Source of the DNA: an uncultured Methylomirabilota bacterium
GTDB lineage: Bacteria; Methylomirabilota; Methylomirabilia; Methylomirabilales; 2-02-FULL-66-22
Direction: 5' to 3'
NCBI GenBank assembly: GCA_963845565.1
Contig: CAWJSJ010000005.1
Span: 608,001-672,000 of the forward strand
DNA: 64,000 nt
Shown here: positions 1-64,000 of the stretch, piece by piece
Numbering within the stretch: the first letter of the stretch is position 1
How the letters are laid out: each line of letters opens with the position of its first letter
Notes under the pieces: generated by a model
What the model was told of the DNA's origin: nothing
What the model saw: only the letters and a program-made list of their open reading frames with translations
Databases searched by the model: none
Position numbers and translations under genes: made by a program

Positions 1-970
1 GCTTCCAAGGCACGATTTCCTCAGCTATTGCCTCTTTGTGACGTTCTTTCCACACCTCATTGCCGGACCGATCGTCCGTCCCAAGGACCTGCTCCCGCAG
101 TTCACGCGGCCCCAAACCTTTGCGCCGTCCTCCGAGAACTTGGCGACCGGGCTGTTCATCTTCGCCATTGGCCTCTTCAAGAAAGTCGTCGCCGCCGACA
201 CCTTCGGGGGGTGGGTCGGCCCCATCTTCGATGTCGTGCCGGCGGTGCCCTTCAGCGATGCCTGGGGCGCGGCCCTGGCCTTCACGCTGCAGATCTATTT
301 CGATTTTTCGGGCTATTCCGATATGGCGGTCGGCCTGGCCCTGATGCTGAACATCCGCTTGCCGGAAAACTTCGAGTCGCCGTACAAGGCAACCAGCATC
401 ATCGACTTCTGGAGACGCTGGCATATTACGCTCTCCACCTTTCTGCGCGACTTCGTCTTTTTTCCTTTCGGCGGCCTCCATCGGAGCGCGATTCGGCGGT
501 ACGTCGTTCTCGGCCTCACGATGCTCCTCTGCGGTTTGTGGCACGGTGCCAACTGGACCTTCGTTGTGTTTGGCGGCCTGCACGGCGCGTACCTGATCAT
601 CAATCACCTGTGGCGAACCCTGAAGATCGATCTGCCGAAGGTCCTCTGCTGGCTCATCACCTTCGTCGCCGTCGTGGCGTCCTTCGTTTTCTTCAGGGCC
701 CAGACGTTTGCGCGTGCCGGGGTCATCCTCCGCGGGATGGCAGGAGTACACGGCTTTGCGTTTAACGCGACGGCGTACTCGCTGGGCAGGCAGAGATTCA
801 AGCGACTCGTGCTCGGGCTGCTCGTGGTCACCTTGTGTCCCAATCGTCAGCAGATAACACAGTGGACGTGGCGAAGTGACCTCCTCTATGCGGCCGCCTT
901 TGCCCTGCTGGCGGGATTGAGCATCCTGCGGCTCGGCAACCCCTCTCCCTTCTTGTACTTCCAGTTCTGA
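1..970 (+). CDS. MBOAT family O-acyltransferase (AlgI/DltB-like), 5' end outside the window
   Basis: Motifs FFPHLIAGPI, QIYFDFSGYSDMA, DFWRRWHITLS, GLWHGANWTF and C-terminal FLYFQF. Confidence 0.93.
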   Translation, partial: LPRHDFLSYCLFVTFFPHLIAGPIVRPKDLLPQFTRPQTFAPSSENLATGLFIFAIGLFKKVVAADTFGGWVGPIFDVVPAVPFSDAWGAALAFTLQIYFDFSGYSDMAVGLALMLNIRLPENFESPYKATSIIDFWRRWHITLSTFLRDFVFFPFGGLHRSAIRRYVVLGLTMLLCGLWHGANWTFVVFGGLHGAYLIINHLWRTLKIDLPKVLCWLITFVAVVASFVFFRAQTFARAGVILRGMAGVHGFAFNATAYSLGRQRFKRLVLGLLVVTLCPNRQQITQWTWRSDLLYAAAFALLAGLSILRLGNPSPFLYFQF

Positions 971-979
971 GCGACAGAC

Positions 980-2119
980 ATGACACGCCCCGGTCGTCGA
1001 CTCCGTTACATGCTCCTCTTCCTGTTACTCGGCGTGACCGCCGCCGCCGGGGTCAACCGGATCGCCAACCCCTTCGGTATCTGGCGCAGCTTTACCGTGG
1101 ACAAGAGTTACCTCAAGGAGATCAAAGCACCCCGCGTCTCCATGCCGTACCGGCTCCGAAGAGAACAGCCGTCGACCCTGATCGTCGGCAGCTCTCGTGC
1201 TCTCGACGGTATGCCCATAGAGTACGGGCATCGGGACGGCGTCTTGAACGCCAGCCTTCCTGGCGCGACGCTCGATGAGATCGCGTTCATCATCAAGGTG
1301 GCCATCGAACGCTCGAGGCCGACACGCCTGATCTGGGGAGTGGATTTCTACGCATTCGATGAGAACCAGGCGGGCTTCCGCGATTCGGAAACGCGCTCAC
1401 GGCTCGAAGGGGATACACGCCTTCTGATCGTGGAGTCCCTGTTGAGCATGGAGACGTTTGAACTCAGCCGCAAGCTTCTCGCGAGAGCCATCGCCGGACA
1501 GAAAGGGCTCTCACCGGAGAGAGAGCTGCCGGTACCCTGGTCGGAACAGGATATTCGGGCATCCATCGAGGATCCTGGAAAAATCGGTCTGGACCGCAGG
1601 GACAGGGTGGCGATCACGGCGAGTCTCAAGACGTGGACGGACCTGTACTCCAACTACCGGTTCTCTGACCGACTCTTCGCGCTGTACCGCAGTGCGGTGG
1701 CCCATGCCAGGCAGGCGGGGATCGAGGTGATCTTGTATGTCCCCCCCCTGAACCGATACGAACTGGAGATCATCCGGCAAACGGGCCGGTGGGAGACCTT
1801 TCAGCGGTGGAAGCGCCAACTGCTCACCGTGGGACCCTATTGGGATTTCTCCGGGTATAACGAACTCTCCCGATCGGACCCCTTGTTCTCGGATCCTGTC
1901 CACTTCAAACCCGTTGTCGGCCACGCGATCCTTCGTCAGATCCTCGGCAAAGGTTGTGCTGAGTGCGGGGACAGGGCCCAGGTGGTCGCCGATGCGGGCG
2001 TGTGGGTCAGCGCCGAAACCGTGGATCGGCATCTCGCCGCGCAAACCCTGGACGGCTTTTCCCCGGCGCAGCCGGATCTCCGGTATTCCACGTTGGTGGA
2101 AGGGGTCTTGCGCCAGTAA
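980..2119 (+). CDS. Membrane-anchored SGNH-like partner of the MBOAT (AlgJ/DltD-like)
   Basis: N-terminal TM helix, IVGSSR block-I-like motif, C-terminal DPVH (DxxH); 9 bp downstream of the MBOAT. Confidence 0.65.
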   Translation: MTRPGRRLRYMLLFLLLGVTAAAGVNRIANPFGIWRSFTVDKSYLKEIKAPRVSMPYRLRREQPSTLIVGSSRALDGMPIEYGHRDGVLNASLPGATLDEIAFIIKVAIERSRPTRLIWGVDFYAFDENQAGFRDSETRSRLEGDTRLLIVESLLSMETFELSRKLLARAIAGQKGLSPERELPVPWSEQDIRASIEDPGKIGLDRRDRVAITASLKTWTDLYSNYRFSDRLFALYRSAVAHARQAGIEVILYVPPLNRYELEIIRQTGRWETFQRWKRQLLTVGPYWDFSGYNELSRSDPLFSDPVHFKPVVGHAILRQILGKGCAECGDRAQVVADAGVWVSAETVDRHLAAQTLDGFSPAQPDLRYSTLVEGVLRQ

Positions 2120-2297
2120 GATTGCCGCCACTTTTCGTCGCCGAGGAGGGCTTTCTTCACCTCCAGGTTTTGGTCACGATGCCGCACCGGCGCATGCGGG
2201 CGGCTCGTCGTGAACTAGCGCTGGCATTCACGGATGGGTTCGACTACCATTCAAAGAGAACCAATCGGACGGGGCCGGTCAGGCAAGGAGGTGCCGG

Positions 2298-3221
2298 ATG
2301 GGACTCTTTGGGTGGTTGGCCAGCCATTGGACGCCGGCGTATGAATACCGCGAGTACTATGGGAACGAAGTGGAGTACATCGCCTGGGAATCCGCCACGA
2401 CGGGGAGCCGATGGGGATTCCTGCTGGGTGTTCCCGTTGGCGGACTGGTGGCGGTGGCGGTCATCGGTGGCGCGGTGATGACCGGCCTGTACACCCCGCC
2501 CCTCCCCACGGCGGCATCGAGAGAGGCACAGCGCGACGCTGCGGCGTCGCAAGCCGCCAGCGAGGCGTTGAACACCCTCTGGCAAGAGAACCAGGAACTG
2601 AAGAAACAACTGGGGAGCGCCACGGTGGCCGCGACCTGCCCGCCGTGCCGTCCCCAGGCCGTCACCAAAGAACCGCCTCAACCGCAGGCGGTCGCGTCGA
2701 CATCCCAGCCCTCGAAACACGGGATGACGAAAGCCGCCGCCGCGCCGAAAACGGGCGGCGCGGCTGCGGGCAGCGAGGCCGCCCAGCCGTCAACTTCCCA
2801 GCGGGTGGGGACGCCGTCCCGCGTGGTCCCGGCGCCGACCGCAACCGCATCGGCGCCTGCCACGACGATGGAGATCGCCCCACGCGCAGCGACGTTCGGC
2901 ATGGCGATGGTCGACGTGCGTACGTCCCAGGGCCAGTTCGTTCCGGGGGTGCCGATCGCCTTCCGGTTCTTGGATGGAAGCAGTCAACCGGTTGGTGGCG
3001 CGACGGTGGCCACGAACCCCTCCGGACGGGCCACGGCAACGATTCCTGCGGGAACGTCCTGCGCGGAATTTCACCTCCCGTCGGAGTATGTCAGGGCCGG
3101 ACGCGTCAAGCCGGAGATTTCCGCGGCCACGGGCCTTCCGCTGGCGCCGGGTGTGTTCAAGACGTGCGGCGAGATTCTCACGCACCCAAACGGCATTCTC
3201 GGGGTGTTTACGATCGACTGA
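2298..3221 (+). CDS. Hypothetical membrane protein (TM, coiled coil, Ala/Pro/Thr linker, beta-rich C-terminal domain)
   Basis: Strong SD AAGGAGGT before the ATG; 307 aa ORF with plausible domain layout. Confidence 0.7.
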   Translation: MGLFGWLASHWTPAYEYREYYGNEVEYIAWESATTGSRWGFLLGVPVGGLVAVAVIGGAVMTGLYTPPLPTAASREAQRDAAASQAASEALNTLWQENQELKKQLGSATVAATCPPCRPQAVTKEPPQPQAVASTSQPSKHGMTKAAAAPKTGGAAAGSEAAQPSTSQRVGTPSRVVPAPTATASAPATTMEIAPRAATFGMAMVDVRTSQGQFVPGVPIAFRFLDGSSQPVGGATVATNPSGRATATIPAGTSCAEFHLPSEYVRAGRVKPEISAATGLPLAPGVFKTCGEILTHPNGILGVFTID

Positions 3222-3400
3222 CGGTTGCGGCGCCCCGTTTGGGGAATGGCTTCACAGGCCACGAGTCGTGGAGGCGCAGCCGAAACCGGACAAGAGGATT
3301 CGCGAATGATGGGGGAACCGACCCGTATCCCGGCCGATGATTCCTGGCTCACCCGACGTCGCAGGCGCCCGGAAGGGTGGCTCTGCGATCGGCTGGACCC

Positions 3401-3781
3401 ATGAGCGTCGAAGCGGCGGCCCTGGCCGAGGCAGGGGACAGGCGTGTGATGCCGCGGACGACGCTGGCCGAGCGGCCCGTCGCGTGGGTGCGCGGAATGC
3501 GCGAGGTCCGCCTCCTCGACCTCAGCCGCACGGGCGCGCAAATCGAGCACCTCGATCTCCTGCGGCTTCGCACGCCCTGCCACCTCGAACTCCCGCCGCT
3601 CTTCGGGGCGTTGATCCTCCCGGCCCACGTGGTCTGGTGTGCCGTGATCGGTCGAAAACGCACGCTCGGGGGCGAGTCGTTCCTGCGGTCCCGGAGCGGC
3701 CTCCAGTTCACGGCCCTCACCGTCGCCCAGCACGCGGCCCTGGCCGACCTCCTCCATTTGCAGTCGGCCCCCATTGGGTAA
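3401..3781 (+). CDS. PilZ domain protein
   Basis: RRVMPR (RxxxR) and DLSRTG (DxSxxG) c-di-GMP-binding motifs. Confidence 0.75.
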   Translation: MSVEAAALAEAGDRRVMPRTTLAERPVAWVRGMREVRLLDLSRTGAQIEHLDLLRLRTPCHLELPPLFGALILPAHVVWCAVIGRKRTLGGESFLRSRSGLQFTALTVAQHAALADLLHLQSAPIG

Positions 3782-3927
3782 CGTGTTGTTCCGCGAGCGG
3801 CTTTCCATCGGTGACGAGGAAGGGGACGGGGCCCCCGCCGGCTTCTCAACGCTTGCCGAAAGGGCCTTCGGCCGATAGAATAAAGCGGATTGACCGGATC
3901 ACACCGTGCGTGCGTGAGGTAGACGCA

Positions 3928-4761
3928 ATGGGGCCAAACGTGCCGGAAACGACCGCAAAGCGGTCCATCGTCTTCGTGGACAATGACCGCTTCTTCCTGG
4001 AAGCCCTGACCGACTTTCTGGGCGAGAAGGGGTTCTCCGTGCACACGGCGCAGGACGGCCTCGAAGCGCTGTCCGTTATCCGGGAGGTCATGCCGGATTA
4101 TATCCTTCTGGATATCGTGATCCCCAAGATCGACGGCGGTCGGGTGTGTGCGGCGATTCGCCAGGATGACCGGCTTCGGCATATCCCGATCATTGCTTTC
4201 TCGGGGCTCAGCCCCCAGGACTACCACCTCTTTCCCGGCTTGCAAGCGGATGCCTATGTTGCCAAGGGGCCCCTCACGACCGCCCTGGAAAACATCCTCC
4301 AGGTCATCAGACGGTTCGAAGAGGAGGGGCGGGAGAACGCGGAAGGGCAAGTCCTCGGGTACGAGAACTTCAGGCCCCGGCAACTCGTCAATGAATTGCT
4401 CCTGGAGCGGCGCCACCTGGCCGCCATCCTGAGGGCGTTCGGTCTCGGGGTGCTGGAGTTGAACCGCGATGGCCGAATCGTCATGGTAAACGCCAGGGCG
4501 TGTGAGGTGCTCGAGGAAAAGGAGGGGTTGCTGGTCGGGGAGCTCTTCTCGTCACTGTTTCCACATTCTTACCAGTCGGGCGTTCAGGAAATCCTGACCG
4601 ACCTCGTGCGCTCCCCGGAGCCAGCCCACTTCCAGACAAAGCTGCACCTCGGCGGCGTCGAGATCCCGATCCGGATGGCCGCGATTGTGGAAGAGAAGGA
4701 ATGCACCGGCCTTCTCGTGACGCTGGAAGAAAAAGAGTCCCGACCCGAGGGCAGGTCGTGA
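3928..4761 (+). CDS. Response regulator (REC) with C-terminal PAS domain
   Basis: IVFVDND, ILLDIVIPKIDG, YVAKG; PAS-like LNRDGRIVMVN; SD GAGGT. Confidence 0.85.
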   Translation: MGPNVPETTAKRSIVFVDNDRFFLEALTDFLGEKGFSVHTAQDGLEALSVIREVMPDYILLDIVIPKIDGGRVCAAIRQDDRLRHIPIIAFSGLSPQDYHLFPGLQADAYVAKGPLTTALENILQVIRRFEEEGRENAEGQVLGYENFRPRQLVNELLLERRHLAAILRAFGLGVLELNRDGRIVMVNARACEVLEEKEGLLVGELFSSLFPHSYQSGVQEILTDLVRSPEPAHFQTKLHLGGVEIPIRMAAIVEEKECTGLLVTLEEKESRPEGRS

Positions 4762-4943
4762 GGGGATCGCGCCCGGGCGAGCGCGCCCGGGCATCCGCGT
4801 CGGCGACCCGGGTCGCGGCCTTCAGCTAGGACGTATCAGGGGAAGCGATGTGAGGCCGGTCCACCGCGTTCGGTGGCCGGCCTTCTGTGCTGTAATGGAC
4901 CGGGGTATCACCCCAGGAGCGGCACCAAGAGATGGGTTCAGGA

Positions 4944-5627
4944 ATGGCAGGGCGAGTTGCGTTCCTCTTTGACATGGATGGGACGATTGCGGACACCATG
5001 CCGTTTCACCTTCAGGCGTGGATGGAACTTCTGCCCGAGCTCGGCGTCCGGATGGCGCCCGAGGAGTTCCTCCGGAAAACCAGCGGCAAGATGAACCATC
5101 AGATCCTCCGCGAGGTGCTCGGGATCCCGGTCTCCGATGAAGATCTCGAGGTGTTCGACGCGCGGAAGGAGTCGCTGTTCCGCACGCTCTGCCGTCCGTC
5201 TCTGAGGCCGATCGGCGGCCTGATGGGGTTTCTCACCGACGCACGACGGCAGGGCATCCGGATGGCTGTGGCCACCGCCGCGGGGAAGGCCAATCGGGAG
5301 TTCACCCTGAACGGTCTCGGCATCACGGCGTACTTCGACGCCGTGGTCGGGGCCGAGGACGTGCGCAGCGGAAAGCCGAACCCCGAGATCTTCCTGCGGG
5401 CTGCGGAGCGCGTGGGGGCGACGCCGTCCGCCTGCGTGGTCTTTGAAGACGCGCTGTCCGGCGTCGAGGCCGCAGCGCGGGCCGGCATGAAGGCTGTCGC
5501 CCTGACCACGAGCCTGCCCGCAGGGGAATTCGCGGGGCATCCGGCCGTGATTCGGATTGCCGATGACTACACGTCGCTCCGCCCGCAGGCACTCTTGCGG
5601 GCGGCGCGGGACCCGAAACCGGCATGA
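4944..5627 (+). CDS. HAD family phosphatase (beta-phosphoglucomutase-like)
   Basis: FDMDGT, GKPNPEIF, VFEDALSG motifs. Confidence 0.9.
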   Translation: MAGRVAFLFDMDGTIADTMPFHLQAWMELLPELGVRMAPEEFLRKTSGKMNHQILREVLGIPVSDEDLEVFDARKESLFRTLCRPSLRPIGGLMGFLTDARRQGIRMAVATAAGKANREFTLNGLGITAYFDAVVGAEDVRSGKPNPEIFLRAAERVGATPSACVVFEDALSGVEAAARAGMKAVALTTSLPAGEFAGHPAVIRIADDYTSLRPQALLRAARDPKPA

Positions 5628-5716
5628 CCGGATCCGTTGTTCCGGGCCATGTCGGAAATCTCCGATTGGGCGGACGACCTCCGTGGATCGCTCCGGCCGG
5701 ATTGGCGTGACGAGCC

Positions 5717-6400
5717 GTGCCTCCCCGAGCTGAATTCTGTGCCGGCATTCGAGTCGCCCTGCCGCTCCTGATCGGCGTGGCTCCCTTCGGGATGATTTAC
5801 GGCGTGCTGGCTCTCGGCGCGGGCCTGTCGGCGGGGGTCGCCCAGGCCATGTCGGTGATCGTCTTTGCCGGCTCGGCGCAGTTTGTGATGACGCAACTGA
5901 TCGGCCTGGGTACGCCCTGGGGCGTGATCGTCCTGACGGCGTTCGTGGTCAACGTGCGGCACGTCCTGTACAGCGTCTCCATCGCGCCGCATCTTCGGCC
6001 GCTGCCCGCTTCCTGGAAAGCCCTCTTGTCCTACCTGCTGACCGATGAAGCGTATGCCGTCGTCATCACGCGGTACCACCATCACACCGCCGGAAAACAC
6101 CAGCACTGGTTCTTTCTGGGCGCCGGGTTGACGCTGTGGTGCGGATGGCAGGTCAGCACGGCGGCCGGCGTGATGCTGGGCGGGCAACTCCCCGCGTGGT
6201 GGTCCCTGGATTTCACCATGCCCCTGATCTTCATCGCACTGGTGACACCCCTGGTGAGTGACCGCGCAGGGCTGACAGCGGCGCTGACGGCAGGCGGTGT
6301 GGCGATGCTGGCAGCCGCGCTGCCGCTGAAACTGGGGTTGGTTGCGGCGGCAATCGCGGGGGTCCTTGGCGGCCTGGCGGTGGAATGGCGTCGGCAATGA
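5717..6400 (+). CDS. azlC: AzlC family branched-chain amino acid exporter
   Basis: VFAGSAQF, NVRHVLY, LTDEAYA motifs. Confidence 0.9.
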   Translation: MPPRAEFCAGIRVALPLLIGVAPFGMIYGVLALGAGLSAGVAQAMSVIVFAGSAQFVMTQLIGLGTPWGVIVLTAFVVNVRHVLYSVSIAPHLRPLPASWKALLSYLLTDEAYAVVITRYHHHTAGKHQHWFFLGAGLTLWCGWQVSTAAGVMLGGQLPAWWSLDFTMPLIFIALVTPLVSDRAGLTAALTAGGVAMLAAALPLKLGLVAAAIAGVLGGLAVEWRRQ

Positions 6401-6718
6401 ACCTCTGGGTGATGTTCCTCCTGGTCGGGCTCCTGACGTACGCGTTACGCCTCTCGTTCGTTTTCTTGCAGGGCCGCGTGGAGATGCCGTCGTGGTTCCC
6501 GCGCGCCTTGCGTTTCGTACCCATCGCGGTCCTGTCCGCCCTGATCGCGCCCGAGTTGTTTCACCCCGGCGGAGTGCTGGACGTCTCGTTGGGCAATGCC
6601 AGGCTGCTGGCTGGGCTGCTGGCGATCGGCGTGGCCTGGCGCACGCGGCGAGTGGGGGTCACCATCGGCGTCGGGGATGGCGGCCTTGCTGGCCCTCCAG
6701 ATCGTCTGGGGGCGCTGA
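6397..6718 (+). CDS. azlD: AzlD family protein, probable extra G at ~6673-6676
   Basis: TYALRLSF, LRFVPIAVLSAL; ATGA overlap with azlC; removing one G gives the natural end GVGMAALLALQIVWGR-stop. Confidence 0.85.
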
Positions 6719-6761
6719 GGACGCGCCCGGATACGGCGCGATGGCGTGCGCGCGATTACCC

Positions 6762-6790
6762 TTGACAAGGGGTGTGAAACCCCGTAGTGT
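6762..6790 (+). promoter_or_regulatory. Sigma70-type promoter upstream of rpsU
   Basis: TTGACA-17 bp-TAGTGT. Confidence 0.7.
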
Positions 6791-6830
6791 CTCTCCCGAC
6801 AGTGTGGTTCACACGGTTTGACCAGTTACG

Positions 6831-6865
6831 ACGCCGAGAGGAACCAACCTCGCGGCGTTTTTTTT
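6831..6865 (+). terminator. Intrinsic terminator-like hairpin in the rpsU leader
   Basis: ACGCCG-A-GAGG / CCTC-G-CGGCGT stem followed by a run of 8 T. Confidence 0.65.
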
Positions 6866-6896
6866 CGGTCGCGATGAGCGTTATCACGGGGGGTGC

Positions 6897-7178
6897 ATGG
6901 CCTTTGAAGACGGACAGCATGGGGACGCCGGGGGCTTCGATGGAAGATCGGTCGTTCGCCATCGTCCGCTGGAAGTGACCGTGGGGGAGCGCGGCGTGGA
7001 GGGGGCGCTTCGGCTCTTCAAGCGATTGGTCCTCCGCGACGGAATTCTCCGGGATGTGAAGCGGCATGCACATTACGAAAAGCCCGGCGACCGCCGGCGT
7101 CGTAAGATCCGGGAATCGGCCCGACGGCTCCGGAAACAACGGGTGCGCGCTCTGCAACGGGGGGAACAGGTTGATTAG
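6897..7178 (+). CDS. rpsU: 30S ribosomal protein S21 with N-terminal extension
   Basis: VEGALRLFKR...GILRDVKRHAHYEKPGDRRRRK. Confidence 0.9.
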   Translation: MAFEDGQHGDAGGFDGRSVVRHRPLEVTVGERGVEGALRLFKRLVLRDGILRDVKRHAHYEKPGDRRRRKIRESARRLRKQRVRALQRGEQVD

Positions 7179-7304
7179 GCGCTGAGGCACGGATGTCTCA
7201 GCCCGATCGTGGTACGAGCGGATCCACGACGGAAGGCGACGCAGTGCTCGCCGCTCGACGGACGAGAGTGCCTCGCACCTGCGAGGCGAAAGGGGTTTCA
7301 GGTC

Positions 7305-7634
7305 ATGGGAACGAGATTGTATGTAGGGAATCTGCCGTTTGACGTGGACGAAACGCAGCTCCGCACGCTCTTTCAGGAGGGCGGACGGGAAGTGACCGAG
7401 GTGAAGATGATCACGGATCGCGAGACGGGGCGCCCGCGCGGCTTCGCCTTCGTCGAGATGGCGAGCCAGGAGCATGCCCAGGCCGCGATCAACGCGATGA
7501 ACGGCAAGGAAGTAGGCGGACGAGCGTTAACCGTGAACGAGGCACGCGAGCAGGCCCCGCGCGGCGGCGGCGGCGGCGGTTACCGCAGCGGCGGTGGCGG
7601 CGGCGGATACGGCGGCGGGCGACGCGGGTACTAG
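7305..7634 (+). CDS. RRM RNA-binding protein with Gly-rich tail
   Basis: RNP2 LYVGNL, RNP1 RGFAFVEM, GGGGY/R tail. Confidence 0.95.
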   Translation: MGTRLYVGNLPFDVDETQLRTLFQEGGREVTEVKMITDRETGRPRGFAFVEMASQEHAQAAINAMNGKEVGGRALTVNEAREQAPRGGGGGGYRSGGGGGGYGGGRRGY

Positions 7635-7909
7635 CATCCTGCCATAGGAAACGGTCGACCGTTTTTCCCGCGGCCGATCGGCCGGTTGGCTGTTTTAACC
7701 TCGGGCAGAGTCATGGATACGGGGCGGATCTTGGACGCGCGGTTATCACGCTGCGCGTCGGGGATCCGCCCTCTGTCTTTTTTGGCGCCGAACCTGCCGC
7801 AGGAACGCCGCGGCGCCGATCCCCTGGGAGCGGGCCGCCGCGCCCGGAAACACGACGAGCGTCGAGGTGATCCCCCGACGCTCGTGTGATAGCGGGCGAT
7901 ATCGAGCGG

Positions 7910-8647
7910 CTATCGCTGGCGATTCCGCCTCCAAGCGACGCCACCCAGTCCGATCAGGCCGGAGCCGAGGAGGAGCAGCGTGGCGGGTTCTGGGACGGGC
8001 GCAACCGGTTCCGTATTCACGAACATGCGAATTCCCCCCAGGCCACCACCGTCGATATATTCGAACCCTTTGTGGGAGAACGGGTGCACCCTGACCCCCT
8101 TTGGAGACAGGCGAGTAGTCGTTCGGCCGAAAAAGTATAACGGATCTCCAATGTCCGTGCTCACGGAAGGCATCTGCGCCTCAAACGCTTGTCCTGGGCC
8201 GCCCGGGCCGAAAACCAATGCATACCATCCAGGCCGAAGGGTTACCTCAAGATTCCCTGCGAAATCCCCAGAGGGCGCAGAGACGTGAATCATGGTTTTT
8301 CCAAGGACGTCCTTGGTCGTTAAATCGAATGAATTTGGAAAATCGAGTGACCCGGACAGTCTGACGATTGCGCCGACGATATCCGATTCGAGGCCGGGCT
8401 GGAACTCCGAAAAATACCCTCCGATGCTTCCCGTGGTTATCTGCGTGTCAACGTGAAACTTTACGCCGAGGGTCTGGTTGTACACAACCGAGTATCCGCC
8501 CGTCTGTCCTGTCGGGCCAAGCGTGGCGCTCTGATAGATCGGGAACGCCATTCCAGGCAACGGCAGCAAGACGGCCAGCAAGATGATGAGGGGCAGTACG
8601 AGCCAAGAAACCCGCGATCGTCCTGTGTGCTGGGTGAGGTGTGGCAT
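7910..8647 (-). CDS. PEP-CTERM sorting domain surface protein
   Basis: Signal peptide; C-terminal VPEPATLLLLGSGLIGLGGVAWRRNRQR; start codon uncertain. Confidence 0.88.
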   Translation of the reverse strand: MPHLTQHTGRSRVSWLVLPLIILLAVLLPLPGMAFPIYQSATLGPTGQTGGYSVVYNQTLGVKFHVDTQITTGSIGGYFSEFQPGLESDIVGAIVRLSGSLDFPNSFDLTTKDVLGKTMIHVSAPSGDFAGNLEVTLRPGWYALVFGPGGPGQAFEAQMPSVSTDIGDPLYFFGRTTTRLSPKGVRVHPFSHKGFEYIDGGGLGGIRMFVNTEPVAPVPEPATLLLLGSGLIGLGGVAWRRNRQR

Positions 8648-9209
8648 GTGCGGAAGTCTCCCTCGATGCCAAGAACCACTAAGACGGCCCCGTTCCCCGC
8701 GCGTTCGCACGAACCCTCATCGTTGCATGAATCCGAGCGCCCTGCCCGATTCGACCCCAGGTACCGACAGTTGTGCATGAAAAGACTGGGGACACCATAC
8801 TACGAGGCCAACGGGAACGTCAAGCCCATCCGGAGAAGCCCTTTCAGATGCACGGATCCGCGGAGAAAGAAGCCGCCCTGGCTACCAGAAGCAGGAAACG
8901 TGCCCAGCGAGCCGCAACATGGTTGCCCGTTCGCCTGATGGGCGCCCCCCAATGTTTTCGGGTAATTGCGCTGGAAGGGACGCCGAGGAGCCGCGAGGGC
9001 CGTTCCTTCCGCCCGTCCGAAGATGTCAATTCCCCGGACAGTGCGTGCAAACCTGTCGTCGGAGCACCGGTTTTTGCGTCATGCCGGCTTGCCGGCCGCC
9101 CTCGTCGGCTCGTCTGGTAGCAAGGCGTACGGGTGTGATATGGTATCGCTCGAAACCACAGATGGCACGGTGTCAAGTCAACCGCCGGGCGAACGAAGGG
9201 AGAAGAATC

Positions 9210-9692
9210 ATGGCCGACCTCGGGGCGTTTCACGCGCGTGGGCGATTTGGGAAAGTGGTGCCGGTGCGGCTGCGAACCGGGACGGACGTGATGGACGGGC
9301 TCAAGCAGGTCTGCGAAGCGAACGGGATTAAACAGGGTACGCTGCTGGCAGGGATCGGGAGCCTGCGAAAGATGACGTATCAGGTGCTGACACCGAAGCC
9401 CGAGACGAAGCTCGGCGCCGGCTACACCGAACCCCAGGTGGTGCCAGGCCCCGTGGAGATCGTCAACCTTCAAGGCGTGATCTTCCAGTCGGAAGAGGGA
9501 GAAACGCTGCTCCACGTCCACGGGACCTTCTCCGATAAAGATGGGAAGGTCTACGCGGGCCACGTAGTGGCGGGAGAGAACCCGGTGCTGGCCACGCTGG
9601 ACGGCCTCATCGTCGAGGTCGCCGACGTGAGGTTGATCCGGCGGATGGACGCCGAAGTGGGTCTAGGCTTGTACACCCCCGAACAACCGTGA
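9210..9692 (+). CDS. PPC/DUF296 domain protein
   Basis: VRLRTGTDV, GIGSL, EIVNLQG, HVHGTFSD, AGHV. Confidence 0.88.
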   Translation: MADLGAFHARGRFGKVVPVRLRTGTDVMDGLKQVCEANGIKQGTLLAGIGSLRKMTYQVLTPKPETKLGAGYTEPQVVPGPVEIVNLQGVIFQSEEGETLLHVHGTFSDKDGKVYAGHVVAGENPVLATLDGLIVEVADVRLIRRMDAEVGLGLYTPEQP

Positions 9693-9833
9693 GGCGTACC
9701 GGGCGACGGTGGAGGGTGCGGCCTTTCCTGTTGACACCCGTGTGTGGCATTGGGTAGCCTCCCCTCGCGTGCACCAGGGCGGCATCGCCTCTTTGCCTTA
9801 TCACGCTGCGACGACCGACGAAAGGCGGATTCC

Positions 9834-11093
9834 ATGACCAGCCGCGAGCGGGTTCGAACCACACTGGCCCATCGAGAGCCGGACCGGGTCCCCGTCGATT
9901 TCGGAAGTACCACGGTGACCGGGATGCACGCCCTCGTGGTCGAGCGGTTACGTGCACACTACGGTCTCGAACGTCACCCGGTGACGGTCCCGGTGCCCTA
10001 CAACATGCTGGGGTTGGTCGAGGAGGATCTGGCTGCGGCGATGGGCCTGGACCTCGTCGGCGTGCTCGCGCGCAACACGAACTACGGGTATCCCAACGAG
10101 AACTGGAAGGAGTTCCGGACCCCCTGGGGACAGGTGGTCCTGGTCTCGGGGCACTTCCAGTACACGACCGACGCCAACGGGGACCTGTTGACCTATCCCC
10201 AGGGGGATGTGACCGCGCCCCCCAGCGGACGGATGCCCCCCAGCAGCTTTTTCTTCGACACGATCATTCGGCAGGAGGCGATCGACGAGGACGCGCTGAA
10301 TCCCGACGATAATCTGCAGGAGTTCGGGCCGCTGTCGGACCTGGATGTCGCGCACTTCCGGGAACGCATCGCCGCGGCCGCCGCCACGGACCGCGCCGTG
10401 GTCGTGGCCATCGGGGGGACAGGCTTCGGCGACATCGCCGCGGTGCCCGCGCCGGGGCTCCCGTACCCCAAGGGGATTCGCGACATCACGGAGTGGTACG
10501 TCTCCCTGGCCACGCGGCAAGAGTACGTTGAAGCGGTCTTCACCCGGCAATGTGAGATCGCGTTGGGTCGCCTGGCGCAGCTCCACGCCGCGGTGGGGAA
10601 CGCCATTGACATCATCTACCTGTGCGGCACGGACTTCGGGACGCAGGCCTCGCGCTTCTGTTCTCTGGAAACGTTCGATCGGCTCTGGGCGCCGCACTAC
10701 CGACGGCTCAACGACTGGGTCCACACGCATACGACCTGGAAGACGATGAAGCACACCTGCGGTGCGGTGGAGTCGCTGCTGTCGCGGCTCTGCGATGTCG
10801 GCTTCGACATCTTCAACCCGGTCCAGTGCTCGGCCGCGGGGATGGAGCCCAGGACCCTGAAGCAGCGGTACGGCGACCGGCTGGTGTTCTTCGGCGGCGG
10901 GGTCAACACCCAGCAGACGCTTCCCTTCGGCACGCCCGCCGAGGTGCGGGCAGAGGTGTTGGAGCGGTGCGAGATCTTCGCCAAAGGGGGCGGCTACGTC
11001 TTCAATGCGATCCACTGCGTCCAGGCCAATACCCCCGTGCAAAACGTCGTCGCCATGGTGGACGCCGTCAAAGAGTTCAACGGGGTGAGGTAA
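9834..11093 (+). CDS. Uroporphyrinogen decarboxylase family protein (MtaA/CmuA-like methyltransferase)
   Basis: MTSRERV...EPDRVPVD, HTCG, NPVQCSA, GGGYVFNAIH. Confidence 0.85.
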   Translation: MTSRERVRTTLAHREPDRVPVDFGSTTVTGMHALVVERLRAHYGLERHPVTVPVPYNMLGLVEEDLAAAMGLDLVGVLARNTNYGYPNENWKEFRTPWGQVVLVSGHFQYTTDANGDLLTYPQGDVTAPPSGRMPPSSFFFDTIIRQEAIDEDALNPDDNLQEFGPLSDLDVAHFRERIAAAAATDRAVVVAIGGTGFGDIAAVPAPGLPYPKGIRDITEWYVSLATRQEYVEAVFTRQCEIALGRLAQLHAAVGNAIDIIYLCGTDFGTQASRFCSLETFDRLWAPHYRRLNDWVHTHTTWKTMKHTCGAVESLLSRLCDVGFDIFNPVQCSAAGMEPRTLKQRYGDRLVFFGGGVNTQQTLPFGTPAEVRAEVLERCEIFAKGGGYVFNAIHCVQANTPVQNVVAMVDAVKEFNGVR

Positions 11094-11195
11094 GCCGTTG
11101 TCAAAGAATCAGTTGAGCGGAGACATTCCGAAACGGCATAAGGAGCCGTAACGAAATAGAAAGAGATGTATAGGTTATTTCGTAACGGCTCCTAA
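11091..11195. mobile_element. 99-bp MITE (family 1), copy 1, with TAA flanks
   Basis: Body 11094-11192 matches 20862-20960 and 56573-56671 except at two adjacent positions; left TAA is the upstream stop codon. Confidence 0.9.
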
Positions 11196-11270
11196 CGCGG
11201 GCGGCCGAGGCGGTTGCCGGCCGCGGTGGGCACGTCGGGTGTCGCCTGGCGCCGGCATGGAGGGTATCCG

Positions 11271-12290
11271 ATGGAGACCGCGAAGGCATCGATGACGGAT
11301 GCGCTTTCCCCTCAGCCGATCATGGAGCTGGCCTTCGGGTTCATGCAGAGCCGGGCGTTTCTGACGGCCTGCGAGCTGGACTTGTTCACGGTCGTGGGGG
11401 ACGGGGACACGGGGTCCGCCGAGGTCGCGCGGACGCTCGGCACCGATCCGCGGGCCACCGACCGGCTGATGAACGTCCTCGGCAGCCTGGGCTTGCTGCA
11501 GAAGGCGGCGGATCGCTTTCGGAACGGGCCCGCCGCCGCCCGGTTTCTGGTTCGTGGCGCCCCCGAGTACCTGGACGGCCTGATGCATTGGGTGCACCTC
11601 TGGGAGAGTTGGAGCACGCTCACGTCGGCGGTGCGACAGGGAAGCGCGGTCTCGGCGGTTCCCGTCGACGAACGAGGGGAACAGTGGCTGGACGCGTTCA
11701 TCGCGGCCATGCATTGGCGCGCGTGCCGTCACGCGCCGGCAGTGGTGGCCGCCCTGGACCTGACCACCGTGTCGCGGGTTCTGGATGTCGGCGGCGGCTC
11801 GGGGGCATACGCCATGGAATTCGCGCGCGCCAAGCCCGGCCTCCGCGCCGTCGTCTTCGACCTGCCGAACGTCCTGCGACTCACTGCGGGATATGTGGAA
11901 CGGGCCGGCCTCGCAGACCGGGTTGCCTTGGTGGCCGGCGATTACGATCGGGACGATCTGGGCAGCGGCTTCGACCTGGTGTTTCTCTCGGCCATCATCC
12001 ACAGCAACTCGCCCGACGGGAATCGGGCGCTGATCCGACGAGGGGTGGCTGCGTTGAACCCGACCGGCCGCCTCGCCATCCAGGATTTCATCGTGGACGA
12101 GGCGCGGACCGGGCCGCCCTTCGGCGTGCTCTTCGCCCTCAACATGCTCGTCGGCACCGCCGCGGGAGACACCTACACCGAGTCGGAGGCCGGACAGTGG
12201 ATGACCGAGGCCGGCCTCTCCGGCGTGGTGCGCACGGACACGGCGTTCGGGACGACCCTGCTCACCGGCCGGAAGGCCGGCCTCCGATAG
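11271..12290 (+). CDS. SAM-dependent O-methyltransferase with dimerisation domain
   Basis: VLDVGGGSG, FDLP, AGDY, FLSAIIH; alternative start at 11292. Confidence 0.9.
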   Translation: METAKASMTDALSPQPIMELAFGFMQSRAFLTACELDLFTVVGDGDTGSAEVARTLGTDPRATDRLMNVLGSLGLLQKAADRFRNGPAAARFLVRGAPEYLDGLMHWVHLWESWSTLTSAVRQGSAVSAVPVDERGEQWLDAFIAAMHWRACRHAPAVVAALDLTTVSRVLDVGGGSGAYAMEFARAKPGLRAVVFDLPNVLRLTAGYVERAGLADRVALVAGDYDRDDLGSGFDLVFLSAIIHSNSPDGNRALIRRGVAALNPTGRLAIQDFIVDEARTGPPFGVLFALNMLVGTAAGDTYTESEAGQWMTEAGLSGVVRTDTAFGTTLLTGRKAGLR

Positions 12291-12342
12291 CCGACGGGCC
12301 GCTTCGGGAGCGATGTCGCCCGTCATCGGGCGCCAACAGCCA

Positions 12343-12371
12343 TTGACCGGGTGCGGCATCTGTGACATACT
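12343..12371 (+). promoter_or_regulatory. Sigma70-type promoter with extended -10
   Basis: TTGACC-17 bp-CATACT, with TG one base upstream of the -10. Confidence 0.55.
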
Positions 12372-12412
12372 CCGCCACCCAAGACCTCTGACGATCGGAT
12401 GGACCCCCGAGT

Positions 12413-13114
12413 ATGTGGGACGGACTCGACAAGCTCCTCGAACTGCAAAAGTTGGATCTCGCCATCGCCAAGCTGGATGGCCAGGCGCAAGCGATCCCGC
12501 GGGCGATCGACGCGCTGGAAGGACGTTTGGCCAAGGCGCGGGAGGGGCTGGAGACGACGAGCGCGCGGGCGGACCTGCTGCAAAAAGAGCGACGCGCGAA
12601 AGAGCGCGAGTTGGACGAAGTGGCCCAGAACGCCAAGAAAAAACAAGCGCGACTGTTCGAGATCAAGACCAACGAGGAGTATACGGCGGTCTTGAAAGAG
12701 ATCGAGGCCCTCAAGGTCAAGTCGTCCACGCTCGAGACGGAAATCCTGGAACAGATGGAATCGGGTGATGTCGCGGGCAAGGCCGTGGCGGAGGCAGAGA
12801 AGGTCTTCCGCGCGGCGGAGTTCGATCTGCAGGCGGAGCGCCGGGAAAAAGAGGCCCAGCTCGCGACACTCCAGAAGGAACTCGCCACGCTCCACGCAGC
12901 GCGGACAGGGCACGCCGGTCGCCTCGAGGGCGAACTGGTGCGACACTATACGCGCTTGATGAAGAGCCGCGACGTCGCCGTGGTCCCCGTGGCGGACGGC
13001 TCCTGCCAAGGGTGCGGTATGGCGCTGACGCCTCAGACCGCCAACGAGGTCAAGCGCAACGACCGCATGTTCACCTGTCCGTCCTGCAGCCGGATCCTTT
13101 ATTTTCCCGGATAG
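12413..13114 (+). CDS. Coiled-coil protein with C4-type zinc ribbon (DUF164-like)
   Basis: Long coiled coil, then CQGC...CPSCSRILY. Confidence 0.9.
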   Translation: MWDGLDKLLELQKLDLAIAKLDGQAQAIPRAIDALEGRLAKAREGLETTSARADLLQKERRAKERELDEVAQNAKKKQARLFEIKTNEEYTAVLKEIEALKVKSSTLETEILEQMESGDVAGKAVAEAEKVFRAAEFDLQAERREKEAQLATLQKELATLHAARTGHAGRLEGELVRHYTRLMKSRDVAVVPVADGSCQGCGMALTPQTANEVKRNDRMFTCPSCSRILYFPG

Positions 13115-13118
13115 CGGT

Positions 13119-13745
13119 GTGGATACCCCGACACTGCTGACATTCCTGCGCCGACTGGCCCACGCCCGACCCGGCCGAAACAGTCTGGACCTGCCGGGCG
13201 ATCTCTCCCCAGAGGAGGCGATCCGGGCGGTTCGGGCGGCCGTGAAGGCCCTCGACCCGACGCCGGCCGCCCAGGCCGCACCGCGACAGAGTTCCGCGGC
13301 GGTGCGTGCGCACATCGACGGAGCGTCCCGCGGCAATCCGGGGCCCGCGGGGATCGGCGTGCTGTTTCTCGGCCCGGACGGCGCCGTCGTGGAGCGGATG
13401 TCCCGCGGCATCGGGAAGGCAACGAACAACGTGGCCGAATATTCCGCCCTGCTTTTGGCCCTGGAGCGGGCAGGCAGTCTGGGGATTACGGAACTCGAGG
13501 TCTACTCCGACTCGGAGTTGCTCGTCCGGCAGCTGCTCGGGCGCTACCAGGTCAAGCACCCCGCGCTGCGGCCGCTCTACGCGGTGGCACGGGAACGGAT
13601 CGCGGGCCTCCGGCGCTTCGGAATCCACCACGTCCCACGCGAATTGAACGCCGAAGCGGATGCTCTGGCCAACCGGGGGATCGACGAAGCGGCGCGGACG
13701 GCGGGCCGGGGAACGGCCGCGCCCGATGCTGAGGATGACGGATGA
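13119..13745 (+). CDS. rnhA: Ribonuclease HI family protein
   Basis: DGASRGNPG, TNNVAEY, SDSELL, NAEADALAN. Confidence 0.9.
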   Translation: MDTPTLLTFLRRLAHARPGRNSLDLPGDLSPEEAIRAVRAAVKALDPTPAAQAAPRQSSAAVRAHIDGASRGNPGPAGIGVLFLGPDGAVVERMSRGIGKATNNVAEYSALLLALERAGSLGITELEVYSDSELLVRQLLGRYQVKHPALRPLYAVARERIAGLRRFGIHHVPRELNAEADALANRGIDEAARTAGRGTAAPDAEDDG

Positions 13746-14260
13746 GTCGCCCCGCGTGGCGCCCGCCGGTCAAGATCGCCGACGCCGTCTCGGCCGCCTT
13801 GCAGCGCCTCGGTCTGGAAAACCGAATCCGCCAGCACGATATCTGGCGCGTCTGGCCACTTGTGGTCGGACCGCAGATCGCTCGGCACGCCCAACCCCAC
13901 TCCGTGTGGCACGGCCGCTTGATCGTCCACGTGACGGATTCGGTGTGGCTCCACCACCTGAGCATGATGCGCCACCGGTTGCTAGCCGCACTGAACGAGA
14001 AGTGTGCACCGGTCGAGATCCGAGAGATAGTCCTCCGCATCGGCGAGGTTGCCGTCGTTCCCATGGGCCCCGGGCCCAAGGCCGATCCCCCCACCGAACC
14101 CCTCCGGGGGATCGATCCGGTCCGCGTGGCCGAGATCGATGACGTCCTCGCGTCGCTCGGAGACGTTCCTTTTCGCGATGCCCTTCGCCGACTCTGGCTC
14201 CGTGCCTCCCGGGAACCGCAGGGCCCTTCCGGACCCCCGGGGGATCCCCAGCCCAGGTAA
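13742..14260 (+). CDS. DUF721/DciA family protein
   Basis: WPLVVGPQIARHAQP...LIVHVTDSVWLHHL; ATGA overlap with the RNase H gene. Confidence 0.8.
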   Translation: MSRPAWRPPVKIADAVSAALQRLGLENRIRQHDIWRVWPLVVGPQIARHAQPHSVWHGRLIVHVTDSVWLHHLSMMRHRLLAALNEKCAPVEIREIVLRIGEVAVVPMGPGPKADPPTEPLRGIDPVRVAEIDDVLASLGDVPFRDALRRLWLRASREPQGPSGPPGDPQPR

Positions 14261-14390
14261 AACCACCACAGTCAGTTGCAGCCACACCACAAAAGACACG
14301 CGTGAGAAAATCGCAGAATTTCACGTGAATTCTTCACGTCAAAATACCAATAGATTCAGTATTTTAGAGAATAGAAGATTTATTGAGAAA

Positions 14391-14406
14391 TGGCCCTTGG
14401 TTTGCA
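14391..14406 (+). promoter_or_regulatory. Sigma54 (-24/-12) promoter upstream of lpxC
   Basis: TGGCCC-TTGGT-TTGCA with exact GG-N10-GC spacing; AT-rich tract and palindromes upstream. Confidence 0.65.
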
Positions 14407-14474
14407 TGTTTTCACAGCGGTTTGAATGCTGACAGACTGTTTCGAAAGAGGCGGGCATCCGAAGGGAGAGTATT

Positions 14475-15401
14475 TTGAGTCACCAACGTACGCTGGATCA
14501 TTCGGTACAATGCGAAGGGATCGGGCTGCATACGGGGGAGCGCGTCGTCATGACTCTGCGCCCCGCAGCGGCCAATCGTGGGGTGGTCTTCCGGCGGATG
14601 GATCTACCCGGTACGCCCGCGATCCCGGCGCGCCCCGATTATGTCGTCGATACCCATTACGCGACCACGATCGCCAAGGACGGGGCCTCGGTCAAGACGA
14701 TCGAGCATATCATGTCCGCCCTGGCGGGAATGGGCGTGGACAACGTTCAGGTCGACCTGAACGGACCCGAAGTCCCCATCATGGACGGCAGCGCGCTGCC
14801 GTTTGTTGGGTTGTTGCGTGATGCCGGCCTCCGGCGGCAGCTCGCTCCGAAGACCTTCCTGAAGGTCCGCCAGCCCATCACGGTCGAGGTTGGGACGCGA
14901 AGCCTCCGGATCGTGCCGTCCCAGCGGCTGAAGGTGATCTATACGATGTGCTTCGATCATCCCATCCTGGGCGAGCAGACGTCGGCCATGGACGTCGGGC
15001 GCGAACGGTACGTCCGCGACGTGGCGCCGTGCCGCACGTTCGGGTTCCTGCGGGATTTGGACATGCTGCAGCGCATGGGTCTCGCCAAAGGGGGGTCGCT
15101 GGAAAACGCCGTGGTCGTCGGCGACGAAGGGGTCCTCAACGGCCCGCTCCGCTTCCCTGACGAGTTGGTCCGCCACAAGATCCTCGACCTGCTGGGCGAT
15201 CTGTTCCTGCTCGGCAAGCCGCTGGTGGGGACGATCATCGCGCAGGGGGCCGGCCATCAGCTCCACTTGCAGCTCGTACACCGGATCCAGGAGCAACTGG
15301 CGGGCGAGCCGGAGCCGCTGAGCCTTTCCGCCGCCGCGGTGGAGCAGTGGGTGTCCCCCCTCCTTCCGACCGCCTCGGGTTTGAAAGCCGCGGTTCTTTA
15401 A
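14475..15401 (+). CDS. lpxC: UDP-3-O-acyl-N-acetylglucosamine deacetylase
   Basis: QRTL, GIGLHTG, TIEHIMSAL, EVPIMDGSA, HKILDLLGDL, GH; TTG start after AAGGGAG. Confidence 0.95.
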   Translation: MSHQRTLDHSVQCEGIGLHTGERVVMTLRPAAANRGVVFRRMDLPGTPAIPARPDYVVDTHYATTIAKDGASVKTIEHIMSALAGMGVDNVQVDLNGPEVPIMDGSALPFVGLLRDAGLRRQLAPKTFLKVRQPITVEVGTRSLRIVPSQRLKVIYTMCFDHPILGEQTSAMDVGRERYVRDVAPCRTFGFLRDLDMLQRMGLAKGGSLENAVVVGDEGVLNGPLRFPDELVRHKILDLLGDLFLLGKPLVGTIIAQGAGHQLHLQLVHRIQEQLAGEPEPLSLSAAAVEQWVSPLLPTASGLKAAVL

Positions 15402-15625
15402 TCCGGCGGTGCCGCGTGTCCCCCGCCCATTCCGCGCGGTGATGTTTGGTCGTCGATCCCTCGCGCCGGCCCCTGGGTTTGCTCTTGCCTTCACTTCCGC
15501 CCACCCCTATACTTTCCGCGGTTTGAGACCGGGTCCCACACGGGCGGTCCCGTGTTGCGACGGGGTTCTCTCCGCCGCCTCCGGCGGCCGAGCCGGGCCA
15601 GTGTGCTGGATCGGAGGGTCGGCGT

Positions 15626-17881
15626 ATGCTTGATCCATTTTTCTCCAGCGGGACGCCATCCTCCGAGCCGGAGGATCGCGCGCGCGTCCGGCGGAATCGC
15701 CTGATCCCGGCGATCGTGCTGGTGGCCGTGGCAGGCCTGACCGCCGTGCAGGTCACGATCCAGCAGCTCCGATTCCCTTCCCCGATCGCGTCCAACGTCC
15801 TCATCTTCGCCCTGGTCAATATCAATATCGTCTTGCTGCTGCTCCTGGTCCTGCTGGTGTTTCGCAGCCTCTTCAAGGTGTATCTGGAGCGGCGCGAGAA
15901 CGTCCTGGGGTCGAAGATCCGCGTCAAGCTGGCGGTGGCGTTCGTGGGGTTGGCCTTGTTGCCGGCCGGACTGCTCTTTCTGGTGGCCAGCAACCTCATC
16001 ACCAGCAGCGTGGATTCCTGGTTCAATATCCAGGTGGAGCGCTCCCTGGAGAGCGCGCTGGACGTCGCTCAGACCTATTCGCGGTCCAGCCAGGAGGACA
16101 CCCTGAGCCAGACGCGCCAGATCGCGGCGCGCGTGGCAGAGGCTTGGGTCGCCGAGGGGGGGATCGTGGTCGCGCGCCGTGTGGCCGTCGACAAGGCGCA
16201 CGAATACGGCCTGGACAGTTTGCAGATCTTCAACCGGCAGCGCGGAGAGATGCTACGCTGGCGCGGGCCGAAGGTCCCGGAGGAGGCGTTCCTCTCTCCC
16301 GCCTCTCGATTGGTCCGGAAAGCGCTCGATGGCGAGCCCGTGGTGACGGTGCAGCTCACAGACCAGGCGGACCTGATCCGCGCGGCGGTGCCGGTCCTCC
16401 GACCCGGCGCGACGCGCGACGTGCTGGCGGTGCTGACCGCCACGGCCTGGTTGCCTGCCGCGCTCGGGAGCAAGGCCGAGGAGATTCAGGCGGGCATCAA
16501 GGAGTACCAGCAGCTTCGGATGCTCAAGAACCCGATCAAGGGTATCTACCTGATGCTGTTCCTGATGGTCACCCTGGTGATCATCTTCGGCGCGATCTGG
16601 GTCAGCGTCTATTTGGCACGCGGGATCACGGTCCCGATCCAGCAACTGGCCGAGGGAACGCGAAAAGTGGCGGCCGGCGACTTGAGCTTCCGCGTGCAGG
16701 CCAGGGCGGACGACGAGATCGGGATGTTGGTGGACTCCTTCAACAAGATGACCGGGGATTTGAGCACGAGCAAGACCGATCTCACCGAGGCCAACCGGGA
16801 GCTGCAGCGGTCGAACGTGGAGCTCGACCGGCGCCGCGACTACATGGAGACGGTGCTGGAGACGATCGCGGCGGGGGTCCTTTCGCTGGATGCCGAGGGT
16901 CGCGTCAACACGGTCAACCACGCTGCGGCACGCATGCTGGGCCGGCCGCTGGATCAGATCCTGCAGCGCCCATACGCGGAGGTGTTCGGGGGGCACGCCC
17001 TCTTGCCGCTGCACCGCCTGGTGACGCGCCTGGTCGAGGACGGCCGGGAAACCTCGGATCAGCAGGTCACCCTGACCCTGAATGGTCGGCCCGCGACCCT
17101 GATCGTGACGGTGGGGGGCCTCCCGGGCCCGAAGGGCGAGCGGCGGGGTCTGGTGGTGGTTCTGGACGACATCTCCGAGGCCATTCGCGCCCAGCAGGCC
17201 ATGACCTGGCGGGAAGTGGCCCGCCGCATCGCGCACGAAATCAAAAACCCGCTCACGCCAATCCAGTTGTCCGCGCAGCGGCTGCGGAAGAAGTTCGCCG
17301 AGAAGGCACCGGACGCCGCGGCCGTCCTGGACGAGTGCACGCGCACCATCATCCAGGAGGTGGAGGGGCTCCGGAACATGGTGGACGAATTCTCGCGTTA
17401 CGCCCGGATGCCCAGCCCCCGACCGCGTCCGGGCGATCTCCACCAGATCGTGCACCAGGTCGCGCAGCTCTACGCGGGTATCCGGCAGGGCATCGCCCTG
17501 CGAACGACTCTGGACCCGACGGTGCCGTCGTTGAACCTGGACCCGGAGCAGATGCGGCGTGTCCTCATCAACCTCGTCGACAATGCCGTCGCCGCCCTCG
17601 GAGAGGAGACGGGAGAGATCGTCATCTCCACGCGCTACCTGTCGGCGGACGGACGGGTCCAGCTGGAGATCGCCGACACCGGTCCCGGCTTTCCGCCGGA
17701 GGACCGCGATCGCGCCTTCCTTCCGTACTATTCCACAAAACGCTCCTCCGGCGGGCTGGGCCTGGCCATCGTCAACCGGGTCATCGTGGAACACGGCGGG
17801 GAGATTCGGATCGAGGACAACACCCCCCGCGGGGCTCGCCTGGTCATCACCCTTCCGGTGGTGGCGTCGGCGCCGGCTTGA
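15626..17881 (+). CDS. ntrY: NtrY-like sensor histidine kinase (TM, HAMP, PAS, HisKA, HATPase)
   Basis: WREVARRIAHEIKNPLTPIQLSAQRL, NLVDNA, DTGPG, GLGLAIV. Confidence 0.9.
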   Translation: MLDPFFSSGTPSSEPEDRARVRRNRLIPAIVLVAVAGLTAVQVTIQQLRFPSPIASNVLIFALVNINIVLLLLLVLLVFRSLFKVYLERRENVLGSKIRVKLAVAFVGLALLPAGLLFLVASNLITSSVDSWFNIQVERSLESALDVAQTYSRSSQEDTLSQTRQIAARVAEAWVAEGGIVVARRVAVDKAHEYGLDSLQIFNRQRGEMLRWRGPKVPEEAFLSPASRLVRKALDGEPVVTVQLTDQADLIRAAVPVLRPGATRDVLAVLTATAWLPAALGSKAEEIQAGIKEYQQLRMLKNPIKGIYLMLFLMVTLVIIFGAIWVSVYLARGITVPIQQLAEGTRKVAAGDLSFRVQARADDEIGMLVDSFNKMTGDLSTSKTDLTEANRELQRSNVELDRRRDYMETVLETIAAGVLSLDAEGRVNTVNHAAARMLGRPLDQILQRPYAEVFGGHALLPLHRLVTRLVEDGRETSDQQVTLTLNGRPATLIVTVGGLPGPKGERRGLVVVLDDISEAIRAQQAMTWREVARRIAHEIKNPLTPIQLSAQRLRKKFAEKAPDAAAVLDECTRTIIQEVEGLRNMVDEFSRYARMPSPRPRPGDLHQIVHQVAQLYAGIRQGIALRTTLDPTVPSLNLDPEQMRRVLINLVDNAVAALGEETGEIVISTRYLSADGRVQLEIADTGPGFPPEDRDRAFLPYYSTKRSSGGLGLAIVNRVIVEHGGEIRIEDNTPRGARLVITLPVVASAPA

Positions 17882-17892
17882 GGCGGGGATCG

Positions 17893-18041
17893 GGCGACTG
17901 GGCAATTGGGCGATTCGGCAATCAGGCAACCGGGCAATTGGGCGGGAAAAGCGAGGCCGGGTCCGGGCCGTACCAAGTTGCCAAGTCGCTGAGTCGCCGA
18001 ATTGCCCAGTTGCCAGGTTGCCCGATTGCCGAATCGCCTGA
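17893..18041. repeat. Inverted octamer-array element
   Basis: About 6 GGCRAYYG-type units, ~30 bp spacer, then 8 reverse-complement units; lies between ntrY and ntrX. Confidence 0.85.
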
Positions 18042-18065
18042 GGGTGCGTTGACCGAAAGAGAGAC

Positions 18066-19445
18066 ATGAGCCACGAAGAGATCTGGATCGTCGACGACGA
18101 AAAGAACATCCGAAGCTCCCTGGAAGCCATCCTGAAGGATGAGGGCTACCGGGTCCGGGGCGCCGCAACGGGGGAGGAGTTGCTGAAGCAGGCGGCTCAG
18201 GCGACTCCCGACCTGGTGATCCTGGACGTGTGGCTTCCGGGAATAGACGGGTTGCAGGCGCTGGAAGAGGTCAAGCGCCTCCATCCGGAGTTGCCGGTCA
18301 TCATGATCTCGGGCCACTCGACGGTGGAGACGGCGGTCAAGGCCACCAAACTCGGGGCCTACGACTTCATCGAAAAGCCGTTGAGTCTGGAGAAAACCGT
18401 CCTGGCGGTGAAGAACGCCCTGGACCGGCACCGCCTGGAGCAGGAGAACCTGGCCCTACGGCGGACGCTGGGGCAACGCTACGAGATCGTGGGGGAGAGC
18501 CCGGCGATCCAGGCCCTTCGCGCGCAAATTCAATCGGCGGCGCCGAGCCATGGCCGCGTCCTGATTCGCGGAGAGAGCGGGACCGGTAAGGAGCTGATCG
18601 CCCGGGCCATTCACCGGTATAGCCTCCGGACCGACAAGCCGTTCGTGGAAGTCAACTGCGCGGCGATCCCCGATGAGCTGATCGAGAGTGAGCTCTTCGG
18701 CCACGAGCGGGGCGCCTTCACGGGTGCGACCACCAAGCGGCGCGGAAAGTTCGAGGTAGCAGACGGCGGGACGATCTTCCTGGATGAGGTGGGCGACATG
18801 AGCCTCAAGACCCAGGCGAAGGTCCTCCGGGTTCTGCAGGAACAGACGTTCGAGCGCGTCGGGGGCAGCGATACGCTGACCGTGGATGTCCGCGTGATCG
18901 CCGCGTCGAACAAGAACCTGGAGGAGGACATCCGGACGGGCCACTTCCGGGAGGATCTCTTCTACCGGCTGAACGTGATCCCCTTCGATGTCCCACCACT
19001 CCGGGAGCGGCGGGAGGACATCGCGCTGCTGGCGACCCACTTCCTGGACCTGTTCTCGCGCGAGTACGGAAAGCGGCAGAAGGCCCTGCGGCCCGAGGCC
19101 ATGGCGCTGCTGCTGCAGTACGCGTGGCCCGGGAACGTTCGCGAGCTGCGAAACGTCATCGAGCGAATGGTGATCATGGTGCCGCAGGAATCGATCGGGT
19201 TCGACGACCTGGCGTCGTCGCTCCGGCTGCGGGGCCCCAGCGAGGCGCCGGCCGCAGCCGGCCCGGCCGACACGGTGGAGGGGTCGCTGCGGGAGGCGCG
19301 AGACGAATTCGAAAAAGCGTTTATCCTCCGCCGGTTGCGGGAAACGCACTGGAACATCACCCGGGCGGCCGAGCGCCTGGGGATCGAGCGCAGCAACTTG
19401 CACCGGAAGATGAAGGCGTATGGGATCGAGGGGCCGAGGAATTAG
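18066..19445 (+). CDS. ntrX: NtrX-like sigma54-dependent response regulator
   Basis: REC, GESGTGKE, GAFTGA, WPGNVREL, Fis-type HTH. Confidence 0.92.
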   Translation: MSHEEIWIVDDEKNIRSSLEAILKDEGYRVRGAATGEELLKQAAQATPDLVILDVWLPGIDGLQALEEVKRLHPELPVIMISGHSTVETAVKATKLGAYDFIEKPLSLEKTVLAVKNALDRHRLEQENLALRRTLGQRYEIVGESPAIQALRAQIQSAAPSHGRVLIRGESGTGKELIARAIHRYSLRTDKPFVEVNCAAIPDELIESELFGHERGAFTGATTKRRGKFEVADGGTIFLDEVGDMSLKTQAKVLRVLQEQTFERVGGSDTLTVDVRVIAASNKNLEEDIRTGHFREDLFYRLNVIPFDVPPLRERREDIALLATHFLDLFSREYGKRQKALRPEAMALLLQYAWPGNVRELRNVIERMVIMVPQESIGFDDLASSLRLRGPSEAPAAAGPADTVEGSLREARDEFEKAFILRRLRETHWNITRAAERLGIERSNLHRKMKAYGIEGPRN

Positions 19446-19474
19446 CAGGCTGATGTCCGGGGTGGGGTTCGGCC

Positions 19475-19996
19475 ATGCTGGATGACGCGATCCGAAAGCG
19501 CGTGATGGCCGTGCTGGCGCCCCTGCGCGTGGTCTACGGCGCCATGGTCGGCTCCATTCTGGCGTACTGGATCGTGGTCCAGGTGATCCGCAAGGTCGGG
19601 CAGATCCCGCGAGGGCGCGACATCTTCGCCGCGGTGGATTGGATGCGGTACCCCCTGTACGTTCTGGGGGTCGCCGCCTGCATCGCGATCTTGATCTTGC
19701 GCCGGCGCCTGTTTCAACCGGAGGCGCTGGTTCGACGATCCGCCGGCCGGTCCCTGCCCGAGGTCCTGTCCATTCTCTCCTCGAATCAAGTCCTGATCTT
19801 CGCGTTGGCAGAGGTTCCGGTAATCCTCGGGCTGGCGTTGTATTTCGTGGGTGGGTATCTTCTGGACTTTTATGCGCTGGCCGCGGTATCGGTGGTGGCG
19901 TTCGCGCTGGCGTTCCCATCTGCGGGCGACTGGGAGCAGGCGCTCGGACAGATTCGCGCCTCGCGCCCCGAGTTGTTTTCTCCGCCCGAGGCCTGA
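19475..19996 (+). CDS. Hypothetical membrane protein (about 4 TM)
   Basis: Hydrophobic 173 aa ORF filling the ntrX-mutM gap. Confidence 0.7.
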   Translation: MLDDAIRKRVMAVLAPLRVVYGAMVGSILAYWIVVQVIRKVGQIPRGRDIFAAVDWMRYPLYVLGVAACIAILILRRRLFQPEALVRRSAGRSLPEVLSILSSNQVLIFALAEVPVILGLALYFVGGYLLDFYALAAVSVVAFALAFPSAGDWEQALGQIRASRPELFSPPEA

Positions 19997-20016
19997 CAGC
20001 GCGCAGAGACGGACGA

Positions 20017-20838
20017 ATGCCCGAACTGCCGGAAGTCGAGGTGATACGGCAAGCCCTGGCGCCCTTGGTCGTGCGCCGCCGGATCGAGGCGGCCGAGATC
20101 CGCGAGCCGCGTCTGACGCGGCGTGGCGGGACGCCGTCGCAGATCGCATCGGCCCTGGCGGGCCAGACCGTGGCGGCCCTGCGCCGGCGGGGCAAATATT
20201 TCCTCTTCGAACTGGGCCGCGAGTGTCTCGTCGTGCACCTCGGCATGACCGGACAGCTTCTCTGGTGGAACGCGCGCGCGGAGTTCCGGCCGGATACCCA
20301 CACCCATGCCCACCTGTCGTTCGACGGGGGCGGGATCCTCTCGTACCGGGACAGCCGAAAGTTCGGCCAGATCTTTTTGCTGCCGACGGCGGCGGTGGAC
20401 CGCACACTCGGCATCGGGGTGGAGCCGCTGGACGCCGGTTTTACCCTCGAGGTCTTCGAGCGGATCTGCCGCGCGTCCGCGGTCCGCCTCAAGCCGTTTC
20501 TCCTGGATCAACGCAAGGTCGCCGGGATCGGAAACATCTATGCGGATGAAGCCCTTTTTCGCGCCGGCGTCCGGCCCACGCGGCGGGCGTCGTCCCTGCG
20601 CCGGGTCGAGGTCCAGGCCCTGCGGCGAGCGATCCGGGCCGTCCTGCGTGCCGGCATCCGGCATCGCGGCAGCTCCATCTCGGACTTCCGCGACCCGTGC
20701 GGAGAACCTGGCCACTTTGCGCCCCTCCATCGCGTGTATCACCGTCACGGCGAGCCGTGCGTCACCTGCCGGACGCCCATCCGCCGCATCGTCTTGGGCC
20801 AGCGCGGGACGCATTTCTGCCCCACCTGCCAGCGGTAA
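20017..20838 (+). CDS. mutM: Formamidopyrimidine-DNA glycosylase
   Basis: MPELPEVE, RRGKY, HLGMTG, GIGNIYADE, C4 zinc finger. Confidence 0.96.
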   Translation: MPELPEVEVIRQALAPLVVRRRIEAAEIREPRLTRRGGTPSQIASALAGQTVAALRRRGKYFLFELGRECLVVHLGMTGQLLWWNARAEFRPDTHTHAHLSFDGGGILSYRDSRKFGQIFLLPTAAVDRTLGIGVEPLDAGFTLEVFERICRASAVRLKPFLLDQRKVAGIGNIYADEALFRAGVRPTRRASSLRRVEVQALRRAIRAVLRAGIRHRGSSISDFRDPCGEPGHFAPLHRVYHRHGEPCVTCRTPIRRIVLGQRGTHFCPTCQR

Positions 20839-20858
20839 ACCGGGTGCACCGTCGGCGG

Positions 20859-20963
20859 TAAGCCGTTGTCAAAGAATACGTTGAGCGGAGACATTCCGAA
20901 ACGGCATAAGGAGCCGTAACGAAATAGAAAGAGATGTATAGGTTATTTCGTAACGGCTCCTAA
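20859..20963. mobile_element. 99-bp MITE (family 1), copy 2, with TAA flanks
   Basis: Near-identical to copies 1 and 3. Confidence 0.9.
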
Positions 20964-20982
20964 GGCGCCGCGGTGGAGTGAG

Positions 20983-22710
20983 ATGACGAACCCAGCGATC
21001 GCCGCCCTGTTCAACGAGATTGCCGACTTCCTGGAGATCAAGGGAGACAACCCCTTCCGCGTCCGGGCCTATCGGCGGGCCGCGGAAACGGCGGCGGGGT
21101 TGGCGGAGGATCTGGCGGCGGTCGCGGCGCGCGGCGGTCTGCTGGAGATCCCGGGGATCGGGAAAGACCTGGCGGCGAAAATCCAGGAATACCTCGACCA
21201 GGGGAGGGTCGAGTACCTGGAGGGGCTCCGCCGAGAGATCCCTCCGGGCGTGGTCGAGCTGATGCGCATCCACGGCGTCGGGCCGAAGACGGCGAAGCTG
21301 CTCTACGAGCGGGCCGGCGTGGACTCGGTCGAGAAGCTCGAGGCGCTGGCGCAGGCGCACAAGCTGGTCGGCATCCCCGGCATCCAGGCCAAGACCGAGG
21401 AGAACATCCTCAAGGGGATCGCCGTCTGGAAGAGCGGGCAGGAGCGCATGCCGCTCGGCGCCGCGCTCCCCTTGGCCGAGGCGATCGTGGCGGCGCTCCG
21501 GTCGCACGGCGCGGTGGAGCGGATCGCGCTGGCGGGAAGCCTTCGCCGGATGAAGGAGACGGTCAAGGACATCGACGTCCTGGTGACCTCGACGACGCCG
21601 GCGCGGGTCATGGAGGTCTTCCTGGCGCTCCCGAATGTGGCGGATGTCCTGGTGCATGGGGATACCAAGTCCAGCGTTCGCCTGCGGGAGAAGATCCAGG
21701 TGGACCTCCGGGTCGTGGAGCCGGCATGCTTCGGCGCTGCCCTCCAGTACTTCACCGGTTCCAAGCAGCATAACATCCGGGTCCGCGAGTTGGCCCAGCG
21801 GCGCGGGCTGAAGGTGAACGAGTACGGGGTGTTCGACGAGAAGGCGGATCGCCGCGTGAGCGGCGCCACGGAAGAGGAGGTCTATGGCGCCGTCGGCCTC
21901 CCGTGCATTCCGCCGGAGATCCGGGAGGACGGCGGCGAGATCGAGGCCGCGCTGGAAGGCCGGCTGCCGACGCTGGTGACACTCGACGAGATCCGGGGGG
22001 ACCTGCAGCTGCACACGACGTGGAGCGACGGGGTCCATTCGCTGGGGGAGCTTGCAGCCGGCGTCCGGTCCCGGGGCTATCAGTACATGGCGGTCACCGA
22101 CCACTCCAAGTCCTCCACGGTCGCCGGCGGCATGGACGAGGCGCGGGTGGTCGGGATGATTGCCGAGGTCCGGGCGCTCAACAAGCGGCTGAAGGGGTTC
22201 CGCGTGCTGGCGGGTTGCGAGGTGGATATCCGGGCCGACGGGAGTCTGGATTTTCCGGACGAGATCCTGGTCCAGCTTGACCTCGTGCAGGTGTCCGTCC
22301 ACTCCCGCTTCAAGATGAGCCGCGAGGAGATGACGGCGCGGATCGTCCGCGCCGTCCGGCATCCGCTGGTGCATATTCTCGGCCATCCGACGGGTCGGCT
22401 GATCGGCGAGCGCGCCGCCTACGCGCTGGACATGGACGCGGTCCTCCAGGCGGCCAGGGCGGCGGGTATCGCGGTGGAGATCAACGCGTCGCCGTCGCGT
22501 CTGGATCTGAACGACGTGCACGCGCGGCGCGCCCGGGATCTCGGCATCCCCATCACCATCAGTACCGATGCTCACGCCATCGCCCAGCTGGACTTCATGC
22601 GGTACGGGGTGGCGGTGGCGCGGCGGGCGTGGCTCACGGCCCCGGACATCCTCAACACGCGGCCGGAACGGGCTCTCTCGTCCTGGCTGAAGGCGCGTTC
22701 CCCTCGGTAG
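20983..22710 (+). CDS. polX: DNA polymerase X / PHP domain protein
   Basis: NPFRVRAY, GSLRR...KDID, YFTGSK, TDHS, HPTGR, STDAH. Confidence 0.95.
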   Translation: MTNPAIAALFNEIADFLEIKGDNPFRVRAYRRAAETAAGLAEDLAAVAARGGLLEIPGIGKDLAAKIQEYLDQGRVEYLEGLRREIPPGVVELMRIHGVGPKTAKLLYERAGVDSVEKLEALAQAHKLVGIPGIQAKTEENILKGIAVWKSGQERMPLGAALPLAEAIVAALRSHGAVERIALAGSLRRMKETVKDIDVLVTSTTPARVMEVFLALPNVADVLVHGDTKSSVRLREKIQVDLRVVEPACFGAALQYFTGSKQHNIRVRELAQRRGLKVNEYGVFDEKADRRVSGATEEEVYGAVGLPCIPPEIREDGGEIEAALEGRLPTLVTLDEIRGDLQLHTTWSDGVHSLGELAAGVRSRGYQYMAVTDHSKSSTVAGGMDEARVVGMIAEVRALNKRLKGFRVLAGCEVDIRADGSLDFPDEILVQLDLVQVSVHSRFKMSREEMTARIVRAVRHPLVHILGHPTGRLIGERAAYALDMDAVLQAARAAGIAVEINASPSRLDLNDVHARRARDLGIPITISTDAHAIAQLDFMRYGVAVARRAWLTAPDILNTRPERALSSWLKARSPR

Positions 22711-22765
22711 ACGCGGGGACCGACCGAACGGCGATGCGCCGGGCCACCGGTGCGCCGCGCCAGGG

Positions 22766-22794
22766 TTGACGCGGTCCGAACGGCGCGGTAGTAT
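22766..22794 (+). promoter_or_regulatory. Sigma70-type promoter upstream of ggt
   Basis: TTGACG-17 bp-TAGTAT. Confidence 0.6.
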
Positions 22795-22880
22795 GCCGCC
22801 CGTGTGGATGGGTTTCCTCGCGAACGGCGACGCGCGCGACGTCGTCACGCCCACGAATCTGCCGCCAAGGAGAGCGAGTT

Positions 22881-24680
22881 ATGGCGCCTTTCACGACACG
22901 CCCCGTCGTCATGGGAACGCGCGGCGTGGTCACCTCGGGACACTACCTGGCCACCGCCGCCGGCTTCCGGATCATGGAGCGAGGCGGCAACGCCATCGAC
23001 GCCGCTGCCGCCATGGGCTTCTGCCTGAACCTGCTCGAGCCGCAAAGCAACGGGATCGGCGGGGAGGTCCCGACGCTCATTTACTCGGCGGCAGAGGGGA
23101 AGGCCTTTGCGATCAGCGGCGTCGGCTGGAACGCTGCGGCCTTCACGATTGACTGGTGCCGGGAGCACGGCATCGACCTCATCCCGGGCGACGGCTTCTT
23201 GCCGGCCTGCGTGCCGGCGCCGGTGGACACCTGGGCGACGGCGCTCGCCCGCTTCGGGACCCTGCGTTTCGCGGATATCCTCCAACCCGCGATCGAACTC
23301 GCCGAGCACGGCTTCCCCATCTACGACGGGTTGCATGAGCATCTGGTGGCCAACCGGGAGAAATATCTGACGCGGTATCCGACCACCGGCGAACTGTATC
23401 TCCCGGGCGGGCGCGTGCCCGAGGTCGGGGAGGTCTGGCGGAACCCTGACTGGGCCAACGTCCTCAAGCGGCTGTGCCGGGCCGAGGCGGCGGCATCGCC
23501 CCGGGGGCGGATCGCGGGCATCGAGGCGGCGCGGGATGCGTTCTACACGGGGGAGGTGGCGGAGCGCATCCTGGCCTTCATCGCCGAGCACCCGGTGGAG
23601 GATGCCAGCGGGAGCGTGCATGCGGGGCTCCTGTCGGCCGCGGACCTGGCCGAGTGGCGCGCCACGGTCGAGGAGCCGGTGCAAATCTCCTTCGGGGACT
23701 TGGAGGTCCACAAGTGCCCGACCTGGACGCAAGGGCCGGTGTTCCTGCAGCACCTGGCGCTTCTCGCCGGGGACGACCTGAAGGCGCTCGGTCCGAACTC
23801 GGCAGACTACCTCCACCTGTTCATCGAGTCCGCCAAGCTGGCATTCGCGGATCGTGAGGCCTACTACGGCGACCCGCGCTTCGACACGGTGCCCCTGGAC
23901 GTCTTGCTCTCGCCGGCGTACACGGCCAAGCGGCGGGCGCTGATCGGCGCCGAGGCCTGTCCGCACTTCCGGCCGGGCGACGTGGGGCAGGGGGTACCCC
24001 CCTACGCCACCTTCAACGTGCAGGAGGACAACCGCCGTGCCCTCCACGTCACCGGGCGCGCGGTGAAAGACCTGGGGTTGGGCCACTCCCACGTGGGCGA
24101 CACGACCCATCTGGACGCGGTGGACCGCCAGGGGAACATGGTGGCGGCGACCCCCAGCGGCGGCTGGCTGGCGGATTCCCCGGTGATTCGGGGACTCGGC
24201 TTTCCGCTGGGGAGCCGGGGTCAGATGTTCTACCTGAACGCGGCGCGCCCCAATGCCCTGGCGCCCCGCAAGCGCCCGCGGGCCACGCTGACGCCCTCGC
24301 TCGTCACCCGGGGCGGCAAGCCCTTCATGGTCTTCGGCACGCCGGGCGGGGATGGGCAGGAGCAATGGACGCTCCAGTTCTTCCTGAACCACGTGGTCTT
24401 CGGGATGAATCTGCAGGAGGCGCTGGACGTCCCCACGGTCACCTGCGTCCACTTCCCGTCGTCCTTCTACCCGCGGCCGGCCTATCCCAACCGGGTGGAG
24501 GTCGAGGGGCGCCTCGACCGGGCGGTCCTCCAGGAATTGGAGCGGCGAGGCCACGAGGTCAAGACGATCGATGCCTGGGCCAACGGCAAGGTGATGGGAA
24601 TCCGGTTCGATCGGGAGCGAGGGGTGATCGCGGGGGCGGCGTCTCCGCGACGGAGCATCGGATACGCGCTGGGCTGGTGA
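22881..24680 (+). CDS. ggt: Gamma-glutamyltransferase family protein
   Basis: GGNAIDAA, GIGG, nucleophile motif DTTHL, GTPGG. Confidence 0.92.
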   Translation: MAPFTTRPVVMGTRGVVTSGHYLATAAGFRIMERGGNAIDAAAAMGFCLNLLEPQSNGIGGEVPTLIYSAAEGKAFAISGVGWNAAAFTIDWCREHGIDLIPGDGFLPACVPAPVDTWATALARFGTLRFADILQPAIELAEHGFPIYDGLHEHLVANREKYLTRYPTTGELYLPGGRVPEVGEVWRNPDWANVLKRLCRAEAAASPRGRIAGIEAARDAFYTGEVAERILAFIAEHPVEDASGSVHAGLLSAADLAEWRATVEEPVQISFGDLEVHKCPTWTQGPVFLQHLALLAGDDLKALGPNSADYLHLFIESAKLAFADREAYYGDPRFDTVPLDVLLSPAYTAKRRALIGAEACPHFRPGDVGQGVPPYATFNVQEDNRRALHVTGRAVKDLGLGHSHVGDTTHLDAVDRQGNMVAATPSGGWLADSPVIRGLGFPLGSRGQMFYLNAARPNALAPRKRPRATLTPSLVTRGGKPFMVFGTPGGDGQEQWTLQFFLNHVVFGMNLQEALDVPTVTCVHFPSSFYPRPAYPNRVEVEGRLDRAVLQELERRGHEVKTIDAWANGKVMGIRFDRERGVIAGAASPRRSIGYALGW

Positions 24681-24729
24681 GCCGGGCGGCGGCCGGGCGA
24701 CAGCGTGGCCGACACGGGGACTGACATCC

Positions 24730-25407
24730 ATGATCGATCTTCACACCTTCTCCATCGTCGCCCGCGATCCCATTGGCGCGTTCGGTGTGGCGGTGGCCAC
24801 GGCGCGTCCGAGCGTGGGAAGCCTGGTGCCCTTCGTGTCACCGGCCGGGGCGATCGCTACCCAAGCGCGGGTGAACACCGAACTCGGCAGGCGCGGCCTG
24901 GCCTTGCTGGAGCAGGGGGTGCCGGTCCAGACTGCGCTCCGCGCGCTCCTGGCCGAGGACGCGGACCGGGAGATCCGCCAGATCCACGGTGTCGACGGGA
25001 CGCGGGTCTTTTGCCACACGGGGGCGCGATGCGTCTCCTGGTGCGGGCACCACGCGGGCGACGGCTTCACCGTGGCGGGAAACATGCTGGCGGGGCCGCA
25101 GGTGATCGCCGCCATGGTCGAGGCCTACGGCGCCGCCCGCGGCGAGCAGCGGGAGCTCTCGGAGTGTCTCCTGGCGGCCTTGGAGGCGGGGCAGAACGCG
25201 GGTGGGGACAAGCGCGGCAAGCAATCGGCCGCGCTCTTGGTGGCCAGCCCGGAGCCGCGGATGTACCACAACCTGCGCGTGGACGAGCACGCAACCCCGG
25301 TGGCCGAACTGCGGCGGATCTACGAGGTGGTTGGGGAGCACTCCCGACAGATCGAGCGCGAGTACGGCCCCGAGGGACTCCGCCTGTTCGGGCGGGTGAA
25401 GTACTGA
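24730..25407 (+). CDS. DUF1028 family protein
   Basis: TFSIVARD, GAIATQA, AGNML, GGDKRGKQSAAL, LRVDEH. Confidence 0.9.
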   Translation: MIDLHTFSIVARDPIGAFGVAVATARPSVGSLVPFVSPAGAIATQARVNTELGRRGLALLEQGVPVQTALRALLAEDADREIRQIHGVDGTRVFCHTGARCVSWCGHHAGDGFTVAGNMLAGPQVIAAMVEAYGAARGEQRELSECLLAALEAGQNAGGDKRGKQSAALLVASPEPRMYHNLRVDEHATPVAELRRIYEVVGEHSRQIEREYGPEGLRLFGRVKY

Positions 25408-25412
25408 GCGTC

Positions 25413-26303
25413 TCAGTAATCCTTCGGGTCCAGGAAATCCCGCAGGCCGTCGCCGGCCAGGTTGAAGGAGAGGGCGAGGAAGAAGATGGCGAGGCCGGGC
25501 CACCAGGCCATCCAGGGGGCGGTCTCGAGGAACTGCTGGGCGGTGTTCAACATGGTGCCCCAGCTGGGGGTGGGCGGCTGGACGCCCAGGCCGAGGAAGG
25601 AGAGGATGGCCTCCGCGATGATCGCGCTCGGGATCGAGACGGTGGCTTGAACGAGCAGGGCGCTGAAGATGTTGGGGAGAATGTGGCGCAGCATCATCCG
25701 CACGTCCCCGCCACCCAGGGCCCGCGCGCTCTGGACGTAGTCCTCCTGCACGGTACCCAGCACCAGCCCACGAGTCAACCGAATGTAGGTCGGCGTGGCC
25801 GCCATGCCGATGGCCACGGTGGCGTTGGTCAGGGATGGCCCAAGGATGGTGACCAGGCCGATGGCGAGGATCAGGAACGGAAAGGACAGCCAGGCGTCCG
25901 TCAGCCGCATGATCACCTGATCGACCGTGCGCCGGTAGTAGCCCGCCACGAGCCCGGTCGGGACCCCCACGGCAATCGCCAAGAGGATCGAGAAGACGCC
26001 CGCCTGCATCGAGGTGCGCGCCCCCCAGACCACGCGCGAATAGACGTCCCGTCCCAGATCATCCGTTCCGAAGAGGTGCGCCACCGTCGGCGCCTTGCGG
26101 ATCTGGCTCCAGTTGGTCCGGATGGGGTCCCCCGTCGCCAGCCACGGCGCGGCGAGCGCCATCAAGAGGAACAGGAACACGACCACGGCCCCGACGACCG
26201 CGGGGGGCCGGCGCAGGGCGCGGCGCCACGTCCGCCGCCGCCGCGGGGCCGACGCAGCGTGCTCCGCGCCTGCAGGCATGGCCGTGCCGTCGCTAGGACT
26301 CAT
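25413..26303 (-). CDS. Peptide/nickel ABC transporter permease (DppC-like)
   Basis: FGTDDLGRD, EAA loop YVQSARALG, LSFLGLG. Confidence 0.92.
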   Translation of the reverse strand: MSPSDGTAMPAGAEHAASAPRRRRTWRRALRRPPAVVGAVVVFLFLLMALAAPWLATGDPIRTNWSQIRKAPTVAHLFGTDDLGRDVYSRVVWGARTSMQAGVFSILLAIAVGVPTGLVAGYYRRTVDQVIMRLTDAWLSFPFLILAIGLVTILGPSLTNATVAIGMAATPTYIRLTRGLVLGTVQEDYVQSARALGGGDVRMMLRHILPNIFSALLVQATVSIPSAIIAEAILSFLGLGVQPPTPSWGTMLNTAQQFLETAPWMAWWPGLAIFFLALSFNLAGDGLRDFLDPKDY

Positions 26304-27256
26304 CCGCCGACCCTTTCACACGGATGCGTGGATTCATGAGCGAGTAAGACACGTCCACCAGCAGGTTGATCAGAACGTAGGCGCTGGCCGTGATCAGGAC
26401 GACCCCCTGGACCAGCGGGTAATCCCGGGTGAACACCGCCTCCACGATGAGTCGCCCGAAACCGGGAACCACGAAGATCTGCTCGGTCACCACGGCCCCG
26501 CCCATCAGGGTTCCCATCTGGAGCCCCAGGATCGTGACGATGGGGATGAGTCCGTTCCGGAGCGCATGCCGGAACACCACCACCCGCTCGGCCAGTCCCT
26601 TGCTGTAAGCGGTCCGGATGTAATTGGCGCTCAACACCTCGATCATGCTGTTCCTGGTCTGGCGCATCAGCACCGCCGCCAGTGCCGCGCCGAGGACAAA
26701 GGCGGGCATGATCATGCGCTGCAGGTTGCCCAGGGGGTCGTCGAGGAACGGGACGAAGCCCGAGGCGGGAAGCACGTGGAGCCGGACCGAGAGAAAGAGA
26801 ATCAGCATGATCCCCAGCCAGAAACTGGGGATCGAGACGCCGCACAGGGATACGGCATTCGCCAGGAGATCCCACACCGTGTTCCGACGGATGGCCGAGA
26901 AGATGCCGGCCGGGATCGCGATCCCGATGGCGATGACCAAGGCGAAGGCGGCGAGCTGCATCGTGATCGGGAGCTTCATGGCCACCGTCTTGACCACCGG
27001 CTCCCGCGTGCGGATGGACTCGCCCAGATCCCCCTGGAGGGCGAGGGTCGAGCCAACGGAGGTACTGGACAGGGATGGGGTCGGTCAGGCCGTATTTCAC
27101 CCGGATCTCCTGCAATCCGGCCTCGTCGGCGTCCGTTCCGGCCAAAACGCGGGCGGGGTCGCCCGGGATCATGCGGACGCCCGTGAAGACGATGAGGGTA
27201 ATCAGGAGGAAGGTGACGGTGGAGATGGCGATTCGCCGAGCCAAGAAGTCGAGCAC
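26293..27256 (-). CDS. Peptide/nickel ABC transporter permease (DppB-like), frameshift near 27030-27055
   Basis: N-terminal part IPGDPA...QYLRW; C-terminal part PSFWLG, YIRTAYSKGL, RDYPLVQG in another frame. Confidence 0.88.
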
Positions 27257-27300
27257 GGGTCAATCCCGGGTCCCGTCCCGCGCATCGCGCGCGACACGGG

Positions 27301-27335
27301 ACCCCGTAGATGGGCCGTTTTCAGCAGCCTGTTAA
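27301..27335. repeat. Solo end of MITE family 2
   Basis: AGATGGGCCGTTTTCAGCAGCCTGTTAA matches the right ends at ~29766 and ~31167 and abuts the SBP stop codon. Confidence 0.7.
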
Positions 27336-28908
27336 TTCCAGGACACGCCCTTGAGTCGTATCAGGCCGTCGGGCACGGCCTTGTAGCCCTTCAGGTTCTT
27401 CGGATAGGCCACGATGTAGTTCTGGTGGTAGAGGTAGAGCAGATTGCGGCGCTGCAGCACCATCTTGTCGATGGCCTCCTTGTAGAGGGCGATTCGCTGG
27501 CCCTGGTCGCTCACCTCGCGAGCCTTGTTCAGGAGGTCGTCGATGGGCTTGTCGCAGGCGCCGGTCGTGTTCAGGCTGCCGCCGCAGGTGTGGAACTGGT
27601 GGATGTTCCCGTCCGGATCCACCCGCCCGCTCCAGCCGACGACGAAGGCCTGCAGCTTGCCCGGAGTCGTCGTCCTTCAGCGCGGAGGCAAACTCCGTCG
27701 GGTCGGAGCGTGATGTTGAATCCAGCCTCCTGCGCCATCCCCTGGATGACCTCGCCGACGCGGCGCTGCTGCGGGTCGTTGATCGATCGTCAATTCGAAG
27801 CGTAGCCGCCCGGCCAGGCCGGCGTCGGCGAGCAGCTTCTTGGCCTTGGCCACGTCGCGGGTCGGGACACTTGCGGCCCTTGTCGTAGAAGGGGCTGACG
27901 GGCGAGATGGGGGTGCAGCCCGGCGTGTACTGGCCGTCCCACGCCACCTGGTTCAGCGCCTCGCGGTCGATGCTAAGATCGAGCGCCTCGCGCACGCGCG
28001 GATCGTTGGCCAGCGGCGTTCCCAGGTCGACCGGCGGCGTGATTCTTTCCGTTCTTGTTGTGGAGGTTGATGGTGATGCTCGTTGTAGTGGAGGCCGGTG
28101 ACGCTGGACAGGTCGAACCGGCCCTCCTTCTTCAGGCTGGCGGCGTCCGTCGGCGCCACCAGGTGCATCATGTCGATGTCGCCCGAGCGCAGATTGGCCA
28201 GTCGGACGTTGTCGTCCGCGATGATCCGGAACACGATCCGGTCGAACTTGGCCTGGCCCGGATCGAAGTAGTGCTCGGACTTCTCCAGGACGATGCGGTC
28301 CTGCGGCACGCGCTCCACGAACTTCCAGGGGCCCACGCAGATGGGCGCGGTGCCGAACTTGTCGTCCGAGCTTCTTGGCCTGGGTCGGCGAGACCGGCAT
28401 GCCCGCTCGATCGGCGAGGGTGGCCAGGATCGGGGAGAACGGCGCCTTCAAGCGCAGACGCACCGTCATGGGATCGACCACCTCGATGGCGGAGACTGAT
28501 TCCAGCTCGCTACGGCGTGCAGAGCCCTTCATGTTGAGGTGGCGGTCCAGGGAGTACCGGACCGCCTCGGCGTTCATGGGCGTACCGTCGTTGAATTTCA
28601 CGCCTGAGCGGAGCTTGATGGTCACGGTCTTGCCGCCGTCGGAGAAGGCCGGCAGCTCGGCGGCGAGCTGCGGAAAGATCCTCAGGTTCTCATCGAGCTC
28701 GTAGAGCTTCTCGCACATGTGCTCGTAGATGATCCGGCCCACGTAGGTGCGGGACAGGCGTCGGATCCAGGATGTCCGGGTCCTGGTTCAGCGCCACCAC
28801 CAGCGTCTTCTTCGGACTTTGGGCGTCGGCGGGGACGATCAAGAACGCCAGCACTGCGAAGAGTGCCAGCAGGATGTAACCCCCGCGCATCAATACCGTC
28901 TTCCGCAT
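27332..28908 (-). CDS. Peptide ABC transporter substrate-binding protein (family 5), several frameshifts
   Basis: Signal peptide, LRSGVKFNDGTP, GPWKF, DPRVREALDLSIDR pieces in different frames; SD AAGGAGG. Confidence 0.85.
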
Positions 28909-29186
28909 TGCGTCCTCCTTGCCGCGCACCGGTCGGGTGTCTGCGGTTGAATAGGGGGCGATGGTCCGCTACGACGCGGCCACCGCATGGTGGTCCCGGA
29001 GATACGATCGACTGGGCGACAGCCCGCGCCGCCGCGAGAGTGCACGGTGGCTCCGCGGTGTCGGGCGCGGGGGAGATTCGCGCAGAAAGGGAAACGGTGT
29101 CAAGTCAAAACCACCCGAGTGGTCGTTCGGGCAAAGATCTTGACAGGAGCGGCGGCTGGACGTTAGGCTTCCGACAGGAGGACACT

Positions 29187-29594
29187 ATGACTATGAGTTC
29201 CGACCACGGGGTGCAACCGCGTTCAGGCAAGATCTTGGTGGTGGATGACGAGCGGTTGTTGCGCACCATGATGTGCGATGGCCTGGAGGCGATGGGCCAC
29301 ACCGTCACGGCGGCCGTCTCGGGGGCAGAGGCATTGCGATTGGCGAAGGCGGATCGGCCTGACTGCATCCTGCTCGACATCATGATGCCGGACCTGGACG
29401 GTTACGAGACGTGCGCGTCCTTTAAGGCAGACCCCCAACTGGCAGCCATTCCGATACTCCTGATCTCGGCAACCACCGACGTGCAGGTCGTCGATAAGGC
29501 CGAGCGGGCCGGCGCCACCGCAGTCTTGCCGAAACCCATTCCCATGGCAGAGCTTCAGCACGCCGTCACCCTCGCCCTCTCCTCCGCCGCCTAG
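29187..29594 (+). CDS. Single-domain response regulator
   Basis: ILVVDDE, LLDIMMPDLDG, LPKP; SD AGGAGG. Confidence 0.9.
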   Translation: MTMSSDHGVQPRSGKILVVDDERLLRTMMCDGLEAMGHTVTAAVSGAEALRLAKADRPDCILLDIMMPDLDGYETCASFKADPQLAAIPILLISATTDVQVVDKAERAGATAVLPKPIPMAELQHAVTLALSSAA

Positions 29595-29770
29595 CACGAT
29601 GCGGAAACCCATTTTCGCCCAGGCTGCTCAAAAAGGTCCGGATGCAAGGCGGCGTCACCCATCCTTGTCGGATGGGTACCCGGCGTGGCGCGAGGCGTAC
29701 TTACGCGTACGTCGCAGCGCCGCGCGAGCGCGCCAACGCCGAAGACGGGCCTTTTTCAGCAGCCTGTTAG
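29592..29770. mobile_element. MITE family 2, copy A
   Basis: CAGGCTGCTCAAAAAGG...CCTTTTTCAGCAGCCTG inverted repeats plus a degenerate outer left end starting at the TAG stop; homologous to 31013-31171. Confidence 0.8.
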
Positions 29771-29780
29771 TCGACGCCGG

Positions 29781-30977
29781 ATGCCCATGGCGCCTGCCAG
29801 CCTGAGCCGACGCATCAAGACCCAGGGGGCCGCCCTGGGATTCGATCTGGTGGGAATCTCGCCTGCCCAGCCGCCCGCGCATGCCGATGCCTTCGCGGAG
29901 TGGCTGCGCCGGGCGTATCACGGGGAGATGGCCTACCTCACCCGGACGGCGGAGACGCGCCTCCATCCCGAAACGTTCCTGCCCTGGGCCCGGTCTGTCG
30001 TCTCGGTCGCGCTCAACTACAACACACTCCACATCTCTTACACGCGAGAGGAGGCAGCCGGATCGGGTCGCGGCTGGATATCCCGGTATGCGTGGGGGGC
30101 CGACTATCACGACGTGATGGGCGAGAAGCTGGAACGGCTGCTCGCCTTCGTGCGGGCGGAGACCGCGCAGGATGTGCAGGGGCGGGTCTTCGTGGACGCC
30201 GGGCCGGTCCTGGATCGGGAGGTCGGGGCCCGCGCCGGGATCGGGTGGTTTGGCAAGAACACCAACTTGCTGTCCATGCGGATCGGGTCGTTCTTCGTGC
30301 TGGGGGAACTATTCCTGGGGCTGGATCTGGACTGGGACCACCCGGTGCGCGACCGCTGCGGGCGATGCCGGCTGTGCCTGGATGCCTGTCCCACGAATGC
30401 CTTTGTCGGGCCGTACGTCCTGGACGCGCGGAAGTGCATCTCGTATCTCACCATCGAGTTGAAGGGGGCCATCCCGCACGCCTTGCGCCCACTGATGGAG
30501 GCCCACATCTTCGGGTGCGACATCTGCCAGGACGTGTGCCCCTACAACACGAAAGGTCGGGCGACGGGGGAGCCGGCTTTCCAGCCGCGCCCCGGGCTGG
30601 ATGCGCCGGAACTGATCCCGCTGCTTCGGCTGACCGACGCGGAATTCAAGGCCCGGTTCCGTGGGAGCCCGATTCTCCGAGCGAAGCGGCGTGGCTTCCT
30701 GCGGAATGTGTGCGTCGCCCTCGGGAATCTGGGGTTCGCCGCCGCCGTGCCGGCGCTGGCGCAGGCCCTGGTGGGGGATCCCGACGCGCTGGTTCGCGCG
30801 CACGCGGCGTGGGCCCTCGGGCGGATCGGTGGGGCCCAGGCGGAGGGAGTCCTGGGTGAGGCCGCGGGCCGCGAAGCCGATTCAGCCGTCCGCGAGGAGA
30901 TCGCGATGGCGCTGGACGAGATCGGCGCAGCCGGCATGCCGGCGCGACCGGACGCGCCGGATCGTCGGCCGGGCTGA
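29781..30977 (+). CDS. queG: tRNA epoxyqueuosine reductase
   Basis: ISRYAWGADYH, GWFGKN, CGRCRLCLDACPT, GCDICQDVCP, HEAT-like tail. Confidence 0.95.
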   Translation: MPMAPASLSRRIKTQGAALGFDLVGISPAQPPAHADAFAEWLRRAYHGEMAYLTRTAETRLHPETFLPWARSVVSVALNYNTLHISYTREEAAGSGRGWISRYAWGADYHDVMGEKLERLLAFVRAETAQDVQGRVFVDAGPVLDREVGARAGIGWFGKNTNLLSMRIGSFFVLGELFLGLDLDWDHPVRDRCGRCRLCLDACPTNAFVGPYVLDARKCISYLTIELKGAIPHALRPLMEAHIFGCDICQDVCPYNTKGRATGEPAFQPRPGLDAPELIPLLRLTDAEFKARFRGSPILRAKRRGFLRNVCVALGNLGFAAAVPALAQALVGDPDALVRAHAAWALGRIGGAQAEGVLGEAAGREADSAVREEIAMALDEIGAAGMPARPDAPDRRPG

Positions 30978-31015
30978 GCCGTTGTCAAAGAGTAAATGGA
31001 CAAGACGGCTCCTAA
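30975..31015. mobile_element. Internally deleted 35-bp version of MITE family 1
   Basis: TGA-GCCGTTGTCAAAGA...ACGGCTCC-TAA keeps both ends of the 99-bp element. Confidence 0.7.
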
Positions 31016-31171
31016 GAGGATGCTGAAATACACGCTTTCACTCAGGCTGCTCAAAAAGGCCTAGATGCAAGGCGGCGGGCCGACGGCCGAGCGAGGCGTA
31101 CTGGAGGTACGCCGCAGCGAGTGCCGAGGCGAGCCAACGCGGCAGATGGGCCTTTTTCAGCAGCTTGCTAA
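31013..31171. mobile_element. MITE family 2, copy B
   Basis: Same ends and internal blocks (GATGCAAGGCGGCG, GAGGCGTAC, CGCAGCG, CCAACGC) as copy A. Confidence 0.8.
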
Positions 31172-31450
31172 TCAGCCCTCGTGGGGTGGGGGCTGGGACT
31201 GGAGGAGTTGGTCGAGGCGCTCTTTCGCCTGCCGGGCGCGCTCGAGGTGCCGGCCGCAGATCTGGAGGATCTCATTTCGGAGCGTCGGTCGGAGGGTCAT
31301 GGCGAAACCAATGAGCCCCGTCAGCGCCTCGTCGATCGCCTGGACGGCGACCTCGATTTCTTTCCGTGCGGTGGGGTCCATGTCATCCTCCCGTTCGGGA
31401 TATTGATCGGGGATGGGGGGCGCCAGATGCTCACGCTCGTCGGTCGCCAT
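31172..31450 (-). CDS. Small hypothetical helical protein
   Basis: ORF with amphipathic helices EIEVAVQAIDEALTGLIGFAMTL; start uncertain. Confidence 0.55.
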   Translation of the reverse strand: MATDEREHLAPPIPDQYPEREDDMDPTARKEIEVAVQAIDEALTGLIGFAMTLRPTLRNEILQICGRHLERARQAKERLDQLLQSQPPPHEG

Positions 31451-31623
31451 GCCGCGCATTTCGGCCGACCGCCTGGGTTTTCCCGTGACAAGGTTCGTGC
31501 CCGCCACTATATTCCTTCCGGGCGGTGTAGAGGAATCCTATCATAAGAGGCACCGGCGGAGCAGGCGGAGTGGTCTCGCGGACCGGTGGCCGGCCGCGGG
31601 GGCTTCTTTGGTGAGGTGAGGAA

Positions 31624-32016
31624 ATGCCGGACATCAAGATCCACACACAGAGGACGCAGGAGATGGTGGACATCACCGCGCAGGTCACTGAGGTGGTGCG
31701 CCAGGCGGGGGTGCGGAGCGGCCTCTGCATGGTGTACGTTCCCCACGCCACCGCGGCGGTCGTCATCAACGAGAATGCCGACCCGAACGTGTGCCAGGAC
31801 ATCCTGGATGCGCTGGGGCGGATGGTTCCCGAGGGCGCCTGGCGGCATGACCGGGTGGACAACAACGCCGCGGCCCACATCAAGGCCACGATCCTCGGTC
31901 CCAGCGAGACGGTGCCGGTCCGGGACGGCAGCCTGCAGCTCGGGACCTGGCAAAGTCTGATGCTGGTGGAATTCGACGGTCCCCGGGAGCGGACCCTGAT
32001 CGTCGAAGTGCGCTGA
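31624..32016 (+). CDS. yjbQ: YjbQ/UPF0047 family protein
   Basis: HATAAVVINENADP, AHIKA, LGTWQ, EFDGPR. Confidence 0.92.
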   Translation: MPDIKIHTQRTQEMVDITAQVTEVVRQAGVRSGLCMVYVPHATAAVVINENADPNVCQDILDALGRMVPEGAWRHDRVDNNAAAHIKATILGPSETVPVRDGSLQLGTWQSLMLVEFDGPRERTLIVEVR

Positions 32017-32043
32017 TCCGCAGTCCTGTTCCAAGGGCACCCC

Positions 32044-32874
32044 ATGACCCTGATCGAAGCCTGCGCCCTGGGGATCGTCCAGGGCATCACGGAATTCCTC
32101 CCCATCAGCAGCACGGCCCATCTGCGGGTGGTCCCCGCCCTGCTCGGCTGGGAGGACCCCGGGGCCGCGTTTACCGCGGTGGTGCAACTTGGCACGCTGC
32201 TGGCCGTCCTGGTGTACTTCGCCGGCGACATGCGAACCATGGCTCGCGCCGCCCTCGCGGGGTTGATGGGCGGAAAGCCACTGGCGAGCCAGGAGGCCCG
32301 CCTGGCATGGTTCATCATCATCGGTACCTTTCCGATCGGGCTATGCGGGCTGGCCTTCAAGAGACACATCGAAGGGGAGTGGCGCTCGCTGTATGTGATC
32401 TCCGCCAGTTTGATCCTCCTGGGGATCGTGCTGTGGTGGGCCGAGCGGTCGGCGACGTTCCGGCGTGAGGTGGACCAGATCGGGTGGCTGGACAGCCAGT
32501 TGATCGGGCTTGCGCAGGCGGTGGCCCTGATCCCCGGGGCGTCCCGGTCGGGCACGACGATGACTGCGGCGATGCTCCTGGGTCTCACCCGCGAGTCGGC
32601 GGCGCGCTTCTCCTTCCTGCTAGGGATTCCGGCGATCGGCGCGGCCGGGCTCTTCGAGCTGCGGGACCTCCTGAAACACGGTGCGGGTGGGGTGGGGCTC
32701 CCGGCCCTGGCGGCGGCCACGTTGACTTCGGCGGTGAGCGGGTATCTGGCGATTGACCTCTTGCTCCGGTATTTGCGCCGGAATACCACCTATCTGTTCG
32801 TCTGGTATCGCATTGGGTTGGGGCTGCTGCTCCTCCTTCTGCTGTCTGCGGGCATCTTGAAGCCCCTGGGGTAA
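32044..32874 (+). CDS. uppP: Undecaprenyl-diphosphate phosphatase
   Basis: QGITEFLPISSTAH, PGASRSG, ARFSFLL. Confidence 0.96.
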   Translation: MTLIEACALGIVQGITEFLPISSTAHLRVVPALLGWEDPGAAFTAVVQLGTLLAVLVYFAGDMRTMARAALAGLMGGKPLASQEARLAWFIIIGTFPIGLCGLAFKRHIEGEWRSLYVISASLILLGIVLWWAERSATFRREVDQIGWLDSQLIGLAQAVALIPGASRSGTTMTAAMLLGLTRESAARFSFLLGIPAIGAAGLFELRDLLKHGAGGVGLPALAAATLTSAVSGYLAIDLLLRYLRRNTTYLFVWYRIGLGLLLLLLLSAGILKPLG

Positions 32875-32920
32875 TCCATCTTCCATGTGTCCATGCGGAC
32901 GCATGGCGCGAGGGCGAGAC

Positions 32921-33754
32921 ATGTTCAACGGCATTCATCATGTGGCGGTGGTGGTGCGAGATATCGAAAAGGCGTTGGGGTTCTACCGGGACGTCCTGGG
33001 CCTGCCGCTCGGGAAGCGGGCCACGGTCGCCGATCAGGGGGTCCACGCCGCGTTGCTGCCGGCCGGGCGGGACGAGATCGAGCTCCTGGAGCCGACCAAT
33101 CCGGCGGGCGGGGTGGCCCGGTTCCTGGAGAAGAAGGGCGAGGGGATCCACCACCTGTGCGTGGAGACGCCGGATGTCGCCGCCGCCCTCGATCGGATCA
33201 AGGCCGCCAACCTGCAGGTGATCGACCAGGCGCCGCGGAAGGGCCTGGCCGGGACGATCGCGTTCCTGCACCCGGCGGCGTGCCAGGGAATCTTGGTCGA
33301 GCTGGCCCAGCCGGCCGAGGCCGGCCATCCGCATCCGCCCTCGCCGGACGGCATCCGGGCGACGGGGATCGAGACGTTCTACCTGGGGACGAAGGATCTG
33401 CGGGCCGCCGGGGAACACTTCGCCCGGCATTTCGACGCGACGGTCCAGGGGCCGGACCGGGACGCGCGGCTCCTGGCGGACCGCATGACGGTCCGGATCG
33501 GCGGCAGCCGCCTGACGCTCCTCGACTGCGCCCAGTTGGCGGCGTCTCCCGAGGTCTCTCGATTCCTGGAGGGCCGCACCGAGGGGTTGCTTGGCCTGTG
33601 CCTTGCCGTCGCCGATTTCGACGGGGCCGTCGGGCATCTCACACGACACGGCGTACCGGTCGAGGTACGGAGAGCCGACGCCGGCGCCCCGCTGGCCAAG
33701 CTGCCGGTCGAGCGAACCCACGGCGTCGGCGTGTTTCTGACGCCGAGACTGTAG
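32921..33754 (+). CDS. Methylmalonyl-CoA epimerase-like protein with a second VOC domain
   Basis: HHVAVVV, IELLEP, GEGIHHLC, FLHP...GILVEL; second degenerate VOC domain follows. Confidence 0.8.
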   Translation: MFNGIHHVAVVVRDIEKALGFYRDVLGLPLGKRATVADQGVHAALLPAGRDEIELLEPTNPAGGVARFLEKKGEGIHHLCVETPDVAAALDRIKAANLQVIDQAPRKGLAGTIAFLHPAACQGILVELAQPAEAGHPHPPSPDGIRATGIETFYLGTKDLRAAGEHFARHFDATVQGPDRDARLLADRMTVRIGGSRLTLLDCAQLAASPEVSRFLEGRTEGLLGLCLAVADFDGAVGHLTRHGVPVEVRRADAGAPLAKLPVERTHGVGVFLTPRL

Positions 33755-33792
33755 CGGCCTGTGGGCCGAATAAGACGTTTCTGCCCTGTTTC

Positions 33793-33880
33793 CAAATCGC
33801 TCAATCGCCCGGGCGCCCAGTCTCCTGATTTCCCAGTCGCCTGTTCGCCGAATCGCCCACTTGCCCAATTGCCAAATTCC
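33793..33880. repeat. Octamer array, single arm (11 units)
   Basis: CAAATCGC TCAATCGC ... CGAATCGC CCACTTGC CCAATTGC, same unit as the right arm at ~17973-18037. Confidence 0.8.
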
Positions 33881-34121
33881 CACCTTCCCTATTCAGGCTC
33901 TTCTGGGGTGGCGAAGCCGGAGCGTGTCGCGGGGCGACATTGGTCTGAAGGGCACCACATACCCATGGAGCGCTGATCCGCGTGGCGGTCAGCAGGCTTG
34001 TGGAGGCGACGTCACAGCGAGATCAAGAAGCAAGGGGATCGCTCTGAGAAATCTGATCGGCTGTCGAGCAAATTTCAAGGAAGAGGCACTCGACGGCCTG
34101 CGGCTCTCGAAGGAGGCCAGC

Positions 34122-34328
34122 GTGACGCTCGGGATCGGGTTCGCCGTGGGCAACGTCACGCTCGCCTCGGCGGCGGCCATCACGATCCTGAATCGCATTG
34201 TATACACGGTGTTCGCGGTAGTATATTTCTTGACCGAGGTGCCGCCGCCGCTCGGCGTGGTGGCCGTCTTCCGCTGCTGCCGCACCCCAGCGGTGACGCA
34301 AGTGGACCCATCTCGCAACCCCCGGTGA
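34122..34328 (+). CDS. Small hydrophobic protein upstream of the sigma54 activator
   Basis: AAGGAGG SD plus GTG, 68 aa; 3' part repeated at ~36866-37028. Confidence 0.45.
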   Translation: MTLGIGFAVGNVTLASAAAITILNRIVYTVFAVVYFLTEVPPPLGVVAVFRCCRTPAVTQVDPSRNPR

Positions 34329-34332
34329 CCCG

Positions 34333-36676
34333 ATGACCCAATCGGAAGCCGCCCTGCGGAAAGAATTTGAAGAGCGGCTTCGGTTCGAAACGCTCCTGGC
34401 CGATCTGTCCACACGCTTTGTTTCGCTGCCCGCCGACCAGGTTGACCGCGAAATCGAAAACGCCCAGCGGCGGGTCTGCGAACTTCTCGGAATGGATCTG
34501 GCTGCTCTGTGGCAATGGTCCGATGAGGGGCCGCGGAACTTCACGATAACTCACCTGTATCGCCCGCTGGGAGGCCCGCCGCCTCCCGAACGGATCGTCG
34601 CCCAGGAGATGTTTCCGTGGTGCCTGCAGCATCTACTGGCGGGCACGATGATTCGCGTCTCCTCCGTGGATGCGCTGCCCCGCGGAGGCCGCGCGCGACA
34701 GGGAGACCTGGCGCCATTTTGGCATCAAGTCCATCGTGGCGTTTCCGCTGTCGCCCGGAGGGGGGCAGCTTTCGGCGCGCTGGTCTTCAATGCCATGCGG
34801 GAGGAGCGCACGTGGCCGGACGCGATCGTGAACCGACTGCACCTGGTCGCGCAGATCTTCGCCAACGCGCTTGCCCGGAAGCAGGCGGACCTGGCGTTGC
34901 GCGAAAGCGAGGCGCGCCTGAGCCTGGCGGCGACGTCTGCCGGGGTGGGGTTCTGGACGGTGGAGGACGAGTACCGGGCGTGTCTGGGCCACCGAGACGC
35001 TCCGGGAACTGTTCGGGTTCGCGCCGGATGTCGCGCTCACCCCCGAGAGCTTCTACCAGATTGCGCACCCCGAGGACCGTGAGCGGCTGCGCGAGGTGGT
35101 CGGACAGGCCATGCAGTCGGGGGAGGAATTCCTGGTCGAGTACCGCATCCTGTCTCCCGACGGGAGCCTGCGCTGGATCGCCTCTCGAGGACGCCGACCC
35201 CCGAACTCGACTCCAGGTTCGGAGGCCCTGTTGGGCATCTCCATGGACATCACCGAGCGCAAACACGGCGGAGGAGGCCCTCCACGGGCAGGCGAGGTAC
35301 AATCGGAGTCTGATCGAGGCCAGCCTCGACCCCCTGTGCGACCATCGGGCCCGGACGGCAAGATCGCCGACGTCAATGCAGCGACGGAGGCTCGCCACCG
35401 GCTGCTCGTGACAGGAACTTCGGGACGGACTTCTCCGACGTACTTCACCCGACCTGAGAAGGCGCGGGCCGGGTACGAGCACGGCGTTTCGCGAGGGGCA
35501 GGCTGCGCGATTACGCGCTCGACCGTGCGGCATCGGGATGGGCGGACGACCTCGGTGCTCTACAATGCCTCCGTGTACCGGGATGAGGACGGACGGGTGG
35601 CCGGCGTGTTCACCGCGGCGCGCGACGTCACCGAGCGGAGACGGCTGGAGGAGCAATTGCAGGTGCGGCTCCAGGAGATCGAGCGGCTCAAACAGCGGCT
35701 GGAGCATGAGAACATCTACCTGCGGGAAGAGGTGAAGCACCTGTCCGCATACGACGAGATCATCGGTCGGAGCGACCTGATGCGGGACGTCCTGGCGCAG
35801 GTCGACCGGGTGGCAGCGACGGATTCCACCGTCCTCATCACCGGGGAGACCGGCACGGGGAAGGAGTTGGTGGCTCGGGCCATCCACGGCGTCAGTAAGC
35901 GGAAGGACCGGGCGCTGGTGACGATTAACTGCGCCTCGCTCCCCCCGTCCCTCATCGAGAGTGAGCTGTTCGGCCGCGAGAAGGGTGCCTATACCGGTGC
36001 CTTGACCATGATGAAGGGCCGATTCGAGGTGGCCGATGGGTCCACCATCTTCCTCGACGAGATCGGCGAGCTGGGCCTCGAGGTGCAGGCGAAGCTTCTC
36101 CGCGTCCTGGAAGAGGGACGCTTCGAGCGGCTGGGATCTCCGAAGACCGTCCACGTGAACGTGCGGATCATCGCTGCCACCAACCGGGACCTGGCGCAGG
36201 ATGTTCAGGACGGCAAGTTCAGAAAGGACCTCTATTATCGCCTGAATGTGTTCCCGATCTGGATCCCGCCGCTCCGTGAGCGCTCCGAGGACATCCCGTT
36301 GCTGGTCTGGGCGCTTGTCAGGGAATTCGAGAGAAAGATGGGCAAGCGCGTCGAAAGCATCCCGAAGCGAAGCCTGGAGGCCCTGCAGCGTTATGCGTGG
36401 CCGGGCAACGTGCGCGAACTCCGCAACGTCATCGAGCGCGCCATGATCGTGAGCAGCGGGAAGAGCCTGGATCTGCACATCCCCGCAATTGCCTCCGCCG
36501 AGCCGGTGACGTCCCAAGCACTCGAGGACGTCGAGCGCACGCATATCCTGAGCGTGCTGGAGAAAACGCGGTGGCGCCTCATGGGTCACGGCGGCGCCGC
36601 CGAACGCCTCGGGCTCAAGCGAACCACGCTGCAGTCGCGGATGAAGAAGCTCGGAATCAAGCGGCCTCCATCCTGA
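34333..36676 (+). CDS. Sigma54-dependent activator (GAF-PAS-PAS-AAA+-HTH), several frameshifts
   Basis: GAF-like N-terminus, EYRILSPDGSLRWI PAC motif, GETGTGKE, GAYTGA, WPGNVREL, HTH. Confidence 0.88.
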
Positions 36677-36695
36677 CGCCAGACGCCCAAGGGGG

Positions 36696-36838
36696 GGCAA
36701 TTGGGCAGCGAGGCGACTCGGCAATTGGGTAATTGGGCAACTTGGTCCGAACCGAGCTGCCCTTCGCCTTTCCAATTCCCACGTCGCCCACTTCCCCAGC
36801 CGCCTGATTGCCTGATTGCCCAATCGCCAGATCGCCGA
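36696..36838. repeat. Inverted octamer-array element
   Basis: 6 GGCAATTG-like units, spacer, 7 reverse units. Confidence 0.8.
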
Positions 36839-37032
36839 CCAAGAACGCCAAGAGACGCCCATCCGGTCGGCCATCGCCGTCACACTCCTGAATCACGTTG
36901 AATACGTCGTGTTTGCAGTAGTATATTTCCTCACCGAGGTGCCGCTGCTGCTCGGTGTGGTGGCCGTCTTCCGTTGCTGCCGCAGACTGCCGGCGCCGCA
37001 GGTGGACCTATCTCGGAACCCCCGGTGACGCG

Positions 37033-38625
37033 ATGACCCAAACGGAAGCGAACCTCTACGCGAGTGCTCGAAGAGCGGCTTCGGTTCGAGACGCTCCTGG
37101 CCGATCTGTCGGCACGCTTTGTCGCGCTTGCCCGCCGACCAGGTTGACGGCGCGATCGAAGACGCCCAGCGCCGCATCGTGGACGCCCTTGCGCTGGACC
37201 GTAGTACGCTGTTCCAATACTCGGAGGAGAACAAGGAAGTAATCCTCACGCATTTCTGGGTCCGTCCCGGGCTATTGCCACATCCCCGGCGGACTTTCCG
37301 CGAAGGAGCACTATCCCTGGGCATTCGAGAAGATAGTGATGCAGCGCGAAATCATTCGGTTCTCGAGCGTCAACGATCTTCCACCCGAGGCCGCCCGGGA
37401 CGTGGAAACCATGCGGACGTACGGGCAGAAGTCGAACGTCACGTTTCCACTCATAGCCGAAGGGCGGGTGTTAGGCGGACTGGCGTTTGGAACGATGCGA
37501 GAGGAGCGGCACTGGACCGATGACCTGGTCGCCCGGCTGCGGTTGGTGGCGGACATCTTTGCGAATACGCTCGCGCGAAAGCGGAGCGAGGAAAGCCTCC
37601 GGCAGGCGCTCGACGAAGTGCAGCGGCTGAAGGACCAACTGCAGCGGGAGGTCACGTACCTCCAGGGGGAAGTCGAGGCGCTGCACGGCCACGACGACGT
37701 CACCGGCACGAGCCCGGCCCTCCGCGAGGTGCTGACCCAGGTGGATCGCGTCGCCCCGACGGATGCCACCGTCCTCCTGCGTGGGCGAGACCGGCACCGG
37801 CAAGGAGCTGCTGGCGGAGACGATCCACGCGCGGAGTCGCCGCAAGACCCGGGTGATGATCAAGGTCAACTGCGCGGCCCTGGCCCCGACGCTGATCGAG
37901 GCCGAGCTGTTCGGCCGGGAGAAGGGCGCCTATACGGGAGCCGTGACTCGGCAGGCGGGACGGTTCGAGCTGGCAGACGGCTCGACCCTCTTCCTCGATG
38001 AAGTGGCCGAAATCCCGCTCGACCTCCAGGCCAAGCTCCTGCGGGTCCTCGAGGCGGGCGAGTTCGAGCGGCTTGGCAGCACGAAGACGCTCCGGGTCAA
38101 TGTCCGCCTCATCGCCGCCTCCAACCGGGACCTGACCAAGGCGGTCGCCGCCGGGGCGTTCCGCGCGGACCTCTATTACCGATTGAACGCCTTCCCGCTC
38201 GCCGTTCCGCCGCTCCGCGAGCGCCCCGAGGATATTCCGCTGCTCGCCTGGACCTTCGCCAAGCGGTTTGGGGTCTTGCTCGGCAAGCCGGTCGAACGCA
38301 TCCCGCGCGAGGTGATGGAGGCGCTCCAGCGCTACCCGTGGCCCGGCAACGTCCGGGAGCTCCGCAACACGATCGAGCGCGCGATCATCCTGGCGGACTC
38401 CTCGACGCTCCGCCTGCCCGCCGGGCCAATCACCGATGGGCACTCGGGACCCGTCCCTGACCTTTGAAGAAGCCCACGGATCGCTGCGCGGGCCCATATC
38501 CAGAGTGTGCTGGAACGCACCGGTTGGCGCATTCGCGGGGCGGGGGCGCCGCGGAACGCCTCGGCCTCAAGCCGACCACGCTCGAAGCCCGGATGAAGAA
38601 GCTCGGGATCAGGCGGCCAGCCTGA
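37033..38625 (+). CDS. Sigma54-dependent activator (GAF-AAA+-HTH), paralog of the previous gene, several frameshifts
   Basis: Similar N-terminus (MTQTEA...RFETLLADLS after frame correction), GETGTGKE, GAYTGA, HTH ending RMKKLGIRRPA. Confidence 0.85.
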
Positions 38626-38627
38626 GC

Positions 38628-38781
38628 CTCCAATTACTTTGGAGTTTCTCCACTTTCTTTGGAGATTTTCCCGCCACTCGCTCCTCCACTGTCAACGATC
38701 ATCATTCCTTGTAACTAACTGATTATATTCTGCTGAAGCCTATCCTATGCGCCATCCTCATCTCCTGGCTCGGTGTTTGCT
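38628..38781 (+). promoter_or_regulatory. Sigma54 promoter with tandem enhancer palindromes and IHF-like site
   Basis: CTCCA-N7-TGGAG at 38628 and 38648; TAACTAACTGATT at 38712; TGGCTC-GGTGT-TTGCT at 38766. Confidence 0.75.
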
Positions 38782-38843
38782 CTTTGTACCGCCATCTGGT
38801 TTCCTTCCCTCGTGGGCCCTCGATTGAAAGAGGAGCTATCGCG

Positions 38844-39176
38844 ATGATCCGCTGCACGCTCCGGCTCCTCGTGTCCGAGGCCCATCGCCGCCAGGTCGTC
38901 GCTTCTCTCACCCCACTGATCGGGTGGACCCGGGTCGAACCGGGCTGCCGGGGGTGCCACCTGCTCGCTGACCTCGATGAGCCCCGGGCGATCGTCCTCA
39001 CGGAAGAGTGGGACTCCCAGGACGATTTGGACCGACACCTGCGCTCCGAGGAGTACCGGCGTGTCCTGGCCGCGATCGAGTTGTCCCAGGAGGCGCCGGA
39101 GATTCGTTTTGACACCGTGGAGAACCGAAGCGGGTTCGAGGTCGTAGAAGCCGCGCGGCTGCCCCAGACGGAATGA
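38844..39176 (+). CDS. Antibiotic biosynthesis monooxygenase (ABM) family protein
   Basis: TRVEPGCRG...LTEEWDSQDDLDRHLRS; SD AGGAG. Confidence 0.8.
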   Translation: MIRCTLRLLVSEAHRRQVVASLTPLIGWTRVEPGCRGCHLLADLDEPRAIVLTEEWDSQDDLDRHLRSEEYRRVLAAIELSQEAPEIRFDTVENRSGFEVVEAARLPQTE

Positions 39177-39379
39177 GGCGCTGCCCGTGGTGTTCGCGAT
39201 GAGTCCGGACGTTGAAATGGTCCGGGGGAGGCACGAGGGCTCCCTGGTGGGTTGGCCGCCGCCACGGGGCTGGCTCAAAACGAAACGCACCGTGGAGAGG
39301 AGATGGCAGACGTCCAAGACAGCCCTGGAGTCAAACGATGGGAGGCAGGACAAAAACACTTCGAACAGGAGGTCTCGCG

Positions 39380-40992
<1,613 letters not shown>

Positions 40993-41403
40993 CCGGAGTG
41001 AACTTGGCGGGGCGGCACGCAAGGGCTGCCCCGCCGCTGAATCTGAACAGACGACGGGTTCACGCGAACGATTCAGGGGCGAATCAAACCCCAGTCGATC
41101 CAAACACCACGGCCGAAACCGCACGCGAGGGGTCGAGGCTCAAGGTCTTTTCTCGAGTTGCGTTCCCCTGGGCACGCCGGCCGCGCGAATGCGCTGACCC
41201 ATGATGCCAATCGCGACAATCTCGTGGCAATGTGCTGTCAAGCAGCCATACGGCAGAGCGTCGAAGTGGCTCTTCAGCAGGGTGAGGTGATGCTTCCTGT
41301 CAGTTATCGTCCATGGGAAGCAGCCTCGCCTTGGGGCGAGGCCAGATTACCCCGTAACCTCCCGAGGAACGCTGACACCCCGGGACCGACCAAGGAGGAG
41401 ACC

Positions 41404-43049
41404 ATGAGGAAAGCGAGGAGGGCGATTCTGATGTTCGGGGCGATCCTGCTCTGCGCTGCGTGGATCGTCACGCCGGCGGTTGCCCAGCAGCAGAAACCCA
41501 ACATTATCCTGATCCTGTCCGACGACTTCGGCTACGGCGACTCGGGCCCCTACGGCGGCGGCGTCGGGCGCGGCATGCCCACGCCCAGCCTCGATCGACT
41601 GGCAGACGAAGGGCATGACCTTCTTCTCGTTCTATGCCCAGCCGAGCTGCACGCCGGGCCGCGCGGCGGTGCAGACCGGCCGCATCCCCAACCGCAGCGG
41701 CATGACCACCGTGGCCTTCCAGGGCCAGGGCGGCGGGCTGCCGGCCGCGGAGTGGACCCTGGCTTCGGTGCTGAAGACAGGCGGGCTACCAGACCTTCTT
41801 CACCGGCAAGTGGCACCTGGGCGAGGCCGATTATGCGCTGCCCACCGCCCAGGGCTACGACGAGATGAAGTACTGCGGCCTGTATCACCTCAATGCCTAC
41901 ACCTATGGCGACCCGACCTGGTTCCCCGACATGGACCCGAAGCTGCGCGCGATGTTCAACAAGGTGACCAAGGGGGCGCTGTCCGGCAAGGCGGGCGAGA
42001 AAGCCGATCGAAGAATTCAAGATCAACGGCCAGTACGTCAACACACCCGAAAAGGGCGTGGTCGGGATTCCCTTCTTCGACGAGTATGTCGAGAAGGCGT
42101 CGATCGAGTATCTCGACAAGGCGGCCAAATCCGACAAGCCGTTCTTCATGAGCGTCAACTTCATGAAGGTGCACCAGCCGAACATGCCGCACCCCGACTT
42201 CGACCACAAATCGATGTCCAAGAGCAAGTATGCCGATTCCATCGTCGAGAACGACACGCGGATCGGCAGGGTCATGGACAAGGTCCGCGCGCTCGGCCTC
42301 GACAAGAACACCTACGTCTTCTGGACCACGGACAACGGCGCCTGGCAGGATGTCTATCCCGACGCCGGCTACACGCCGTTCCGCGGCACCAAGGGCACCG
42401 TGCGCGAAGGCGGCAACCGCGTTCCGTCCATTGCCTGGGGGCCGAAGATCAAGGCCGGGTCCAAGAATCACGACATCGTCGGCGGCCTGGATTACATGGC
42501 CACCTTCGCATCTCTCGCCGGCGTGAAGCTGCCGGAGAAGGACCGCGAGGGCCAGCCGATCATCTTCGACAGCTATGACATGTCGCCGGTCCTCTTCGGC
42601 ACCGGCAAGTCGGCGCGCACCGAGTGGTTCTACTTCACCGAGAACGAACTGACCCCCGGTGCCGCCCGCGTCGGCAACTACAAAGCCGTGTTCAACCTGC
42701 GCGGCGACAATGGACAAGCGACCGGCGGCTTGGCCGTGGACACCAACCTCGGCTGGAAGGGTGCCGAGAAATATGTCGCCATCGTGCCCCAGGTCTTCGA
42801 CCTGTGGCAGGACCCGCAGGAGCGCTACGACATCTTCATGAACAACTACACCGAGCGCACCTGGACCATGGTGACCATCACCGAGGCGATCAAGGAGCTG
42901 ATGAAGACCTATGCGCAATATCCGCCGCGCAAGCTGCAGAGCATGGGATACGACGGTCCGGTCGAACTCTCCAAGTACCAGAAGTTCCAGTGGGTGCGGG
43001 AACAGCTCAGAAGGAAGGCATCCACATCTCCTTACCCACGGGCAACTGA
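41404..43049 (+). CDS. Secreted Cys-type arylsulfatase 2, several frameshifts
   Basis: KPNIILILSDD, SCTPGR, GKWHLG, TDNG, EGGNRVP; SD AAGGAGG. Confidence 0.9.
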
Positions 43050-43126
43050 TCACCTGTTGGCGGCCCCGGGAGCACCCCCGGGGCCGCCCCGTCCGGGCCA
43101 ACGCCTGGTTCAAGGGGGAAATCGCG

Positions 43127-44119
43127 ATGAGAAGGTTGCGTGTCCTTTTCGCCTGGACACTTTCGGTGGGCCTCGGCCTGCTCTCCGCCGTGGCCTGGGC
43201 GCAAGATCCCCTTCCCTCCTGGAACGACGGCCCGGCCCGGAAGGCCATCATCGCCTTCGTCGAGAAAGTGACCAAGGAGGGCTCGCCGGACTTCGTCCCG
43301 GTCCCCGAGCGCATCGCCACGTTCGACAACGACGGCACGCTGTGGGCCGAGCAGCCGATGTACTTCCAGTTCCTCTTCGCGCTCGACCGCGTGAAGGCGC
43401 TCGCGCCGCAGCATCCCGAGTGGAAGACCAAGGAGCCCTTCGCCTCGCTGCTCAAGGGCGACCTCAAGGGCGCCCTCGCGGGCGGCGAACGGGCGATGCT
43501 CGAGATCGTCATGGCGACCCACGCGGGCATGACCACCGCGGAGTTCGAGACGATCGTCCGGGACTGGATTGCCACCGCCAAGCACCCGAAGACCGGCCGG
43601 CTCTACACCGAGATGGTCTATCAGCCCATGCTCGAACTGCTCGCCTACCTGCGCGCGAACGGCTTCAAGACCTTCATCGTCTCCGGCGGCGGCATCGAGT
43701 TCATGCGCCCGTGGACGGAGAAGGTCTACGGCATCCCGCCCGAGCAGGTGATCGGCAGCAGCATCAAGACGAAGTTCGAGATGCGCGACGGCAAGCCCGT
43801 GCTGGTGCGCCTGCCGGAGGTCAACTTCATTGACGACAAGGCCGGCAAGCCGGTCGGCATCAACCAGCAGATCGGCCGCCGCCCGATCGCCGCCTTCGGC
43901 AACTCCGACGGCGACCTCCAGATGCTCCAGTGGACCGCCGCGGGTACCGGCCCCCGCTTCATGGGCCTCGTCCACCACACCGATGCCGCCCGCGAATGGG
44001 CCTACGACCGCAAGTCCGCCATCGGTCGCCTCGACAAGGCGCTCGACGAGGCGCAGGCCAAGGGCTGGACGGTGGTGGACATGAAGAACGACTGGAAGCG
44101 CATCTTCGCGTTCGAGTAA
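43127..44119 (+). CDS. Secreted HAD family hydrolase
   Basis: Signal peptide, DPLPSWNDG, FDNDGTLW, VSGG, FGNSDGD. Confidence 0.9.
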   Translation: MRRLRVLFAWTLSVGLGLLSAVAWAQDPLPSWNDGPARKAIIAFVEKVTKEGSPDFVPVPERIATFDNDGTLWAEQPMYFQFLFALDRVKALAPQHPEWKTKEPFASLLKGDLKGALAGGERAMLEIVMATHAGMTTAEFETIVRDWIATAKHPKTGRLYTEMVYQPMLELLAYLRANGFKTFIVSGGGIEFMRPWTEKVYGIPPEQVIGSSIKTKFEMRDGKPVLVRLPEVNFIDDKAGKPVGINQQIGRRPIAAFGNSDGDLQMLQWTAAGTGPRFMGLVHHTDAAREWAYDRKSAIGRLDKALDEAQAKGWTVVDMKNDWKRIFAFE

Positions 44120-44132
44120 CGAGGCGGGAGGA

Positions 44133-44309
44133 AAATCCGAAATCCGAAGCGCGAAATCCGAAGCAAATTCGAATGTTCAAAGGACACGACACTTTGAAAC
44201 AGTATGAGCGGGAAATACCCGCGGGGCGGTTCGCCGGTGCGGTGTTTTGAGCATTGTTCTCTTCGAGTTTCGGAATTGTTTCGGATTTCGAAATCCGGAT
44301 TTCGAGTTT
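44133..44309. repeat. Inverted heptamer-array element, empty (A)
   Basis: 4 AAATCCG-like units-AAGC-further units-AAAC, ~43 bp spacer, mirror arm. Confidence 0.88.
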
Positions 44310-44338
44310 TCGGCATATCATACGCGTGAAGACCAATG

Positions 44339-44486
44339 GGTAATCAGACGATTTGGCAACTGGGCAATGGCAACTGGGCGATTTGGCGACTCGGGGCTGT
44401 GAACGGTGAAGGCTCGTTGGACCCACACCAAGTTGCCAGGTCGCCTAGTCGCCGAATTGCCCGATTGCCAAGTTGTCCGATTGCCA
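44339..44486. repeat. Inverted octamer-array element
   Basis: GGCAACTG/GGCGATTT units, spacer, CAAGTTGC/CCGATTGC units. Confidence 0.85.
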
Positions 44487-44532
44487 ACCCAGCGCTGAAC
44501 CAGGCAACGCAGCAGAACGAAGGAGGACCCGT

Positions 44533-45831
44533 ATGAAGACCTTGACCCCCGCGCGGTCATCCGCACGCATCCGGGCGCACGTGATCGCGGTGGCCGCCCT
44601 TTGCGCCGCGATGCTGGTGGCCGGCGGGCCGGCGGCCGATGCTCAGACGCGCTACGAGACGCCGGCGGTCCTGAGCGCCAAATCCCTGCTCCCGCCGGAC
44701 CAGCTCGCGGGGCCCCTCTTTCAGGTGGATGATCGGGTGCCGACCGACGGGTACCTGGCGCACTTCACACTGCGCTCGAGTCTGGGGACCTTCACAGTGC
44801 CGGGGCGCACGCTGCTCAAGATCCGCATCGAGGAGCTGCAGGCGATCCAGCAGCTCAACCAGACGAGCCAGACCCAGACGTTCGTCGATGGGTTGGGGAG
44901 GGCGGCGGCCCGGCCCGTCGAGGCGGTCGTGAACATCGTCTCTGATCCGGTGGGGACGGTGGAGAGCCTGCCCGCAGGGATTTCCCGCTTCTTCAGCCGG
45001 GTCGAGGCTGGTGCCCAGAGCGTCGCCGCCGCGGCCACGGATCCCAATAAGACCAGCCAGCAGGCGGCCCAAGACACGGCGCAGCGGGTCGGGGACGTCA
45101 CCATCACCGCCCTGGGTTTCGAACAGGTTCGACGGCAGATGGCGAAATCGCTGGGGGTGGATCCCTACACGACCAATCCGGTCCTGGCGCAAAAACTCAC
45201 CGACACGGCCTGGGTTGCGTTTTCGGCTCGATTGGGAGTGGATCTTCTGATGTCGGCAGTCGTGCCGGGCTCGACGTTCATCTCGCTCACTGCCATAACA
45301 AGCGATCTTATCTACGACACGCCAAAGGCCGACCTGATCCTCCTGAACCAGCAGAAGCTGATCCGCATGGGGGCGAGCGAGGCCCTGACTCAGGCGTTAC
45401 TCAAGAACCGCTGGTACTCCTTGTCGGTGCTGACCGCGCTGGTGGCCGACCTGGAGCGTCTGGCGGGTGCCAAGGGGCGGCCGGCCATCATCGCTCTGGC
45501 CACGACTGTCGTGAACGAGGAAGAGGCTCGGTTTCTCGCCGCGAGCGTCCAGTTGCTGGCCCGGCTGAACGTGACGGGCGTGCCCCTCCGGGAACTGGCG
45601 GCGCGGCAGACCGTGGTTGGGGTCATGCCCGGCGGCGGTATCGTGGTCCCCGCCCCGGTGGATTACCTCTCCTGGACCGAGCCCATCGCGCGGGTGGCGG
45701 ACCGGAGGGACCTCCGGGCTCCCCGGCGCGGCGTGTGGTTCAGCGGTCGAATGTCGGCGCTCGCCCACCGAGAACTGTCCCGGCTCGGGTGGGCGTTCCA
45801 TCCCGCGCCGTCGCTTTCCGGAGCACCGTAG
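44533..45831 (+). CDS. Hypothetical secreted protein
   Basis: AAGGAGG SD, signal peptide ending ADA-Q, 432 aa intact ORF. Confidence 0.8.
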   Translation: MKTLTPARSSARIRAHVIAVAALCAAMLVAGGPAADAQTRYETPAVLSAKSLLPPDQLAGPLFQVDDRVPTDGYLAHFTLRSSLGTFTVPGRTLLKIRIEELQAIQQLNQTSQTQTFVDGLGRAAARPVEAVVNIVSDPVGTVESLPAGISRFFSRVEAGAQSVAAAATDPNKTSQQAAQDTAQRVGDVTITALGFEQVRRQMAKSLGVDPYTTNPVLAQKLTDTAWVAFSARLGVDLLMSAVVPGSTFISLTAITSDLIYDTPKADLILLNQQKLIRMGASEALTQALLKNRWYSLSVLTALVADLERLAGAKGRPAIIALATTVVNEEEARFLAASVQLLARLNVTGVPLRELAARQTVVGVMPGGGIVVPAPVDYLSWTEPIARVADRRDLRAPRRGVWFSGRMSALAHRELSRLGWAFHPAPSLSGAP

Positions 45832-45833
45832 AT

Positions 45834-45886
45834 GGCAATTGGGCGACCGGGCAAGCTGGCGATTCGGCAATCAGGCGACTGGGCAG
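45834..45886. repeat. Octamer array, single arm
   Basis: GGCAATTG GGCGACCG GGCAAGCT GGCGATTC GGCAATCA GGCGACTG just after a stop codon. Confidence 0.8.
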
Positions 45887-45975
45887 CAGAGAACGATCGA
45901 TCCGTGCGATCACGCCGTTGCCCGCACAGGGGTCTCCCATCGCGAGGAAGGTGGCGATGGAGTAGGGGGTGATCC

Positions 45976-47445
45976 ATGAGTCGAAGCGTGCGGGCTATTG
46001 GGGTCATGCTTGGTGCGGTGGTGTGCCTCCTCGTGCCTTCGGCCTCTGAGGGGCAGGAGCTGTCACCGCGCTTGCTTTCCGTCATTGCCAAGAAGTGGAC
46101 TGGCGACTTTGATGGGATGGTGAAGCGTCGCGTCATCCGCGTCCTGGTCGTGTACAGCAAGACCTTCTACTTCCTCGACAAGGGGACCGAGCGCGGGATC
46201 GCCTATGATGCGCTGAAGCTGTTCGAGGACGACATCAACAAGCAGCCCGCGGTGAAGAAGCAGCTTGCAGCAAAGCATCTTCGGGTGAACGTGGTGTTTC
46301 TTCCGGTCCATCGGGACGAGCTCATCCCCGCGCTGCTCGAAGGCCGCGGCGACCTCGCGGCCGCCTTTCTCACCGTCACGCCCGAGCGACAGAAGCTCGT
46401 GGAGTTCTCCGATCCCATCCTCGGCGGTGTGGATGAGATCGTGATTTCTGGCCCCGGCGCGCCACCGGTTGCGGACCGGGAGGATCTGGCAGGCAAGGAG
46501 GTATTCGTCCGGAAGTCGAGCAGCTATTACGAGAGCCTGCAGACGCTGAATGTGGAATTCGCCAAGGCAGGGAAGGCGCCCGTGCGGGTGAAGTCGGCAC
46601 CCGAGGAACTGGAGGACGAAGACCTGCTGGAGATGGTGAACGCCGGGCTGGTGCCGCTCACCGTTGTGGACAGCCAGAAGGCGCAGTTCTGGAAGCAGAT
46701 CTACCAGAAGATCGTCCTCCACCCCAACGTGGCCGTACGCACCGGTGGGGAGATTGCCTGGATGGTCCGCAAGGACAACCCGAAGCTCAAGGCGGCGGTG
46801 AACGACTTCATCCGGCGCCGCGACAAAGGCGAAAGAGAGGCGCAGATCCTGATCGCAGAGTACCTGAAGAACACGAAATGGGTGAAAGAGGCAACCTCGG
46901 ACGCCGAGATCAAGAAGTTTCAGCAGACCGTCGAACTCTTCAAGAAGTACGGCGAGACGTACGACATCGACGCTCTACTGATGATGGCGCAGGGCTACCA
47001 AGAGTCCACCCTCGACCAGAATGCGCGGAGTCCCGGGGGAGCGATCGGGATCATGCAGCTCTTGCCCGCTACCGGCACCGCCATGCAGGTCGGCGACATC
47101 ACCGAGATGGAGGCGAACATCCATGCCGGGGTGAAGTACGTCCGGTTCATGGTCGATCAGTATCTCAAGAATGAACCGATGGATCGGCTGAACAAGGCGT
47201 TGTTTGCCTTTGCCTCGTACAACGCGGGTCCCAACCGGATTGCCCAGCTACGGCGGGAGGCAACCCAGCAGGGGTTCGACCCCAACGTGTGGTTCAACAA
47301 CGTCGAGATCGTCGCCGCCAAGCGGATCGGAAGGCAGACGCCACAGTACGTCAGCAACATCTACAAATACTACATTGCCTACACGCTGATCACCGAGGCT
47401 CAGGAGGAGCGCGCCAAGGCGATCAAGGGCCTCAAGGGATCGTGA
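45976..47445 (+). CDS. MltF-like lytic transglycosylase (SBP family 3 plus SLT domain)
   Basis: WTGDFDGM, GYQES, GAIGIMQL, SYNAG, QYVSNI. Confidence 0.88.
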   Translation: MSRSVRAIGVMLGAVVCLLVPSASEGQELSPRLLSVIAKKWTGDFDGMVKRRVIRVLVVYSKTFYFLDKGTERGIAYDALKLFEDDINKQPAVKKQLAAKHLRVNVVFLPVHRDELIPALLEGRGDLAAAFLTVTPERQKLVEFSDPILGGVDEIVISGPGAPPVADREDLAGKEVFVRKSSSYYESLQTLNVEFAKAGKAPVRVKSAPEELEDEDLLEMVNAGLVPLTVVDSQKAQFWKQIYQKIVLHPNVAVRTGGEIAWMVRKDNPKLKAAVNDFIRRRDKGEREAQILIAEYLKNTKWVKEATSDAEIKKFQQTVELFKKYGETYDIDALLMMAQGYQESTLDQNARSPGGAIGIMQLLPATGTAMQVGDITEMEANIHAGVKYVRFMVDQYLKNEPMDRLNKALFAFASYNAGPNRIAQLRREATQQGFDPNVWFNNVEIVAAKRIGRQTPQYVSNIYKYYIAYTLITEAQEERAKAIKGLKGS

Positions 47446-47521
47446 CGCACGCCCAGGTGGGCGAGGTATTTCGAATCAGCAATGGTCCGTCCTGCATAGT
47501 CCCGCGACACGTGGTGACACC

Positions 47522-49033
47522 ATGACGCCAGACGGTACGATCTCGCGAGAGGTGGCCGACGCCGCCTTTGTGGCAATTCGAATGGTGCTGGCCCTTGCCC
47601 TGGTCGTCGTCCTGGCCGTCTGCGTGCGTCGGGCGATCCTGACGTTTGCCGGCGACGGGTACCGGCACCTCGGCCGCCGGAAGTGGCGATTGGCGGGTGC
47701 GAATGTGCTGGCAGTCGTCCTCCTTGAGTTGGCGCGGGCGCCGGTTGAGCGGATGCTGACCGCCTTCGCGGGTGCGATCGGTCCCGTGGTCGTGATTCCG
47801 GACCCCCAGTGGCTGGGGGTCGCCTTGATCGGCCTGTATCATACGGGCGCGGCCGCACTCACACTGGTGCTGGCGATCCAGATCGTGGGCGCGCTGTACT
47901 GGGGCGTGGAGGCCCGGCGTGACATATGGCGCGCCCGGATCGGACCGTCACAAGCAGTGGGAACCGCTAGGGACTTTCGTGGTGAACTCCTTGATGCGGT
48001 TAGCTGGTTGAACCGGGCGGTCCGCGCAATTCTGCTCATCGGGCTCCTGGTCTCGTTCCTGACGGTGACCCTCCGGTTCTTCCCCCGGACGGCGCCCGTC
48101 GTGGATGCGGTGCGGCTGTACCTGGCCGATCCGGCCCGGACCATCGGCCTGGCCATCGCCCAGTACCTCCCCAACCTGGGCTATCTGACGGTGATCGGAT
48201 TCCTCGGATGGCTCGCCTTGCGGCTGCTGCGCCACACGTTCAGCGCGCTGGGTAACGGCAACCTGGTGATCCGGGGTTTCCTCCCCGAATGGGCCGAGCC
48301 GACCTACAAGCTGTCCCGAACGCTGCTGCTGCTGTTTCTCTTGATGGTGAGCTTTCCGTATCTGCCCGGGGCGGGGTCACAGTTCTTCCAAGGGTTCTCG
48401 GTGTTCGTCGGCGCTCTGTTGACGTTGGGCTCGGCGGGTGCCATCGGCAACATCGTCGCCGGAACCGTCCTCACCTACACGCGGGCCTTTCACGTCGGGG
48501 ACATGGTCCGGCTCGGCGAGACGACCGGTGTGGTGATCGAGAAGACCCTTTTGGTCACCCGCCTGCGCACCATCGAACATGAAAAGGTGACGATTCCCAA
48601 CGGCAGCGTCCTGGCGAGCTCGGTGGTGAACTTCAGCGCCGGCGCCGTGGCGGGAGGCTTTGTGCTGACGGTACGCGCCGGCATCGGGTACGACGTGGAT
48701 TGGCGGACGGTCCACCGGCTGATGCTCGAAGGCGCGGGCCAGACCCCGCAGATCCTGGCCGATCCCGCCCCCCAGGTCTGGCAGACAAGCCTGGGCGACT
48801 ACGCGGTCCACTACGAGCTGCGCGTCTGGACGGACCAGCCGGTCGCCATGTTCGAGACCCACTCCACCTTGCGCCGCAACGTGCTGGATGCCTTCAACCG
48901 GGCTGGCGTCGAGATCATGACCCCCAGTATCCTGGCGCACCGCGACGCGAGCGGGCTGGCGATTCCGCAGGACGCCTTCCCGCAACGGTCCGCACGGCGC
49001 GGAATCGCCGTGGAGGTGGACGGGCGCGGCTAG
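47522..49033 (+). CDS. MscS family mechanosensitive channel
   Basis: NIVAG...FHVGDMV, VTIPN, GIGYD. Confidence 0.9.
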   Translation: MTPDGTISREVADAAFVAIRMVLALALVVVLAVCVRRAILTFAGDGYRHLGRRKWRLAGANVLAVVLLELARAPVERMLTAFAGAIGPVVVIPDPQWLGVALIGLYHTGAAALTLVLAIQIVGALYWGVEARRDIWRARIGPSQAVGTARDFRGELLDAVSWLNRAVRAILLIGLLVSFLTVTLRFFPRTAPVVDAVRLYLADPARTIGLAIAQYLPNLGYLTVIGFLGWLALRLLRHTFSALGNGNLVIRGFLPEWAEPTYKLSRTLLLLFLLMVSFPYLPGAGSQFFQGFSVFVGALLTLGSAGAIGNIVAGTVLTYTRAFHVGDMVRLGETTGVVIEKTLLVTRLRTIEHEKVTIPNGSVLASSVVNFSAGAVAGGFVLTVRAGIGYDVDWRTVHRLMLEGAGQTPQILADPAPQVWQTSLGDYAVHYELRVWTDQPVAMFETHSTLRRNVLDAFNRAGVEIMTPSILAHRDASGLAIPQDAFPQRSARRGIAVEVDGRG

Positions 49034-49122
49034 ATCAACCGGCTGCGGCCTGAAAGCGACGCGCTACGGGAAACCGGGAGAGGCCACGCTGAACACCCCA
49101 CGTCACCCTGGGGGGCCCAACG

Positions 49123-49323
49123 ATGTCTGACTTGCATTTTCGCTACGCCGAGCAACTCCCTATCGCGCTGCTCCTGACGAGCGTGACGGTGGTCATCCAC
49201 GGAATCGGGATGAGCGGGGTTCGGCGTTGCTTCGAGCGTTTCTGGTCGCCCGCAAAGGGTCGCCCGCGCTCCAGGTCGCACCTGGTATTCATGGTCGGCA
49301 TCGTGGCGATCATGATCGTGACT
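49123..49323 (+). pseudogene. N-terminal fragment resembling small potassium-channel family proteins
   Basis: LLLTSVTVVIHGIG...IVAIMIVT, then an abrupt change to unrelated sequence; no pore motif follows. Confidence 0.4.
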
Positions 49324-49897
49324 GTGGTTGCGGTGGGCGAGCCGACGGGATTCGGCATCACGGTGGAACTGCTGATGCTCGCCAGCGCGGCGGCGGTCGT
49401 CGGCGGCCTGTTCATCGGCACCGAGTCGGCGGGGAAGCGGCGCCGACCCTTCGTCCAGGATCGGCACCTGGAGCGGGGCGCTGGTGCTCGAGCTGCTGGC
49501 GGTGGTGCCTTTCTGTGCGCGGTGCCGCCGTTGTTCCACGAACTCGCGAACAGCACGCTGCTGCACGCGCAGGCGCCCGGCGCCGTCGATGTCACGCTGG
49601 GTGCCTCCGAACTGCTGCCAGCGATGGCGATCCTGCCGTTCATGCTCTACCAACTGGCCGGCTTCGGCACGCTGCACTTCGTCGTGCCGAAGCCGGTGAA
49701 CTGGGCGATCAACCTCGCCATCCTCGGCTTGATCATCGCCGCTCCGTCGCCAACCGCACGCGGCGCGTTCGGCTGGAGAAGGCGTTCGGCGGACTCCTGG
49801 TGCTGGGCATGGCCGGCACCGTGTTCTACGGCGTCCTCAAGCTCCGGCAGATGCAGGCGGACTACGCGCTGCGAGCGCGCCAAAGGAATCAAAGTGA
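49324..49897 (+). pseudogene. 3' part of a multi-TM membrane protein, frameshifted
   Basis: Hydrophobic segments spread across frames; no start of its own. Confidence 0.35.
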
Positions 49898-49936
49898 GGC
49901 GACCGCACGACCGTTTCACCAGGGAGGAGACACACC

Positions 49937-51067
49937 GTGTGGTGGATCAGCTATCGAGGTGAAGGCAAGACCGGCGTCGACAACATCGGCGTCTTCGAGG
50001 ACGACGGCACGCCGCGCAAGACAGCATCCGCTGCTCCTCGACCCGTCGACCGATGCGCACCCGTTGCACATCGCCCGCGGCTTCGCGCTCGTGGGCGACG
50101 ATCTCTACATCGCCAACGCCTGGCGCAAGGACAGCCACGTCGCCCGTTACCGCCGCCACGGCGACACCTTCCATTTCGCCGAGGTGGTGGTGACCACCAA
50201 GCACGTTTCGGCGATGGTCCACCCCTTCGACGTGGAACTCGGCGACGACGGCCGGCTCTACGTGTCGTGCCAGGACACCAACACCGTCGTCGCCATTCTG
50301 CCGAAGACGCGCAAGCCGGCGCCCGTGGCGGCGCACCTGCGCAGGAACTTTCCCGACGGGAACTTCCTTCCCGGCACGCTCGTCGCCTCCAGCCAGGGCC
50401 GGCTCCCCGAAGTCGGCGACCGCGCGCCCTGGACGTGCCGTCGCCGCAGGGCCTCAAGGTGGTGCTCGACGTGCACGGCAAACCCCGGCACTCCGTGCGC
50501 GGGATCATCGTGCACCGCAAGCATCTCTACGTGGCGGACGAGGCGGGGGACGCGGTCAAGGTCTTCGAGGTGAACTCGGGGCGGCTCGTGGCGCGCATCA
50601 AGGGGAGCAAGCTCACGAAGCCCGTGCACCTCATCCTGCACGGCGACACACTCTACATCGGCGCCGCCGGCACCGGCAGCATCCTCGCCTTCGACATCCC
50701 CGCGAAGGCGCCGCGCGGCAAGCTCAAGGCGCGCACGGTCATCGACGGCAAGCTCAAGGCCCCGTCGGGCTTCGCGATCGGCCCGGACGGCGATCTCTAC
50801 GTGGCCGAGCGGTTCGACCAGCGGGTGCGGCGCTTCTCCGCGAAGGGGAAGAAGAAGGGGACGTTCATCGACGGGCTCCCGGACATGCCGGAGTTCCTGG
50901 TGCACGTGCCGGATCGGGCTCTGGCCGCACCTGGGCCATCGAGATCCTGCGTCGCGGTGCTGAGTCGATCAGGTCGCGTGCTGCGCGAACTCGTTCGCCT
51001 GATCGGCGCAGACGGGATGAAGGCGATGATTCTTCGGTCCCATCTGCCCGCCAGAAGGCCAGTATAG
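49937..51067 (+). CDS. NHL/beta-propeller repeat protein, frameshifted, 3' end uncertain
   Basis: LYIAN, HPFDVELGDDGRLYVS, LYVADE, PSGFAIGPDGDLYVAE repeats; SD AGGGAGG. Confidence 0.7.
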   Translation: MWWISYRGEGKTGVDNIGVFEDDGTPRKTASAAPRPVDRCAPVAHRPRLRARGRRSLHRQRLAQGQPRRPLPPPRRHLPFRRGGGDHQARFGDGPPLRRGTRRRRPALRVVPGHQHRRRHSAEDAQAGARGGAPAQELSRRELPSRHARRLQPGPAPRSRRPRALDVPSPQGLKVVLDVHGKPRHSVRGIIVHRKHLYVADEAGDAVKVFEVNSGRLVARIKGSKLTKPVHLILHGDTLYIGAAGTGSILAFDIPAKAPRGKLKARTVIDGKLKAPSGFAIGPDGDLYVAERFDQRVRRFSAKGKKKGTFIDGLPDMPEFLVHVPDRALAAPGPSRSCVAVLSRSGRVLRELVRLIGADGMKAMILRSHLPARRPV

Positions 51068-51230
51068 CCCCGGCAGTGCCGGCCTGACCATTGGCTTGCA
51101 TGTTGAAATCAACCAGTACGTGGAAGTCGCGCTCGGTTGGAAATCCTCCGGACACTGAGCCAAAGAGTGCCGCCTTCGAATATGATGCTTCCGGCAAAAG
51201 GTTGGGACTCCACCTTCGGGATCTCATGCG
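50969..51230 (-). pseudogene. Degenerate minimal nucleotidyltransferase (MNT) relic
   Basis: KAALFGSVSGG...DFHVLVDF resembles the MNT GS...DxD signature, with the second Asp lost. Confidence 0.4.
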
Positions 51231-51579
51231 CGCGCGGCTATTGGTCTTACCTCTCCGGTGATCCACGCGGGACGGCCCCGTTGGTCAGCAAGGCCGCGAG
51301 TTCGGGGATCCAGTCGCCCGAGATTCAACAGGGAATGGCTCAGAGGATTGGGCCACGAAGGCAACATCGCCACGCAAACCACCCAGAATAGTGGAATTCG
51401 GGGCACCATACGGATTTGAGAAACGGATCGGGGGGGGTAGGGGAACCGACGGCACGGCGGCGGAAATGAGTATGGTCTCCACTCTGTGGGAAAGGAGCGG
51501 CGATTGTGGTATGGTGCATCGGCCATTCCGCAGGCAGCGATTCGTCATCCATCAGTGCCCCTCTGTGGAGACATTACCG

Positions 51580-51712
51580 GTGACCATCGCCGAGTTCATC
51601 GCCAAATGGAAGAAAGCCGAGCGGAAGGAGCGGCCGCGGCTCAAGAGCATTTCTTGAACCTCTGGTACCTGGTGCAGGTGGACGCTCCAGTCTTTGCGGC
51701 CTACGGGTGGGG
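51580..51712 (+). pseudogene. Internally deleted MmeI-like (type IIL) restriction-modification gene relic
   Basis: EFIAKWKKAERKE...AQEHFLNL (typical N-terminus) joined to VDAPVFAAYGW (typical C-terminus). Confidence 0.6.
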
Positions 51713-51894
51713 GGTTCACGCGTCGGCAACGAAGAGAATGTGCGCGAACTGCTCTCGGAGAATGCGTTGCGCTCTATCCCCGTTTCTCCAGCGGCGGCGG
51801 AGTAGGCGCACACACTGTTTCGGGGGTCGGCCCAGCGGGCCGCCCCGGGAGCGCCGGCGCGCTGAGCGCGCGACCCGGTGCGGAGGGGGACGCG

Positions 51895-52152
51895 ATGGTA
51901 CCCGAGGAAATGGTCCGGGAGGCCTGGCTGCGGGCGGAAGCCCTGTGCGAATGTCGGAAGGAATCCCACGGCCACCCGGGCCGCTGCAACCAGTTCTTGA
52001 TTTGGGCGGAGCGCGGGGAGACGGGCCGGGGCGCCTGGGAGGCGCGGCAGCGCGACGATCCCCGGCTGCCTCGCTGTGAGATCCTGTGCGCGGCGTGCTA
52101 CGCGAAGGCCACGGGGCGGGTGCCGATGGCGGAAAACCACCTTCCGCGATGA
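51895..52152 (+). CDS. Small Cys-rich HNH-like zinc-finger protein, degenerate
   Basis: CECR...HGH..RC...WEAR...CEILCAAC; SD GGAGG. Confidence 0.55.
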   Translation: MVPEEMVREAWLRAEALCECRKESHGHPGRCNQFLIWAERGETGRGAWEARQRDDPRLPRCEILCAACYAKATGRVPMAENHLPR

Positions 52153-52260
52153 CGGGCGGGGTTGTAAGAGGGAACGGTGGTGAGGGGAGACCGTGATGGC
52201 CAAGAGGCCACTCGCTCCCCTGTGCAGGAGCGCGACAGAGGCGTGCAGGACAGCGACTCC

Positions 52261-53259
52261 ATGAGACGTCGGTCAGGCGCGAATGCCGTGTGCGTACACA
52301 CTGTCGGTCCAGAGCGCGGGGTCGCCCGGCCGTCCCTGGTTTCGTGGGCGGTCCTGTGCGTCGTGCTGCTGGCGTGGATCGCCGGCAGCGGCTGCTCGCT
52401 GCTGCGTCGTTATGCGGTCGACCAGTTTGCCGACGCCGTCGCCCACAGCGACACGACCTTGTCCAGCGAGGAGGACCCGGAACTGGTCAGGGCCGCCGCC
52501 CCCTTCAATCTCAAACTCGTGGAGAGCTTGCTGGCGGAAAGCCCGCAGCACCGGGGCCTGCTGTCCGCCGCGGCGAGCGGCTTTACTCAGTATGCCTTTG
52601 CCTTCGTGCAACAGGACGCCGACGAACTGGAGGCGCGCGATCTGGCCGCCGCCGAGGCGTTGCGGACCCGGGCCAGGCGCCTCTACCTGCGCGCCCGTAA
52701 CTACGGTCTTCGCGGACTGGCCGTGAATCACCCCGGCTTTCCCGATGCCTTGCTGGCCGATCCCAGAACCGCGGTGCGCGCCACGACGCCCGCTGATGTG
52801 TCGCTCCTGTATTGGACCGCAGCCGGATGGGCAGCGGCCATTTCCCTCTCCCAAGACAACCCTGGGCTCGTCGCGCAGATCCCGGCCATGGAAGCCTTGA
52901 TGGATCGAGCGCTGGAACTGGACGACGGTTACGGTCGCGGGGCGATTCACACGTTTCTGATCACCTACGAAATGAGCCGCCAGGGGGCGGCCGGCGATCC
53001 CGCAGTGCGCGCCCGCGCACATTTCGAGCGGGCGATGGCGCTTGCGCAGGGAACCAGCGCCGCGCCGCTGGTGGCTCTGGCCGAAGCGGTGACGATACGG
53101 CAACAGGACGTGAAGGAATTCGAGTCGCTGCTGAACCGGGCGCTGGCCATAGATCCTGACGCCAACCCGGACACGCGGCTCCTGAATCTGGTCATGCAGC
53201 GCCGAGCGCGCTGGCTCCTGTCGCGGAAAGCGGACTTGTTCTTGATTGAGGAAGAGTGA
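52261..53259 (+). CDS. TatT (TRAP-T) lipoprotein of a TPAT transporter
   Basis: Lipobox-like AGSGC, EEDPELV, TQYAFAFV, LYWTAAGW; directly upstream of dctP. Confidence 0.85.
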   Translation: MRRRSGANAVCVHTVGPERGVARPSLVSWAVLCVVLLAWIAGSGCSLLRRYAVDQFADAVAHSDTTLSSEEDPELVRAAAPFNLKLVESLLAESPQHRGLLSAAASGFTQYAFAFVQQDADELEARDLAAAEALRTRARRLYLRARNYGLRGLAVNHPGFPDALLADPRTAVRATTPADVSLLYWTAAGWAAAISLSQDNPGLVAQIPAMEALMDRALELDDGYGRGAIHTFLITYEMSRQGAAGDPAVRARAHFERAMALAQGTSAAPLVALAEAVTIRQQDVKEFESLLNRALAIDPDANPDTRLLNLVMQRRARWLLSRKADLFLIEEE

Positions 53260-53269
53260 GGCACGCCCG

Positions 53270-54416
53270 ATGGAAAACCATAGCGTGGTGACGTCACCGC
53301 CGCAGGGGCCGATCCCGCCTGTGGCGCCCGGTGCAAGAAAATGGGCGCCGCAGAGCGCGCGGAAACTGAACGGACTCACGCGCAGAAGATTCTTGGCCGT
53401 CGTGCTGGCCGTGGGACTGGGTGGCCTGTGGGGCTCCCTCGACCGCGTCTTCGGTGCCGGCAGCCCGGTGAAGGTGCGGCTGGGTACGCTCGCCCCGAGA
53501 GGCTCCTCGTACAGCAAGCACTTGGTGGCCATGGGCGAACAATGGCGGCAAGCGCCGGGCGGGGGCGTGCTGCTGACCGTCTATCCCGACGGCGTGATGG
53601 GCAACGAGGCCGACATGGTTCGCCGCATGAGATTGGGCCAACTGCAGGCCGGGATGCTGACCGCGACGGGCCTGGCGCAGATCGAGCCGGCTGTCACCGG
53701 CCTCCAACTCATGCCGATGATGTTCCGCTCGCTCGAGGAGGTGGATTACATCGGCGCGAGGCTGCAGCCCATGCTGGAGAAGCGACTGGAGGAGAAGGGG
53801 TTCGTCGTGCTGTTCTGGGGGGATACCGGCTGGGTACGGTTCTTCTCCAAGCAGCCCGTGATCCGCCCCGACGACTTGCGGAAGACCAAGTTGTTCGTCT
53901 GGGCGGGGAGCGTGAACGAAATAGAGGCGTACCGCTCGATCGGCTTCAATCCTGTCCCCCTGGAGACGGTGGACATTCTGCCCAATCTGCAAACCGGTTT
54001 GATCAACGCGGTTCCGTTGCCGCCGAGCATTGCCCTGGCCGGCCAGGTGGATACCGTGGCGCCCCACATGCTCGATCTCGCCTGGGTACCACTGGTCGGT
54101 GCGGCGGTCATGACCAAGAAGGCCTGGGACACCATCCCGCCGGAGGGGCGGGACACCGTGCGCAAAACAGCCGCGGCGACCGGCACGCTCCTGAAGGCCG
54201 ATGGCCGACGCGAGAGCGCGGAATCGATCGAGGCGATGCGGAAACGCGGGTTGCAGGTTCACACGCTCACCCCGGACGTCGAGGCCGAGTGGCGGCGCGA
54301 GGCGGAGGCGGCATATCCCAGGATCCGCGGGGCGGTTGTCCCGGCGGACATCTTCGACGAAGTGGTCACCGCAGTTGAAAACCTTCCGCGCCGCGCGAGG
54401 CGAGGGCAAGAAATGA
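53270..54416 (+). CDS. dctP: TRAP substrate-binding protein DctP with twin-arginine signal, frameshift near 54370
   Basis: LTRRRFL, LGTLAPRGS, GNEADMVRRMR; natural end QLKTFRAARGEGKK-stop lies in another frame. Confidence 0.85.
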
Positions 54417-56248
54417 GCGACGGGGGCTGGCGGCGCTGGCTGCGGGACGCCGAGGATCTCCTCGTCGCGCTCGCGCTGGCCGCCTTGGTGCTCGTGCCGC
54501 TTGGGGAGATTGTCCTGCGCAGAGTGTTCCACACCGGCATCGCCGGCGCGACCGCCTTCCAACAACACCTCACGTTGCTCATCGGGCTGCTGGGCGGGGC
54601 GCTGGCGGCGCGCGAAGGCCGCCTGCTCACGCTCTCGACCTTGATAGATTTTCTAAAAGGAAAGGGCCAGCGATGGGCGCGCATCTTCAGTAGCGCTCTG
54701 GCGGCGGGCATCAGCGTCTTTCTCTGCATGGCAGCGGCGCAGCTCGTGCAGACGGAACGAGAAGCCGGCAAGATTCTGGCCTACGGGATTCCGGTGTGGA
54801 CCATCCAGGCGATCATGCCTGTGAGTTTCGGCGTGATTGCGCTCCGGGTGTTGTGGCGTGCCGCGGAAGGCTGGCGCGGGCGGCTGGTCGCCGTGTTGCT
54901 GGCCGGTGGGATCGTGTGGACGGGCCTCCAGCCGCCGATCGCGCCCGACCTGCTGGTCCTGCCTGCCCTGGTGACCCTGCTGCTGGCCGTCGTGTTCGGT
55001 GCGCCGATTTTCGTGCTGCTCGGGGGTGCGGCGCTGATCTTGTTCTGGGGGCAGGACCTGCCCATTGCCTCCGTTGCGCTCACCCACTATTCGATGGTGA
55101 CCAACCCCACCCTGCCGACCGTCCCGCTGTTCACCCTGGCCGGCTATTTCCTGGCGGAGGGCGGCGCGTCGAAACGCCTGATCCGGGTCTTTCAGGCCGT
55201 GTTCGGACAATTCCGCGGCGGGGCGGCGATTGTCACGGTGCTGGTGTGCGCATTCTTCACCTCCTTTACCGGGGCGTCAGGCGTGACGATTCTCGCGTTA
55301 GGAGGGCTGCTGATGCCGGTGCTGATGGGTGCGGGATACTCCGAGCGGTCCACGCTGGGATTGGTCACCGGTTCTGGCGGGCTCGGGCTGCTGTTCCCGC
55401 CTTCACTCCCGTTGATTCTCTACGCCATTGTGGCCGGCCTCAACGCCAAGACTGGCGGAGTGACCATCGAAAAGATGTTTCTCGGCGCCCTCGGCCCGGG
55501 GTTGCTGTTGGTTGCCATGGCGGCCGGGGTGGGCATTCTTCTGGGTCCGAAGGACACAGCCGAGCGGCCCGTGTTTGACCGAGTCGAAGTGGGCCAGGCC
55601 ATTTGGGGCGCCAAATGGGAACTGCTCTTACCCGTCGTGGCTCTGGTCGCATTGTTTGGCGGACTCGCCACACCGGTGGAAGCGGCGGCGGTCACGGCAC
55701 TGTATGCGTTCGTCGTGGAAGCCGTCGTCTATCACGATTTCAAGCGCGCGCGCGAGATTCCGCGCGTCATGGCGGATTGTGGTCTCCTGGTGGGTGGCGT
55801 GCTGCTCATCTTGGGTGTGGCGCTCGGCTTCAGCAATTACCTGATCGACGCGCAGATCCCCGCCCTTGCGGCCGAATGGGTCACGGGCGCGGTGAAATCC
55901 AAGTACGCGTTCCTGCTCGCGGTGAACCTGTGCCTACTCGTTGTGGGCTGCGTGATGGACGTGTATTCCGCCATCGTGGTGGTGGTGCCGCTCATTGTCC
56001 CGCTTGGTCTGGCCTACGGCATTGATCCCATCCACCTGGGCATCATTTTTCTCGCCAACATGGAGCTGGGACTCCTGACCCCGACGGTCGGCATCAACGT
56101 TTTTCTCTCCTCGTATCGGTTCGACAAGCCGGTGCTTCAGGTCTCTCGCGCGGTCATCCCGATGCAATGCATGCTGGTGATCGGGGTGCTGTTGATCACC
56201 TATCTGCCGCCGCTCACGACCTTCCTGCCGCGCTGGTTGGGGCGGTGA
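54413..56248 (+). CDS. TRAP transporter fused small/large permease DctQM
   Basis: ATGA overlap with dctP; PLFTLAG, GASGVTI, LFPPS, TPVEAA, DPIHLG, LTPTVG. Confidence 0.9.
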   Translation: MSDGGWRRWLRDAEDLLVALALAALVLVPLGEIVLRRVFHTGIAGATAFQQHLTLLIGLLGGALAAREGRLLTLSTLIDFLKGKGQRWARIFSSALAAGISVFLCMAAAQLVQTEREAGKILAYGIPVWTIQAIMPVSFGVIALRVLWRAAEGWRGRLVAVLLAGGIVWTGLQPPIAPDLLVLPALVTLLLAVVFGAPIFVLLGGAALILFWGQDLPIASVALTHYSMVTNPTLPTVPLFTLAGYFLAEGGASKRLIRVFQAVFGQFRGGAAIVTVLVCAFFTSFTGASGVTILALGGLLMPVLMGAGYSERSTLGLVTGSGGLGLLFPPSLPLILYAIVAGLNAKTGGVTIEKMFLGALGPGLLLVAMAAGVGILLGPKDTAERPVFDRVEVGQAIWGAKWELLLPVVALVALFGGLATPVEAAAVTALYAFVVEAVVYHDFKRAREIPRVMADCGLLVGGVLLILGVALGFSNYLIDAQIPALAAEWVTGAVKSKYAFLLAVNLCLLVVGCVMDVYSAIVVVVPLIVPLGLAYGIDPIHLGIIFLANMELGLLTPTVGINVFLSSYRFDKPVLQVSRAVIPMQCMLVIGVLLITYLPPLTTFLPRWLGR

Positions 56249-56269
56249 ACGAGGTGCGAGGTCTGTTCC

Positions 56270-56338
56270 GCTTTCTCAAGACCATCATCCCGAGTCGAAA
56301 GGCGACGCGGGAATACGGAATCCGGGGGAAGCCATGAA
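56270..56338 (+). pseudogene. C-terminal remnant of a BrnT-like toxin
   Basis: FLKTIIPSRKATREY...-stop overlapping the antitoxin start; N-terminal part absent. Confidence 0.6.
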
Positions 56339-56798
56339 GACACTGAATCGGGAAGAGCAGCAGCTTCTTGCTGCATTCGAACGCGGGGCGTTGCGGTCGG
56401 TTATCACCTCGGAAGAAGCCCTGCGACGTTACCAGGAATACGCGCGGACAACGCTCGGCAAACCGCAGCGGGTGAACATCCGTCTCTCAGCCCAAACGCT
56501 GGCGGGCATTCGATCGCGCGCCGCCGAGGAGGGCATGCCATATCAGACGTTGATGGCCACCGTGTTGCATAAGCCGTTGTCAAAGAATTAGTTGAGCGGA
56601 GACATTCCGAAACGGCATAAGGAGCCGTAACGAAATAGAAAGAGATGTATAGGTTATTTCGTAACGGCTCCTAAGTACACGGCGGGCCGGCTGGTCGAGA
56701 AGCGGGCGGCACGATCCGCGCGGCCGAGCCGAGCACCTCGCAAGCGCGTCGCAGCGTGGGAATCATCTCTTCAGGCCGGAATCGCGTTTTGGGCATGA
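56334..56798 (+). pseudogene. CopG/BrnA-like antitoxin interrupted by a MITE
   Basis: RVNIRLS...AAEEGMPYQTL...LHK; removing 102 bp restores LHKYTAGRLVEK. Confidence 0.8.
56570..56674. mobile_element. 99-bp MITE (family 1), copy 3, with TAA target duplication inside a CDS
   Basis: CA-TAA-[element]-TAA-GTAC. Confidence 0.92.
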
Positions 56799-56942
56799 CC
56801 TACCTCCTTCCGAAAACCAGGTGGTTTTTCTTTGGCCTTATAGTGCTTGGCAACATAGGATCAGTCAGGTATCGGTAACACCCGCGCCGCTTCCTTGGCC
56901 GCAGATTTCCGAAACGAAACATTACAAAAAGGAGGGGACCTC

Positions 56943-58550
56943 ATGAGGTTCGTGCGGATCGCGCTGGTGTCCCTGGTCATGGCAGCGGCTGCTCTGCTGC
57001 CGACGGGGAAGGCCGCGCACGCGCAGCAGAAACAACCCAACATCGTCATCATCTGGGGCGACGACATCGGCCAGTCCAATGTCAGCGCCTACTCGCACGG
57101 CCTGATGGGCTACAAGACGCCCAACATCGACCGCGTCGCCAAGGAAGGCATGATGTTCACCGACTACTACGCCGAGCAGAGCTGCACCGCCGGCCGGGCG
57201 TCGTTCATCACCGGCCAGTCGGGCTTGCGCACCGGCCTGACCAAGGTCGGCTTGCCGGGCGCGACGCTCGGGCTGCAGAAGGAAGACCCGACGATTGCCG
57301 AGCTGCTCAAGGCGCAAGGCTATGCGACCGGCCAGTTCGGCAAGAACCACCTGGGCGACCGCAACGAGTTCCTGCCCACCGTGCACGGCTTCGACGAGTT
57401 CTACGGCAACCTCTACCACCTGAACGCCGAGGAAGAGCCGGAACTGCCGGACTACCCGAAAGATCCCGGCGTTCCGCGCCAAGTTCGGACCGCGCGGCGT
57501 GATGGACTGCAAGGCCTCGGCCACGGACGACCCGACGGTGGACCCGCGCTTCGGCAAGGTCGGCAAGCAGGTCTGCAAGGACACCGGCCCGCTGACCAAG
57601 AAGCGGATGGAGACGATCGACGACGACATCGCCAACCGGGCCGTGGACTTCATCCAGCGGCAGAACAAGGCCGGCAAGCCGGCTTCGTCTGGGTGAACTT
57701 CACCCACATGCACTTCCGCACCCACACCAAGCCGGAGAGCATCGGCCAGTCGGGGCGCTGGCAGAGCCCGTACCACGACACCATGATCGACCACGACAAG
57801 AACGTCGGCAAGGTCCTCAAGGCGCTGGACGACCTGGGCATCGCGGACAACACCTTCGTCATGTACCGCACCGACAACGGCCCGCACATGAACACCTGGC
57901 CGGATGGCGCGATGACGCCGTTCCGCAACGAGAAGAACTCGAACTGGGAAGGCGCCTACCGGGTGCCGGCCATGGTCCGCTGGCCGGGCAAGATCAAGCC
58001 GGGCCAGGTGTCCAACGAGATGGTCGCCCACCTCGACTGGCTGCCGACCCTTCTGGCCGATCGCCGGCGACACGCAGGTGAAGGACAAGCTGCTCAAGGG
58101 CTACAAGGTCGGCGACATGACCTACAAGGTCCATCTCGACGGCGACAACCTCGTCCCCTACCTGACCGGGCAAGCCGCGAAGAGCCCGCGGGAATCGTTC
58201 CTGTACATCAACGACGACCAGCAATTGACCGGTCTGCGCTACGACAACTGGAAGCTCGTGTTCATGGAGCAGCGGGCCCAGGGAACGCTGCGCATCTGGG
58301 CGGAGCCGTTCACCACCTTGCGGGTTCCGAAGATCTTCAATCTCCGGACCGATCCGTACGAGCGCGCGGACATCACCTCGAACACCTACTACGACTGGCT
58401 GCTGGATCATGCCTTCATGCTCGTGCCCGCGCAGGACTACGTGGGCCAGTTCCTGATGACGTTCAAGGACTATCCGCAGCGGCAGAAGGCGGCCAGCTTC
58501 AACCTGGATGAAGTGATGGAGAAGCTGAAGGAAAGCGGGGGTCGAAGTAG
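56943..58550 (+). CDS. Secreted Cys-type arylsulfatase 3, several frameshifts
   Basis: QPNIVIIWGDD, SCTAGR, FGKNHLG, TDNG; paralog of sulfatase 1. Confidence 0.9.
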
Positions 58551-58678
58551 GACGGACGCTGTCGAGGCGCTGTCGGCTGAAGCGTCCGCGGCCGACCACG
58601 TACCTGACGCTCATCGCTGCGCACGCCACTTGTGAAGGCGCATCGGGTGAAACACCTGATCACACTGAAGAGTTCGCG

Positions 58679-60336
58679 ATGATGAAGACCGCCTGCACGC
58701 GGAGCCTCCTCGCCGCCGCGCTCGTCGTGCTGCTGGCGTTCACCGCCACTGATGCCCGCGCCGCCGACCCGCTGCCCTCGTGGAACGACGGCCCGGCGAA
58801 ACAGTCCATCATCGACTTCGTCGCGAAGGTCACGAAGGCCGGCTCGCCGGATTTCGTGCCGGTGCCGGAACGCATCGCCACGTTCGACAACGACGGCACG
58901 CTCTGGTGCGAGCAGCCGATGCCCGTTCAATTCTACTTCGCGCTCGACCGCGTGAAGGCGCTCGCGCCGCAGCATCCCGAATGGAAGACCAAGGAACCGT
59001 TCGCCTCGCTGCTCAAGGGCGATTTGAAAACCGCGCTCGCCGGCGGCGACCACGCGCTCCTCGAACTCATCATGGCCACGCACGCGGGCATGACCACGGT
59101 GGAATTCGAGCAGATCGTCAAGGACTGGATCGCGACCGCGAAGCATCCGAAGACCGGCAAGCTCTACACCGAAATGGTCTATCAGCCGATGCTCGAACTG
59201 CTCGCCTACCTGCGGGCGAACGGCTTCAAGAACTTCATCGTCTCCGGCGGCGGCATCGAGTTCATGCGCCCGTGGACGGAGCAGGTTTACGGCATCCCGC
59301 CGGAACAGGTCATCGGCAGCAGCATCAAGACGAAGTTTGAAATGCGCGACGGCAAGCCGGTGCTCGTGCGTCTGCCGGAGCTGAACTTCAATGATGACAA
59401 GGCCGACAAGCCCGTCGGCATCAACCAGCACATCGGCCGCCGGCCCATCGCCGCGTTCGGCAATTCCCGTGGCGACAAAGAAATGTTGGAATACACGCAG
59501 GGCGGCAGCGGCGCGCGGTTCGATGCTGCTGGTGCTGCACGATGATGCGGCGCGCGAATACGCCTACGGTCCGGCCCTGGGATTGCCGGACGTCAAACTG
59601 GGTGCGTTCACGCAGGCGGTTTACGACCAAGCGAAGAAGGATGGCTGGACCGTGGTCAGCATGAAGGACGATTGGAAACAGGTCTTCCCGTTCGGGCAGG
59701 CCCCGGTCACGGCCATTGACATCCTGCTGGAGCCGGACGCCACGATGCTCCAGCATTCCGCAGCCAACAACGCCCGCCTGCTCGCGGTCTTCCCGAAAGG
59801 TTTCGCCCTGGATGCGACGCACCGTCCGCACATCACGATGATCCAGCGTTTCGTCCGCACGGCGGACCTCGACCAGGTCTATGCCGCCGCCGGCAAGGTG
59901 CTCGCCCGCGCCAAGGTGACCGGCATGAAGCTGGAAGCCTTCAAATACTACTACATCCCGAGCAAGGACCATTGGCCTGGCGGGCATTGTCGCGAAGCCG
60001 ACCCCGGAATTGCTCAAGCTGCAAGCGGACCTGATTGCCGCCGTGGCCCCGTTCACGGTGGAAACCGGCGACTCGTCCGCGTTCGTCACCACGCCCGATG
60101 ATCCGATCATTGACCCGCTCTTGATCGAATACGTTTCGACGTTTGTTCCGAAGGCTTCCGGCGAGCATTTCAATCCGCACGTCACCACCGGCGTCGCCCT
60201 CCGGGAATACCTCGACCAAATGCTGGCCGAACCGTTTGAGCCGTTCACCTTCTCGCCCGCGGGCGCGGCCGTTTACCAGCTAGGCCAGTTCGGCACGGCG
60301 GCGAAGAAACTCAAAGAATGGGACTTGAAGCCTTGA
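58679..60336 (+). CDS. Secreted HAD hydrolase fused to a 2H-phosphoesterase-like domain, two frameshifts
   Basis: FDNDGTLW, FGNSRGD; reads on in frame past DDWKQVF into a domain with PHITM and PHVTT. Confidence 0.75.
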
Positions 60337-60849
60337 GGCGCTCGAAGGCGAGTGGAAACAGCCGCCGATGCAGCGGGTCACATAGGCGAAGTCGCCTTGA
60401 GCGCTGACGTGATCTGGCCAGCTAACTCCCGCGTCCAGCGAACGGGGAGGTGCTGCCGCTGCCCGCTGAACGTTACGCCTTCACGCCGCCGAAAGCCTTT
60501 CCATCCAGCGCCCAGATGCGGCCTTCCCAGGGAGCCAAGGGGGTCTCGTCTCGCACCCCCGGCACCCTACCCAGTGCCGATCACCTTCCATTACCTGCCG
60601 GTCGAGGAGGGAATGTTTTGCACAAGTAGGGACCCGTTCCCCCGGACTCAATCATCATGCTGTCGTCAATCATGGCGTGATTGATACGCAAAACCAATCG
60701 AGGAATCTTGGTGGGGAGGAGAGTGGGGCGACGCGCAGCGCTCGCCTGACACCAGTGGGGGATTCTGAGGTTTGCGCTCGGGCAGCGTGATGGTAAGATG
60801 CGCCCCTGATCGGCACGAGCCACGCGCCAAAAGAGGCGAGTCAGCTATC

Positions 60850-62279
60850 ATGGGACGGAAGAAGCAAGCCGACCGAAAGGGTGGGCGCTCCACGGACCTG
60901 TCACCACCGCCCGGCCCGACACAGGGTCCGGCGGCTCTGCAGCCGGGAACGTCCGAGGCCCCGCCCCCTCCGCCGAAAGAGAAGAAGCCCTCCGGCTTCA
61001 GCATGCTCCTGCTCCACGTTCACCCCAGGATGGTGCCGGAAGAGGCGCTCGCGTTCATGCGCACCTGTGGGCTCGGGGGCATGGCTGTGGTGCTCCTCGT
61101 TCTTCTCGCCGGCACGGGAGCGCTGCTCTTGCTGGCGTACGAGCCCTCCGCGGAGCGGGCGTACGGGTCGGTCCTGGGCCTGCGGGACGACACGGCCATC
61201 GGCGGCTTCGTGCGGAACATCCACTTCTGGGCGGCCAATAGCCTCGTCCTGGTGGCCGTTCCTGCATCTCCTGCGGGTCTTCTACACCGGGGCCTTTCAC
61301 GCGCCGCGACGATTCAACTGGGTCATCGGGCTGCTCCTGCTCAAACTGGTCCTGGCGTCCAACTTCACGGGCTACCTGCTCCCCTGGGACCAGCTCGCTT
61401 TCTGGGCCGTGACCATCGGCACGGGGATGCTGGAGTACGTCCCGCTGGTCGGCCCCACGCTGGAAACGGCGCTGCGGGGCGGGCCCGAGGTCGGGCCCAA
61501 GACCCTGTCCATCTTCTTCGTCCTGCACATCGCGATCCTGCCGATCCTGGGGGCCATCCTCGCCGCCTTTCACTTCTGGCTCGTCCGGAAGGCGGGTGGC
61601 GTCATCCTCCCGAGGCCCCCGGGGCCGGAACCCGCGCCTCGGCCCACGATGGTCCCCACCTCGCCGAATCTGGTGTTCCGCGAAATGGTGGTGGCCCTCG
61701 TTCTGGTGGCGGGTGTGCTCCTCACCGCCGCGGTCTTCGATGCGCCGCTCCTGGCGCAGGCGAATCCGGGCATGAGCCCGAACCCGGCCAAGGCCCCGTG
61801 GTATTTCATGGGGATCCAGGAGCTTCTGGTCCATCTGCACCCGGCTTTCGCCGTCCTGGCGGTGCCGATGCTGGTGGTGGCCTTCCTGGTGTTTCTACCC
61901 TACCTGAACTACGGCGAGACCCCCTCGGGCCTCTGGTTCCACTCGGCCAATGGGCGGCGCACGGCCCTGGTGGCCGCGGGGACGGCCCTGGTGGCAGTGC
62001 CCGCCGGCATCCTCACTACCGAGTATGTGCTGAGCCTCCCGAAGCTGCTTGCCGTTCCTGCCCCCGGCCGTGAGCACCGGCCTGCTTCCCACGGGGGTGC
62101 TGGCGCTCCTGGTGGTGGGGTTCTTCGGACTGAACCGGTGGCGGTTCACGGCCTCCCGGATCGAGGCGATCCAGGCGGTGTTCACGCTGTTGACGGTGGG
62201 GTTCGTGGTGCTCACGGTGACCGGGGTGTTCTTCCGAGGCACGGCCATGCGGCTCACCTGGCCGTGGCTGGCAAAATGA
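60850..62279 (+). CDS. Cytochrome b (b/b6 family), frameshifts near 61260 and 62050
   Basis: [30 protein letters not shown]...FH haem ligands, APWYF. Confidence 0.9.
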
Positions 62280-62368
62280 CCAATTGCCAATGTTCAAAAT
62301 GTTCTTGTTCCTCAGGGTAAAGACTGTGCGCGGCATGGCCACACATTCATTCACAATCAGACGGGCAT

Positions 62369-62506
62369 AAATCCGAAGCACGAAAATCGAAATTCGAAAC
62401 AATCTCAAATGGCCAAATGCCAACTGTCCTAAACGGGTGAGTTGAGAGATTGTGAATTCTGAAAATTTGAATTTGTCTCGGATTTCGATATTCGAATTTC
62501 GGATTT
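62369..62506. repeat. Inverted heptamer-array element, empty (B)
   Basis: 4 heptamers-AAAC-further units-AAAC, 6 bp spacer, mirror arm ending just before the Rieske SD. Confidence 0.88.
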
Positions 62507-62516
62507 CTGAGGAGTC

Positions 62517-63029
62517 ATGGATAGCGAAAAGGCTGCAGCAGTGGAAACGAAGGCCGGGGCCTCGCGGCGGGATTATCTGAGGACCGCGTGGAAGGTTCTC
62601 GGCCTGGTGGCCGCCGCCGAGTTCGCGACCGTGCTGGTGGCCTACCTCTGGCCCCGCGCCAAGGGGGAGGGCGATACACGGGTGGCGGTGGTTGAGGCCG
62701 GCCCCGTCGCCGAGTTCACGCCGGCCTCGGTGACGGCCTTCCCCAAGGGGCGTTTCTACCTGGTCCGGCTCGCCGACGGGGGGTTCCTGGCGCTCTCCAG
62801 CCGATGTTCGCACCTGGGCTGTTCGGTCCCCTGGAATGAGAAGACCCAGACGTTTCCGTGTCCGTGCCACGCGTCCGTGTTCGACATGACCGGCAACGTC
62901 GACAGTCCGCCGGCGCCCCGCGCCCTGGACCTCTTCCCTGTGCGCATCGAGAGCGGCGTCGTGAAAGTGGACACGCGGAACCGGGTCCAGCGGCAGCGCT
63001 TCGAGCGCTCCCAGGTGACGTATCTGTGA
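62517..63029 (+). CDS. Rieske iron-sulfur protein
   Basis: SRRDYL Tat-like anchor, CSHLGC, CPCHAS, PAPRAL. Confidence 0.95.
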   Translation: MDSEKAAAVETKAGASRRDYLRTAWKVLGLVAAAEFATVLVAYLWPRAKGEGDTRVAVVEAGPVAEFTPASVTAFPKGRFYLVRLADGGFLALSSRCSHLGCSVPWNEKTQTFPCPCHASVFDMTGNVDSPPAPRALDLFPVRIESGVVKVDTRNRVQRQRFERSQVTYL

Positions 63030-63042
63030 GAACCCGGGGGGA

Positions 63043-63542
63043 AAACTCGAAATTCGAATATCGAAACCCGAAATTCGAAGCAAGCATCAATGTCCAAAAG
63101 AACTGAAGGATCGAAACGGTACGACTTGGAAGAGCGTACCTTGCAGTTTGCGAAGGACGTCCGGGCGTTTGTAAAGGCGTTGCCGCGGACGATCGCGAAT
63201 GAGCAGGATATTCAGGCAGCTCGTGAGAGCATCGGGCTCGGTGGGGGCGAACTACATCGAAGCAAACGAGTCCCTCAGCAAGAAAGACTTTGTGATGCGC
63301 ATCAAGATCTCTCGGAAGGAAGCGAAAGAAAGTCGGTACTGGCTTCGGCTGCTCGACACAGGGGAAAATGATTCGATCGACAAGACTCGGGACGCACTGA
63401 TCCAGGAAGCGACCGAGTTGATGAACATCTTCGGCGCAATCGTGCGTAAGAGCGAATGACCCGTTTCACCGATTGCCGTTTTCGAATCTCGCACTTCGAG
63501 CTTCGAATTTGTTTCGAGTTTCGAAATTCGAGTTTCGGATTT
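63043..63542. repeat. Inverted heptamer-array element enclosing a four-helix-bundle gene (C)
   Basis: Left arm 63043-63117, right arm 63478-63542, same architecture as A and B. Confidence 0.88.
63090..63459 (+). CDS. Four helix bundle protein (23S rRNA IVS / TIGR02436-like), one extra base near 63211
   Basis: YDLEERTLQFA...QLVRASGSVGANYIEANE...ISRKEAKESRYWLRLL...EATELMNIF. Confidence 0.9.
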
Positions 63543-63550
63543 GGGTTCTC

Positions 63551-64000
63551 ATGACTGACGCCGGACCTGCGAAGACCGGGAACGACACCACGCAAAGCCC
63601 CCTGCGTCGCTGGGAGGTCGTGGGGGTGCTGGCGACCCTGGCCATCGTCCTCACCGTGCCGCTCCGCCTGGCCGTGGTGGCCGCCCGCGGCCCGCAGCAG
63701 CCCGGCCGCACCGCGGCGCTCTACGTCGGCAGCGACGCGTGCAAGTCTTGCCACCAGGGGGCATACGAGAAGTGGCGCGGCTCGAACCACGCCCTGGCGA
63801 TGGCTCCGGCCCGCGAGGACACCGTCCTGGGCGACTTCAACAATGCCACCTTCACGGAGAAGGGGAAGACGACCCGGTTCTCACGAAGAGACGGGAAGTA
63901 CCTCGTCAACACCGAGGGCCCCGACGGCAAGCCTGGGGAGTTCGAGGTGGCTTACACCTTCGGGTGGTTCCCGCTCCAGCAATACCTCATCCCATTTCCC
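63551..64000 (+). CDS. Membrane-anchored (multi)heme cytochrome c, 3' end outside the window
   Basis: Own translation: TM helix, YVGSDACKSCH (CxxCH), WRGSNHALAM, VLGDFNN, YTFGWFPLQQYL. Confidence 0.85.
   Translation, partial: MTDAGPAKTGNDTTQSPLRRWEVVGVLATLAIVLTVPLRLAVVAARGPQQPGRTAALYVGSDACKSCHQGAYEKWRGSNHALAMAPAREDTVLGDFNNATFTEKGKTTRFSRRDGKYLVNTEGPDGKPGEFEVAYTFGWFPLQQYLIPFP

Follow-up and report, generated by a model that had tools for sequence, protein, structure and literature searches.

A four-helix-bundle gene framed by inverted heptamer arms: a candidate dispersed cassette of bacterial gene junctions

The closest described systems are the intervening sequences (IVSs) of bacterial 23S rRNA. 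In Coxiella burnetii, tandem GACAGAT heptamers precede the S23p ATG in such an IVS, whose ends form a 28-bp stem cut by RNase III and whose ORF is decaying; in the accessible part of that report, the heptamers are treated as a local feature, the idea that the ORF aids mobility is credited to Ralph and McClelland 1993, and further ORF-bearing 23S IVSs are cited from Leptospira, Xanthomonas and Brucella (PMC4990558). On the protein side, as far as the accessible text of the three sources goes, Xcc0516 is a pentamer and PF05635 has been linked to Avd (PMC10053308), the Avd pentamer binds nucleic acid in crevices between its protomers (bioRxiv 10.1101/2023.10.23.563531), and 18 family genes lie inside cas loci (PMC3936711). 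Intergenic heptamers have also been described: GGGAATC in Xanthomonas and GGGGA(T/C)T in Nostoc, the former in convergent inverted pairs (70 and 75 cases) and with the excess of heptamers in general left unexplained in the text at hand (PMC4692102), and TAACTGA arrays in Beggiatoaceae, Cyanobacteria and Bacteroidetes, for which the portion available gives no mechanism of spread (PMC4679880). The main texts of these two papers, as far as searched, do not name the PF05635 family. No paper describing the cassette class reported below was found in the literature searched, from which most subscription journals were absent.

Here we describe a cassette in which such a gene stands between two inverted arms of heptamers. 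With the 23S rRNA IVSs, as far as the available text describes them, it shares the protein family, inverted ends, heptamers directly before the ATG, sporadic occurrence and horizontal acquisition; its size is about 500 nt, compared with 428-444 nt, and its complementary ends can likewise form a stem (31 nt, 84%). Unlike them, it lies between protein-coding genes (for a Rieske protein and a cytochrome c), outside 23S rRNA, its arms carry no sign of RNA-stem selection, and it leaves gene-less doublets; its ORF is under purifying selection, whereas that of the Coxiella IVS is, by the accessible account, decaying. The Coxiella rRNA IVS is one published instance of the arm-gene-arm design. The arms resemble the published heptamer repeats, in the parts of those reports at hand, in consisting of 7-nt units, in lying between genes near start and stop codons and in their patchy distribution. 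The modelled protein has the four-helix-bundle fold of Avd, 2RLD (BT_0352) and 2GSC (Xcc0516); in contrast to a diversity-generating retroelement (DGR), however, no PF00078 reverse transcriptase stands beside the gene, whose neighbours encode the Rieske protein and the cytochrome c, and, in contrast to Avd genes, it is flanked by repeat arms of its own.

In REP/RAYT systems, REPIN doublets and MITEs, a single-copy gene between inverted repeats is accompanied by many gene-less intergenic doublets, and RAYT is an HUH tyrosine transposase. The cassette protein is instead an all-helical bundle, with no PF01797 match at the locus, and the arms are tandem 7- or 8-mers rather than REP palindromes. 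Sharp inverted ends, empty orthologous sites and internally deleted derivatives are features that the cassette shares with insertion sequences and MITEs. It fails as an rRNA IVS, as a part of a DGR and as an insertion sequence, but in construction it resembles the first and in behaviour the last.

The locus and its gene

The window is a stretch of 64,000 nt from an uncultured Methylomirabilota bacterium. On its plus strand, the left arm (63043-63088) begins with five AAnnnCG heptamers (63043-63077), makes an AAGC step and continues through AAGCATC into the degenerate unit AATGTCC, which contains the ATG of the gene at 63090; the first ~10 codons prolong the degenerate arm. The right arm (63478-63542, minus strand), read as its reverse complement, consists of a core of four units (63515-63542), AAACAAAT (63507-63514) and further degenerate inner units behind. 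A scan of 62800-63800 for inverted pairs returned 63043-63073 and 63512-63542 as the best, with 84% complementarity over 31 nt. The GC content of the cassette is 50.6%, versus 68.2% for both neighbours. These are the gene for a Rieske [2Fe-2S] protein upstream (62517-63029, plus strand; PF00355), itself preceded by a cytochrome b gene, and that for a c-type cytochrome downstream (63551-64000, plus strand; PF13435, E 2.3e-4), which starts 8 nt past the right arm and runs off the window. A sequence-only reading had listed the heptamers of both arms, placed the ATG inside a left-arm unit, fitted the element between the Rieske stop and the cytochrome c start, and assigned its protein to an IVS/Avd-like family. 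The sequence agrees with the units as written and with the position of the ATG, and both neighbours are intact around the cassette, the Rieske gene ending at 63029 and the cytochrome c ATG standing at 63551; the family assignment is borne out by the profile and fold matches given below.

Four-unit arrays of the AAATTCG type occupy 38 rows genome-wide, a count in which overlapping plus- and minus-strand calls of one array are entered twice, versus 0 in each of three block shuffles. A promoter and terminator scan of the locus returned no promoter and one terminator-like site, with 1.6 expected, and Rfam gave no match near gathering score (three chance miRNA-type hits lay far below). A perfect 9-bp inverted match (63027-63035 and 63543-63551) lies over the Rieske stop and the edge of the cytochrome c start, its right side taking in the base before that start and the first base of the gene; the match is partial in some orthologs, and an inverted repeat reaching into the flanks was rejected as a feature of the element, not being general in the family. 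The cytochrome b/Rieske/c-type cytochrome operon (60881-64000) has a sub-threshold likeness to ExtP and ExtQ, and is present in three of the 251 genomes of the class, with two copies in one of them (G009).

The gene (63090-63459, plus strand; ~122 codons in orthologs) matched PF05635 (E 9.5e-12; 45.5 bits, cut-off 33.8) and TIGR02436 (E 2.5e-17; 63.1 bits, cut-off 24), and an intact ortholog scored 71.2 bits, above the curated family cut-off. In the window it is split by a one-base frameshift near 63211-63214, which the sequence-only reading had missed: the frame opened by the ATG (63090-63371) has no family match, and the match sits in the frame 63199-63459. Near-identical contigs from two of four runs (X1 and X4) are one base shorter at 63214, and one of them (X1 record 6) otherwise has 2 differences in 156 positions; the other two runs gave no row showing the missing base. 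Given these contigs, the uninterrupted frame of nine orthologous gene cores and the break that the assembly also shows in the nearby cytochrome b, the frameshift is likely an assembly error; alternatively, the window gene may be a real recent pseudogene. Genes between 56895 and 62320 are split into overlapping frames (cytochrome b and, by eye from the translation, a sulfatase-like and an HAD-like gene), which fits an indel-rich assembly. The pooled dN/dS of 0.14 (range 0.07-0.33; 28 non-independent pairs of 8 equal-length cores) indicates that the protein is maintained by purifying selection.

The model of the protein from ortholog L039 (pLDDT 92) has four helices (residues 14-28, 35-59, 64-87 and 94-121). 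Foldseek with this model retrieved 2RLD (E 6.8e-5) and 2GSC (E 7.9e-4) and, weakly, the Avd structures 4DWL and 8UB7 (TMq 0.69-0.70, E 0.039; 15-16% identity). 2RLD (BT_0352) is also a sequence homolog (E 8e-10), with five chains in its structure. By homology, the cassette protein would be a pentamer with a barrel like those of Avd and Xcc0516; a four-copy complex prediction, with a copy number that is wrong for the putative pentamer, scored 0.36 against a mark of 0.42. The four-helix bundle is the only ORF of the cassette, which encodes no transposase of the DDE or HUH type. The window had been read as lacking a reverse transcriptase, and PF00078 indeed had no match in the whole genome (98.7% complete). 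PF01797 had four matches genome-wide, none of them within the window and none with clear arrays close by; these Y1 transposase genes were rejected as cassette partners, as no arrays above 14/21 lay within 1.2 kb.

Occupied, empty and gene-less sites

We compared 37 Rieske-cytochrome c junctions, comprising 33 metagenome loci from a Rieske protein search, three loci in G009 and G022, and the window; a class-wide Rieske search of 251 genomes gave no orthologs beyond those two genomes. Seventeen junctions carry the gene and arms (three of these are cut by contig ends, one is interrupted by an insertion and two are pseudogenised), and five carry arms only. Empty orthologous operons, for which the sequence-only reading had proposed to look, do occur: eight junctions are empty and four are otherwise filled, by an unrelated hairpin, the remaining three being uninformative. 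In the empty alleles L048 (Rieske 92% identical) and L066, the cytochrome c ATG stands 8 nt behind the Rieske stop. In a tree computed from the Rieske DNA of 31 rows (L051, L060, L061, L065, L068 and L069 were left out), all distant orthologs are without the element, and L048 and L066 are nested among element-bearing rows on the best tree. Element-bearing rows as one clade were not rejected (p-AU 0.165); full rows as one clade and arms-only rows as one clade were rejected (p-AU 1.8e-5 and 2.8e-4, respectively), and L038, with arms only, is sister to the full L040 at a distance of ~1%. These results are compatible with one old insertion, by which the cassette would have entered the junction in the ancestor of one clade. 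Since then, the arms have more than once lost their gene or had it exchanged, and gene-less doublets have remained. In L047, L049 and L052, the left arm recurs behind the gene in direct orientation, with a short spacer between this repeat and the right arm; recombination between the two direct arm copies would remove the gene or bring it in. In L061 (500-700), a ~206-nt insertion with its own inverted ends breaks the four-helix-bundle gene.

The genome has one family gene only. The cassette is not isolated in the window: gene-less inverted pairs of the same arms lie, on the plus strand, at 62364-62508, between cytochrome b and the Rieske gene (profile E 3.8e-8 and 3.4e-7), and at 44133-44309. 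The first pair is present in orthologs L037, L039, L044 and L069 and absent or replaced in the others read. The second retains the first ~12 codons of the gene in degenerate form, as does C5:690055 (10-12 codons), and was not found behind the homologous upstream gene in genomes G015 and G009. At C5:692915, the sequence of window 63045-63096 is joined to that of 63450-63484 plus a right arm, at another site; this is an internally deleted copy of the window cassette. An octamer-armed locus, L245 (C5:766283-766447), holds only the 5' half of its own four-helix-bundle gene, and in L139, L130, L116 and L125 the full gene stands between homologous neighbours at the L245 site. Arm-to-arm skipping joints occur in DNA and RNA runs alike and have short sides; the best reading of them is that gene-less copies at other places gave rise to them. 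RNA run X16 (share 0.07) gave contigs on the gene and on the neighbouring element, at 83-96% identity; being from relatives or other organisms, they were rejected as evidence of transcription, ends or splicing.

Among arrays of at most 60% GC, 87 of 155 with period 7 and 44 of 83 with period 8 have an inverted partner within 600 nt, versus 3 and 2 for control windows. Many array types in the genome are without a cognate gene there, which counts against the explanation that we prefer. Right behind the heptamer doublet at 44133-44309 lies a gene-less octamer doublet with TTGGCAAC-like units (44338-44487), so that two repeat families are stacked in one spacer. The cytochrome b-Rieske junction (62280-62516; orthologs L033-L069) is a hotspot, which across relatives holds AAATCCG-type doublets, AATGACC-type arrays, an octamer doublet, CCGCATT arrays, unrelated hairpins or almost nothing. 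A 3.7-kb block of this genome (L244:1135-4830) is missing in G009 (L263); it begins inside one heptamer doublet and holds another, and G009 keeps only the left arm there.

Arms across the protein family

TIGR02436 was matched in 31 of 41 related genomes, with up to 16 matches in one, and in 35 of 151 genomes across the phylum; the family is common in the window's order and occurs in one of 93 genomes of taxonomic family f9 and 0 of 11 of f10. From 123 family loci (29 and 14 from genome searches and 80 from better-scoring rows), we obtained 126 matches, 114 of them full length, and 97 after 80% clustering and a 200-nt flank requirement. Period-7 arrays lay upstream of 71 of these 97, downstream of 64 and on both sides of 60; period-8 arrays flanked 20 on both sides, and periods 5, 10 and 11 none. 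Controls gave 1.6 (dinucleotide shuffles), 2/35 and 4/69 (distal windows) and 0/97 (inside the gene). Left and right flanks aligned in inverted orientation at 87 of the 97 loci and in direct orientation at 26, and across loci in 5%. The inverted arrays that had been read at a single locus are thus enriched at the flanks of the family, where the modal run is five units, then four (by a looser rule).

Each protein clade has its own 7- or 8-mer unit, and different units accompany different clades within one genome; such tracking is expected without recognition, because gene and arms are inherited together. Among testable pairs of related genes, non-homologous neighbours occur in 3 of 13 with an identity of at least 80% (a band that includes one locus fetched twice), in 23 of 34 at 70-80% and in 64 of 82 at 60-70%, the pairs not being independent. 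No near-identical copies were seen at different sites in this comparison, and the closest pairs with differing neighbours are only ~81% identical, indicating that movement is old or rare. One scan of viral contigs with one protein gave 12 pattern matches, none confirmed.

A search with ortholog L039 gave 566 confirmed stretches, and the counts that follow concern the best 80 of the 566. These, at 62-73% identity, bear 20 NCBI phylum labels plus 7 unassigned, several of the labels being Patescibacteria lineages and metagenome bins being possibly mislabelled. Full flanks were available for 74, of which 73 show a period-7 array on at least one side, 55 show one on both sides, and 69 have an inverted match. 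Over 73 loci, the filter detected a run in 54 left arms, 44 of them with exactly four AAnnnCG-type units, and in 56 right arms, 51 of them with exactly four; part of this unit invariance is built in, because the filter accepted nothing but A at position 1 and either of two bases at positions 2 and 6. The four-unit run is followed by AAACAAAT, and left and right arms are nearly alike in base profile. Host loci with the same arm span 31-65% GC; a fixed unit number over this range argues against slippage and would resemble a site for a fixed-size complex. The outer 12 nt beyond the arms are unrelated (identity 0.28, versus 0.27 by chance and 0.82 in the core), so the cassette ends are sharp. No target-site duplication stands out clearly: matches of at least 3 nt were present at 11 of 44 loci, versus about 5 expected; the insertions are old. 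TA-dinucleotide ends, suggested by L033 and L038, were rejected, as the family has no fixed flanking base. Neighbours are co-oriented on both sides at 45 of 57 assignable loci. The gene with its arms is a bounded unit at unrelated gene junctions under many phylum labels.

Among 70 close relatives from the same best 80 of 566, the protein column most informative on the last base of the unit was the helix-4 residue of AIVRKSE, which in the window is Arg (codon 63445-63447, plus strand) accompanied by G-ending units. For this column, chosen post hoc, the mutual information was 0.41, versus 0.25 for the best of 200 label shuffles that ignored kinship. Of 46 loci with Arg, 45 have G-ending units and the one other is A-type. 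All 11 T-ending loci carry Thr (7) or Glu (4), three of four A-ending loci are without Arg, and nine G-ending loci are without it as well, six of them having Lys or His. On a tree built without the tested columns, five independent pairs on starred branches gave 4.0 in the same direction and 0 in the opposite (median p 0.125; fewer than six pairs cannot reach 0.05). These data are suggestive of a helix-4 residue that tracks the last base of the unit.

Readings of the arms and what they would mean

The sequence-only reading proposed an mRNA-level intervening element, whose arms may pair, loop out the ORF and possibly be processed. On this view, the arms would be kept for pairing in the transcript, the Rieske stop would be brought to the cytochrome c start, and RNase III might make a cut. 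The RNA fold check proposed there was run, and the sense strand does fold arm-to-arm (z -2.42; 0 of 100 shuffles as stable). The Coxiella 23S IVS, with the same family, heptamers before the ATG, a 28-bp stem and, in the accessible text, a mapped RNase III cut (PMC4990558), speaks for such an element, as do the mostly co-oriented neighbours (45/57 loci) and the 9-bp match over stop and start in the window. However, the antisense strand folds at least as well (z -3.74), and a pairing constraint in mRNA should favour G·U over A·C mismatches on the sense strand, as seen in the acceptor and T stems of the genome's tRNAs (24 versus 2). In the arms, G·U and A·C stood at 201 versus 199 (87 of 97 family loci with a stem), 173 versus 165 (67 of 73 close-relative loci, best 80 of 566) and 42 versus 50 (34 position-anchored cores). 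About 18% of core positions are mismatched without compensation, and the match between arms is 0.83 within a locus versus 0.80 between G-type loci (p 0.0005), meaning that both arms mostly follow the family consensus; the slight within-locus excess itself speaks against the explanation that we prefer. Moreover, the outer flanks are not complementary across the family, and a cut between two coupled genes would have no religation step, as the accessible text on the IVS indicates (PMC4990558). The missing G·U excess and the antisense folding argue against selection for a sense-RNA stem, and we consider the looping-out of the ORF in mRNA unlikely. To judge from these comparisons, the constraint probably acts on DNA, or equally on both strands, rather than on an mRNA stem; this leaves room for a stem that forms in RNA and is cut as a by-product, as in the Coxiella 23S rRNA.

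Another role in RNA would be that of an autoregulator or post-transcriptional regulator, whose pentamer would bind one arm as single-stranded RNA near starts and adjust how its own gene and those downstream are translated, and whose regulon would be the gene-less arrays. Such a role would suit a gene under purifying selection whose ATG has a fixed place in the left arm, with no evident Shine-Dalgarno sequence, and it has parallels, in the portions of the sources available, in the binding of RNA by Avd with flipped bases between protomers and in the translational role proposed for TAACTGA heptamers upstream of start codons (PMC4679880). It does not account for an arm of equal size and profile on the opposite strand without wobble bias, and it sits poorly with the highly polymorphic junction occupancy among close relatives and with up to 16 family matches per genome and many units across loci, while many array types of this genome lack a cognate gene; we regard it as improbable. 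A protein acting as an Avd-like reverse transcriptase cofactor, with repeats written or copied through an RNA intermediate, would be consistent with the structural likeness to Avd (TMq 0.69-0.70, E 0.039) and with the requirement of the DGR reverse transcriptase for Avd, as given in the accessible text. This is very improbable, however, given a genome that is 98.7% complete and has no PF00078 match, and arrays that degenerate position-specifically instead of being perfect copies. Finally, the arms might be simple repeats made by slippage, or host MITEs in AT-rich spacers, with the gene merely co-occurring, as the 155 period-7 arrays of at most 60% GC beside one family gene and the several unrelated repeat elements gathered at the adjacent junction could suggest. 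Against this, arms have a set number of units, one arm type accompanies one protein clade over host loci that range from 31 to 65% GC, clades that share a genome differ in their units, and gene-less copies retain gene pieces. Co-occurrence by slippage or as MITEs is largely refuted, and we give it next to no credence.

On balance, we lean towards a dispersed, horizontally spread cassette of arm-gene-arm design whose protein would bind its own inverted sites. That the protein recognises the repeats, as had been proposed from the sequence, gains indirect support from the units that track protein clades, the helix-4 residue that tracks the last base and the fixed unit number. The putative Avd-like pentamer would quite probably bind the tandem units of each arm, four or five of them, with one subunit per unit and the end of helix 4 reading the last base; the match between four or five units and five subunits would be numerical only. 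In the DGR complex, the accessible text describes contacts of all five Avd protomers with an RNA stem-loop, with flipped bases in the crevices between protomers (bioRxiv 10.1101/2023.10.23.563531), which sets a precedent for one pocket per subunit being reused, though with RNA. This stem-loop is, by the same portion of that source, the sole solved ligand of the fold family, and its being RNA counts against the reading of DNA. By binding and bridging the two arms, the protein may help the cassette and the gene-less copies derived from it to be copied or relocated, to which we assign somewhat less than an even chance. As no catalytic enzyme can be recognised among the products of the cassette, strand transfer would have to come from a factor acting in trans or from host recombination. 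The cassette would persist by landing between stop and start codons, mostly co-oriented, and being carried by host transcription; ORF-bearing 23S rRNA IVSs would have arisen when copies inserted into rRNA, from which RNase III could remove them thanks to a stem that is incidental. A bolder form of the same idea, tentative and in our view rather doubtful, is a class of mobile elements that do without a transposase: a small pentamer would read its own 7- or 8-mer arms by a simple residue-to-base code and bridge them to spread the cassette. Such a class would be the parent of heptamer repeats and ORF-bearing rRNA IVSs and possibly the source of Avd.

With the cassette, the orphan family PF05635 gains a candidate ligand that is written beside each gene, and the long-noted excess of heptamer repeats in bacteria gains a candidate source. 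It may also explain the repeat clutter at operon junctions, as 131 of the 238 period-7 and period-8 arrays here have an inverted partner nearby. If the cassette reading is true, ORF-bearing rRNA IVSs would be chance landings of a general cassette, and if the residue-to-base code is true, this 14-kDa protein would be a very small, natural and retunable binder of tandem repeats.
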